In this document: in pieces, positions 1 through 64,000 of the stretch
Layout of the letters: each line of letters begins with the position of its first letter
How positions within the stretch are numbered: position 1 is the stretch's first letter
Source of the DNA: Eledone cirrhosa
Taxonomy: Eukaryota
Direction of reading: 5' to 3'
Assembly (NCBI GenBank): GCA_964016885.1
Contig: OZ024743.1
Location: forward strand, 247,256,001-247,320,000
Length of the DNA: 64,000 nt
Made by a program: the position numbers and the translations under genes
Notes under the pieces: generated by a model
The model's database searches: none
Seen by the model: only the letters and a program-made list of their open reading frames with translations
What the model was told of the DNA's origin: nothing

Positions 1-549
1 CAGGTACATCACTGAATTAGTTCAATTAACTTATGATACCAAACTGCTTGAAACCATCCCTGATTCTATAATACAAAACTTTATATAAAAGTATTTATTT
101 ATCTAAAAACCTTCCATTGTAATTTTATGTTAAAACATTTAAGTTCCAAACACAGCTTAAAAATGAGCGTTACTTTACTAAAATCCCTCTAAATTCTCGA
201 TTATTTTCAAAATCGTTTGAATATTATAAGCAGTGTCTCTCATTAGAAATATTGTAGTAAAAGGGTTAAGAAGTATAACATTCACTGTATATTATATTTC
301 AAAATTCTTTTCTTTGTTTTCTTTCTGGAGTTAACAACACTAAAACGTACTCCACATTCCAGAACATTGGCAACATGAACTACTAAGTTAATGATTTCAA
401 GTGTATCAATATTATTCATTTATGTTTTGGCTAGAGCAAAGTAATTTTATTTCTTAAAGCTTTACATTTCCTATATTTTTAAAACACCCCTTCAAAAAAT
501 TCAATTTACTCCTCTCTATCTTTTACCTTTGAAAGAGAACATTAAAGTT

Positions 550-786
550 TTAACCCTTTTGATACCAAACCGCTTGGAACTAGTCCAGTTTATTTTTTTT
601 ATTTATATTTACCTAAAAACCTTCCATTCTAATTTCATGTAAGAACCTTTGTTTAGTTCCAAACAGCAGTTTAATAAGAGATTGTTAGTTGTATTACTAA
701 ATCCTTCCAAATTCTTCATTATTTTGAAAATGATTTGAAAATAGAGGCAGTATCTTTTATTAGAAATGTGGTAACAAAAGGGTTAA
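550..786. mobile_element. piggyBac-type MITE (representative of the most abundant family in the window)
   Basis: TTAA|cccttttgatacca...tggtaacaaaaggg|TTAA. Related copies at about 27-270, 17110-17340, 34195-34421, 36681-37150, 37627-37875, 40490-40920, 43210-43682, 46005-46255, 49824-50059 and 52415-52845. Confidence 0.85.
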
Positions 787-979
787 AGAAAACCATACAT
801 TTGATTATTCACTCTTGAGCAACATGTGTAATTTACTTATGTTTCTCAATTCTCAGTTAAAAATACTATCAGGACCCTTCATATAATTGATCATTATTAG
901 TAAGTAGTTCAGACTGTTCTCAACAAGACTAATGGGAGGATACATTAGTTCTGTTGAGAACATGACAACCCCTATAGTG

Positions 980-1222
980 TTGATGCCATGATAAAATGCA
1001 CCCAATACACTCTAAAGAAGTTGGTGTTAGGAAGGATACCTAGCTATAGAAACCATGCCACATTTGGAATGTATACAGAGTAAAGCATTTCTCTAGCTGA
1101 TTCAGGAATGCAGGAACTCTGAATAAAAACTTATCCAAACCCCAACGGCTCATCCAATGCATGACAGCATGGAAAGCAGTTGTAAAATAATAATGGTGAT
1201 GATGAAAATGAGTGATGATGAT
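980..1222 (+). mobile_element. Short non-autonomous element with RTE-type 3' tail (representative)
   Basis: aaatgcacccaatacactc...ttggtgttaggaagg...tagaaaccatgcc...catgacagcatggaaagcag...(gat)n. Relatives at about 2470-2676, 5985-6270 (-), 31365-31660 (-), 33895-34115, 39123-39370 (-), 41575-41688, 44525-44682 and 60780-60995. Confidence 0.75.
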
Positions 1223-2164
1223 GTTTAAATATTGTCTTATAATTTAAGTATTGGTTTTACAGTAGTCCATTGTTAGTATCTCATAAATACATAAAAGAAA
1301 ACCTTGAATTTCATAATCTGTATTGTTTCTCTGAGTTTTTTCCTAGATACAGACAGAATGAAGATTTGAATATTAATATTCTAGATTTCCTTTCTCTTAA
1401 TCTATGTCCTTTTAAAGACAAAATTCTAAATTTTCTTCTCTCACCTGCATTGTTTTCTGCTTCTATGGGCAGTTCTCATTTGTATGACAAACAGTTCAAT
1501 CTTCTCATCTTTAATTAGTTTAAACGTAATTATCTCAATTTACTTTTTGCAGCACTTTTCCTTTCTTCGTCATTATTGTTGAAATCAATATAAAACAATG
1601 CTTAACGTAATATCTTACTGTTCATATTTTACATCCATTTTACCATGCTGCTATGGATTGGACTAGGGTTGGAACTTATTCTGGTTTCATGTGGCATTAA
1701 GCAACAGAGTCTAAGCAAAGATACTGCTGGTATTCATATTCAGCTGATTGGACTGAAGTAATGTAAAATAAAGTGCCTTGCTCAAGGACAAAATATACTG
1801 CCCAGTTTAGTGATCAATCTTACAATTGAGGTCAACACCCTAACCACTAGACAATGCTAAAAGGGATGAAACAAACTTTACAAAAGTAGAAAATAAAGTT
1901 CTGGCCTAGGTTAAATTATTTATACAGTGAGGGTGAAAATTTGATAGAAATATATTTAGAAAAAAGATATTGTATTGATTTCAAAATATTTTATTGATTT
2001 GACAAAAAGAAATAATAAAACCAAACTTTTAGACAACAAATTTGTTTCTAAGAAAATTTTCAATATTTCTCAATACAAAATCAGTTAGATTTTTTTAGAA
2101 ATCAATATCTATCTGTTTATAGAAGATAGCTCTTAATTTACTAAGTAAAATAATTTTAAATACA

Positions 2165-2430
2165 CAGCAGTAAGGGTATTGGACTTATAATCATAATGTC
2201 ATGGGTTTGATTCCTAGACTGGGTTGTGTCTTATCTTATTGCGCAAAACACTTCATTTCACATTGTTCCAGTATACTCAGCTGAAAATGAGTACCTGCAA
2301 CAGCTGGGGGTTTAACTCTGTGATGAACTGGCGTCCTATCCAAGGGAAAGTCTTGAACCTTTAGTTGCTTCACACCACAGAAACTGAGATAAGCACCAGC
2401 CTGATGAGCCTCAGGGCTCGAAGCAGACTT
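2165..2430 (+). mobile_element. tRNA-derived SINE with CORE-like and V-domain-like body
   Basis: B box ggtttgattcc, gcaaaacacttcatttcacattg, ctctgtgatgaactggcgtcctatccaaggg, tail gaaactgagataagcaccagcctgatgagcc...gcagactt. Partial minus-strand relatives at about 1690-1855, 14075-14260, 30670-30825, 42050-42280 and 44095-44295. Domain naming is from memory. Confidence 0.65.
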
Positions 2431-4724
2431 CAGGCTTTTTTTAGATTGGACACAACTACCCCCTTAGTGCATGTGGCACAATAAAATGCACTCAATACAC
2501 TCTGAAAGTGGTTGGCATTAAAAAGGACATCCTATTAAAGAAACCATACCAAAAAAAAGAAACATATTTGAAGGGAGCAGCTCAAATAAAGCACAGACTT
2601 GATCTGTAATGATCCATTCAACCCATAGCAGCAGAGAAAAGCAGATGTAAAATGGCAATGGTGATAATGATGATGAATTCAGAAACTATTGATTCCAGCT
2701 ACATCTTAAATGACATTTACTCAGCATTTAAACCCTTTTTCTTTTCTATACTGCAAACTACACTGCATTCTAAAAAGCAATTTGAAGAACATTACTAAGA
2801 AAACTGAATGCTTAATAAAGATAGCTACAAAATTATTTAAGAGAAAACTCAATACAATCTTCTAGAATTATAATTGTTAAATCAATATGTGAGATCATGT
2901 ATAATGCAGTCAAACTCATCAACTAATCATGTAAAATTGAACATATTACATTGATATTCTTTTGTTGATTTATGTTAAAACCCATTCCTGAATGGATTTC
3001 TTTTTCAACAGATTGGAACTAATTTGGGTGACCTTTATCAATTGAGTTAAGAAAAGATAAAATATTTTGGCACAAGCATGACGCCAGAGATCTATAAGGG
3101 CAGAAAAATCAGAAGTAGTGATGTTTACCAAAGCCCTTTCCAATATAACAGGCATTTTAATGTCATCTACCCTGCTAAAGAAGGAAGGGGCTAATCTTGT
3201 GAGCTCCACAATAGGCTTAATACTCAAAAGATTTAAAGCTGAATACCTTTCCTGATGCCAACCTGTTTAGACACCTCTTAGATCATGCAAGTATCCCTTA
3301 CCAATAAAAATGATTCCAAAAGTAATCAATACCAGCTAGTAGACTGTTCACCAAAGACTTAGCACTGCACTATACAGCATACATAATATTGATTGATCTT
3401 TCCTATATTAATTTCTGTTGCTTTCTGTTGACTAAGTACAATACTAATTTTTGAGGAAATAAGTAAAGTTGATTTGATTGACATAGTTCTGGTACTAATT
3501 TTATCAATCCTGAAGTGAAAAACAAAATCAACCATGTATACCAAACTAGTCAGATAATACAGAACTAGACTGGATGCTTTAGTCTATCTACACTGCCCTG
3601 ACAAGATACAAAATATTAAAAACTCCTGGTTCATTTTAAATTTCTATATCAATAGCAACTACAAATGTCTTCCCTTCTAACTAAAAATAATTGCACAAAC
3701 TTGTCTTTATTGTTACTACCTCCACCCCACAATCTTATGATATAGCTGGACTAAATGTATATGTTTGATTGTTCTGACTCATAAACATAGGTAGCATTTA
3801 TTGGAGAACCTTATATTACATAAAGCAGTTTTGATCAGCTTTTCTTTATGTTCCTCACATTTCAATTGTTTAAATCTTCCGAGATTATCATTAATTACTA
3901 ATGTTACTTCCCCAAATTCTTCATACTAGTTCCCCTCATAATGCCTCTACCAATTTTAGGTATGAATATATTTCACTAAAAAAAAAAAAAAGACAACTAA
4001 TAACTGAATTATATAATTATTAAATTAAAACATTCAAATAATTTTGTTAAAATACTTGGTGCCATGAACATGTGAAATTAAACTAAATATAAATTATTAT
4101 AAACATCAATCTTCCCAAGAAGAAAAGCTGATCAAAACTGCTTTAAAAAGTAACCTTATCTCTAAATGGTCAGGCTATCAAATATTTTCAAATTATGCTC
4201 ACATAGATTATAATTATTTCCATTTTAGATATCAAGTTACAAATTTCCTCATTAGTGGAAAACTATTTAGATTGTCATCAGCTGCTACTGGGCAGCGAAT
4301 TAACAGTCATTAAGGTGTCACATTTAAAATGCATTAATATTTGTTCCACTTGCTGCACTCTGAATTTATATCCTGCTGGGGTCAACTTTGTCTTTCATCC
4401 TTTTGAGATTGACAACGTTCTGACCTGCAGAAGACATTGCCATGTTAAATGTATATATTTCATTATATGCAAGACAGTTAAAATGTAAATCTTTCTATTG
4501 TCAACTTTGATACTATGCCTTTTTTAGCTGTATATAGAACCAATAGAGAAATTTTGTTTGCAAAGTGTTAGCATCACTGATACCATTGAATTGGCAGTGC
4601 TATTCCAGCTGCCCATTAGTAATTCTTCTAGCTAACAGCACAGAGTTCAAATGCAACTTAGGTCAACTTAGCCATTCATCATTTCAGGATCAATAAATAA
4701 GTACCATCTTTTCACTAGATGGCA

Positions 4725-4950
4725 TTTAGTGAAAAGACAGACATTTTCTCGGTATGGTCACATATCCCACAACTACCTATCTCGAACCATTCTTCAAAGC
4801 ACAGTAGAGGCAAACAAAGAAAATTCTGATCTGACAATATCAAAGACTAGCCAAGTCAGAACACTGCATCCCTTCTATGCATGATGGAGAATAGAGACCA
4901 GTGACATGCCAGCATCTAGCTACACCAGTTACAGAAACTTGATGATGAAG
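4725..4950 (+). mobile_element. Old RTE (BovB-like) 3' fragment
   Basis: Reads VKRQTFSRYGHISHNYLSRTILQSTVE...DNIKD across a frameshift, resembling KRKLRWYGH...KTILQGTVEG...DNIK; ends in gatgatga. Confidence 0.6.
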
Positions 4951-7129
4951 TAAAGTACCAAGAGTTTTAGAAGCCTTATAGTATTCCATTTGGCTCTGTG
5001 TATTCTAAGTTTAACCTTTTAACATTTAAACCAGCCATACCCGGCCAGAATTCTCTTTGTTCAAACCGGCTATAACTGGTCACTCATATTGATGTTAAGG
5101 TATTGTTCTCAAAATAAATAACATCAAAATCTCATAGATTTGATATTATGTGAGATAAAGCCTTTGCCACAAAAATACAATAGTATATATAGAGTAATGT
5201 AAATGTTAAAGGGTTTCTGTCACCAGAAAGATGATGAATTGATAGGACTGAGATTCCTATCAATAAAATACCAAAGAAATCTTATGAGATGCTATCTTCA
5301 TAAGAGGCCAGCTAAACCTACACATGTATAAACCATAACAGTAACATCACTAATAGTTCTCTTGACATACATACTTATACAGATCTAATTTAATGGTTGC
5401 CATCAATTATGGATTGGTCAAATGTATGAAGTAGATTCAGTGACATTTACAATTACAGGAATTAAAGGAGAGATTATCAAACTTACAAGTTAACTCCAAT
5501 AGAGATGGTAAAACAAAATAAGTTTTTTGAAAGTAATAAGCAATAAAACTAACATTTATTACCAAAGTAATACAATATTTCAAGATGAAATATTAATACT
5601 TCAAACCTCCTGACCTGGTATTCTATACCCAACAATGTTTGACTGTATCCCACCAGCCCAGTATCCCATTTCGCCACACACTTCTGTTTACTTATGTTAT
5701 TTGCATTGCTTTCTACATGAATCGGCAATTGGTTTAGGTCATTGCTCTAACCCTCTAACCAGAGTTCTTCAGGAAGGCATTACTATGATTCAGGTTTAAT
5801 GAATTCCATTTCTTTTTTTACAAGAATTTTTGTACAGACACCTATGACTAGAACCCACAACACACATCGAAGGGGTTTGTGATTTAAAGGGTCAATAAGA
5901 GTTTGTGATAATTAAATATGTTTTGCTACAGTCAATGTGATACGAGATATAACGCAACTATCTTAGACATCTGCCTTTTATCGCCATCATCACCACTGTT
6001 TAATGCTATTTTCTATGCTTGCGTGAGTTAGAGATTGTCACATTCTGCAGCTAGACAGGCAAGATGACCACATCTTGCTCAAATGTTCTGTTTTGGGCTT
6101 GGTTTCTATATCTAGATGTCCATAATGCCAACCATGTTACAGTATGTACTAGGTGCATATTTCATGGCACCAGCTCTGTCACCTTACTGGGTGCTTTTTG
6201 ATGTAGCACCAGTACTACTTTACCGAGTGAACTAGACACATTTTATTATGACACTAGCACTACCTCATTATGATATTAGCATGCTTGTTGTGCCCTTGAC
6301 CTGGCTGAGGAGTCAGTAATGAGAGAATTGGCTACATGTTGCTTGCTAAAGGAAGGATTCATTCCACAGTGACAAGCAAGTTGTGTCATGTGGGTGGCCT
6401 TGAAGAGAGTGAGTTTCACATGACAATATACTGTAAGGCATGTTCAGCTTTCCATGCACGGATGGGCTGTACAAGAAAGGTGAATCAAGAATGTGTGAGA
6501 ATGTGCACATCATCATCACTGTTTAATGTCTATTTTCCAGCTTGTACAGGTTAGACAAATCATGTTCTGTGGATAGACAGGTTAGGTGATTGCCTCTAGC
6601 TCATACTATGAACTGGGTACTTTTTTTGTTTTTCATTTGTTATGGTGGAGCATATCCAGCTTTCTATGCTGACATGGATTGGATAAGGAAGAGAGGTGCG
6701 CGTGCGTGCATGTGTGTGTGCATTTATGTATTTTCTTTGCAAAATTCTTTGGCAATATGACCATCCCTAAATATAACAATCTATATGTATACTTTAATAT
6801 ATTGTGTGCATGTGATAGTACACATACACACATATATATATATATATATATATATTTATGTATATGTATAATACATAGAAAATAAAATCGCTCTCTCTCT
6901 CTCTCTCTCAGCCTGCCTATTACTTTTCTCCTTAATGACTGACTGCAATTACTGTTTTAAAGTTTCTCATATAGTTCTTGTCTATTCCCATATATATATC
7001 TTAAACCCTCTTCCCCTGCCTTACATATTAAACCAAAGTTCTTTTTAGTCTTTATCAAAGAAGGATGTGTCTACTGAACAGCTACTCTGAAATAACACCT
7101 TATGAGAGACACAAGAACAATGTCTAGTG

Positions 7130-10100
7130 TTCGTGGAAGCATGACCCACTACATTATAATGGTTCCCTTATAGGGAAAACATCTAACATTCAAATGCCCA
7201 AAACTCTGAGTTGGTACCATCAATGTAAGCACAATGAAAGGAAGAGCAGGAGAAATCATAGAGATGCTAGAGCGAAAGGAAATTGATGTATGCTGTGTGC
7301 AAGAGACTAGATGGAGAGGAGAGTCTGCTAGAGTCCTTGTAGGAAAAAGTCAGTGCTACAAATTGGGCGGTGTAGGTATCCTACTAGCTGACAAGTGGGT
7401 AGATAAAGTAATCTCAGTGAACAGGGTGAATGCAAGAATCATTAAACTCAGACTAGTCCTGAATAAAACAATTACCACAATAATATCAGCTTACGCACCC
7501 CAATCGGGGTTGCCAGACGAACTTAAGGATAGGTTTTTACGAGTCCCTAATGCACACTACTGCTCTAACAAACGACAATGATTTCCTAATCATTGCAGGA
7601 GATTTTAATGGACATGTAGGTAACATGTAGGTAAACCCGACAACCAGCTTATCACCTATAGATCAGCGGAGTATTCTAGTCAGATAGATTTTATCCTCAT
7701 CAGAGGACGTGACAGATGGACGGTCGTAAACACAAAAGCCTTCCCTAGTGAGGAATTTACCTCCCAACATAGCTTAGTTGTCAGCGACCTCACGGTCAGA
7801 ACTAGACGAACCTGGAAACAGAAGCCAACCTGGAGAAGAAAGATCTGGAAGCTAAAAGACCCCTCAGCCAGTAACAGATTTAAAGATATTTTACTCAGTA
7901 AAGAACAGATAGAGATATTCAATGTAGAAGAGCACTGGGAGTTCCTAAAAAATAACTTACTAGAGGCGACGGATGAGATCTGTGGCTGGAGTAAGACCAC
8001 AGGCAGGAGGAGAGTGATTTGGTGGTGGAACAATAAGGTAGATGAGGCAGTTAAGGCCAAGAGACAGGCATGGAAAGAATGGAAGAACGGGGGAAGCAGG
8101 GTACATTACATAGAAACCAGGAGAGAAGCTAGGCAATAAGTATACTTAGCTAGGAGGGAAGCAGAGGATAGAAAATTCAAGCATGTTTTGCAATGTGAGG
8201 ACCAGAAACAAGAGGTGTTCAAGATTGCGAGGCAGTGTGTCAGAGAGAATTGTGATGTCATTGGAGAGAAGTGAATCCGGAATGATAAAGGTGAGCTTGC
8301 CCTCATAAATGCTGAGAAGAAAGATGCATGGAAGAGCCATTATGATAGATTACTAAATGAGGAGAATGCATGGGAAGAAGAGTCCCTACCCCAAGTAGAC
8401 ACTATAGAGGGGCCGGCAGTACAAGTCAGCACCAGCGTAGTAAGTAAGGCAATCAAAATATGAAGACGGGGAAGGCAACTGGTCCATCGGGTATAGCTGC
8501 CGAGATGCTGAAGGCATCTGGGTCGGTAGGTCACACCATAACCACGAGTATTGTTAACCAGGTAATATTAGGTGTCATTGCCAACTGCTACAAAGGTAAA
8601 GGTGATGCACTAGATAGAGGAAACTATAGAGGTATAAAGTTGATGGACCAGGTCATGAAAGTAACAGAAAGAGTTATAGCACAGTTGATTAGGGACTGGG
8701 TGAAACTAGATGAGATGCAATTTGGGTTTGTGCCAGGAAGAGGCACCACTCATGCCCTCTTCCTTGTGAGGCAGCTACAGGAAAAGTACCTAGCTAAAAG
8801 TAAGCCACTCTACCTGGCATTCGTCAATCTCGAGAAAGCCTTTGACAGAGTTCCCCGTGCTATAATCTGGTGGGCTCTTAGAAAACTAGGAGTAGATGAA
8901 TGGCTTGTGAAAGCTGTACAAGCCATGTATAGGGGATCAGTCAGCAAAGTTAGGATTAGCAATGAGTATAGCGAGGAATTTAGCGTACAGGTCGGTGTCC
9001 ACCAGGGCTCTGTTCTTAACCCTCTCCTGTTCATCATAGTCCTGCAGGCAATAACAGAGGAGTTTAAGACCGGATGCCCATGGGAACTCCTGTATGCAGA
9101 TGACCTCGCACTTATAGCTGAATCTATGGTAGAACTAGAGAAGAAATTCCAAACTTGGAAGCAGGGACTAGAAAGAAAGGGTCTCAAAGTCAACCTGACA
9201 AAGACTAAGGTCCTTGTAAGTAGACGAGAAAACAGAACTCAGATCCCCTCAGGGAAATGGCCTTGCTCAGTATGTAGGAAAGGTGTAGGTAGGAACTCCA
9301 TTCTCTTCCCCAAATGCAAACAATAGGTACACAAGAGATGTAGCGGGATCTCAGGAAGCTTAACTAAGAATGTAGGCTTCATATGTAGCAGCTGCGCTGG
9401 GACAGCAAGCAGCAAACAGCCACAAGAAACAAGCACCACCAAACTCTGGGAAGACTCTGTAGAAACAGTAGACCGCTGCTAATTCGGTCACCTAGGTAGC
9501 AGAAGCTGAGGTGGGTGTTCAGAAAGTACAATAACTAGGGTAAGAACGGGATGGAAGAAGTTCAGGAAGCTACTGCCACTGCTAGCTGCAAAAGGCTTTT
9601 CCCTCAAAATGAAAGACAGACTGTATGATGCGTGTATATGAACAGCAATGTTACATGGTAGTGAGACCTGGGCGCTGACTGTGGAAGAGTTGCGCAGATT
9701 AGAAAGAAACGAAGCCTGCATGCTCCGATGGATGTGTAATAGTAATATACGCGAACGGCAAAGCATAAATGAATTGAGAGAGAGACTGAGCATAAGAGGA
9801 ATCAAATGCTGTGTGCAGGAGAGGCGGTTGTGTTGGTATGGACATGTGATGCGTATGAAGGATGACAGCTGCATAAAAAGGTGCAGAGCACTAGAAGTCA
9901 ATGGAAACCGCGGAGTGGGGAGACCCAAGAAGACCTGGGATGGGGTGATAAAAGCCGACCTTATCCAATTACACCTCTTAAAGGCGATGACACACGACCG
10001 TAACCTCTGGCGTCACGCAGTAATACAGAATACCCAACCCCCCCCCCACGAGTAGAAACCGAAGCTGAAGCATATAGACAATATGCCCCCCCACACCCTC

Positions 10101-10368
10101 CCACTGCAAGGTGGTCGTGGAGGTGCCACGGTGAAAAAGCACCCAGCCCACACTGTAAAGTGGACGTGTAGGCGCCACGGAAAAAAAGCACCCAGCCCTC
10201 ACTGTAAATGAGGTTGGTGTTAGGAAGGGCATCCAACTGTAGAAATCAAGCCAGAATCAGTTCCCGTATGAGCAAGACAAGGTCAGCCAACCGGACACTG
10301 CCCACAACAGGACAACCCGTCTAACCCATGCTAGCGTGGAAGAACGGATGTAAAACGGTGATGATGAT
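7130..10368 (+). mobile_element. Near full-length, disrupted RTE-clade LINE (AP endonuclease, RT, PHD-like finger, 3' UTR, (GAT)n tail)
   Basis: APE motifs (VCCVQETRW, ISAYAPQ, AGDFNGHVG), RT motifs (NYRGIKL, QFGF, LEKAFDRV, GVHQGS, LLYADD) and C-terminal WYGHVMR...GRPKKTW. Several stops, frameshifts and deletions. The 5' boundary is approximate. Confidence 0.95.
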
Positions 10369-10369
10369 C

Positions 10370-11085
10370 TAACAATACATTCCTGCTGCCTGAATACTGG
10401 TCGCTTCGCCCACCATATGAACTAAACTTGATCATTAAGTGTGCCTTAGCTCGGGTAAATATCCCCTCAGATCTGGAGCTGGCTGGATTAGCCAGAAGTG
10501 ATGGGAAGAGACCAGACAGCCTTACCCTTTTGTCCCTTGGTAAGAGGTAGGTGTCTCCAGGACGCCACAGACAGTGACTCTTTTGCTTCCCTCCCACATC
10601 ATGGATGTCGCAGTAAAAGTGAGGGTCACTGCTTCCATTGCCGAATGGAATAAAATCCAAAAATACCAGCAACTATCAAACAATTATTTCTTCCAGCCTC
10701 TGGCGTTTGAGATGTTTGGTGAAACTGGATCGCTGATAGCAAAGTTCTTATCGTCGGCAGCTCACCTTACCGAGCTGTCAGGTGATGCCCATGAGGTGCC
10801 TGATCGTTTCAGTGCCTTAGCCATGCCATCACCCATGGCAATGCTGTGAGCGTGTAGGCTTGCCTAAAAAATTTCCGATGACCCATGTGATGTGTGGCCG
10901 ATTGTCACACTTGGTGGTGAATTGATGGTCGTTTTTGTTTACCTTTTTTTTTTTTCTCTCTAGCTTTGATTGTATATTTTGGTGTGTTGTATTTGTAAGG
11001 TTAACTGTATTTTATGTGTTTATATTTTCATTCTGAAAGAATTGTGAACAATTTGTAATGTTATTTATACAACTGTGAATAAAAT
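10370..11085 (+). mobile_element. 3' fragment of a CRE-clade non-LTR retrotransposon (restriction-like endonuclease domain plus 3' UTR)
   Basis: Across frameshifts it reads LNLIIKCALARVNIPSDLELAGLARSDGKRPDSLTL...DAT...NKIQKYQQLSNNYFFQPLAFEMFG...SGDAHE...LSHAITHGNA, the RPD / D / K..KY / P.A.E..G / GNA signature of the CRE RLE. T-rich UTR ends near aataaa at about 11080. Confidence 0.8.
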
Positions 11086-11235
11086 TATTCCTATATACTT
11101 CAAAATTGTTTGAAAATTATAAGCAATATCTTTTATTGTAAATATAGTAATGAAAGGGAAGAACTAATAATAATATTTAATTATAATGCAATATATAATG
11201 TCGGTTGGAACACATAATAGAGTAACACACACACA

Positions 11236-11628
11236 CATCATCATCATCATTTTACGTCCACTTTTCCCTGCTTGCAAGGGTAGGACGGGTCCTATTCAGC
11301 AAGCATCTTTCCACTTGTCACGGTCCTTCATCATCTCCTCCGTGAGCTTCAGCAATCTGAGGTCTGCTCTCACCACCTCCGCCCATGTTTTTTGTGGTCT
11401 TCCACTACTGTGTCTTCCTTCTACTGGGATTTCTTGGCACTTCATTACCCAGCGGTCATACGCATCACATGTCTATACCATCGCAGTCTTCTCTCCCACA
11501 CACTACAACTTATTCCTCTTATACAGTTTCTCTCTCAACTCATCTATGCCTGGTCGTTCACGCACATTGACATTGCACATCCAAATACTTGCTTCATTTC
11601 TCTCCAGCCATCGCATATCCTCCACAGT
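11236..11628 (-). mobile_element. RTE 3' fragment
   Basis: (CAT)n tail plus reverse-complement homology to 48900-49318. Confidence 0.9.
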
Positions 11629-13254
11629 TATAAATATTTTATTCAATTTAAGGAAGTTAGTTGATTAAAAATCTGCCGACTTATTCTTAAACAGACATGA
11701 AGCACTGCACGGCTTTTGTTCGATGGGATTTTCCCTGTAAGATAACATCTGGAGTTTTAGTATAATAAATAAGAGAGACTGTTTTATTTGTACATCTTTA
11801 TTTTATTCATTATAAACGAATAAAATAAAAATGTAGGAATAAAACCGTCTCATTTATTACACACACACACACACAATTTTAAAATAATAATGAATATACT
11901 CATATTAGTTAATGAAGAACTTAATTTAATAAATGGAGCTGTATCAGAAATATGGATAGGCCTAGTATATATTTTAAAAAATAATATACAGCAAAAACAA
12001 TGTATTTCAAGATATAATGGAAAAATGTTCAATAGCTAAGTTTCTTTTCATACAAAATTATTTTTTGGAATAAAATAAAACTGTCTTTGGAGCAGCTGTT
12101 TTGAGGGCTAAAAGATTTGAATCCTGGGGTCAGGTTAGTATATATATTTTCTAGTTTGGTGGACAGTAAAAATAAAGTGTCCTGTTCAATAAAAATAATA
12201 TTTAATTTCATAAAAATAAAGAAAGCAGTCTATAAATGAATAAGTTATAATGGCATATAAAGTTAGATTAACAGATAAACTGAAAGGAAAAAGTTCAATG
12301 TTTTGATTTTAAGAATCTTTTGACAGTATTAATGAAAAGTGAAAAATTGTGTTAAAACTGGAAAGAAAAGATAAATTTTCTGCACTTATATAAATTTACA
12401 GATAAAGAAAAGACTTACAACTTCAACAGACCTATCTATCTGAAAAGATGTTCCATGTTTAAATAAAAGAAAATGTTAATTATATATATTGTATAAAGAA
12501 TGAAATATACTAAATCAAAATTTACATAAACATTTACAGCTGGTAAAATCTGAAAAGAAAAAGAAATCACTTTTTAAAAAATGTACAGCTTAGTTATAAA
12601 AGGTCAAAACCAGTGCAACATCCGCAGCGAATACGAACTAAGAAATAAATTGAAGTTATATGATATAATATAATATGAAATTTATTTTTAGATCCTTAAC
12701 ACCCATTTGATTTTATGACAGTACATTTTGGGTGTCAGCAAAATTGATCAATAATTGGATAATTATCTCCATGATTTCAGTATGATACAATGCTGTGGTA
12801 AGTTTTATAAACTATAATAAATATAATGTGAAAAAGCCATAAAATGCCAAGGTTCTTTCCTTTGGGTTAATCAATGTCAAAATTTGATCTAAGTCATATA
12901 GCTGGCATCCAACAACATCTTGCATGGTAAGTATCAAGTCTTTTATCATTGCAACAGATATACATCAAGCAAATGTATTAAATGGCCATGCAAAACACGC
13001 ATAACACATATTTGACAATACTAGAAAGGCAACTGAAAGAAATTTAAAAGACATCAGGTCATAAGCCTAGACATTTCATGTTTCTAAATAAAACAGATTT
13101 CAACATTTAATCCTAAATAAAAGATTGCAACAAAATATATCCTTTCACTCTTAAAGAAATTAACAGAGGAGAAAAGATTAAAAGTAACAATGTCGAACTA
13201 CAGTGAAGAGACTAAGTAAAAAATGACGTGAGAAAAAATAAATGAGGTGCATAC

Positions 13255-13472
13255 TTCCAAAAAATGGCACCGTTTCCGCTTCAGATTTTGCTACTACTGT
13301 TGTTAAGTCTAGATATACTACAGGCAAGGCATCGAAGTAAGAGGAATGTGGAGCAAGAGCAATAATTGGAGCCTGTTCAGTGCGAGCCCTTGTCCCTTTC
13401 ACAGAAATCCAATGAAATCCTCCGGCAAAAAATACTGCCCGACATAGGAACACAATCAGAGGTCGCAGGACA
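13255..13472 (-). CDS. LPCAT: Next coding exon of the LPCAT-like gene, containing acyltransferase motif I (HxxxxD)
   Basis: Minus strand reads ttttttag|TGTCCTGCGA...TTTTTTGGAA|gtatgc. 218 nt, phase 2 to phase 1. Translation (N)VLRPLIVFLCRAVFFAGGFHWISVKGTRARTEQAPIIALAPHSSYFDALPVVYLDLTTVVAKSEAETVPFFG; APHSSYFD is the LPCAT catalytic motif. Paralogue (LPCAT1 vs 2) cannot be assigned. Confidence 0.95.
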
Positions 13473-15727
13473 CTAAAAAATATACCAAAATTGTGTGTGA
13501 AAAGTCTGCAAGAGATAGCAAAAATGTATACATTCAGGTAGACATCTGCATCAGGATGTTGTAATAAAGATTGATAAATAACATCATTATTATATCAATG
13601 CAATATAGTATATATCACTAAAATATGAGTAATTGTAATTAAAAAATTTGCAATACAATAGACATGCACCATTTTCAATTTACAAAAATTATGTCATTTA
13701 CTTCTCAGTAAAATTTTCAAAAGAGCATTTAACTGAATAACTTTTGAAAGGTAAGATAACTTTCATAATAAACAAATTCATGACATTAAAAGAATAAATA
13801 ATTGCTCCTAACATTATTATGTAAAAAATATATAAATATTCCTGATTTTTATTCCTTACATCTTCAGATATTTGAAACATGGTCCACTTTTCCTAAGCAC
13901 ACAGGCTTTTTTGTATGAAAATAAACATCAATAAATATCAATCACTATAACTACAATATATTATGATTATTTTATCAACTTGGGCAAGATTAAATTAAGA
14001 TAAAGTCTGTCAAAGGCTCATCAGACTAGTGCTTATTTCAATTTCATTGGGGTTAAGTTATTAAAAGTAAGACTTCTGGTCAGATGGAGCACTAGTCCAA
14101 TACAGGATTATCCCCAAGCTCCTGTGAATACTAATTGTTTTTAACTGAGTGGGTTGATGCAACATAAAATGAATAGTCTCGCACTGCCTCATCTGGGAAT
14201 CAAAACCATGACCATACAATTGTGAGTCAAACACTTTAACCAATAGGCCATGAACCTTCACAACTCAGGCAAGATGAGAAAAATTCAGTGAGATTTGAAC
14301 TTAAAAATGCGAAACACAAAACTAAATACAGTAAAACCTCAAATTTAGCTGTCTACTTTGTTTTAAGAAAAATGTTAAATCTTAAAATTGATACTAAATT
14401 TAACTCTGACATTAAGTACACTAATTAAATATAAACTTGAAAAGCAGGTTTATTACTGCGTTTAATGCAAGTATTTCACTTGAAAAGATGTTTTGGCATA
14501 AAAAGAGTTAAAATATATAAAATATAATTCTCATAACATATTTTATGTTATAACATTAGTTTCAAATATTAATACAAACATCAATTAAAATTACAGACAA
14601 ACTCCTTATGAGAATATAAATGATTACATGAATTTTCTGAAGATCTCCGTGAGATGTGGTTAAATTTAATAATTTAATGCTTGACACATATTTTAATTAT
14701 AGAATACTGTCAAAGCTACAATATTTCTACCAACAAAACTGTAAATTCAATTTTATTTAAATAGAATGATATATGATGATATTTGCCACAAGATCACACA
14801 AAAAAGTAAAAATACAAAACAAAACAATAAAAAACAGGTGTTAAAAAAATTTCATACAAATAAATAAATAGATGAGAATACTCCAAAACTCAATGCCCTC
14901 ATTTCAAGACAAACACCTTCTCCCTGCTCAAGTTTGGAAATGACAGAGAGAGAATTTATTCCTAACATCAAACCTGCTTCTCATACCTACCTTTCATTAT
15001 CCAACATCAAATTTCTCTCTATCTCTCTCCACTCTCACATATATATATGATACACATCATGATACTCAAAAAAGATAACATTTTCACAAAAGTTATGATA
15101 ACAACGAAAAAAAAGATGAAATTTACAGTTCAAATCTATTGCAGGTTTAACTAGCTTCTAACAAGGTTGCTTCTCAGAGGTTTCTTGGAAATTTTAATAG
15201 GGGACTCCAGACCTATCATGAAACAAGTCCCCTCTGGACTTCATGCTATTCTGTTGTAGAGATTAGTTTTGTTTTTCTTTTAAATGGAATAGGGCAAGAC
15301 ACAACTTGCCGTTCAGTCCAGGAATCAAACCTTATGATTGTGAGTCTAACATCCTAACCACCAGGCCATGCACCTTCATAGTAACAACTATGTATTTATG
15401 ATTACAAATAAACTGCTTCTTTTCTTTGTTTGTATGTATGTATGAGTGTTCCTTTTTTTGGTGGGGACACTAATTATAATTAAATATAGCAGAAATGAAA
15501 GACATGTCATATAGAAGAGACTAGCAGAATGGCCCGGCGTTGCTCGGGATTTGTTCTAGGGTTCTTATATATTTGATATATATTTATCCTTATCGAGCCT
15601 CGTGAAATAAATACGTTTGTTTATATGTATATATAGTGTATTTTGCAATACACTGTATGCTTAATTAAAAGCATTTCGAAGACCTTACGCTATTGTTTTA
15701 GAGTAGTGACAGTCTCACTTACTTTAA

Positions 15728-15822
15728 ATTTTCAGCAAACAGGGGAGATAAAGCTGACAGAGCTCTGTTTCGTACTTATTGGTACTTATCAAGGCTAAGT
15801 ACTCCACCTGTTTTCTGAAAAT
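15728..15822 (-). ncRNA. Second copy of the same type I hammerhead ribozyme (sense to the host pre-mRNA)
   Basis: Reverse complement of 16081-16175 apart from loop II (caataa vs caatta) and agcc instead of agct at the base of stem I, which gives a C-A mismatch. Predicted cleavage is between 15756 and 15755. Confidence 0.85.
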
Positions 15823-16080
15823 CATGAATGTTTGATTCTTATAGAATTCTAGTAATAATCAGGAATTGACTATACAGAGCGGTTGCCAGTCAAGCAGAAA
15901 TTGAAAATTAGAATTGGTGCTCTGAAATAGCGATATGTATATGAATGTATATATAGTGTATTTTGCAATACACTGTATGCTTGCACCAATTCTAATTTTC
16001 AATTTCTGCTTGACCGGCAACCGCTCTGTATAATCAGTTCCTGATTATTACTAGAATTCTATAAGAATCAAACATTCATG

Positions 16081-16175
16081 ATTTTCAGAAAACAGGTGGA
16101 GTACTTAGCTTTGATAAGTACCAATTAGTACGAAACAGAGCTCTGTCAGCTTTATCTCCCCTGTTTGCTGAAAAT
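16081..16175 (+). ncRNA. Type I hammerhead ribozyme with U3-A8 core variant
   Basis: Stem I: attttcag-a-aaacagg-t-ggag-(tactt)-agct pairs with agct-(ttat)-ctcc-cctgttt-g-ctgaaaat. Core TTGATAA at 16111-16117. Stem II gtac-caatta-gtac. GAAA at 16132-16135. Stem III cag-agct-ctg. GTC cleavage triplet ends at 16147. Confidence 0.88.
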
Positions 16176-16368
16176 TTAAAGTAAGTGAGACTGTCACTAC
16201 TCTAAAACAATAGCGTAAGGTCTTCGAAATGCTTTTAATTAAGCATACAGTGTATTGCAAAATACACTATATATACATTCATATATATATCGCTATTTCA
16301 GAGCACCAATTCTAACGTTTGTTTATATTTTGTTATTGTGTATGCAAAAATATCTGTACACGAATAAA

Positions 16369-16412
<44 letters not shown>

Positions 16413-16525
16413 TAACAGATTAAAGTTTAAGCAAAGAATCGCTGCTTTCTCCCTTAACGAGATCTTTTGAAACTAAAAAAAATCAATCTGTGAATGCAGA
16501 AGTAAATATTTCGAAAAACGTTATA

Positions 16526-16569
<44 letters not shown>

Positions 16570-19500
16570 TATATATACATATATATACACACACACACAC
16601 ACACATATAGTGTCATAATGTAATGCAGACAGCCAGACATACAGAGATATTATAAGGGTGCAACGTTATATCTATGTATCTATCTAAAAAGAAAGACTAG
16701 ATATAGAGGGATGGCTAATGACTATGCCGACTCCCTAGGGAACTTCGAAACCTCTGCCAACCGATTGTTTTCATCTTTACACATGTAATACTTAAGTATT
16801 ACATGTGTAAAGATTGAAAACAATCGGTTGGGTGGTTCTCGAGTTTTAGGGAGTCGGACAGACAGACATTCTCTGTTTTAGATATATAGATATATATGTC
16901 AAACAGAATTGAGCAAAAAGTCAAAGGAACTATACTAACTTAGCTTATGAACTGAAATAACTGTGTATGAGGGGGGGGGGGGAGTGCAAGACTACTGACT
17001 ACAATTAAAAATTCAATTACAGATATTTTGCACTATTCATTGTCACAGACTACATAGTTGACAGATTCCATTTTTACTTAATGATTGTGTAATAGTAGTT
17101 GAACAACTAGTTTGCCAAACTGTCTGAAACTGCTCCTTGTTTTTCAATACAAACTGTTTGCTTTAATGTGTTTACATTTATCTAAAAAAATTTCCATTGA
17201 AATTTTTTATAATAATTTTTGTTAAGTTATGTTCCAAAACAAGCTTAACTATAAGGAAGTCATTTTACTAAATCTCTCAAAATTACTTGAAATTTCATAG
17301 GCAGTGTCTTTCATTAGAAATATGATAATGAAAGGATTAAATATATAATTGTTCCAGTAATTTAACAAAAAAAAAAAAATTTGATCCACATATTCTCGCA
17401 TAGAAAAATAATAAGGCCAACAATTTAAGGAAAGAGGAAAAGTCATTTAAATCGATCTTCAGTACTTGACTGGTTCTTATTTTATTGACTCCTGAAGGAT
17501 GAGAGGCAAAGTTGACCAAAGCTGAATGATTTCTAATTTAAGCATAAGGTCAGAAATTGGGGAGGAAGCAATTATATTGACCCTGATACTTGAATGGTAC
17601 TTTATGTTATTGCCCTTGAAAGGATGAAAGGCAAAGTTGACCTTGGAAGTATTTAAACTCAGGAAGTTAAGAACCAGAACAAATACCACAAAACATGTTG
17701 ATGTACTAACAATTCTGCCAATCTATCACTCTGTAAATATGTAATAATTATTTCTAACTGAGAAATCCTAAAGCCGCAAATGTTGGGAGAAGGAACAGTC
17801 AACAAAATTGCTCTCAGTATTTCATCAACTGCAAAATCTAAATTGACTCCAGGAGGCTTTGAAAGTAAAGTAACATAGCCAAATCTTCTCATGGGCCCCT
17901 TCAATCAGGACTGAACATGGGTTTGCACCTGAAAAGTCCCTCACCATGGTGCAAGCCTGAGCAAAGTGCTTTGCGAAAAACCATGCATGCCATTTACCCA
18001 TCTCCGCAACTCATTTTTTTCCAGCTGAATTGAACTTTTGACCTTGTGATTGTATGCCCAACACACTAACCACTAAGTCAAACACCTTCAAGCATAGCTA
18101 AATACTGTGTGGTATTTAGACCACACACTACTGTTTCTTATCAGATTCTCTGCTGAACAGCTAATTAGGTATAAAGGCAAAACTCATTAAAAAAAACAAA
18201 AGACATGTTCCAGATTTTCAGCCAGACACTCATCATTGGCATTTGGCAAAGAAATAAAGAAAAACTCCTTGTTTTTACTGATGTAATTTTTAACATGATT
18301 TACTGTTCTGTAAAAAATAAATGATAATGATTTCTTGAATTGGCACAAAGCCACAAGTTTGTAGAAAAGAGGTGTATTCAATTGATTATTATTATTATTA
18401 TTGTTGTTTCTTCGTTCAGCTTCTAACACTGGAGATGTATTACAATGCCAGCTGTTCTCTACCAGTGAACTGAGGTAACACCCCTTAATTTTGATTGTTA
18501 TTATTATTATTATATAGGTGATTGATTAGCAGAATGCCAGAGTAAATACCTTGTAGCATGCAATTGCATATCATATTCATAATTCAAATCCAACAGCAGT
18601 TGCCTTTCTTTTTTTACACCTCTTTTGTCAATAAAATGAGTGCCAGTCAATTATAGGAGTCAATTTAATGCCCTGTGTCTCTTCCTATAACTGTTTGGTC
18701 TTGTATTAAAATTAGAAATCATTATTATATTACGGGGTTGATAAAATAAAGTACCAGTAATACACTGGAATAATTGCTGGCCTTGTGCCAAAAGTAGAAA
18801 CAATTATTATATTACTAATACATCTTTATGAAACTGGTAGAATGAAAAGCAAAGGTAAATCTAGCCAGATTTATACTCAGAATGTAAAAAGATGTAACCA
18901 AATATTGCAAGGCCTTCTGTCTAGCATTTTACTTTTCCTACCAATTCTCTCTCTCTCTCTCATTTTGCTAACCTATTACTTTTCTCCTTAATGACTTGAT
19001 GTTTGCTCTCTCTCTCTCAAAGAAATCAACTGTATTTTGACCTGGAGAGGGATGGACACAGCCAAGTTTAAAAGACTTCTGGACACTGCTACAACTCCAT
19101 GGACCACTTCACCACCCTAATACTTATAACAATAGTAACAAAACATCCATATATTTCAAGGATATCACATGTTTGACAAGGAAAGGAAAGGAACCAATCA
19201 TCAGATTAAAAGGAATCAATTGGTCCTTCCATAGTTGATACTATTGCCAGTTGAAACTCCTGGTAGAACAAGGCAGGATTTAAACTCAGATTGGACAGAA
19301 CCAGATCAGATACCGCATAGCACCCTTCCCGACTAACAATTCTGCCAATATACCATCCCAGGAGTACTCAACTCCAAAAGGATGTAAAGCAAAGTTGACC
19401 CCATCAACATTTGAGTTAGCATAAAAACCATGCTAAAAATAGAACATGTTCAGTGGTTTTGATTAAGTACTGACCTAATCTGTAACAACCCACCCAACCC

Positions 19501-19966
19501 ATGCCAGCAAGGAAAACAGATATATGATGATGATGATGATGATACTCTATGTCAGTGGTTCCCAAACTTATTTTGTCACAGGGCCCCTATATAATTTTCA
19601 AAAGGTCACAGAATCCATGCCTATATTTTACAAACAATCTTTGCCACCCTAATCTTAGTAAGACATGAAATAAAAAGTTGCTTTGGAGAGAGAATTTATA
19701 TATATATATTTTTTCAAATTTTATTAAGTCAACTTATTTCATGGAATCCCAGAATTTTTTCATGGCACCCACTTCGAGAAACATTGCTCTATACAAATAT
19801 ATCAAAATATTTTCTTAAACAAGAGTTTATAAGTAGTAAGTTTCTTTTTAAGTACATCCCTGTTTTTTATTTCATTGAAGTAGACAGAAGGATATTACTA
19901 AGATACTAAAGCCTTTTAAAGGAACTGCTTAAAAAAAATGTTAGTGATAAGCCAACAAGTCAACGT

Positions 19967-20789
<823 letters not shown>

Positions 20790-21169
20790 GTAGGATTTGT
20801 TTGTGAGCTTGTATGTGAATATTTATGTGAATATGTATACACACATACATACAATATGCCACCTCATCATGCATCACAAACATTATTTGTAAGAATCAAC
20901 ATTTTCAAATTTGTCCTACTACATAATCCATTTTTCTACCTATCACAAATACCTTCCCACTCATACATCAAAGTCAATGCAAGCATTTATTATACCTTTA
21001 AAAGCTACATGATATTTTTTAGTTATATCTGTTAATAACTAGTACATTATTCATGTTCACATACGTCCAATCAAACCTAATCTTCAAAGTCAGTCATACA
21101 GGTACCCTACAAAAAGTCCAGTCTATTTTCCTGTTTTCATATTTTTGTTTATAACTTTACTATTCTGTT

Positions 21170-21360
21170 TATTTGATTGGATGCCTCCAGATGTTTCCTG
21201 AGTCTCCAAGCAGTGGAGCCATCCAATGGAACTGATTCCAGAGTGGTATAGAGAAGCTTCTGTTAAGTAATGACTTCCAGAGGACACTAAAGACATGAAG
21301 AACAGCTAATATTTTTGCAAGATAAATTTTTACATCCTTTTCTGAGGGTGCAGTGTCATT
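21170..21360 (-). mobile_element. Degenerate RTE-group RT/thumb fragment
   Basis: SEKDVKIYLAKILAVLHVFSVLWKS resembles the post-YLG helix (EKDV.IR.AKAW..L...WKS). Confidence 0.5.
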
Positions 21361-21549
21361 TAGAATGAGATAGAGAGAAAAACGTGCATTTTGCAAGGCA
21401 TTGCTGGAGATCAATGCAATAACTCATTAGTGATATACTTTTATACATACCACAACACTGATATACACAGATCAGTTGTCCAGCAAAAACCTTCATCGAC
21501 CAGTTCTGTACAGACAGGCAATGTTGCCCTACTGACATCCTAAATATTA

Positions 21550-21742
21550 CAAGTTCAAAGAAGCAATCAGGGAGATGAAAAATGGAAAAGCAGCTGTACC
21601 ATCAGAGACAGTCACTGCAATACTAAAAATCATCTGGTAAAATAGGAGTCAAAATAGTCAATCAGGTAATACATGATGTTGCCATACCCAGTAACTAGTT
21701 TAACACTATAATTATTGTTACAAGGCAAAAGGTGATGCACTC
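21550..21742 (+). mobile_element. RTE internal fragment
   Basis: Homologous to 47635-47840 (VQEAIREMKN.KAA...CYKGKGDAL). Confidence 0.75.
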
Positions 21743-21857
21743 AAGTCAATTTCATGCATAGGTTGCACCTATGATCAAACAATTGGAACACTCATTGTTA
21801 AAACTGACAGAGGTCCATTCCATATGCATGTGTGTGTGTATGTATGTGTATGTATAT

Positions 21858-22392
21858 ATCATTGTCATCTTTTTTCCATGCTTGCATGGGTTGAGCGGGT
21901 CCTTTTCAGCACAGCATCCTTCCACTTGCCGCTTTCCTTTGTCATCTCTTCTGTGAGTGTCAGCGATTTGAGATCTCTCGCCACCTCTGTCCAGGTCTTC
22001 CTTGGTCTACCTCTAATGCCGCTTCCCTCCACTGGGATTTCTTGGCACTTGTTCACCCAGTGATCATCATCCATGCACATCATATACCCGTACCAACACA
22101 GTCTTCTCTCTTGCATACCACTTCAGATTCCTTTTAAACTCAGTTTTTTCCTCAGTATATCCAAGCTCTGCCTTCCTCTCACATTTACATTGCACATCCA
22201 ATGAAGCATGGTTGCTTCATTTCTCTCCAGTCTAGGCATGTCCACAGCAGTCACTGCCCATATTTCACTACCTTGCAACATCGCACTTCACATAAAGGCA
22301 TCATATAGTCATCCTTTTGTACGTAGGGAAAAACCTTTGTTGTCTACATTGGATGTAGCTCTAAACTTCTTCCATCCTATCCTTATTCTAGC
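21858..22392 (-). mobile_element. RTE 3' fragment
   Basis: ORF 21865-22116 reads QERRLCWYG...GRPRKTWTEV...KRTRSTHASMEKR and is homologous to 48770-49300. Confidence 0.9.
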
Positions 22393-22764
22393 TAAAAGAA
22401 AAAGTTTGTAAAAATTTTGTAGCAATACCAATGGGAGTGATTCTCATTCTTTTTTTAAATGTTCTTTATGCTGGTCTAAGATTGTGCCGATGTGGGTAAG
22501 GCACACATGAACTATTGGAATTTTAATCCAGAGGACCAGTTTCAATGTCATGTTTGTCAATAAACCAGCAAATCTCATGAAGGATTGAAGCAGCTCTTAA
22601 ACATTCATAACAAACAAGCAGAAAATGGTGCAATTATAGGTACAAGAAGAGGTCAATCGCGGCTAGAAGTAAACAATCACTGCATGTGTGAGTGAGTGAA
22701 TGTACATACATATATATCTCTGATGAAGGATATTAATGCTCAAACGTTGTCGGCATTGACACAA

Positions 22765-23306
22765 TCTAAACTATAATAAAGGAAGGTCTGCAGGACTATG
22801 TACGGTTTTTTTTTTTTTTTATTCCGTTAGTAAAATAAGTTGGATTACTTTGAATAAATAATGAATGAATATTACATAATTTATCTATTAAATTTCGTAA
22901 ACAAAAATAATTTCGTAAAAATAAATAATTTAAAATTGACTTCTTTTCAAAGTTGCACTTCCGGTATATCGTTGCCACCACTTCAACTACCATATATATA
23001 GAAAGAGAGAGTGTGTGATGTCAACACTTCCGGTGGCAATCACTTAAATAAACATACTAATTTTCTGTCACTAATTTTCTCCTAATGCAGTTTATATATA
23101 ATATCGTCTATTTTTAATGTATCATGGATTACGTTACTGATTACATAAGACAATGTAACAACATCTTCGTTCAATTTCTGTTTATGTTGTCAATTATGAT
23201 TTTATTTGATGTATCATATCTACATGTATATATACTTGCGTATAATATCAATATACACACTACACATGCTAGCAGAAAACCACCCGAAGGGTGGTTTTTC
23301 TGCTAG
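22765..23306 (+). mobile_element. Non-autonomous Helitron, different family
   Basis: A|TCTAAACTATAATAAAG at 22765; 3' hairpin ccacc-cgaag-ggtgg followed by tttttctgCTAG|T at 23306. Confidence 0.7.
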
Positions 23307-23945
23307 TGGCAATAATATGGAAATGAAATCTTAATCAAAACCTAGATTCTTCAGAACATTTAATTCAATGTTCAATGTGCTGGGAACAGAATACATTTAC
23401 AATGTGAAACATTGAAACAGAAATAACAATACCCAGGAAAAAAACACATATATTGTATGGCATCTTGGGCAAGTGTCTTCTGTTATAGTCTCGAGCCAAC
23501 CAATGCCTTGTGAGTGAATTTGATAGATGAGAATTTTGTGAAAGCATAAAATTTGTATGTATGTGTGTGCATCTTCTCCAAAACACTTGTTGGGTTGGTG
23601 AATCTCTACTACCATACTGAAAATTATAAGTTAGCATCATGAAGGACATCCAACTGTAGAAATTTGCTATGGTGTGTGTGTGTACATACACATATATATA
23701 TATGAAAGAACTGAGTGAGAGAACATGTGAAAATCATCAGGTGACAAAATCTTACTGAATATAAGATTATATCAACAATAGACCCATTTAGTAGATATAG
23801 TGTTACTAATCTACTCTTATGTACACTTAAAGATATTTATCTGATATTCCTCAAAAGCTGAGTGAATATAAATATTTGAAATAAAAAATTTCTAATCAGA
23901 TATTGAGACATATAGAGACATATAAAACATTTGTGAAAATACATT

Positions 23946-24173
23946 TAACCCATTAGCATTTACATTACTCTATATATACTATTGTATTTTAATAGTAAAG
24001 GCTTAACCTCACATAATTATCTGACATAAAATCGAATCTATGAGATTTTGATATTATTTATTTCGAGAACAATACCTTAACATCAATATGAGTAGCAAGT
24101 TACAGCCGGTTTGAATAGAAAGAGGTGAGAGAATTCTGGCCTGATACAGCAGAATTAAATGCTAAAAGGTTAA
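23946..24173. mobile_element. Second piggyBac-type MITE family
   Basis: TTAA-cccattagcattt...aaatgctaaaagg-TTAA. Homologous copies at 5011-5215 (opposite orientation) and 37150-37346. Confidence 0.75.
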
Positions 24174-24474
24174 TACAATAAAATTGTATGTGATTGGGGT
24201 AGCAGCAACACCATTTTTTTAAATCTCAAGTCTTTATGAAAAGGGGATGCTAAGAATATGAGAGGAAGAGAGGGGGGGAACAGTAGGAGGTAATTTTTTT
24301 TTTTTTTTTTTTTTTTTTTGCAAATTAGGAATTGGTTTTACGAAAATAATTATAAATGAGAAAAATATTCAGTTTTGATAGTTTCACTTATTTGTTCAAT
24401 TATTTTGTATTGTATATATATAATTAAGTACTGTTTATATTATTTGTGTGTGTGTATATATATATATATATATA

Positions 24475-26565
24475 AGGCTCCAGAATCCTGGAATTCTGTG
24501 ACGCAAATAACCTAACTATCTGTAACACTAACTTCAAAAAAACGTGACAATCACCTGATCACCTATAGATCCGGGGAACACACAAGCCAGGTAGATTATA
24601 TCCTTACCAGAAGACGTGACAGAGTGTCTGTTGTAAACACTAAATCCCTCCCCCATGAAGAATGCACCTCCCAACATAGACTGATAATTAGCGACCTCAT
24701 AGTCAGGACGAGACGTACTCGACAGCAGAAAAGGACTATCCTCAGGAGAAAAATATGGAAGCTAAAGGACCCCACAGCCAGAAATAAATTTCAAAGCATA
24801 TTACTTGATGCTTTCGACAGTAAGGAAGAGCATTTAGAGTCGGACAATATAGAGAGACAGTGGGAATTTCTGAAAGCAAACCTGCTGATGGCGACAGACG
24901 AAGTCTGTGGCTGGAGCAGGCCTGTAGGCAGGAGGAGAGTAACATGGTGGTGGAACAGTAAGGTGGAGGGGTCAATTAAAGCCAAAAAGCAGGCTTGGAA
25001 AGTATGGCGGGATGGGGAAAGTAGAGAAGACTATCAAGTGGCCAGGAGGGAAGCTAGGAGACAAGTGTACTTCGCAAGAAGGGAAGCAGAGGAAAGAAAG
25101 TTCAAGCATGTTCTACAACGCGAGGACCAAAAACGTGACGTGTTCAGGATTGCTAGGCAATGCGTCAAGGAAAACCGTGATATTGTCGGGGAGAAGTGTG
25201 TACTTAATGATGACAGCGTACTTGCCATCACCGACGCTGATAAGAAGGTAGCTTGGAAGTGTCACTATGAAAGGCTACTAAATGAGGAGAATAAATGGGA
25301 GAAAGACAGTCTCCCCCACATCGACCCAATAGAGGGACCAGCAGTGTTAGTCGAGGGGAGTATAATAAGTAAGGCAATCAAGGATATGAAGACGGGTAAG
25401 GCGGCTGGGCCTTCGGAAATAGTTGCGGAGATGCTGAAGGCATCTGGCACGGTGGGACACACCATGGTCACCCGCATAGTTAACCAAGTCATACAGAATG
25501 GGGTTGTTCCGAAGGACTGGCATAGCAGCATCATCGTGAACTGTTATAAGGGTAAAGGAGATGCCCTAGATAGGAGTAACTATAGAGGCATTAAATTAAT
25601 CGACCAGGTCATGAAGGTCACGGAAAAAGTAATAGCGCAACTAATCAGAGAGAGAATTGACCTAGATGAAATGCAGTTTGGGTTTGTGTCAGGCAAAAGT
25701 ACCACAGACGCTCTTTTCATTGTACGACAACTACAGGAGAAGTACCTAGCTAAAGGTAAACCCCTCTACTTAGCTTTTGTCGACTTGGAGAAAGCCTTCG
25801 ACAGAGTCCCCCGCTCCATTATCTGGTGGGCTCTTAGAAAACTAGGTGTTGACGAATGGCTTGTGAGAGCCATACAAGCCATGTATAAAGAAACAGTCAG
25901 CAAGGTTAGAATTAACAACGAAGAGAGTTAAGAGTTTAGCGTAAAAGTTGGTGTCCATCAGGGCTCTGTTCTCAGCCCCCTACTATTTATTATTGCCCTT
26001 CAGGCTATAACAGAGGAGTTCAAGACCGGCTGCCCATGGGAACTCCTATACGCAGACGACCTGACACTCATAGCTGAATCAATGGCCGAGCTAGAGAAGA
26101 AATTCCAAACATGGAAGCACGGCCTAGAATCAAAAGGCCTTAAAATTAACCCGGCTAAGACTAAAGTTCTAGTTTGTAGGAAAGAAAATAAGGCGGCGGT
26201 CCCTTCTGGGAAATGGTCATGCTCAGTGTGTAGGAAAGGCGTAGGTAGAAACTCCATTTTATGTCCTAAATGCAAAGTATGGGTGCATAAAAGATGTAGT
26301 GGGATCACAGGTAAGCTAACTAAGAACATAGATTTCACATGTGGCCGGTGCTCTGGTGCAATAAGTAGCAGCAAGTGCCCACAAAATACTAGCTCTTTCA
26401 ATTGTGCAGAGGGTTCTATAGAAATAGTGGACAGCTTCCGTTACCTGGGCGATAAAATCAGCAGTGGGGGAGGGTGCTCTGAAAGTACAGTAGCTAGAGG
26501 GGAATACCCCCGTCCAAACCCATGCAAGCGTGGAACACGGACGTTAAACGTTGATGATGATGATG
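24475..26565 (+). mobile_element. 5'-truncated RTE LINE with a deletion joining the RT thumb directly to the 3' tail
   Basis: 435-aa ORF 24624-25931 plus 26082-26497 (RT motifs, intact C4HC3 finger, FRYLG). It jumps at about 26497 to cccgtccaaacccatgcaagcgtggaacacggacgttaaacgtt(gat)n. Confidence 0.95.
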
Positions 26566-27006
26566 ATATATATATATATATATTATATATATATATGTAT
26601 GAATGAATGAATGAATGAAGTAATTCCATCGGAAAGGTCCAGGAAAAAAGAGTGCTCTATGTAGGTTACAGAGCTTAATAGTTATGTAATAAACAACAAG
26701 GTAATTATTTCATTTACCAGTGGTTTCTTGAAAGCAAACATGTATGTATGTGTATATATATATATATATACGATATTAAATAAATGGAAACTATATTTAT
26801 AAAACCATATTTATTTCACTATACATATTTCAGGGATACCAGATTAAAAAACTTGTCGAGTGCTTTATATCAGTTATAAAATATTTACTTGTTGTATCCC
26901 AACAATTTTAAATAGAACTTTTGCATATATATATAACCTCCTCCTATATATATATATATATTTAAGAGTTAAATAAGGTTCAATGAATACTTCTAAGAAT
27001 GAGTTT

Positions 27007-27092
27007 TACACACATACATGTGTGTGTATGTATTTGTATGTATGTGTGTGTGTATATGTATGTATATGTATGTGTGTATATATATATATATG

Positions 27093-27149
<57 letters not shown>

Positions 27150-27425
27150 ATGTATGTGTGTGTATGTATTTATTTTTATGTGTGTATGTGCAATTGTGTG
27201 TATTGCTTACCACGTTGTATATGTGTATGATTGTGTGTATGTATGTATATATAGATAGATGTATGTATGTATGTATGTATATATGTATATATATATAGAC
27301 ATGTGTGTGTGTGTGTTTGTGTATTTGTATGTATGTGTATGTTGATATATATGTGTGTATGTATGTATATGTATGTGTACGTGTATGGATATGTGTATGT
27401 ATATATATATATATGTGTATATGTG

Positions 27426-27490
<65 letters not shown>

Positions 27491-27542
27491 ATGTATATAT
27501 GTGTGTGTATGTAATTGTGTGTGTGTGTGTGTGCATGTGTGT
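27007..27542. repeat. Compound (TG)/(TA)/(TATG) microsatellite
   Basis: Visible directly in the sequence. Confidence 0.95.
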
Positions 27543-27726
27543 TTATTTTTCCTTTCTTTCTTCCTTTTCCAGCCTCACTTTCATATAGATTATATTTTTG
27601 TTTTTTAAAATCCAATGTCAATAAATACACCAGGATTTTGTCATTGATGATTGAAAGCAAAATTTGTTTGCTTTCAAGAAACCACTGGTAAATGAAATAA
27701 TTGTCTTATGTTGTTTACTACATAAC

Positions 27727-27727
<1 letters not shown>

Positions 27728-27768
<41 letters not shown>

Positions 27769-27971
27769 CATATATACATATACACATATACATATATACA
27801 TATACATATATATACATAATATATATACATATATATACATATACATATATATACATAATATATATACATATATATACATATACATATATATACATAATAT
27901 ATATACATATATATAGATATATATATATATACATAATATATATACATATATATAGATATATATATATATAC

Positions 27972-28002
<31 letters not shown>

Positions 28003-28058
28003 CATATACATAATATATATACATATATATACATATATATATATATACATATATATAC

Positions 28059-28089
<31 letters not shown>

Positions 28090-28290
28090 CATATATATAT
28101 ATACATATACATATAAATATATATATATACATATACATATATACATATATACATACATATATATATATATATACATATATACATATATACATATACATAT
28201 ATACATATATATATATATATACATATATACATATATATATATATATACATATATACATATATATATATATATACATATATACATATATAC

Positions 28291-28321
<31 letters not shown>

Positions 28322-28376
28322 CATATATACATATATATATATATATACATATATACATATATACATATATACATAT
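27728..28376. repeat. Compound (TA)/(TACA) microsatellite with higher-order units of about 38 bp
   Basis: Visible directly; repeated acataatatatatacat units. Confidence 0.95.
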
Positions 28377-28377
28377 A

Positions 28378-29700
28378 ATCATCATCATCATCATCAACGT
28401 TTAACGTCCGTGTTCCACGCTTGCATGGGTTTGGACGGGGGTAGTCCCACTTGAGGCAAGAGTGATTGTCTTGCTCGCATAGGACTGTCTGGCAGGTTTT
28501 CTACAGTTGGATGCCCTTCCTAACACCAACCACATTTACAGTGTGGGTCTGGGAGGTTTTTATCGTGTTGCCTACACGGCCACATTACAGCGTGGACTGT
28601 GTGTTTTTTTGTCGTGACACCTACACGATCTCATTTGTTTCGGCCTGGATGGCGCGGCACCAACATAACTTTACATAGAACGGGGTGGTGTGGATGGGGT
28701 GGGGGTGGGGGTGGTGGGACGGGGTGTATTTTGTTAGAGATGCCTACTGGCTGGAGTAGGTTTTACTATATATTTAGGTAAGGCGGGTCTTCTCTGTTAC
28801 TGAGTACCGCCAAAGGTCTCGGTCCAGTGACATTGTCTTGGAGAGGTGTAAGTGTGTGAGGTCGGAGTTTATCAGCTCGTCCCAGGTTTTTCTAGGTCTG
28901 CCTATTCCGTGGCTACCGTCTATCTTTATTGCCCTGCACTTTGTTATACAGCTATCGACTTTCATGCGCATCACGTGTCCATACCAACGTATTAGACACT
29001 ATCTGCCTGTCCCGCTGCCTAACTAGCAGGAAGTCAATCTGGCTTATGTGCTCACCAGATTTGTAGGTTATTAGGTGATTGGCAGGTTTCTGGAAGTTTG
29101 TGTTGCAAATAGTCAATGTACCCGCATCACAAAATTCAAGAAGTCTCACTCCTTCTTCATTTCTTGAACCGTAACCGTGCCCACCATGTACCCCAGTGTA
29201 ACCATCCTGGAGCTGTCCAACATGACCATTGAAATCTCCTGCTAGCATAACAATGTCTCCGTCCTCTGTCATTGCGGTTGTTTGCAAAAGTTGCTCATAA
29301 AAGCAGTCTTTCTCATCTTTGCCTAGGCCTGCTTGGGGAGCATAGGCCGAGATGATTGTCTGTAGTCTCCTACCTACAACTAATCTAAGCTTAATTATTC
29401 GATTACTAACTCGAACTACCTCTATTGTCTTATTGATCCATTTCTCAGCCAGGAAAATGCCTACTCCCCCTAGCCCATCATCCTTACCTACCCAGAATAG
29501 CTTATAGCTAAGACGCTTGCCTACGACTAGTCTCGCAGAGGCACCTCTCCATCTCACCTCTTGCACGCAGCACACATCCACCTGCCTTCTCTCCAGCATC
29601 TCCGCTATTTCAGCAGATCTACCTCTGAGAGTGCCAACATTAAGTGTTGTAAAATGGAGGGGTAGAGAGGGCCCTTGAGTCTAGTAAGACATCCTCTCTA
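28378..29700 (-). mobile_element. Internally deleted RTE (endonuclease domain fused to 3' end)
   Basis: ORF 28952-29599 is an uninterrupted APE domain. At about 28990 the sequence switches to the WYGHVMRM...KTRLT C-terminus, the 3' UTR and the (GAT)n tail. The RT is absent. Confidence 0.93.
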
Positions 29701-29806
29701 GTGCTGATGGCACAAATAAAAGCACCCAGTCCATGCTGTCAAGTGGCGCTGGTGTTAGGAAGGGCATCCAACCAGTGTATCAATGCCAAAACTCTTATCA
29801 GCACAG

Positions 29807-29853
<47 letters not shown>

Positions 29854-32800
29854 CAACATATATATATAACACTTAAAATGGCATGTTGATATCTAAAACT
29901 TGGTGGTTGTTTCTAATTAAACCATGAAATGCCTCCAGGATCAGCTACTCAATTTTAGAGTTTTTAAAAAAATGTACATAATCAGTAAATTGAACCTTTC
30001 AATTACATAAGCTCTATGTTGACTGTCAGTATTCATTATGTTGATGAGGTAGAAAAAAAACAGAATTGTGTGTGGGGTGGGGGTATAAAGTGTTGCTTTA
30101 CCCCTTTCAATATCAACCCATCAAAAACTGCCTCTGCTTCGATGAAACAAATCCACCCATTTTTAAGTGTTCCTATTTAAATTAAAATCTTCCAACATAA
30201 TTTGATGTTGGAGCATGCCATGCTCCATGGCAAAAAGTTACATCCCTTTAACGATCTGAATTCAAATCCCTCTGAGGTTAGCACCAGTAATGTACTGGGG
30301 TCGATTTAATCGACTTTCCCCATCCTCAAAATTACTGGCCTTGTGTATAATGCAGAAATCATAATTTGATTTAAGAACCATTTTTAAGTTAGTTAGAAAT
30401 AACATTTTAATGAAATAATTATAGTAAATTGCTCAAAAAAAAGGATTAATAAAGCCTCAACATAAAACATTATCAAGCATGGAGTCATTTACTCTAGCAT
30501 TATAATTTAATAATTCTGACACCAACTGATCTGAGACTGACTCAGATATAAACCTGACCATTTTGACGTTTTAATATTTAAATTAAAGCTTTCCACAGTA
30601 AATTTTATGTAAGTTATGTTCTGACACCAACTTTGATATTGGCTAATTTAGTTAGTTTACTTGAACAGGACACTAGTCTGTTGCAAGTTTATATACAATT
30701 GTTGTTGGTCATAATTTTCAGCTGAGTCAACTGGAGAAATATGAAATGAAGTGCTTGTTCAAGGACACAACATAATACCTACAACCTTATGATTGTGAGA
30801 GCAACACACTAGCCACTATGCCACATAGAAAACTGACCATTTTGAAATTTTAATATTTAAGTTAAAACCTTCCACCACTACTTTATACAAAAACATTTTG
30901 CTAAGTTCCAAACACAGTTTCTTTAAAAAGTGTTTATGTTTATCTAAAAGCCTTCTATCATAACTTTATGTAAGAACCTTTGCTAAGTTATGTTCAAAAT
31001 GAGAAAGGTATTTTACTAAGTCCCTTCAAATTCTGGGTTATTTTCAACATTAAGTGAAACACATGAACAGTGCATTTCATTAGAAAATATTGTCATGAAA
31101 GGTATAAATGGCTGCATTGATCTTGATATACTGGCTTTCCACTACTTAAACACTGTCACTCTTTTTTAAACCTTGATTATTGGGTTTGCTGTATTGTTGT
31201 ATTGATTAAGGTTTGGAAAATAAGGTCACCACAGGACATAAAACAAAAATACATTATACAATATTTGCCTGTTGTGTTGGTAGATCTATCAAGTCAGTAA
31301 AAGTTCATACAATGATTAATATAATATCTTTAGTTTAAAATGTAAATGCTCAGTATGTTATTCCTCATCATTGTTTAATGTCCACATTTCTTGCTAGCAA
31401 GGGTTGGATGGGTTGTCATTGGACCAAGTTGGTACTGATCCCACAATGGGCTGGAAGTCTGCATTCTTGCTTACATATGATCCTGTACATTATCGAGTGC
31501 ATTTTATCATGACACCAACATGAGGGATGTTGTCATGTCTTTGACATAACTAGGAATCCTCTCAACAATTTGTTTAGCGGATTTTCAATGGCTGGATGCC
31601 CCTCCTATAACCAACCACTCAACAGGGTGTACTGGGTGCATTTATCATGTAAATCACCAACACTATAAAAAATATAATTGCAGGACTTCCAATATCTGAG
31701 AGATAAGAAATTTTATCAAATTGTATATACATCTGTATGACTCTACTAAAAGGCAGCAAATTGGCAGTCATTAGAATGGTGGATAGAATGCATTGTGGTA
31801 TTTATTTTGGCTCTTGGTGTTCTGAGTTCAAATCCTACAGAAGTCAGCTTTCCCTTTCATCCTTTTGAGGTAATAAATAAAGTACCAGTCCAAAACTGGG
31901 GTTGATTCTTCCTCTATATCCCTTTCTCACATCCTATCGCTCACATTCTCTACTTCTCTGAAGTTGGGCTCTGTCAGGTTTAAAATACCCAAGACATTGG
32001 GAGTTATGGGACCATACATAGATAGCTTTACTTAAAAACAAGAGTAGGTTAGCTCAATAATGAATTTCTGTTCCAATAACAATTCTATCAAACACAAAAT
32101 ATTATGTTCAGATTACTCCATCAGAATGGAGAGTTATTTCAAATTATGAGTTGCTAAACAGAGTATGAGTGTATGCAGTTAGTGAACTAAACAATGTTTC
32201 CTTTAAGCTGTGCAGATGCACAGCTGCACATTTACTGTAATGGTATATTTAATATAGCCTAGTTAAGGAAGAATTGATTAAGATTTTTATAAACTGTTGT
32301 GTATTTGAATAAATTCAGTGAAAACAGCAACTTTGAACAGTAATTTGCTACAGACAGTTCTGATAGCCATAAATACACAAAGATGGCAAATTGTTAGTGT
32401 CAAACAAAACACTGTGGTATTTGTCTTGGCACTTTGCCTTCTGAGTCCAAATCCTACTGAATTGTAGTTTTAAACCACTGCCTGGTTTAACACCACAACC
32501 ATCTGGTCCTTGAATGCCTTTAGCAGAATCCACTCAACTAAAGGCATTTGAGCCAGGCCTCTAGTTTGAGGATACATTACTCCCTCTTTTCCATCAATTT
32601 CAAAGGTCCTGAAAAGGGATATGGGTAACTACCTCCTTCCTTCTTTGACTAAACAGTAAAATGAAAAAAAAATTACAAAGCTTAGCAAAATGCTCCACTT
32701 CGCAACCAGCTAAAAGAAATGAGTTGTGTTTGTGAATCAAAAAGTAAGCCTTGCCACACAGTGTGTCATGCTGAATCTCCCTGTTAACATATTAAAGGTA

Positions 32801-34839
32801 CACGTATCTGTGAAATGCTTACTCATGTGCACATTAATTCCATGTTTCATTGGTCAAACAATTTGGTCAAACAATTTGAACATGTGTCATCAGAACTTAT
32901 AGAAGTTCGACACATCAATGTTAGAAATCAATGCTGTTATGTGATTGAAAGTAGTTACAGCTGCTAGATACATTGAAATGAGACATCCAAAGAACAGATT
33001 TAAAAAAAATACAGATAGCATTTGTTGAGTTCATTAGTGTCTAATGAAAACAATACTAAAATATCTATTAATCAATTACATTCGCTGTTGTGAAGCATAT
33101 ATTTTCTCACAAGCCACAGCTATTTCTGAGTGAGATAAAAGCATCATGGACAATAAGCTGATAGACAGTTTTTCAGTCACAATATTGTAAAATAATAGGG
33201 AAGATCATGTTTTAGCTCTATTCAGATTTGTGTTCAATAATTACAGTTTTTCTGGGTTCTTTCAAAACTTGTAAGTGCAGATTGTTGTGACAGCTTACAC
33301 CTATGTAGGTTTAGTTTGGTTCTATGAGGTTCCATATCTCAGGGTTCTTGGGTGTTTTAATGATAGAGGTCTCAGGCTTGTCATAAAAACACTCCTCCTT
33401 GAACTAGATACCAGTCCATTACTGCTGCTGATGGCAGTCCTCTTTTTTTTCAGCTGAGTGAAATGATGTACCTTACTCAAGAACACAAGCCACCTGGTTA
33501 GGAACTAAATCCTTGGCCATATGATTGAGTTCAACATCCTAACCACTGGGCCACACACCTTCACTACAAATTAGCCCATTTTGAAATGTTTATATCAAAA
33601 GCATTCTGCATTATACCCAAAATAAAGTTCAAAAAGAATTTTATCCGAGAGAAAGTGTGTAGAAAGTGAAAGATTCTTTTGTCAATGCCAGATTCTAAAC
33701 AGAGCAATCAAGTGGACAGACAAATAGGAACCCCATATACAATAAGACACCTTAAGGTACATAAGGAGTAATGTAGTTTAAATTATCAACTAGAGTTCTG
33801 TCAAGAATACAATAAGCCATAGAAACCATGCCAAACAAAGGGTTGAGAGGATTCTTCAGTTGTGTGAAAGACATAACATCCCTAGTGCTAGTGCCTTGAG
33901 AAAATGCACCCAATAGTGTGTAAAGTTGTTGGTGATAGGAAGGGCATCCAGCTGAAGAAAGCATGTCAAAACTGGAATATATTTAAGAAAGCCATGACCT
34001 CCAGCCCATCTGGATGGACAGCCACTTGGATTAAGTATTAACTTGTTGCTATGGGACAACCTATCCAACTCATGCCAGCCTAGAAAAATGGATGTTAAAT
34101 GATGATAATGATGATATATAGATTAAAAACAGAATGGAAATATTTATGAGAGCTGGTCAAACAAGAAGTATGACAAAAAGAATAAATGAAACATTTAACC
34201 CTGTTGATACTAAACCACCTATTTTAATGTATTTATATTTATCAAAAAACCCTCCATCATAGTTTTATGCAAGAACTTTAGTTAGGTTGTGTTCCAAACA
34301 CCAGCTTAATGAGAAAATTAGTTACATTACTAAATCTCTCCAAATTCTTCATTATTTTAAAATTAATTTGAAAACCATACACAGTGTCCTTTTTTCAGAA
34401 ATATGGTAATGAAAGAGTTATTGTATATCTGATATTGCTTCTTCAAGGTAATCTTTCATATTATTTCTACAAGAAAATAAATTATTCACTTTTTAACTAT
34501 GATCCTATCCCACATTCATATTCATTAAACCCCTGATCAGGAATAACTGAGATGATGAAAATACCAAGATATTGTCATACTAAATATTTACTTATTTCAG
34601 GAGATTGTGTACAAAAGAGTTACTTTGATGACAAGTCTATCAGAAAGAGTTATAATAAAGTTGAGAAATAAATAATTTGGATAAAAGGCAATTTTATTTT
34701 GTACCAGAATGTAAATCCACAAATGTTATATATCTGATCTAACACTGGAAGAAAAGTATTTGTCAAAACACATAGGTGCAGGCCTGGTTATGTGGTTAAG
34801 AAGTTCGCATCACAACTGCATGGTCTTGACTTCTGGACA

Positions 34840-35230
34840 GTAAGGGCTGGACGAAGTGGTTAGTGAAAGGCCTGGGGTGTTGGACATAGCATGGATGATG
34901 AGTGGAGAAAAGACATGTCTGTCAGCTCGCTCAAAGGAACAAATGCCAGTAGAAATAGAGAGAAGACAGTACATCTGTCAAACAGAGGCTGGAGTGTCTT
35001 TGAATGGCTTTCTGCTATTACGTCAAGTAGCTTTTCTCTGGATTAGGTTCTATATGAGCAACAGCAGCACTGTCCCAGATGCAAACGCAGTGCTACATTG
35101 GAGGTACCACCTGAGTTTTGTAGAGGGTTAGTAATTGTTGGAGGATGAAGTATTTTGGGGCTCTGATGGTATTGTGCATCTAACTTTTGTACATTCTACT
35201 ACCACCAGTTTGTAGATGGACAATAGATGC
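34840..35230 (-). mobile_element. Degenerate CR1/Jockey-group LINE 3' ORF2 fragment
   Basis: Minus strand reads RAPKYFILQQLLTLYKTQVVPPM*HCVCIWDSAA, resembling LLTLYKAQVRP.LEYC..IW. Confidence 0.6.
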
Positions 35231-35677
35231 AATGTTTAACTTACAAATGCTAAAACTAAAGCCAAAGAGATAAACAAAATAATTAACATAAGAACACAAA
35301 TAGGACCAATTTTGATTGGGATAACCATCTTCTACATGTTATTTACATAATTATTTACCAAAATTTCTTTTCAAAATGACATGAGAGTGAGTACAATGGA
35401 AACTTCTCTAGGCAGATAAAGTGGTTCTCATAAAAGAATCATTCAAAGAACTACAAAATGAATTTGAAGCATTAAGAAATTTAGTCAAAGAAATTGATGT
35501 GTGATTCAGCAAAGGTTAAATTGAAGATCAGAACAATAATAACAAAAACAACATCTTTAAGAACACAGTCAAATAAAATATAAAATCAAACTATTCAACA
35601 TTAACATTGTGGTTACATTTGCATTAGAATTAAACATTCTAAGCAAATTATATTTAATAAAATTTTTCCACACTTAC

Positions 35678-35820
35678 TTTCGCCATCCTATGAGAGGTTT
35701 CTGTCGTTCTATGTCACTTTGAAAAAGAAGTGACAAAGAAGCCAAACTCCAAGCTAGTAGCAGAAGAAATCCTGCAATCAGGATCCGTATAGGTGCAATT
35801 GTGAAAGACATCAATCCAAT
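35678..35820 (-). CDS. LPCAT: Internal coding exon of an LPCAT1/LPCAT2-like lysophospholipid acyltransferase (N-terminal membrane segment)
   Basis: Minus strand reads tttatttcag|ATTGGATTG...GGATGGCGAAA|gtaagt. 143 nt, phase 0 to phase 2. Translation IGLMSFTIAPIRILIAGFLLLLAWSLASLSLLFQSDIERQKPLIGWR matches the LPCAT P-I/V-R...LLLAW...P..GWR segment. It splices in frame to the exon at 13255-13472. Confidence 0.93.
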
Positions 35821-38800
35821 CTGAAATAAAATTAGAAAGTATAGATATCATTAATGAGCTACACTTACAATGATAAAAAAAACAAATGTTTGAAAAACAT
35901 TTTAGCTGCTAAAACAGGGGCTAGCCTTGTAAACTCCTTGCCAAGCTTCGCTATTTTGCTCTATCATCTGCATCCCTCCTCAATATGCTGGCATTCATTT
36001 CCTCCTCCATCATCTTTAGCCATATCTTTCTTGGCATTCTTTCCATCACTCTTCTCACCCAGTCACTTTCATCCTTCCTTAATACATGACCCAGCTATCT
36101 AATTATATTTCTCTTCACAACATTCATTACTGGCTCTATTTTTATCTTATGTAATTCATTGTGTGTGTGTATTCAGTTCAGAATAGTTGCACTATATCTT
36201 TGCATGGGCATCTGACTGTAAAACAAAGCTTCACAAAGGACACCATGATGAGTATAATAAACTACACTTAATACACTAAAAATATAAAACAATTCATATC
36301 ATATATAAGTCCTTTGAGTATGAGTGAACAAATAGCATATATACTCGTAGATAAGTCACACATACTTTGTTTGCAATATTCTAACTTCAGCATTTGACTC
36401 ATATATAAGGAACATGCTTTTTGTAAACAATGTTTGCAAAGTATGGTATATGCAGCATCTAATGGCCAGACAATAAAAAATTGTATATATGTGGCAGACA
36501 TATATATAATTTCACAGATCAGTCACAATAACCTCAAATGGCGCAGGCTTCTCTCTCTTTAATGCAAATCACGAATGGGACTTTAATTCAAATGATTGTT
36601 TTTCTAGATTTTATTTTGAATAGGAGAGGGTATGTTTCAAATTGTTTTCATAAACTGAAATTAGGAGAGGATAAAACATTTTAACCCTTCTGTTACAAAA
36701 CTGCATGAAACTGCCCTTGGTTATACAATACAAAACTGTTTTAAAGTGACAATATCTATCTAAAATCCTTTTATCATAATTTTCTGTAAGAACTTTTATT
36801 AAGCTATTTTCAAAACACCTACTTAATAATACTTTCTAAGTCAGGCACAAGGCCAGCAATTTTGAGGGAAGCAGGAACTCGATTAAATCAACCCCAGTAC
36901 TCAAGTGGTGCTTTATTTTATCAACTCTGGAAAGCTGAAAGGGAAAACTGACCTCAACATTTTGATGTTGCCAAGTATCAACTAATTTACAGGGTCTACA
37001 GAGTGCTAAGCATTCATACAAGACTAATGATTCAACCAATTCAAGCCCCTCAAACACCTACTTTTTAATGAGCAAGTCATATTACCAACTCCCTTTGAAT
37101 TCTTGATTAATTGTAAATTATAGGCAATAATTTCATAAGAAATATGGTAACATTTACATTACTCTATATTTACTATTGTATTTTCAAGGTAAAGGCTTTA
37201 CTTCACATAATTATCTCACATAATATTGAATCTACGAGATTTTGATGTTATTTATTTTGAGACGAATACCATAACATAAGTATGAACAGCCAGTTATGGC
37301 CGGTTTGAACAGAAAGGGGTGAAAGAATTGTGGCCAGATACTGACAGTTTAAATGCCAACGGGTTAAACCAAAATTGAAATTTGAACTTGGTTTTGAATT
37401 AATATTTTTTTAAACCTCTCAAATTCAAATTCTAATTTTTTCTTCCTTACTAGTTTTATTGAGTTCATAAAATCATTCCTGCTTTTTGTCAACTTAAAAT
37501 GTCAAACAAAAATAAAGCAAACAAAGAAATTCTCAACAAGGATGTAAGCAATTAAATTTTCTTGACCAATGTCAATAGTAGTATGGAAATTTGAAGTATT
37601 TTACTCTTCTTTACCCACATACAGTATTAAACCTTTCATTACCATATTTCTAATGAAAGATACTGCCTATGATTTTCAAGTAATTTTGAAAATAACCAAG
37701 ATGGATTTAGTAAAAAAAAAACTCATTATTAAGTTGGTGTTTGAAGCATAACTAAAAGTTTCTTACATCAAATTTTGATGGAAGGTTTTTAGATAAATAT
37801 AAACACTTTAAAATATACAGTTTAATACCATACACCCAAAAACAGTGTCAAGTAGTCTGGTATCAAAAGGGTTAACTTCCACTAATACACACACAGACAC
37901 ACATTCAGTATAAAAGTTTCCCTAACATACACAGAAACACACATATAGACAGTCCTGGCATCTGACATTTGTTGCATATACTGCTTTGGCATCTTTGTGA
38001 AATGAAATTTAAGTCTAAATTACTTACAATCTATTATTCAACTTTGTATAATATTTACTTCAGTACTATATAAATTAGTCTGGTCACAAATGTCAGACAA
38101 AACTAATCTCTAAAAGTTCAGATTGTACATTTTTTGTGTTACTCTGTAAAAAAAAAAAAAAAAAAAAAAACTTGCTGTATGGTTTCTTGCTTTGATATTA
38201 TGCCAGTAAGAACAAAACATAGCTTCTGCAGTTGAAACTGATTGTGAAGGTCATCATCTTAATTAGCTGTCTTAGTTAATTAGAAGTGCATTAGATGAAA
38301 AAGAAGTCAAAAGAATTATGCTGACCTAGAAGAAAAAGAATTAGTTACTTTATTCAAAGCAGTAAAGAAACAGAAATTTGTGAACAATATGTTTAAACAA
38401 TAGACAAAAATGTTTTATAAATATATTTCTTGGTTTAGGTCAAAACTACAATTTTACAATGTATTAATTAGACTAACAGGAATACGATAGAAAGATATCC
38501 TCAAACTGGAGATCTGCCCTAAATGCTTACAACAGGGTGAACTCTGCTAAAGGCAGTCAAAGGTCAGGTGGTAGTGTTAAACTGGGAGACAGATTAAATC
38601 TACTACCCAAATAGACCACAGCAAGATTTGAACTCAAAACAGAAGAGGCAGGAGTAAATACTGAAAGGAATCTTGTCTGATGCTCTAACAATTCTGCCAG
38701 TCCACCACTCTAGACTGGTACTATTTTATTGACTCCAAAAGAATGAAAAGGAAAATTGACCTCACTAGGATTTGAACTCAGAAGGCAAAAAGTCAGAACA

Positions 38801-39438
38801 AATGCCACGAGGCATTTTATCTGATACTCTCATGACTGATAATTTGCCATCTAAAAGTTGAGCTTATAGGTTCCATCAAGACATAACATGTATTAACCTT
38901 AACATATGGTTGTTCTAACTCATCTGGTCTCAGACCATTAAAACTTGTCCAACCCATGCCAGCATGGAAGGCAGATGTAAAATGATGATAATAATGATGA
39001 GAAAAATTCCTATTACCAACAAATCCTCTTGGTATTTCTAAAAATTCTATTCACCTAAAATTGTTGAAGATATGATGACAGTACCAGCAAAAACTTTGTC
39101 AGAGTACTCAGAGATCACATAGATCATCATCATTTTACATAACTTTCTATGCAAGAATGGGTTGGATAGATTATTACACTCCAAGTCAGTTCTTATGCAG
39201 AATTACTGCTCTCCTAGACAGGTTAGAGGACTATGTTTTATTCATATGTTACAATTTTGCTCAGATGCTCTTCCTAACACCAAACACTTATTACAGTGTA
39301 CTAAGTGCATTTTACCAGGATACCAATACTAGAGAGGTTGTCATATCCTCAACAAGACTAAAAGCCCTCTCTATGATGCCTTTGAGTGTCAACCAATGTA
39401 CAGGATGTAGTTTACAGAGATTGCCTTGTCCATTGCAA

Positions 39439-39517
39439 GGCTAAAGAGACCTCTACACTGTCTCCATTCTCCCAAGGCCAAAAGTGGCTAAAGAGACCTC
39501 TACACTGTCTCCATTCT
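39439..39517 (+). repeat. 32-bp direct repeat with period 47
   Basis: ggctaaagagacctctacactgtctccattct at 39439 and 39486. Confidence 0.85.
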
Positions 39518-41455
39518 TCCATGCCCAAAAGTGTATTTCAAGATGCAAGAGATTAAATAAGAGGACAGTATACATATGAGTGTGAAGGAAGAAAAAGTTA
39601 TAGGCTAGTAGGGGAAGATCAATGTTAGCTAGATGTTGATAAGAGGGAAATTGGCTAAACAGAAATGTCTTAATCAACTCTCATGTTAAATTTGTGCTAA
39701 TCAGATACTAAAGTGAAATAAGGACATAATGTGGAAGTTTATTTCTGTGACTGAGAAACAATCCAGACTATTATAAGTTACCTGTTAGTTTGCCAAACAA
39801 TTTAAGGCCATTTTTCTTTCACAAGCAGGAGTTAGCTTTGCAGGTCCTATATACTCATCATGGAGACCTTTTTGAGGTAATGTTTTATGGTTGAATATCC
39901 TTCTCGACATCAATCTTTTAAGTTGCTTCATACAATGTGCAGGGATATGGAATACCTATTCTAAACTGGATACACACAGTAATAAACCAAATACACAAAG
40001 AATGTGCAAGAGAACATAATAAAATTGATATAGATACACAGTAATAATATATGCTTTACCCAGATGTACAACATAATTGCTTAAAACAAGACTGAAATCA
40101 GTAGTCCAACATGTACTTCACATACACTGTGCCTTTACATGGTAATGATATTAATTACATTCTAGATTTCTTTATCTAATAAACATTTAAATGCAAAATT
40201 GTTTCACTTTTATTTTTTCGTTTATCAAAGCAATAATTACATTGGTATGCTACTAATTATAGAAGTCCAAAGATTAAGTTTACTATGAATTATTGCTAAA
40301 TAATTAAATAACTAAAATATATTGGTATAACAATTTAAATTATATACAAAATTTTATTCAGTATCAATGATAAAAATATTTACCATAGTTACAGAGGCTA
40401 GCCATTCATTCAATATATTTATGCACATGGGCATCATCTAAATACACCCTAACAACAGAGACATTACTTCCACAATAAAGACCTCTAAGTAACCCTTTTG
40501 CTACTGTATTTCTAATGAAAAACACTGCCTATAATTTTCAAATAAATTTGAAAATAATCAAGAATAGGGAATGATTTAATAATTGTTTCTTCTTTCGGCA
40601 CAAAGCCAGCAATTACCCAGTGCATTACTGGTACTTTTATCTTATCGACCCCGTAAGGATGAAAGGCAAAGTTAACCTCGACGGGATTTGAACTCAGAAT
40701 GGCAAGGGCCGTAACTCTTTGCATCGAAGCATGGCGTCCGACCCTCTACCGATACTGCCAATTCATTAACCCATTATTATTATTATGCATGTGTTTGGAG
40801 CTCAACTTAAATGTCCTGACATAAAATAGTGATCAATGGTTTTTTAGATAAATATAAGTACTTTAAAATAAACAGTTTAATATTGTTGTGCCAGAGGTTG
40901 TTTCAAGCGGTTTGGTTTAAACATCTGTGCATCATCCAGACACACCCAATACACATAACAAAAGAGACACCTAACTCCGACAACAAAGACCTTTAAATCA
41001 TTTTTGTATTGCCCAGTCATACCTTAGGTACCTAACAATAAAGATACATGACTTCCTAGACAAAGACCTTTAAAACAAGGTGTGACTTATGAGTATATAG
41101 AATCAATGATTTTATTTCTGAAATTAGGTAATTTATATTCACAACTATTTTGATAGATGTCTCAAATGACAAATTTTCCTAAATATATGGTTACACTTAA
41201 TCAACAGAGCAATCAACAAGTTTATACTTGTAGATAAACAAATGTATTTTTTATTTCCTTTCAAAGATACATTTACATTTAATTTGTAAACATGGTGGAA
41301 GTTGTCTGAGTACAAAATGTAATTGTTTTTCTCAAAATCATAAATAAGTCATTTACAACAAAACATTGAAAATTTAATTCATTTTCCTACTGAGTGTCAA
41401 CTCAATGTAAGCAAGTACAAATTTGTTTATCAATGAAAGAGGCTACAAATTTATG

Positions 41456-41544
41456 ATATGAGTTTTAAAAAGAAAAAATTGAGTAATATAAGGTGGAAAA
41501 TATGAGTTTTAAAAAGAAAAAATTGAGTAATATAAGGTGGAAAA
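41456..41544 (+). repeat. 44-bp tandem duplication
   Basis: atatgagttttaaaaagaaaaaattgagtaatataaggtggaaa occurs twice. Confidence 0.9.
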
Positions 41545-44500
41545 GATGTACCAGGTTCCATACTGTACTTAAAGCAAGTGAGGTTTGGCATCAGGAAAGG
41601 CAGCCAGCCATAGAATTTTACCTCAAAAAGTCTCATCCAACTAATACCAACATGGAAAAACAAACATAAAACTGGGAATGATGATGTTACTACACTGAAG
41701 TTTATATCCTCTGTTTTACCCCTTTGAGACCAAACCCCAAGAAACTGCCATGGCACTGTTTATCTTAAAGTGTTTATGTTTATAATAATTTTATGTAAGA
41801 ACCTGTTTCAAATCCTAGCTTAATAATGAGGAAGTTAATTATATGACAAAATCCCTTCAAATTCTTGATTATTTCCTGGGATAGCAATGAGTTTGAAGTT
41901 AACTCTTAGGAATACAATATTCCTAAGAATTAATCTCAGTAAATTCTCTTACCTCAGTCAATCCCAATTCTCAACAGAATGTTTAGTATGAGCAAAAGCA
42001 TTCTGTTTTTTTAACACATTAAAGTTAGTCTTTCCCCATGCCTGGAACACATCAGGCAGGTACTTATCCCAGTTTCACTGGCATTAAATGATAGAGTACA
42101 AGACAATGCCAGTCCATTGCAGAGTCAATCCTCAGCTACTGTTAGTACTCATTTTCAGCTGAGTAGACAAGAACAACATAAAATGAAGTATTTTAGTTTT
42201 TTAAAAAAATGCCTCACTTAATGCAAGAATCAAACAACATTACGATCCTAAGTCCTAACCACTAGGCTACATGCCTTCACTACAAATATGACATATACTA
42301 GACAACTGGACAGAACCACTATGCAAAGATGACCCATCTTTTTATCACAATAAATAATGCTGATATCAGAATGTGTAGTACTATCTAACCAAACGTTATG
42401 AATACATTTTTAGGTGTAGACATATCTGTGTAGTTAAGATGTCTGCTTCACAACCATGTGGTTTCAGGTCCTATCCCACAACATGACAACTTAGGCAAGT
42501 GTCTTCTACTATAGTCTCAAGAAGGTCAATCAATCCCTTATAAGTGAATTTAGGGAATGGAAACTGTAAGGAAGCCTGTCATATATATTATCATCATCAT
42601 TTAACATCCGTTTACCCTGAATATATAAACTGTCTGTTTTTACCTTGCAGCTGCTGTCAGCCACAAAAAATTACGTATTATGTAGGACTGAATTTAAGAA
42701 AGTAATCAAACTGCATTGGTGCGAGTTCAAATTACTATTGTGATCAAAATGTAATGTGCACTTTTATAAGCAATACACTACTTAATTACCAAAGATACAT
42801 ATGTATATATAAAAGTAAATAATAATAAATCAAATATTTTGTGAAATCATATTGTTCTCCTGTCACAAAAAAAGTGTTCTCTTATTTTATAAGCTACACA
42901 GCACCCTCAGGAGTGTATGCAGTCCCTGAGAGTGGGCGAAAAAGAATTTAATATTAAAAAAAGTTATATGAACATGACAGATACTAAGTGGTATTGATAA
43001 GATCATTATTGAAAGTTTGTACTGTTGCTATCACTTCAGTGTTATTCAGTTATCTTGAAGAAGTTCTTCAACTGATAAAGTCATTAAAGTGGTCTACTTA
43101 AGCTTGTGCTGAAGCTCATTTACTTTTTTTATGTTGTATATTTAGCATGGACTTACTTTTGTATTATATATTTCCCCCTTTTTTTTTTTATTTAGAAAAA
43201 TAATTAGGCTTAACCCCTCCGTTACTATATTTCTAATGAAAGATACTGCCTATGACTTTTAAATCATTTTGAAAATGATCAAGAATTTGGATGGATTTAG
43301 TAAAATAACTAACTTTCTTGGTATTAAGCTGGTGTTTGGAATATAACTTAAGGTTTTTAGATAAATAGAAACACTTCAGTTTTGTATCATAGAACAATAG
43401 CCAATTTCAGGTGGCTTTGTATGAAAAGGGTTAACCCTTTCTTTACAATATTTCTAATGAAAGATTCTGTCTATGATTTTCAAATCGTTTTGAAAATAGT
43501 TAGGATTTTAAATGATTTAGTAATATTACTAACTTTTTTATTTAAACTGGTGTTTGGAACATAATTTAAAAGAAGTTTTTACATATAATTTGGATAGGAG
43601 GCTTTTGGATAAATATAAACATTTAAAAACAGTTTTATATCATAAAACCAGAGGTAGTTTTAGGCAGTTTAGTATCAAAAGTTCTCTTTCAGCTCATGCT
43701 TTAAATCCACAATCAGAATCAAATGATTTGAATATGTTTATTATTATACTGGTTTCAGTGATAAGCCTTATGGTCGATCATATCAAGCCCACTTCTTATT
43801 GATCTCTTTATCAAACCATTAAGTTACGGGACATATTCTTACGGGACACATTCCTTCAGACTGTTGAAAGCTACTGTTAAAGTTTTAAGTCATCATTTTT
43901 TCCAGCATAGTTACGTCCCTTTACAGTCAGAGTTCAAATCCCGCCGAGGTTTACTTTGCCTTTCATCCTTACAAGGTCGATAAAATAAAGTACCAGTAAT
44001 GCACTGGGTAATTGCTGGCCTAATGCCTAAAGTAGAAACAATTATTAGTTTTACGTCCATTTTTCCACACAGACATAGGTTGGACAAAAGCCAGCTCTTA
44101 TCTTAGTTTCATTTGGTGTTAAGCGACTGAGAGTACAATCAATCCATCACATGGCTCACCTTCAGCTGCTGCTAGCACTCATTTTCAGTTGAGTGTACTG
44201 GAGCAATGTGGAATGAAATGCCTTGCTGAAGGACAAAATATATCATCCTGTCTAGGAATAAAACCTACAACCGGATCATGAATCCATCACTCTAATCTGT
44301 GCTGAGTAACTGATTCTGGAGAAGAGAGAGATGGAGAGGGAGAAATTGACTCCAGTTATGAACAGTATTTATTCATCCTGGAAAAATGAAAGGCAAAGTT
44401 GACTTTTGTGTGATTTGAACACAGAATGCAAATAACTAGAACAATTAGTTGCTGCCGATCAAACAAAGACAATATAGGATAGAGAGGACTCTTCAGTTTT

Positions 44501-47228
44501 GCCAAGAACATAATCTTTCTATTGTTGGTGCTTTGATAAAATGCACCATTTACACTATGTGAATTAGTTGGCATTAGGAAGGGCCTCCAACCATAGAAAC
44601 GATGTCAAAATATGAAATGTATGACTGTGACAACCCTTCCAGCCCATGCCAGAAAGACAGTCATAAAATGATGGTAATAATGAATTACTGCAAAGCATAT
44701 TTGACACCCTAACCATCCTAACAATCAACCACCATTTCCTATCCAATAATACAATGTATCTTAATGTTATCCTTGCTTTATGACTGTTTGTCCAACCCTC
44801 ATTACTTAACTTGTCAATAATTCCTCCTTTCTAACTCATCAATCTAGTCCTTATAGCAACTGACAATAATGGTTTCTGAACTGACAATAATGCAAATACA
44901 CCAGTTATGAGGATTGCCAATGCTCTGAATAATCCTTCAATTATTACAAAACACTCACAAGTGTCTTCAACATTATTGCAATTGTTAAGTATATTTTTTT
45001 CCATAAAAATGGAAAAAGGCAGCCAATTAATAGAGTTGTTATGGCATGGATTACATGCTTCTATTTGTTCTGGCTCACTGTGCTCTAAGTTCAAATCCCA
45101 CCATCGCCACTTCATATTTTATCCTTTAGGAGTCAATAAATAAGGTACCAGTTCAGGGGCAGTGGACTAGCGCAGTTGTTTAAAAATAATACAGGATGCT
45201 TTGTGGTGTCCTATCAGGCTCTGAGTGTTAAGTTCAAATCCTCATGCCCACACTCAGGAGTTATGACTGGCAGATAATTTCTGCAATAGAAACACCAATG
45301 AAAACAATGTTTCTTTGATCTGATCAGAAAAGTGGCTTCTTTCAATTTTTTCTCATGCCATCCTACGTTCCAACAACCTGGAGCAAGTAAATGTTTCATG
45401 TCTCATAACTGTAAATCTAAAAAATGTTGTAATATGCTTTACCTTTTTCCTGAATCCATCATTACAATTGCTTAAAGTATATTTTATCCCAAGCTTTCTT
45501 CTTTTACTATTGTTCTTATATTAACTCTTTGAGTGCCCAAAATGCACTGAAGCTCAAGTCCAGCTAAAGTAAATGAAGCATATTTTTATTTCATTTCTAA
45601 AATTTTTTTTAATTCAAAAATTAACACGCAATCCTGGCCTGAAAGATTAAAAAAACACTTTCACTGGCACTCAAAGAGTTAATATTCCACCACTATGTTT
45701 TCCTGTATCTATCTGAGATTTCGCTCCAACCACATATAAACCTGATCTCTGAGCAAGCAACAGATAGTGACTTAAGATAAATCAGCTGTTACATATCTCT
45801 GTTACATATCTCTGTATACATGAAAGTAGGTCTTCACAAAAGTTGTTTTCTATAACTTCCTATAACTCTTCTTTATTACTGTTAACATAGAAAGAAACTC
45901 AGTAACAACAAAATATATATTTATAATGAACAAATTCTTTACATAAGACTAAGTAGACTTCACTATTAACAAACGAAAATTTGTTGAGAAATTATAAGTT
46001 TGGCTTAACCATTATTATACCAAAGTGCCTGAAACCAGCCCCCAATCTATAACACAAAATTGTTTATTTTAAAATCATGTATATCTAAAAACTTTCCATC
46101 GTGATTTTATCTAAGAACATTTAAGTTTATGCCCTAAACACCAGCTTAATGAGAAAGTTAGTAATATTACTAAATCATTCCAAATTATTTTCAAAATTAT
46201 TTGAAAATCAAAGGCATCTTTTTTCATTAAAAATATCTAGCAATGAAAAGGTTAATACAACACCGGGTTTATAAAAAGACATTTAATTAAATTCCTTTTT
46301 TTCTTTTTGCTTTGTTTTGTTTTTTTGTTGCTGTGGTTTGGGGCTTGGTTTTTTTGTTTTTTTTTAGAGGATAAATAAATCATTTGAATGATAAAAGACC
46401 AAAAATCTAACATCCTTCTTATTTCTACTTTTAGTTATATCAACATGCTTAGTAGTAGATAAGCTATCTGAAAATTTAACAGTATGAGTTTAAAATTTCT
46501 CATGATGAAAATAATATTTCTCCCATGTCACCTAATAACACCAATTAAATTAAAACATATTGAATGTTACTGAATCTGTCCTTATGGCTGGCTGTCACTG
46601 ATAATATAATTTTAGCATCCAGGACAATAAGGATTTGTTTGGAGGAATATTTAGCTACTGAACAGAAAGGTCAGGAATTTACAAATATTCTTTATTGACT
46701 GTATGTGTTGGTTATATTATTAATGAAATTAGTATTAACAACATTGTGTATGAACCCATAACTTCTGATGGAGTCATAGAGACACTATCATGACAAATGG
46801 CATGTCTTGGGCATTTTAAACCTAGCGGAGTCCATCTCCTCTCCAGATCTGAACACAGTCAGTTTCTTCGAGAGACGAAGAGAGAGGGAGAAAGAGATAC
46901 AGAGGACTAGTACCTCTAAAGGATGAAAAGCAAAGTTAAGCTCAGCAGGATTTGAACTCGGAGAGCACAAACAGTTGGAATAAATATTGCAAAGTATTGA
47001 ATCCAGCATTCTAATGGCTGCCAATTGATTGCCTTTCATTGACAACATTACTGTAGTTGTTAAAGGTGCTTTCGAGAGAAAGGTGTATAAGTGCTCAACT
47101 ATATGCATTTCAGTATCTATTTCTGTATTTCCTGGTCCTAATTTCATTATAATCAACTTAACCGAGAAAAACCTGGGTTGTGGTGGTTGTAACTGATCGC
47201 AAAATGCTAAACCTCACAGAGAAGATAA

Positions 47229-47361
47229 TTGTTTCTACTTTTGGCACAAGGCCAGCAATTACCCAGTACATTACTGGTACTTTATTTTATCGACCTCTGT
47301 ATGGCTGAAAGGCAAAGTTAACCTCGGCGGGATTTGAACTCAGATACTGCCAATTCACCGC
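47229..47361 (-). mobile_element. tRNA-derived SINE of the same family, with 17-bp TSD
   Basis: B box gagttcaaatcc on the minus strand. TSD cctcacagagaagataa at 47212-47228 and 47362-47378. Other copies at about 40575-40770 (-), 43925-44047 (+), 17400-17725 (-), 31755-31905 (+), 36840-36960 (-) and 38600-38850 (-). Confidence 0.85.
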
Positions 47362-47486
47362 CCTCACAGAGAAGATAACGAAGAAACGTTACCAGTGGAA
47401 GGAGGGTGAGGCTGTCCTGGAAAGGACCTCTCCCACCTATGCAAGCATGGAGAAGCAGATATAAAATGATATATATATATATGCCG

Positions 47487-49318
47487 GTGTACTTAGTGTC
47501 ATGAATGATCAGAAAAAGGAGGCCTGGAAATGTCATTATGAGAGACTGATGAATGTGGAGAACGAATGGGAGAGAGAGAAATTACCCTTAGTAGATCCGA
47601 CAGAGGGACCAGCTATTGAGATTGACGAATATAGGGTCCAAGAGGCGATTAGAGAAATGAAAAATGATAAGGCTGCTAGATCATCGGGAATAGTTGCTGA
47701 GATGCTGAAGGCATCAGGGGATGTAGGCACTAAACTGGTTGCACGCATCATCAATCAGGCTATATATGGTGGTGTCATACCCAAAGACTGGTGCAGTAGT
47801 ATTCTCATAATTGCTACAAAGGTAAAGGGGATGCTCTGGAGAGGAGCAATTATAGGAGTATAAAACTGATAGACCAGGTTATGAAAGTGGCAGAAAGGAT
47901 ATTAGCACAACTAATTAGAGAAAGGGTCAAACTAGATGAGATGCAGTTTGGTTTTGTGCCTGGGAAGAGTACAACAGATGCCCTCTTCTTGGTGAGACAA
48001 TTGCAAGAGAGGTTCTTAGAGAAAAATAAGCCACTATACTTAGCCTTTGTTGACCTAGAGAAGGCCTTTGATAGGGTACCCCGATCTGTCATCTGGTGGT
48101 CCCTAAGGAAGCTAGGTGTTGAGGAATGGCTTGTGAGGACAGTGCAAACTTTGTACAGAGGTACTCTCAGTAAAGTCAGGGTAGGAATGGAGTTTAGTGA
48201 GGAATTCAGGATACAAGTAGGAGTACATCAGGGTTCAGTCCACAGCCCGCTCTTGTTCATTATAGTCCTCCAAGCCATAACAGAGGAGTTTAAGACTGGC
48301 TGTCCATGGGAACTTCTCTATGCTGACGATCTGGTTCTTATAGCAGAATCAGTAGAGGAGCTAGAGAATAAATTCTGGCTATGGAAACAGCAGTTGGAAG
48401 CAAGAGGACTGAGAGTGAACCTAGCTAAGACAAAAGTGTTGATGAGTAGAAAAAAGGACAAAACCATGATTCCATCAGGGAAATGGCCATGTTCGATATG
48501 CAGAAAAGGAACTGGCATAAATTCTATAAAATGCACACAATGCAGATCCTGGGTACACAAGAGATGTAGCGGGATAGCAGGCAAACTAACAGGTAGGGAA
48601 AATATGTATGCAGTAGATGTACAGGGAAATTAGACAGTAGAAGTCGCATTGATAGACACATTTTTCAAATGCAGGAGGGCGCTATAGAAGTGGATAGCTT
48701 CCGGTACGGTACCTAGGAGATCAGATTAGCATGGGAGGAGGGTGTTCCGAGGCCATAGTATCTAGAATAAAGACGGGTTGGAAGAAGTTTAGGGAGCTGC
48801 TTTCTCTGTTGACGAAGAAGGGTTTCTCCCTGCGTACGAAAGGCCGGTTGTATGATGCCTGTGTGAGGAGCGCAACGCTGCATGGTAGTGAGACATGGGC
48901 AGCAACTGCAGAGGATATGCGACGGCTGGAGAGAAATGAGGCAAGCATGCTCCGTTGGTTGTGCAGTGTAAATGTGCGTGAACGACCCAGCATAAATGTG
49001 TTGAGAGAGAAACTGTGTCTGAGAGGGATAGAATGTAGTGTACGGGAGAGGAGACTGAGGTGGTATGGACATGTGATGCGCATGGAGGATGACCGATGGG
49101 TAAAGAAGTGCCAGGAAATGCCAGTTGAAGGAAGACGTGGTAGAGGTAGACCACGAAAAACATGGGCGGAGGTGGTGAGAACGGACCTCAGATCATTGAA
49201 GCTCACAGTGGAGATGACGAAGGACCGTGACGAGTGGAGAGATGCTGTGCTGAATAAGACCCGTCCCACCCTTGCAAGCAGGGAAAAGCGAACGTAAAAT
49301 GATGATGATGATGATGAT
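47487..49318 (+). mobile_element. 5'-truncated RTE LINE (subfamily whose ORF runs into the 3' tail)
   Basis: ORFs 47501-47863, 47881-48633 and 48731-49297 are frameshifted pieces of one RT ORF ending KTRPTLASREKRT*, followed immediately by (GAT)n. Confidence 0.95.
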
Positions 49319-50464
49319 ATTGGCAAGCTGACAAACCTAGTTTTTGACATTATTTGCTGTGGCCACACTTAGAAAATTATGACACCACTGTGTAGCAAAG
49401 ATGTTTAGCAATTTATTGATAACAGGAAATTTTTATATTTATAATTATTATAAATTTAATTTAATTTATACAAATATTTATAAAACTCTGATCCTCTAAG
49501 GTTCAGTCATGTGCCTTAGGCAGCTGCCTAATTGGTAGGCCTAATGGTATTGCTAGCCCAGCTCATAACCTTCAGTTATCAGGCATATTTAACAGTAAAT
49601 ATAACTGTGTCATTGTTAAAACTATGTGTATGTATGTCTATGTTCTTCCTGTTCTGTAGAAAACTGTTAATAGAGATAACATTTTTATTTGCCAGTCTTT
49701 TTTTTTTAAATGCCATTCCCATTGATAGTTATTCTATTAAGATTATAAAACCATAGTTAAAATAACTGTAAATGGGAGTGGTTAAAACATATCTTATAGA
49801 ACACAGCAATTCACAATGAACCGTTAACCCTTCTAATGAAAAACACTGCCCATCGTTTTCAAATCATTTTGAAAATAATAAAAACTTTGCAAGGATTTAG
49901 TAATATAACTTTCTTGTTATTAAGTGAGTATTTGAATCATTAACTTTTTTACAAAAACTATGATGGAAGGTTTTAATTTAAATATAAACACTTTAAAACA
50001 AACACCTTTGTCTCATAGAAACCAGGGTAGTTTCATACAGTTTAGTGTCAAAACGGTTAACGTTCCTAATACCAAACTAACTAAAATCAACTCTGGTTCT
50101 GATACATTTTTCCCCTATATAATTCCACACATTTGCAGGAGCTAACCAGTGGACCGAAGAAATATGCAATAAATCATCTTGCACAACCCAGTCCAGGAAT
50201 TGAAACCCCAAAATATGATCAAGATTCCAGCAACCTAACCACGAGGCCACACACTTTCACTTAGATGCCCTACAAATATTCGTGAACACTGCTCTTAAGG
50301 GACGAAAATAAAAAGAAACTAATATAGTCATGAAATTGGTGCATGTGAACAGTTAGCATGAAACAGCTGTATATAGAAATCATAACATATGGCTTACCTC
50401 TAAGTATTAAATAATTTTTTAAGTAAATTTAAATATTTCTCAGGGTTTTATTTTCTAAGGATAT

Positions 50465-51330
50465 GGCAGACTAGAGAGGAACGAAGCTTGCATGCTCCGC
50501 TGGATGTGCAATAGTAATATACGTGAACGGCAAAGCATAAACGAACTAAGGAAAAAATTAGAAATAAGAGGGATCAGATGTTGTTTACTCGAGAGAAGGC
50601 TACGTTGGTACGGTCACGTGATGCGCATGAAAGACGACAGCTGTATAACAAAGTGCAGGGCAATAAAGATAGACGGTAGCCACGGAGTAGGCAGACCCAG
50701 AAAAACATGGGACGAGCTGATAATTTCCGACCTCACACGCTTACACCTCTCCAAGACAATGTCACTGGACCGAGACCTTTGGCGGTACTCAGTAATAGAG
50801 AAGACCCGCCTTACCTAAATACAAAGTAAAAACCTACTACAGTCAGTAGGCACCTCTATCAAAACACACCCCCGTCCCACCACCTCCACCTCCACCCCAC
50901 CCACACCGCCCCTTTCAATGTAAAGTTATGTTGGCCCCACAACATCCAGGCCGAAACAAATGAGATCGTGTAGGTGTCACGACAAAAAACACACAGTCCA
51001 CGCTGTAAATGTGGCCGTGTAGGCAACACGGTAAAAACCTCCCAGCCCCACACTGTAAATGTGGTTGGTGTTAGGAAGGGCATCCAGCTGTAGAAAACCC
51101 GCCAGACAGTCCACGCTGTAATGTGGCCGTGTAGGCAACACGGTAAAAACCTCCCAGCCCCACACTGTAAATGTGGTTGGTGTTAGGAAGGGCATCCAAC
51201 TGTAGAAAACCCGCCAGACAGTCCTATGCGAGCAAGACAACCACTCTTGCCTCAAGTGGGAAAACCCCCGTCCAAACCCATGCAAGCGTGGAACACGGAC
51301 GCTAAACCTGATGATGATGATGATGATGAA
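50465..51330 (+). mobile_element. RTE 3' fragment with long 3' UTR
   Basis: ORF 50492-50818 (MLRWMC...GRPRKTW...KTRLT). Highly similar to the reverse complement of 28378-28990. (GAT)n tail. Confidence 0.93.
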
Positions 51331-53344
51331 GACAGAATGACAACCAATGGAGACTTAGTGATAAACTAATCATTTAACACAATCTGTTATAAAAGATTAG
51401 AATCTATTGTCAGAACAGATTTCAATAGTTTATCAATGGTGTCATGGAAACAGTGTATACTGTCTGCTGAGACAAAACTTTCAGCTTTACTGACTATGTT
51501 AATAGTCCTTTAAAATAAAACTAGTCAGCAGCTTAGTAGAAAGTGGCAGAGTTAGTGTAACAATCTCACGGCAAAACATGTCACTACGAATCTTCAAACA
51601 TTCTGCGAGATATCTATATTCTCTATTTAGGATTTTCACCTATCTTCCTGCATGAATCTAATAATTTTTTTTTTTAACTGTTTAGTCCAGGAAGGAATAA
51701 CAGTACCTAAGACTCTTTTTCAAGACCAAACCTGGTCCAATCTTTGCAACTGAATAAACTCCACTAACAACACCCACAGACAAACAGTGGTGTTAAACCA
51801 GACAACGGATTAAGTCTACCACCCAAATAGGCCAAATACTGCAGGGAATCTTGTCCAACCCTCTAGAAATTCCACCAATCCATCAACATAGACTGGTACT
51901 GTATTTTATTGACTGAAAAGGATGAAAAGCCAAGTTGACCATTGTGGAATTTGAAATCAGTGTGTGAAAAGCTAGAAGAAATACACCAACAACTCTGCCA
52001 ATTTGCTTTAATAGCATTTAACAAAAAACTACAAACTTTTCTTATGTTAGGTGCAAGAGAATAAGAGGAAAATAGAAAATGCAACTCTAATAAACAGCTC
52101 CTAAGCTATAAAAAAAAACCCATCCACTACACATGCATCAGGAGGAAACAATATAACAAAGGAGTAAAAATAAATACTTATTTTATGTTAAATTATCATG
52201 CTTACATGGGTTTGCCAGGTTATCACAGACCAGGAGAGGGCACTATGTTTTGCTCAATACATTCCATTTTTGGCATGGTTTCAAAATGTTTTTGAAGAAT
52301 ATCTATGGTCACTTTCAGAAAACATCATTTGATTGAAGATACTTGGAGAAGTATGGTCTAACTAAATCTTTACTCTTTCTCTAACTTATCCATAACAATG
52401 GCATCTAGTCCTTTTAACCCTGTTGATATTAACTGTCTGAAACTGTCTCTGGTTTTATGATACGTAGCTGTTTATGTTGAATATTTATCTAAAACCCTTC
52501 TATTACAATTTTATGTACTCTGAAGTCCCAAATAATGGAGGGGGGGGGGGGGGGGCAGAAGGTTTGGAATAAGAGGGAGAGTAGGAATAAGTGGGGGTAA
52601 TTTTTCTAGGTTGTTGCCATTTATTTTTTAAAAAACTAGAATTAGTCGTTTAGTTTATGTGTTGAAACGCCAACCCATCGTATTTATTTCATAATGTATG
52701 GCACTTCTAGTAATGTTCTTTTTTTGTTATGTACAATGTTTTTTTAATCTATAAAGAAAATAAATTGTTGCAGGATTGCTACTACTTAAAATAAAATTTT
52801 GCTAGAGATAGATCAGCAAAATTTAATATGGCCATAAAAGGGTTAAATTGACCTAATAGTAAATCTATAGCAGAAGGTATTCAAAGAATGAAAGTTTTAT
52901 CACTGTACATAAATTCAATTTTTAAAAATCATGGAGGGAGACTGTCTGTAGTGACACTTATTTTTTTAATGAATGATACAACTTAAACTTTTTTTTCTAA
53001 AAGTTTGCTTTTTATTATTAAATAGGTTTTAGGATTCATACAATACCATACCATATCATATCATATCATATCATATATCAATATTCTCTCTAATATGAAT
53101 TGAATGAGGACATAGACATTTTTATAGATCAATACCAATCCCATTATCAATCATTCAACTATAAAGTGGGTGTGGTATATATATATATATATATATATAT
53201 TTAGGGATCATAACACCCAGTTACTGTAGGTTCACCAGAGTGAGCGGTCAATGCATAGTTTCCAGTAAGTCTAGAGGTGTAGTACTAAGCAGAGTGTAAT
53301 AATAATAAAAAGGCTGATTTGCTAGGACTTCATTACGTTTATTG

Positions 53345-53435
53345 AGTAGTGACACGCGCTTCGCTATTGATCAGCTCAAGGTTCGATCTGTATCGATCTG
53401 GCCCGATTCTGGAATCAAAAGCTCGTCAGACTTCT
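53345..53435 (-). ncRNA. Type I hammerhead-like motif with enlarged stem II and GAAA to GAAG change (Penelope pLTR-like)
   Basis: Minus strand: agaagt CTGACGA gct-t-ttgat...atcaa-t-agc GAAG c-gcgt-g TC actact, then aataaa. Confidence 0.6.
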
Positions 53436-53496
53436 GTTAGAGAGAGAGAGAGAGAGATGTAGGCTACTGAGGCATAGAAAATAACTGCAATTAGTC

Positions 53497-54547
53497 TTCT
53501 TCTTTGCCTACTTATTCCTGAAAGGGTCGTGAGGGTAGAGTCCTCAAACACTCCTTCCAGTGGGTCCTGTCAACCATCTCCAACTGATCCAGCTGGATCC
53601 CCAAGCAAGACCAGCCAAGCTCATTGATGTTATCCAACCATCTTGCTTGGGGTCTACCTCTGGGTCTCCTGTTGGTTGGTTTTGCCTATAAAATCTGTCC
53701 AGTGATTTTTTCCTGAGACATTATAACCACATTCCCATAGTATCGGAGCTGTGATCTCTCAATTTGGAGAAGTAGCGCCTCTACCTGGAGTGACTCTCTG
53801 ATCTCCAAGCTACACACTATCGAGTAACATTACTCCAAAAACCCTTTGGAGGAATCCCATTTCAGCCGCTTGTATTTGTGATCGTACTCTTTACTCTTTC
53901 GGTCATTACCCAAGATGCATGACCGTAGGCACAAATACTGAATTGAAGATAGCGAGTTTGGCTTTAACACCTACCTCCCTTCTGATTAGTGAATGCTGAA
54001 GCTGGCACATAACTACACCAGCTCCTACAATTCTTGCACTTAATTCAGCCTCTTGCCTTCCATCAATTGTGAACACAGCCCCGAGATACTTGAACTTCAC
54101 ACCTGCTTCAGTAGAACTCCATTCATATGTAGAGTTTTCGCAGCACTGATTTTCATTCCAGCCATGCAACACTCAGCATCAAACCTATTGAGTGTAAGTC
54201 AGAGATCACCTTCCGTCAAGTTAACACCATGTCATCTGCAAATTCCAACTGACTGATTTTATACCAGCCAGTTGTGATACCACTTCCAACCCTGCTGCAC
54301 ATGTCAATCTTGTTGATGAAAATAATGAACAGGAGAGGTGACAGTATGCACCCTTGGTGGAGTCTGACTCCCACATTGAATGGTTTCAATTTAGCACCAG
54401 ATATCCAAATACAAATACTTGGGCATTCATATGGGCAACAAGAAGCTGACCATCGATCCCAATCTCCTACACAACCTTCCACAACAGGTTCTGAGGAACG
54501 CATTCATATGCCTTTTCAAGGTCTACAAAACAAGAATATACCAAGAG
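53497..54547 (-). mobile_element. 5'-truncated RTE of the Rex3/Expander type
   Basis: PFNVGVRLHQGCILSPLLFIIF...FADDMVL and KFKYLGAVFT.DGRQEAEL..RI...KAKLAIFNSVFVPT. (GAA) tail. Imperfect TSD gcaattagtc (53487) / gcaattacagtc (54548). Confidence 0.85.
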
Positions 54548-55022
54548 GCAATTACAGTCAGTTGCTATAAAAATCAGCTAAAGACCCTTAGAGGCAGAAA
54601 AAGTTTGCCAGCGATCACTACAAAGAATCGAACTCCAAATCTCCCAGAAACTGGCTAGATGCTCTCACCATTGAGCTAAGGGACCTTTGACAACATCTTA
54701 CCTTCTAAAAATGTCGTGTGAAGCTCGAATTTTCAAACTTACAAAGAGCTGAGGAAATATATTTTTTAAATGTATGATGCTCAGGCACAGAAAATAACTG
54801 CAATTAGTCATTTCCTATAAAATAGCTTATAAAAATTTAGGAGATAGGAGTTCGATTCTTCAGCAACATTCTATCCACCATCTCTAAGGATCTTTACCCA
54901 ATGTTTATAAGTTATTTTATAGCAACTGACTAATTGCAGTTATTTTCTGTGGCTGAGCTTCCTACATCTTATAAATTTAGTTCCTTGATGCTTCATAAGT
55001 TTGAAAATTTGAGCGTCACACA
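54548..55022. repeat. Tandem-plus-inverted repeat of about 250 bp with a tRNA-like head
   Basis: The agaaaataactgcaattagtc motif occurs at about 53476 (split by the RTE), about 54789 and inverted at about 54927-54948. Minus strand 54625-54684 has A box tagctcaatgg and B box ggagttcgattc. Confidence 0.6.
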
Positions 55023-55071
55023 CAATGTTTGTTTTATATATATATATATAGGGAGAGAGAGAGAAAGAGCG

Positions 55072-55370
55072 AGCATAGCCAAATAGTTACGGTGTTCACA
55101 CTGATTGAGCCTTAGCTTCAATATTATTGCATGACATTTGGGGCAAGTGCCTTAGACCATGGCATGTGAGTAAAATTGGGTAGATGTTTGTAATTCAACG
55201 GACCATCCTTGTCACACACTATGCCATGCTGAATCTCCCTGGGAATTATGTTAAGGGCACACATGTCTGTAGAAGGCTCAAGTACTTGCATGTTAATTTC
55301 ACAAGCAGGCTGTTCCACGGATCAAACAACTAGAACACTTTTCATCAAAATCAATGGAGGCCCATTCCAT
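55072..55370 (+). mobile_element. SINE-like repeat with CORE-like gggcaagtgcc segment
   Basis: The 3' half (ccttgtcacacac...atgctgaatctccctg...ttaagggcacac.tgtctgt) is repeated at 32749-32845. Confidence 0.55.
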
Positions 55371-55450
55371 GTTACTTAAAATAGGGTAGTAAAATAATGT
55401 TTTGCTGAAAAAGAAAAGACACCAGTAGTAGATTCTAAATTTATTAAGAA

Positions 55451-56036
55451 CTAGCAGTGGTACTCGGCGTTGCACGGGATAAGGTATTGTGAAATATATA
55501 ACCGCCTTAGCTAAGCTTAGTATTGCCACAACCACGGCTGGCAAAGAAGTAAGGGTCTGGTGGTACGTAAGTAAGCAACACTGTGGCTTAAAACGTGAGG
55601 AAGAAGTTGTGTGCACTTACCAACTGTTTGGGGAATGAGTGTGAGATTTGTCTTGAGCAAAGGTGGCAGAATAACCGGAGGCAGCAGACAGCTAGACATA
55701 CAGACAGATATTATAAGGGCGCGTTCTGGACGCAGAGCGAATTGTAGGAAGTGACGTAATGCAGACAGCCAGACATACAGACATATTATAAGGGCGCGAC
55801 GTTATATATATGTATCTATCTAAAAAGAGAAAGACTAAGAATTATAGAGAGATCGCTAAATCGCCTAATGCGGCCCCTAGTGCATTGAAAATTTGAAATT
55901 CTTTTTGCTCAGAACACTCCCTGAAACATAAATATTACATGTGTAAAGTTTGAAAACAGTCAGTTGGGTGCTTCTCTAGTTTTAGGGATTCAAACTCACA
56001 CAGACAGACATCCTCAGTTTTATATATATATATAGA
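55451..56036 (-). mobile_element. Non-autonomous Helitron, same family as 15521-16890
   Basis: A|TCTATATA start at 56036; 3' hairpin (ctcggcgttgcacggg on the plus strand) and CTAG|T at 55451. 55755-56036 is homologous to 16618-16890. Confidence 0.85.
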
Positions 56037-56159
56037 TATAAAACTGAGGATTAGTGTTGCCACATATCACAAACAATAATTACTTTACTGTTATGATTAT
56101 CTATATTTCTCACTTATACAATTACTTTCTATATCTAGAAGATTGTAAAGGGTATTTTT

Positions 56160-58098
56160 TCATCATCATCACTGTTTAACATCCATTTTACCATGCTAGC
56201 AAGGATTAGACGAGTTGTCTCATTGTTAGATAAGCCAGGTCAGATGACCATGTCTTGCTCAAACAGAACTGTTTCTGGATTTGTTTCTACAGTTGGATGC
56301 TCTTCCTAATGCCAACCACATATACAGTATGTACTGGATGCTTTTTGTCATTGACAACTACATGACCACTTTACAATGTGGACAGGGGGTCGGGTGGGAG
56401 AGGTAAATGGAGATTGGAGAGGTAGCTCTAGTATGAGGCACTAATCTATTGAATAGTGAGAGTGTAGGGATGTGGATGAAGAGTGGTGTTAGGACATGCA
56501 TGTGTTAAGAGGTGGCTGGAGTGTTAGGATCTGGGAGGTGTATGGAAGAGTGAGGGGAAGGTAATGCATACAAGATGCACACATGGAAATGCATGTGCTT
56601 TGTATTATTGCATTTGTGTCATTGCCTTTGAGAGGTGCAAGGTCATCTTTTATCACTTAATCCCAAGTGTTCCTACTCCATAGCTTCCATTGACTTTGAT
56701 CGCCCTGCACCTTATTATACAGCTGTCATCCTTCATAAGCATCACATGTCCATCCCAACTCATTCTCCTCTCCTGCACATTGCATCTGATCCCTCTTATG
56801 CCTAATTTCTCTCACAGTTCGTTTATGACTCACCATTAGTGTATATTACACATCCATCAACGCATGCAAGCTTCATTTCTTTCCTATCTTTGCAAGTCTT
56901 CTGCACACAGCACCCAGGTCTCACTACTATGCAACACATGGATCATACAATCTGCTCTTCATTTTGAGGGGAAACATTCCATAGCTAGTAGTGGTAGTAG
57001 CTCCCTGAACTTCCTCCATCCTGTTCTCACTCTGCCTACTGTACTTTTGGAACACCCACCTAATTTAGTTACCCAGTTAAGAGAAACTATCAACTACTTC
57101 TACCAAGCCTTCTGGGCATTTAAAGGAGCTAATACCCTGTGGGCTCTTACTACTTATTGTGCCTGTGCAACAACCACATATAAAACCTGAATTCTTTACT
57201 AGCCTACTTGAAATCCCAGTACATTTCTTGTGTACCCATAGTTGGCATTTGGAGCATAAGATGGAATTTCTACCTACTTCTTTCATGCAAACTGAGCAAG
57301 GCCACTTCCTTGAGGGAATCTGGGCCTTGATTTCCTTTTTACATACTAAGACATTGGTCTTTGCTAAGCTGACTTTAAGACCTTTAGTTTCTAGGCTTTA
57401 CTTCCAGATTTGGAATTTCTTCTCTAGTTCTGCCATGGATTCAGCTATAAGGGTTAGGTCATTTGCATACAAAAGTTCCCATGGGCAGCCAGTCTTAAAC
57501 TCTTCTGTTATAACCTGCAGAACAATAATAAACAGAAGAGGATTAACAACAGAGCCCTGATGAACATCAACCTGCACACTAAATTCTTCACAATAGTAAT
57601 TAATTCTAACCTTGCTGACTGTTCCTCTATACATAGTTTGTACTGCCCTCACAAGCCACTCATCTACTCCTAGTTTTCTAAGAGCCTACCAGATAATGGA
57701 ACAGGGGACTCTATCAAAAGCTTTCTTCAAGTCAACAGATGCCAAGTAGAGGGGGTTTACTTTTAGCTAGGTACTTCTCCTGCAGTTGCCTCACAAGGAA
57801 GAAGGCATCAGTGGTACTTTTACCAAGCACAAATCCAAACTGATCAGCTGTGCTATAACTCTTTCTGTGACCTACATGACCTGGTCAATCAACTTGATGC
57901 CTCTATAATTTTTTCTGTCTAGAGCATCTCTGTTAGCAGCCCTTGTAGCATTGATGATGCTATGCCAGTCGTTGGTTATGACACCATTTTGTATTACTTG
58001 GTTTACAATACAAGTGGTAAAAGCATGATCCACCATCCCAGATGCTTTCAGCATCTCGGCAACTATACCTGAAGGTCCAACTGCTTTGCCTGTCTTCG
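56160..58098 (-). mobile_element. Older, degraded RTE copy
   Basis: RT fragments (NYRGIKLIDQVM, VHQGS, LLYAND), finger remnant, 3' UTR and (CAT)n tail at 56160. Confidence 0.9.
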
Positions 58099-61000
58099 GA
58101 TACTCATAGAGTTCTGTGGAAGGTGCAACACACAGTTTGCTTGATCATGCTAATTTGGGGCTCTAGATGATTTATGTAGCTCAATTTAGTGCATTTGTTT
58201 CGTAGAAATATGTTTACTTAATTCGTCCATTTATTGAAATTCTGGCTCAAACTCAATATTTGAAGTCTTGGATTCATGTTCTGTTTCAGCTCTCCTAGCT
58301 CAGTAAAATGTTATTTTGACAAGTAGCATCAATATGCATTATGAACATCCATGGTATTTCCCTTTTTATTGTGCCATCTCGTGGCCAAAATCAGTAATGG
58401 CTGACCTACCCCCATTTATTATACCAAAATAAAGCAAAAAAAAGTGCTCTTAATGACTATTATTTTCAATGATCCAGTGCATTGAAAAGAACTAGTGTTA
58501 CCATTCAGCAGTCAAAAACGAAAACAGGACAAATGTAGTAATCGGGTGCAAATATGAGGGTGATTAAGAGGATCTGGCAAGATATGTAAGTGTCGGATTT
58601 TGATCAAAAGTATATGAAAAGAAAGTTCACACCCAGAACATTCAAATGATATATAACTGTCCATAAAAAAACGTATTTTGATATGAAAATGATCAAGCAA
58701 AAAGTGAATTATTGTGTGGTCAAATTGTGCTTGTCACCCCTTTTCGGAGCTCTAATATATGGCTATCAGATCTCCTTTTGATAAAAACAAATCTGTTATT
58801 TGTATTTTTATCATTGGTGTACAGCAGCACTTTCATTTTTGCTATAGCAGCAAAGTATTGTAACCAAAGCTCTGTAATATCTAGGTCATTGAGTGGAATT
58901 CTTTGTTGTTAGTCGGCAATGTTATTGCCATGTCATTCTAAGTTTATCCAAATAAAGCCAGCCATATGCAATTCCTTGTTTGGAAGCTTTATTCAATTCA
59001 ATAACCAAGCCTCAACACTGAACTAGTAGCCACCTTAAATAGTCTGAATTAGTATGTAAATTGAATTCAACACTAACAATATTACTGTAATAAGCACTAA
59101 TTTAAGACAGAAAAAAGAAGCAACATTATCTTTTTCTATCATAATTTTATTTAAGAACCTATATTAAGTTATGTTCATAAGTAATGTCTTTCATTAGAAA
59201 TATGGTAAATACCATAAAAAAAAAAGGAATTTATTTTAAATTGTTCATCAATTGATCAAATCTTGAATTAAGTTACTGCATATAATGTCATTTAAATATG
59301 TTGGAAGGTTTAAGGTTATTCTGCCAGATAATTTGACTCGCCTCCTTTTGAAAACATGCAACAATGTTTGGAAAGCTAATTGAAAGTCTTGTATACAGAT
59401 TCAATTGTTCCAGAGCTTGAAAAGCAGTGCAACAATAGTTTCTAATTGCCAGTGGTAGTTGAAATAAAAGGAATATTTTACATCAAGCTTGCTGAAATTT
59501 AAATGCTAATATATAGCATGTATTAACTCATTAATGACAGACATTAGAAAAGCATGAAGAACAGTCTAAGAAATCACTGACAAAGCACTGCTTGTGATTT
59601 TCATTTTTTTTTCCTAGAATAAAAACTCTACTCAGTGAGTTATCCAGTTATAGTGAGTATATAGTTTATTTTTTGTCTTATAAATTTACATTTGTCCACA
59701 GAATACCTTCAAGTAGGTATAGCAATAGAATTTGCTTTTGGAATTAAATTAGCGAAGGGTGTCATAGGTGGAATCTTCAACCAAACATAATTTGACAACA
59801 CTAGAGAGGCTTCAGGCTCATCAATTTAAATGCCAACAGAGAATGTTGAAACATGAAACTCTAAGCATTATGTCTAGGCATAAACTGTGTATAATTAAGT
59901 GACAGTTATTTATACATTTCAATCGAATATCAATTTCACATATTTATTTAATTTGGAAACTAAACTGTATTGGTGCCATCACCACATTGCTTCTGAATGA
60001 TGTAATGACAATCCATTCAGCATAGCAATGTCAGCTGGAATAAAACTGTAATTTTCACTGTCAACTAAAGCTTGCATTAATCACAATATTAATGAATATA
60101 CAAGACAATACAAGCATAACAGTGTGGTTAAGAGGTTTGTTATCCCACTCCATGACAACTTCAACTATAGCTTCAAGATGGCCATGGTCATGCAAGTGAA
60201 TTTGGTAGATGTAAACTGTATGTGTACATCTATGTCTGTATGCCTCTTCTCTTTGCATTTCATATCACTAAAGAAGGGAATGCTATTTTTTTACGTCCAA
60301 AAAGTTTCATGGCTCAGTGGTCAATGGTGCGAAGTCTTATCTTATTTAAGAAAAACAAGTGATGGTTGATGTCAGGAGGAACATCAAAGCATGAAAATGT
60401 GCTTCAAATCGGACTAGTTTGGAAAAATAAACATAGAAATAATGAATCTTGGCAATGTTACCAGCACTTCTACAATCTAGGACATACGTGTATGATCAGC
60501 AGCTCTATGATCTACAGAGTGTACAGCAATTCTACAATCTAGACAATATTACTAGCAGTTCTAAAGCCAAAAGTGTTTTTTGTTCAGACAATGTACTCTA
60601 GACTACGTTGTGTTCTCTGTGTTCTTTAAGACTAAGATGTGGTCTGAGTAAGGTTTGGCTGTTATTTCTAGCAGGTTAAGCGACCAACTATTGATTGGTG
60701 TATGTGCAAATTATGCTAAACAAAGGATTGGGAGAACTCTTCACTTGTGTCAAGGATATCACCTCTCTAGTATAGTACCGGTGCCACGATAACATACAGC
60801 CAATACACTCTGTAAAGTGGTTGGTTGAAAGCTATCCAACCATAGAAACCATGCCAAAACTAGGACGTAAGTAAGCGGGGCGTGAGGCCCCGGTCCTTCG
60901 ATGAGAAAACAATACAATAATTCTGATTAAGCACTGACTTGAGTCCATGACGATCCGTCAAACACAAGCCAGCGTGGGAAAGCGGACGTTAATTGAAGCG

Positions 61001-61650
61001 AGAATGTGTGCTCGCACGCGGAGCATGTGAAATGAATCCAGTGAATCACGAGATATTTTCATTTTCTTATTTTGAGATATATTGTCAGTAATGAAGGTAT
61101 TTAAAACAAGAACGTAAAAGAAAAGGATAGTTGAGGGGGGGGGGGGGGTAACCCCTTGACTCAGGTTTATGTCGAATAAAATCTTCAGATAAGGTATCTT
61201 TTAACTGAACAACAACTTTATTCTTTAGAATGTTTATAATTAGTGCAGAAATGAATGTATATATTAATCACAGAAATTAAAAACGTTTGTACAGATAAGA
61301 ACACAAAAGATAAGAAAAATATTTTTTTCAGAATAAAGTCGATGTCACAGGTGAAGAGGGTGCGCTCGATTTGTATGACAGCACGTAAATAAAAACTCCT
61401 ATATACTTGAGCTACATACGTTTTAGTTTTCCTTTCACTTACATGCGTGAGTTGATGACTGTTCAACTAACGCCTACGTTTGTTTATAGTGAACACCTGT
61501 TTAATTCACGACTCGCCACAAAAGAATACGGCGTCCCTTCTGGCCTATAAAATTAAGGAAAGATTGACACGGCATACAATTACGATAAGTCAATAATATA
61601 CGTTTCTGCAATTATATTGCTAATTAGCTACATAAATTCAAGATTTTGCT

Positions 61651-61916
61651 CTAATGTAATAAATACTAATCTATATATAGGCACGTATCGATTCAGATCG
61701 TTTTCCTCCCTTGCCGTCCTTCGGGGAAACGCCTTCTCCATTCTGTCCGCCGGGGCTGTGGGTGGGCCACATCCCGTACCGTTGTAGAAGAAACAGGAAG
61801 ACAACAACTGGAAACTACATGGTGGGTACTGAAAATTTAATTAAAGCTACCCAATTATTTTGAAAACGATCTGAATCGATACGTGCCTATATATAGATCA
61901 GTATTTATTACATTAG
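61651..61916. mobile_element. MITE-like element with 55-bp terminal inverted repeats and a GC-rich core
   Basis: ctaatgtaataaatactaatctatatataggcacgtatcgattcagatcgttttc (61651-61705) is inverted at 61862-61916 with one mismatch. Confidence 0.8.
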
Positions 61917-61918
61917 CT

Positions 61919-62024
61919 CAAATCCCGCCGAGGTTAACTTTGCCTTTCATCCTTACGAGGTCGATAAAATAAAGTACCAGTAATGTACTGAGTGATTGCT
62001 GGCCTTGTGCCAAATGTAGAAACA
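61919..62024 (+). mobile_element. 5'-truncated tRNA-derived SINE with 19-bp TSD
   Basis: caaatcccgccgaggttaactttgcctttcatcc...gtaccagtaatg...ggccttgtgccaaatgtagaaaca, flanked by agtatttattacattagct at 61900-61918 and 62025-62043. Confidence 0.88.
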
Positions 62025-64000
62025 AGTATTTATTACATTAGCTACATTGTCAGCTCATATCAAATCTTGATCTTACTTTTATACAAATAGCTAAAATGAT
62101 ATGTACTATACATGCACCTTTGACGAGTTGTAGTGCACCTGAGCACTTTACACAATAATTTCATATTATATTATATATTTCAAGTATAATAAACCATGTA
62201 TGGAATAGTGGGCAAAATCCCTATATATTGAAGTGACAGTAAAATCCGATAAAAATGACGGCCGTATCCAACATGTAATATTTAACCACATTTGCAAATA
62301 ACTACATAGATATTTTCGCTTCTCTTTTTTGTATTTTTTGTTGTTGTTATTGTTTTCTTTATTCACTTCTTTAATTACAATCGTTTAATCAAAATATCCA
62401 GTACAACGGATCGGGTAATTTTACTTTCACTTCAATGTAGAAAAATGCTTATATAATTTTGTCCTCAAGTAAAGTAGTTGACAAAAATAAGTATTTTCTT
62501 GATTAGTATATAATATAAGAAAAACATAAAACAAAGTCTGTACAGAGAAAAGTTTTCGGAAACTGCTATAGAGTAAAAGAAATAAAGTGCATGAGACACA
62601 GCAAGAAAGAATACGCATGCGTGATCTTGCTATTATTTACAGCAGGTTTTCTGTTGTTTTAAGGGATAGAGAGAGAGTGAGAGTTGCGTAAGTATGTATA
62701 TAGAGAAAGGAGGGGGTACGTAAGAGTGTGTGTATGTGAATAAAGTGATGTACGTCCGTTGTATGTAAAGTGGTGCGAGTTAGTTGAGTATATATATATG
62801 TGATGTTTTCCTCGTTCTGTGTATATGTATGGCACCGCAATTGGAATTGGCAAACAAAATAAGGATAGGATAAAATTGTATACTAATTTCATTTTCTTGT
62901 ATGTCCCTAACATCATGTCTCAGAAGATGCAGTAACTTCTAGCAATTAAAAAAAAATGGCATTAAAATGCTGATAATTTCCATAGTTTAGTTCATATTTG
63001 CACAACATGTTACATAACCCGGTGATGTTGAAATAAATTCTAACCAGAGGATATCGCAATGGCATGAGATTTATACTATACAAAATTCTGTTGCCCGTAT
63101 ATCCACATTATGGATTACACATTGTTTCATACTGAATATTTTAGGTTTCTCCTTGAGCTGAGAGTAAATATTTTAATTCTATTTCTTAATGAGCTGATCG
63201 ATATATATTACATTAACAGTATTTATTTCATTATCCTAAAATATACAAAGCGCAATGCTTCGTTATCCAAAGATTTACCAGAAGTTTTAATGAGCACAAA
63301 TAAACATTGAAATTTGCAGACAAATAGCATTTGTGCTACAAAGCTTAATATAATCAAATCTAAATCTACAGATAAAAAACTGAAATTACAAAAACAAACA
63401 ATAACTAAATACATCTAAAATCTAATAAACATAACAGCTAACGTTCGACTATTACAATGTTTGGGAGAAATTAGTTAATAACTGATGAGAATATCATTTA
63501 TTTCAAAATAGCCCATAACTATTGGAAGATGATATATACTACACAACAAATAGATACAAGACTATATTTCACTTGAGTGAAGAGAGAAATCCTAAATGCC
63601 GGTATAAGAGTAGAAATGCACACAAAAAAGAGGAAGCGAAAAGAAAATTAGCATTGGACCAATATCAGATGACGCTGAGCTGATGATGGCCTGATGGGGG
63701 TCTGCACCCGACACAAACGATGACTTGATCACAATTATTAGATGATGTCACTTTAGAAAGCTCACGACTAATCACAACCCCTTTCTTTTCTTTTACTGAC
63801 AGTAATATGTAGTTTAATTACAGATTAACCACTTGACTGTGTGTTATGATGCAGCCTTAACATATATGATACAGAACACACTCAGTATAACAATGGCAAC
63901 GGATTACAAACTTTTTTTAATTAAAGTAAAATCCTAAAAAATACATATTAAACAGAAAGACTTGGGTTGTAAATAAACATATACGTACACAATTACAAAA

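Follow-up and report, generated by a model that had tools for sequence, protein, structure and literature searches.

The locus at 15613-16328 of the window, by which we mean the whole 64-kb stretch of Eledone cirrhosa DNA analyzed here, raises the question of how a short sequence came to be inserted as two arms which are both longer than one repeat unit and face each other head-to-head. The preliminary description, made from the sequence alone, saw in it a candidate retrozyme family copied by two priming events from a circular or multimeric RNA. We come to the conclusion that the unit is very probably a non-autonomous, retrozyme-like element mobilized by the reverse transcriptase (RT) and GIY-YIG endonuclease of Penelope-like elements (PLEs), with either a circle or an uncleaved chain of units as template. 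Elsewhere in the window there are LINE-type fragments (8448-9326, 24516-26606, 28952-29680 and 47800-48633, with Pfam RT, PHD finger and endonuclease domains) and a perfect (GT)n tract of 819 bases (19969-20787), which is unusually long and pure.

Structure of the insertion and its target site

The unit U was defined as window positions 15983-16302 (+), 320 nt with a GC content of 0.33, and U positions are counted from there. The insertion and its surroundings consist of:

15518..16898 (unstranded): dispersed host repeat which received the insertion, not part of the element
15613..15626 (+): left copy of the target site duplication (TSD), 14 bp, single copy in empty paralogous sites
15625..15982 (-): left arm, 358 nt, U259 round to U296, reverse complement
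15983..16315 (+): right arm, 333 nt, U1 round to U13, outer 3' end of the tail (T) class
16315..16328 (+): right copy of the TSD, 14 bp, single copy in empty paralogous sites

Remeasurement gave exactly the reported picture of a 320-nt unit in two opposed arms (head-to-head, 358 and 333 nt), placed the 14-bp direct repeats at 15613-15626 and 16315-16328, and turned about six arm differences seen by eye into six counted ones. The arms meet bluntly at 15982/15983, with microhomology absent. The left arm overlaps the TSD by 2 nt and the right arm by 1 nt, and the left arm has an outer 3' end of the short (S) class, which falls 12 nt before the main site. The unit had been called ORF-less, in accordance with which the longest stop-to-stop frames in the element are merely 41 aa (+) and 53 aa (-).

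An inverted junction could be an assembly or read fold-back artefact, and none of the public contigs compared spanned the whole stretch. However, the left arm has five of the six differences nearly to itself, while a rare allele at U107 (8/187) is common to both arms, which disfavors a read artefact and favors a common template. The TSD also matches empty sites, and 51 of 83 other parsed insertions share this two-arm inverted architecture, as had been predicted, with different junctions. An artefact is therefore hardly conceivable.

The host repeat is about 1.4 kb long and has 484 candidate copies in the genome. It had been suggested to look for an empty site carrying the 14-mer once. In 19 of 20 matches to paralogous host-repeat loci (19 loci) the 14-mer is present once and followed by the right-flank sequence, 17 of these continuing with at least 39 of 44 identical bases and two diverging after the first bases; the remaining match breaks off. 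Public contigs show the joint 15612>16315, a skip of 702 bases with 14 letters common. As the empty sites contain a single 14-mer, the direct repeat is a true TSD and the insertion amounts to 688 bp plus a 14-bp duplication. Among the 51 inverted copies scanned for unique TSDs there was one doubtful case, TSD length not being measurable where the target is (AT)n. The host repeat itself (15518-16898) exists in hundreds of near-identical copies, with (TA)n/(CA)n tracts inside and, at 16757-16831, a long hairpin; its ends may resemble those of Helitron-associated short elements. Another host-repeat copy (L147) carries an independent insertion of the unit family.

The predicted hammerhead ribozyme

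The ribozyme features are:

16107..16151 (+): predicted type I hammerhead, from motif scan, alignment and pair counts
16111-16117 (+): U3-A8 core
16118-16131 (+): stem II
16132-16135 (+): GAAA
16135-16146 (+): palindromic stem III, predicted cleavage after 16147
16081..16175 (+): long stem I extension around the ribozyme, 5 pairs changed on both sides between subfamilies
15752..15796 (-): left-arm hammerhead, whose stem I closing pair is disrupted by a near-private change at 15793

Every unit carries one hammerhead, whose stem II is 4 bp long. One type I hammerhead per unit with predicted cleavage after 16147 is what the preliminary description had proposed, and this part stands; the core, however, is a U3-A8 variant. 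Such a core is reported to be active in vitro (PMC3088659) and to be contained in Schistosoma PLEs (PMC4209133). Rfam gave zero matches at the gathering threshold and weak matches to HH9 (E 0.06-0.08), while matches to miRNA families at E-value level were set aside, as they reflect the hairpin only. In the 3.0 Gb genome searched, the core pattern has 867 exact matches against 0 for the reversed control, so the hammerhead core is not a product of chance. Across 31 sequences 94.5% of stem cells are paired (slid controls 36-51%). Eight pairs, in the core, stem II and long stem I, show double-sided changes in these 31 sequences, a number which 33 of 500 shuffles also reach; the core 3-8 pair is among them (CG in 17, UA in 14). 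The covariation comes essentially from two subfamilies and consequently represents few independent events. Judging from the alignment, ribozyme pairing is conserved by compensatory changes between the subfamilies, and in one array (L269) stem II differs again, by two compensatory changes. For the right arm, minimum-energy folding predicts an alternative structure that lacks the active hammerhead junction, and the predicted circular fold of the unit is stable (z about -5).

Copies, subfamilies and arrays

The unit family has hundreds of copies, as the 867 core matches indicate, in agreement with the many copies foreseen. We parsed 83 insertions from the first 100 listed core matches, in positional order on contig C1; four duplicate loci were dropped, and the matches at L017, L008 and L023 lie outside the 83. 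The parsed copies show no sign of an LTR architecture. A sister subfamily, first found at L032, is about 78% identical to the main one and has the canonical C3-G8 core, with 98 exact core matches. In both subfamilies the unit is closed and alignable all round. Tandem arrays, which had also been predicted, are present: 18 of 112 arms cover at least two cleavage sites in a sample chosen for having one core, and arrays range from 5 to at least 16 units. Two of them are satellite-like and extend past the fetched stretches, L269 (contig C2 208897000-208902700) with at least 16 and L267 with at least 10 units. L269 has a higher-order structure and heterogeneous units. Both L269 and L270 were amplified at the DNA level, and long arrays therefore need not be RT products. 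Partial public matches labelled as other organisms suggest that relatives carry the unit family as well. L005 (C2, 384.97 Mb) and L006 (C2, 384.65 Mb), separated by about 320 kb, repeat one insertion together with its flanks in opposite orientation, which suggests a segmental duplication or an assembly duplicate.

Two fixed 3' ends and two probable primings

Three features of the unit concern its ends:

16281..16290 (+): internal AT run, U299-308, main S end and putative first RT start site
16291..16315 (+): tail between the S and T end classes
16181..16301 (+): possible retained intron, 121 nt from donor-like to acceptor-like motif, speculative

The 135 outer 3' ends of the 83 insertions fall into 60 at the short site, 57 at the tail site and 18 elsewhere, so that 117 of them lie in two windows making up 8% of the unit. 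The short window was set at U296-308 partly so as to include the window insertion; narrower counts are 56 ends at U305-308 and 52 at U14-17. The two sites are 26-29 nt apart, and a TA-rich flank adjoins 89 of the 117 classed ends compared with 0 of the 18 unclassed. In contrast to these fixed 3' ends, the 128 5' ends are uniform around the unit (chi-square p 0.69), with no enrichment at the ribozyme cut, near which one of the 128 lies. The random permutation points that had been predicted are thus borne out for the 5' ends and contradicted for the 3' ends. Fixed ends had been named beforehand as evidence against the proposal, but those found match the PLE tail signature and thereby strengthen the PLE link. 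PLEs are described as carrying 30-40 bp of tail on one end, inserting into (TA)n and leaving inverted copies truncated on the 5' side (PMC8557442), and the tail corresponds in vitro to two RT start sites (PMC11167929). The unit's tail of 26-29 nt is slightly under the 30-40 nt usually quoted for PLEs. The donor-like and acceptor-like splice motifs are conserved in both subfamilies and bracket the short start site in both. The acceptor-like AG is straddled by the two start sites, and a PLE family described below (L061) appears alike; no spliced unit copy was seen among the genomic copies.

Both ends are classed in 36 of the 51 two-arm inverted insertions, and 15 have an unclassed end. The 36 comprise 32 short+tail, three short-short and one tail-tail pair (p about 1e-6). 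In the sister subfamily 41 of 44 ends lie in the two windows and 12 of 13 classed pairs are short+tail. Junctions of inverted insertions mostly show an overlap (microhomology) of 1-8 nt.

Head-to-head arms could also arise when one cDNA folds back and primes itself, as has been proposed for such PLE structures (PMC3846280) and as arms usually of one haplotype would permit, or by LINE-1-style twin priming with non-overlapping arms, LINE RT fragments being common in the window. Fold-back is contradicted by the window insertion, where each arm has a unit run longer than the other arm offers in that register, and by junctions that are not palindromes. As for twin priming, the arms overlap, arm ends close to the other start site number 5 of 64, as many as expected (5), a poly(A) end is absent, and two fixed ends are a PLE trait. 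We regard both routes as very improbable. Since neither arm is a fold-back copy and twin-priming geometry is absent, we infer two independent primings, the explanation originally put forward, with which the prevalence of S+T pairs is in accordance.

A repeating RNA as the probable template

A template longer than one unit, already suspected from this locus, is corroborated by 65 of 128 arms which exceed the unit and run seamlessly into the next one, without a break at ribozyme sites. The most extended case (L268) is a single arm of 4592 nt with 14 units and its short end beside (AT)n, and in an inverted pair (L271) one arm has 6 units. Divergence among the L268 units is flat with distance (0.129 adjacent, 0.133 far), i.e. 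near star-like, yet they have 57 shared variants compared with 33-50 under a star model, and one site is split 9:5. Haplotype concordance is 92.5% between arms of one insertion and 91% among units within an arm, against a baseline of 61%, and rare alleles are shared between arms in 50 of 556 cases against 0.9%. Haplotype concordance and shared rare alleles speak for both arms having been copied from the same template.

A circle would explain the multi-unit arms most simply, and an uncleaved multimer would fit as well. It is a real possibility that the same PLE machinery copied an uncleaved linear transcript of tandem arrays, which would require no circle, the ribozyme being silent or active at a different step: the arrays L267 and L269 could supply multimers, and 8 of 9 Xenopus retrozyme dimers are reported uncleaved in vitro (bioRxiv 2026.07.22.740005). 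On the other hand, arms carry one haplotype whereas the L269 array is heterogeneous, ribozyme pairing has been kept by compensatory changes in at least two subfamilies, and a 14-unit template would need 14 sites left uncut. In coral and mussel, retrozyme RNA is reported to build up in circular form (PMC7229834). We therefore lean towards a template that would be a circle, made from tandem transcripts self-cleaved to monomers and ligated.

Probable Penelope-like partners and apparent hybrids

One check proposed at the outset was whether the unit is the pLTR of a coding Penelope element. The genome has 10,597 GIY-YIG candidate loci, of which 150 were scored. In the 50 inspected (30 top and 20 long-ORF loci) no pLTR similarity to the unit was detectable, so the unit is not the pLTR of any coding element found there and homology did not identify a parent or partner. 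The sole match in this partner search (L032) was rejected as a sister-subfamily insertion in (AT)n at a PLE end. That the unit is nevertheless merely such a pLTR, the loci being truncated ends of a coding PLE, is improbable. pLTRs, too, show a tail, inversion, a ribozyme and (AT)n targeting, and the inspected loci are a small part of the candidates; however, the long arms (65 of 128) enter the next unit and not an ORF or shared UTR, none of 31 outer 5' flanks contains a same-orientation ORF of the unit's own family, and the unit closes on itself in both subfamilies.

The coding PLEs of this genome have U3-A8 hammerheads, (AT)n targets and two ends. One of them, L061:1809-4622 (-), has a 938-aa RT + GIY-YIG frame between repeats, with the CxxxxCxxC linker that marks Neptune and Nematis (PMC8557442). 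Together with its relatives L062, L066, L070 and L072 it represents a young Neptune/Nematis-type family of repeat-ORF-repeat structure with a U3-A8 hammerhead, and the last 7 bases of the family's tail end are the same as those of the unit's.

Inspection by eye of the 31 outer 5' flanks gave six apparent head-to-head hybrids (L222/L252, L247, L177, L176, L217 and L183) and one clear same-orientation junction; L239 and L179 are ambiguous in this tally. In L252 the order is (AT)n, tail-ended unit arm, head-to-head junction with imperfect microhomology, 5'-truncated PLE and (AT)n. The PLE part is of Neptune/Nematis type and comprises part of the RT, endonuclease, UTR, ribozyme and short end. The end classes are readable in L252 and L177, and in both they are complementary to that of the unit arm. 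For the partner frame of L247 Pfam found no family, while an Atlas lead points to GIY-YIG (0.96, 23% of cluster members); in Pfam, an L252 frame picked by hand, and probably not the right one, gave only sub-threshold noise. The hybrids are few and involve several partner families. If they are real, the two primings can use different RNAs; they could also reflect nesting of insertions at (AT)n hot spots, accompanied by deletions. The partner is likely a Neptune/Nematis-type PLE, and more than one PLE family may serve as such.

Other candidates were not accepted as hybrids. In L209/L251, where the unit lies beside a PLE ORF, the unit has its own short second arm and the locus looks like an insertion plus deletion, and L194 was rejected likewise. 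L210 adjoins a PLE-type element in the same orientation. Other short hammerhead families ending at (AT)n were noted at L066:173-352, L070, L078, L192, L176, L177 and L194 and in the L034 and L068 flanks, at least two of them having 46-60 nt between their short and tail ends. Many PLE riders seem to be present in the genome, nesting in one another's microsatellites.

A model of the insertion process

In the process we propose, a PLE endonuclease would nick both strands of an AT-rich target, 14 nt apart at this locus, leaving two 3' overhangs. The cDNA primed by one overhang would begin at the short site and that primed by the other 26-29 nt further downstream, at the tail site, after which each cDNA would run back over the repeating template and stop at random. 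The cDNA ends would then be joined head-to-head, usually via 1-8 nt of microhomology and bluntly in the window insertion, and gap filling would give rise to the TSD. More tentative is the supply of the template, for which tandem copies would be transcribed, the transcripts self-cleaved into monomers and these ligated into the circle. We also raise, as a speculative extension, that a dimeric PLE enzyme may copy the circle for up to 14 turns, using one start site per subunit or strand, with the loading of two RNAs giving hybrids. If true, a dimer working on a circle would provide genomic proof of the retrozyme mobilizer and a general rule for inverted structures and tails of PLEs.

Comparison with known systems

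PLE mobilization of retrozymes has already been proposed (PMC7229834; bioRxiv 2026.07.22.740005); for animals, mobilization of their circular RNAs by PLEs is a published hypothesis that draws on co-occurrence and pLTR similarity. As the kind of element is already known, the value of the unit family lies in mechanism and not in a new class. How inverted, tailed PLE insertions are built is stated to be open in the PLE papers cited here, and on both questions the unit family offers countable footprints: a near-strict short+tail pairing, rare alleles common to both arms, arms of several turns and what appear to be hybrids of two RNAs. It also supplies a 320-nt substrate, two start sites and candidate partner enzymes. 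We found no description of the family, the pairing rule or the hybrids in searches of open-access literature. No mollusc is among the groups named for the 35 genomes of bioRxiv 2026.07.22.740005, and the terms hammerhead, retrozyme and ribozyme do not occur in the main text of an octopus repeat annotation from 2026. Repbase or Dfam may contain the unit as an unnamed or Penelope-type repeat.

The unit resembles metazoan non-LTR retrozymes as these are described (PMC7229834; bioRxiv 10.64898/2026.07.22.740005) in being an ORF-less unit of a few hundred nt with 33% GC and a type I hammerhead, in occurring from monomers to long tandems, and in its TSD of >4 bp, stable circular fold and co-occurrence with PLEs. 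Among the features by which retrozymes are recognized, the following are found here: a hammerhead in each unit, a low-GC non-coding unit within 150-450 bp, tandems with at least two ribozymes and a TSD of >4 bp. Unlike the retrozymes described, the main subfamily has a U3-A8 core and consists mostly of dispersed inverted insertions. The unit, which is known from DNA, is tied to PLEs mechanistically, by two fixed RT start sites and hybrid insertions, whereas retrozymes are tied to them by co-occurrence or pLTR homology.

With EN+ PLEs (PMC3846280; PMC8557442; PMC11167929) the unit shares head-to-head 5'-truncated arms, a tail confined to one end, a ribozyme followed downstream by two start sites, insertion into AT-rich or (TA)n sequence, a TSD in the range of about 8-14 bp and possibly a retained intron. 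The RT + GIY-YIG ORF between pLTRs that characterizes autonomous EN+ PLEs is absent from the unit, which, in contrast to them, closes on itself and has a tail of 26-29 nt. A similar relationship is described in Chlamys, where non-autonomous MRC1 elements (Craig 2021, PMC8557442) are PLE riders with multicopy head-to-tail insertions. Chlamys riders generally resemble an autonomous family at the 3' end while for the unit no homologous partner was found, and that clade is reported to lack canonical hammerheads while the unit has one (PMC8557442). The hammerheads of the Schistosoma Cercyon PLEs (PMC4209133) are also of the U3-A8 type and occur as opposite-strand motif pairs 100-700 bp apart, and motifs related to them have a palindromic helix III, as in the unit. 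Those of Cercyon are minimal pLTR ribozymes, whereas in the unit stem III is complete, with 4 bp, and stem I is long (PMC4209133). Finally, in the in vitro system of Frangieh 2024 (PMC11167929) the start site is the same on both strands, whereas 32 of 36 classed insertions of the unit pair the short site on one strand with the tail site on the other.

Follow-up and report, generated by a model that had tools for sequence, protein, structure and literature searches.

The hammerhead motif at positions 16080–16178 of the window, a 64-kb stretch of the Eledone cirrhosa genome, is probably the self-cleaving module of a non-LTR retrozyme, a non-coding, multi-copy unit of approximately 320 nt whose copies were probably written by a Penelope-like RT/endonuclease. 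The unit likely represents a new family of metazoan non-LTR retrozyme, with mobilization by Penelope-like elements (PLEs) likely as well. This retrozyme and PLE context was absent from the preliminary description of the locus. Literature searches (hammerhead, cephalopod, Penelope, retrozyme, and U3-A8), at the level of paper listings, returned no description of this family.

Structure of the variant hammerhead

The elements of the motif were assigned from the sequence and a constrained fold, as follows.

16080–16178, forward strand: type I hammerhead motif, with a stem I of 24 bp containing a 5 × 4 internal loop, and stems II and III of 4 bp each
16111–16117, forward strand: core strand U3-U4-G5-A6-U7-A8-A9 (UUGAUAA), in which U3 (16111) pairs with A8 (16116), replacing C3-G8
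16118–16131, forward strand: stem II, GUAC/GUAC, with a 6-nt loop
16132–16147, forward strand: G12-A13-A14 (GAA, 16132–16134), stem III, loop AGCU, U16.1 (16146), and C17 (16147), with cleavage predicted on its 3' side

Three helices surrounded the core in type I order, and the core carried N3-U4-G5-A6-N7-N8-A9, G12-A13-A14, A15.1-U16.1, and H17, with a Watson-Crick 3:8 pair. The sequence and the constrained fold thus agreed with the preliminary description, which had reported a complete type I hammerhead with all elements in register. Stem I began at the core with 4 bp (AGCU/AGCU), followed by the UACUU/UUAU internal loop, four pairs away from the core, and then by segments of 4, 7, and 9 bp. 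The internal loop was suitably placed for a loop I/loop II contact; loop II was the most variable part. The 4-bp stem III was closed by the loop AGCU, so that 16135–16146 formed a perfect 12-nt palindrome, and C17 lay within GUC. A descriptor allowing any Watson-Crick 3:8 pair matched the 64-kb window at 16080–16178 and nowhere else, and the same descriptor gave 2 matches in all on 30 Markov-shuffled windows. A chance motif was ruled out by these counts together with the 1442 U3-A8 motifs found genome-wide. We regard the motif as genuine and its self-cleavage as a prediction.

The segment 16070–16185 had a folding z-score of −5.6. The minimum-energy fold of the hammerhead region was a non-hammerhead pairing, 2.9 kcal/mol lower, and the hammerhead fold made up ~0.4% of the ViennaRNA ensemble, in a model that ignores tertiary contacts. 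The hammerhead share of the computed ensemble was 0.4% for U3-A8 copies versus 7–12% for C3-G8 copies. Preference for an inactive fold is a known weakness of such models at junctions, yet it is a real caveat to the modeled structure. Within 16107–16151, each strand of proximal stem I and of stem II is a 4-nt palindrome, as is loop III, so an inactive alternative fold is possible; these palindromes could act as a monomer/dimer switch.

The less favorable computed fold of the U3-A8 copies speaks for a very improbable reading, in which the unit is a pseudo-LTR that became detached from one autonomous PLE family, the hammerhead is a passenger, and U3-A8 is a weakened or dead ribozyme spread by a founder effect. 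A pLTR origin of retrozymes is indeed argued in the accessible part of 10.64898/2026.07.22.740005. Against the passenger reading, U3-A8 ribozymes were active in vitro in the report PMC3088659, where this pair is described as a natural covariation. The rare variant has already been published elsewhere as well: approximately 1,300 U3-A8 hammerheads were found in Schistosoma PLEs, and a dedicated descriptor was made for them (PMC4209133).

A search against Rfam, as proposed in the preliminary description, stayed below threshold. No hammerhead match at E ≤ 1 was obtained for the whole 64-kb window. On a 651-nt stretch, the only hammerhead model to match was Hammerhead_HH9 (19.8 bits, E = 0.034). 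The best Hammerhead_HH9 scores, 19.8–24.8 bits, lay below the gathering score of 52 that Rfam applies. The miRNA matches from Rfam were discarded as low-complexity noise.

The inverted insertion and its genomic family

Self-comparison of the window placed the hammerhead within one arm of a 318-nt inverted repeat. The arms meet head-to-head, and each slightly exceeds one copy of a 319-nt unit. The insertion was divided as follows.

15614–15626, forward strand: left copy of a 13-bp target-site duplication
15627–15982, reverse strand: left arm of ~1.1 units, inverted head-to-head, with the short 3' end
15725–15823, reverse strand: second copy of the hammerhead, with a U3-A8 core and a C-A mismatch at the core-adjacent stem I pair
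15983–16315, forward strand: right arm of 1.04 units, with the tailed 3' end
15984–16302, forward strand: full 319-nt repeat unit, the probable retrozyme monomer in a circular permutation with respect to the cut site
16279–16315, forward strand: PLE-type tail of ~37–39 nt, on the right arm only (tail as described in PMC8557442 and PMC11167929)
16316–16328, forward strand: right copy of the 13-bp target-site duplication

The empty target site was found in locus L031 and, in the form of 702–704-nt skip joints, in sequencing contigs. U3 and A8 were kept in both arms, as the preliminary description had noted when it took the two arms as evidence of covariation; the arms are, however, 288/295 identical and derive from a single event, and so they do not count as independent evidence. 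The copy at 15627–16315 is probably inert, because read-through is predicted to fold its arms into a duplex of ~300 bp that would bury the core.

The insertion interrupts another repeat (15520–15626 and 16316–16530 of the window), which recurs beside the retrozyme in L002, L011, L019, L025, L031, L034, L039, L042, and L051 and forms inverted pairs of its own. This recurrence probably reflects a shared (TA)n target. Elsewhere in the window, four related degenerate repeats (7900–10000, 24500–26600, 47800–49200, and 57090–57600 on the reverse strand) with 70–80% identity and open frames of up to 471 aa are probably LINE remnants.

Motifs were then counted across the Eledone cirrhosa genome (3.0 Gb). 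A 27-nt motif of the unit had 3244 exact matches. Among motifs with stem II GUAC/GUAC, 1442 carried U3-A8 and 108 carried C3-G8, the latter counted with a wider loop range (4–8) and including, among the matches listed, one that is unrelated; the remaining 14 combinations at 3:8 gave 51 in all, with none for G-C or A-U. U3-A8 or C3-G8 was therefore found in ~1550 of ~1600 motifs with an intact GUAC stem II, a count in which fixed stem II patterns favor well-preserved copies. The ratio of U3-A8 to C3-G8 among GUAC-stem copies was ~13:1. A further 801 motifs had stem II GCAU/AUGC; A8 was present in 99/100 among the matches listed, and at least 42 of the 801 belong to an unrelated family. The C3-G8 copies form a sister subfamily of the same ~320-nt unit, ~85% identical. 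These counts bear out two statements of the preliminary description, namely that U3-A8 is a compensatory family trait and not decay (1442 and ~108 paired versus 51 unpaired motifs), and that searches for CUGANGA miss the U3-A8 core, which dominates the family.

The genome holds thousands of arms, both dispersed and as tandem multimers. Spacing from site to site was 321 nt in the tandem loci L006 and L039, and the protein-free unit was 319–321 nt, with no ORF of at least 100 aa across it in the window. Two tandem arrays of ~17 and ~14 units were heterogeneous, with a mean pairwise identity of 88%. The array of ~17 units (L097 and L106, G000:C1:82390457-82395957) showed higher-order repetition of decayed variants, which suggests later DNA-level amplification into a satellite. 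A tandem 164-nt sub-unit (u220–u64) without the hammerhead was observed at L116:683-1296.

In these respects the unit resembles the metazoan non-LTR retrozymes (Cervera & de la Pena 2020, PMC7229834; 10.64898/2026.07.22.740005), as far as these sources describe them: a non-coding unit of 150–450 nt with one type I hammerhead of canonical size, occurrence as monomers, dimers, and long tandem arrays, low GC, a target duplication longer than 4 bp (13 bp at the 15627–16315 locus), and a self-paired monomer (z = −4 to −6 for the Eledone units). The Eledone family differs from them in its mainly U3-A8 core and very long stem I, and in dispersed copies with explicit PLE footprints, that is, head-to-head arms and a one-sided tail.

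Structural selection on the hammerhead

Six subfamilies were distinguished. Their core was invariant apart from positions 3, 7, and 8. They differed at 3–29 of 96 hammerhead positions and at 0–20 of ~185 other positions. Double changes that kept pairing were found at 3:8, at two stem II pairs, at the core-adjacent stem I pair, and at one stem III pair; stem II was GCAC/GUGC or GCAU/AUGC in sister subfamilies. Across 32 aligned copies, hand-picked from ~130 family motifs to cover the subfamilies, 96.5% of cells paired and 11 of 26 pairs had changed on both sides. None of 500 shuffles matched the observed covariation, and slid controls paired at 27–44%. The covariation counts are inflated by relatedness and correspond to approximately six independent events, not 65. 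The alignment of genomic copies, which had been suggested as a check, thus showed a conserved core and covarying stems. These sequence comparisons indicate that the hammerhead is under structural selection.

The same subfamilies bear on the reading of the hammerhead as a dead passenger of a pseudo-LTR. The 3:8 pair was swapped only once between subfamilies, on an unrooted tree, which fits a founder effect. Five U3-A8 subfamilies nevertheless kept the core while fixing double changes in stems I–III, which is unexpected of a dead motif, and the examined loci had no ORF-bearing sequence in common upstream of the unit. Median divergences, compared for the direction of the C3-G8/U3-A8 change, overlapped, at 3.9% for the C3-G8 subfamily and 1.9–5.7% for the U3-A8 subfamilies.

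One double change, AGCU to GGCC, preserved the palindrome of loop III. The palindromic loop III of the preliminary description was kept in the U3-A8 subfamilies, but the C3-G8 subfamily carries the non-palindromic loop AGAU. Action as a dimer is therefore suggested, not required.

Insertion footprints and mobilization

The survey of insertions took in 120 arms at 71 loci, picked mostly through the 3' motif and not through the ribozyme. Of these arms, 97 stopped at one of two 3' sites, the 5' ends scattered across the unit, and 43 arms were longer than one unit. All 38 inverted junctions were head-to-head, and 32 of them joined one tailed and one short arm. A MITE or DNA transposon was rejected, as the inverted arms are fixed at their 3' ends and vary at their 5' junctions. 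Of 93 comparisons between arms within one insertion, 91 agreed in subfamily, versus ~25% expected by chance. The two mismatches both came from L035, where one inverted insertion (L035:828-1667) joins U3-A8/GCAU arms to a C3-G8 arm, either through a two-template event or through a nested insertion.

PLE copies are described as having a tail, an inversion, and a (TA)n bias (PMC8557442), with a tail as long as the spacing of two internal RT starts (PMC11167929). Judged from sequence, the insertion anatomy of the Eledone family matches the PLE pattern of PMC8557442. Features held in common with EN+ PLEs, in the portions of PMC8557442 and PMC11167929 available, are 5' truncation, partial tandems, head-to-head inversion, a 30–40-nt tail at one end, and AT/(TA)n targets. 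Unlike EN+ PLEs, the Eledone unit has no RT or GIY-YIG ORF, as an autonomous PLE would, and the fetched loci gave no homology to a coding PLE. Among the fetched loci there was no autonomous PLE homologous to the unit, at the 3' end or otherwise. The hammerheads of the Schistosoma mansoni Cercyon PLE (PMC4209133) share the compensatory U3-A8 pair, a mostly dispersed distribution, and opposite-strand pairs 100–700 bp apart. In that description helix III is missing and helix II is long, whereas the Eledone motif, part of a tandem unit devoid of ORFs, combines 4-bp helices II and III with a 24-bp helix I.

Another hammerhead candidate with U3-A8, unrelated in sequence, was noticed at L221:4375-4403 and in L191–L220 (42 genome matches). 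It has a short stem I and a mini helix III that is palindromic. Approximately 1.2 kb upstream of it lies a broken ORF containing a GIY-YIG domain (Pfam PF01541, E = 6.6e-5); the candidate also has (TA)n ends and, upstream, an inverted copy. Its stem II, GCAU/AUGC, is common to one retrozyme subfamily, and the candidate was found by that pattern. The L221 lineage is a possible helper PLE. Another abundant repeat (L166:1251-1359, L181:2282-2390, and L184:352-460, all on the reverse strand) carries a hammerhead-like C3-G8 core strand, a hairpin, and GAAA.

In the proposed mechanism of the retrozyme, tandem unit copies would be transcribed, and the hammerhead would cut after C17 once per unit, as a monomer or a dimer, yielding RNAs of ~320 nt. 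These would probably circularize, by analogy with the retrozymes of coral, mussel, and axolotl, for which cleavage and circular RNA have been reported (PMC7229834). A PLE enzyme would then nick AT-rich DNA, and RT would begin at two internal sites ~38 nt apart; the two starts would give head-to-head arms, one tailed and one short, that often exceed one unit. The U3-A8 pair would be a tolerated isosteric swap that is dominant in the ~320-nt family.

The nature of the template was examined from the arms. The cut site showed no enrichment of 5' ends (6 of 120 in u160–172, ~5 expected). Four 5' ends lay exactly at u165, two of them from one inversion centered on the AGCU palindrome, and other 5'-end positions clustered as much. 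A single-circle signature, that is, private alleles common to the units of one insertion, was found 8 times in 27,467 sites versus 5 times in 39,566 control sites, barely above the control. A circular template is therefore not supported by private-allele sharing; the same long arms would also arise from uncut multimers. In contigs from four sequencing runs, which are uninformative on expression level, ends, and strand, a 126-nt contig at depth 398 covered a variant hammerhead and one 320-nt go-back joint (X4) was present; neither is taken as evidence of expression, since genomic tandems yield the same joint.

The lack of excess 5' ends at the cut site and the absence of a clear private-allele signal favor an unlikely alternative in which the hammerhead is real and selected, copying proceeds from uncut tandem transcripts, and cleavage serves only RNA turnover or read-through release, with no circle. 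The long genomic arrays are possible sources of such transcripts, and the anole PLE used mostly unprocessed RNA in vitro (PMC11167929), where insertion by a purified PLE system, in the available text, did not need hammerhead cleavage. The two long arrays are heterogeneous, yet tandem units inside dispersed insertions belonged to the same subfamily in 33 of 33 comparisons, which argues against copying from uncut arrays. So does the stem covariation, which requires selection linked to each copying round, and published retrozymes of similar size are circular (PMC7229834). The preferred reading is still the retrozyme whose hammerhead would release ~320-nt RNAs.

A more specific account of this retrozyme is put forward tentatively and is possible, though not favored. 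The retrozyme may have switched its core 3:8 pair and then evolved under RNA-level selection; the palindrome of loop III, kept even though helix III suffices for a monomer, may point to dimer or trans cleavage; and the two 3' ends, with the arms longer than one unit, may reflect a PLE priming twice on one RNA circle. If the last were true, retrozyme movement would be directly testable with a 320-nt substrate.

The core variant itself is not new, and the value of the family is modest and practical. It provides a natural, matched set of C3-G8 and U3-A8 ribozymes whose kinetics can be compared within one scaffold, and it indicates that animal hammerheads are undercounted by Rfam gathering scores and by CUGANGA descriptors. 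A PLE origin of retrozymes has been argued (Li et al. 2026, 10.64898/2026.07.22.740005, in the part available); the clear PLE footprint of the Eledone family supports this proposed PLE-retrozyme link and provides a small substrate for a reconstituted PLE reaction.
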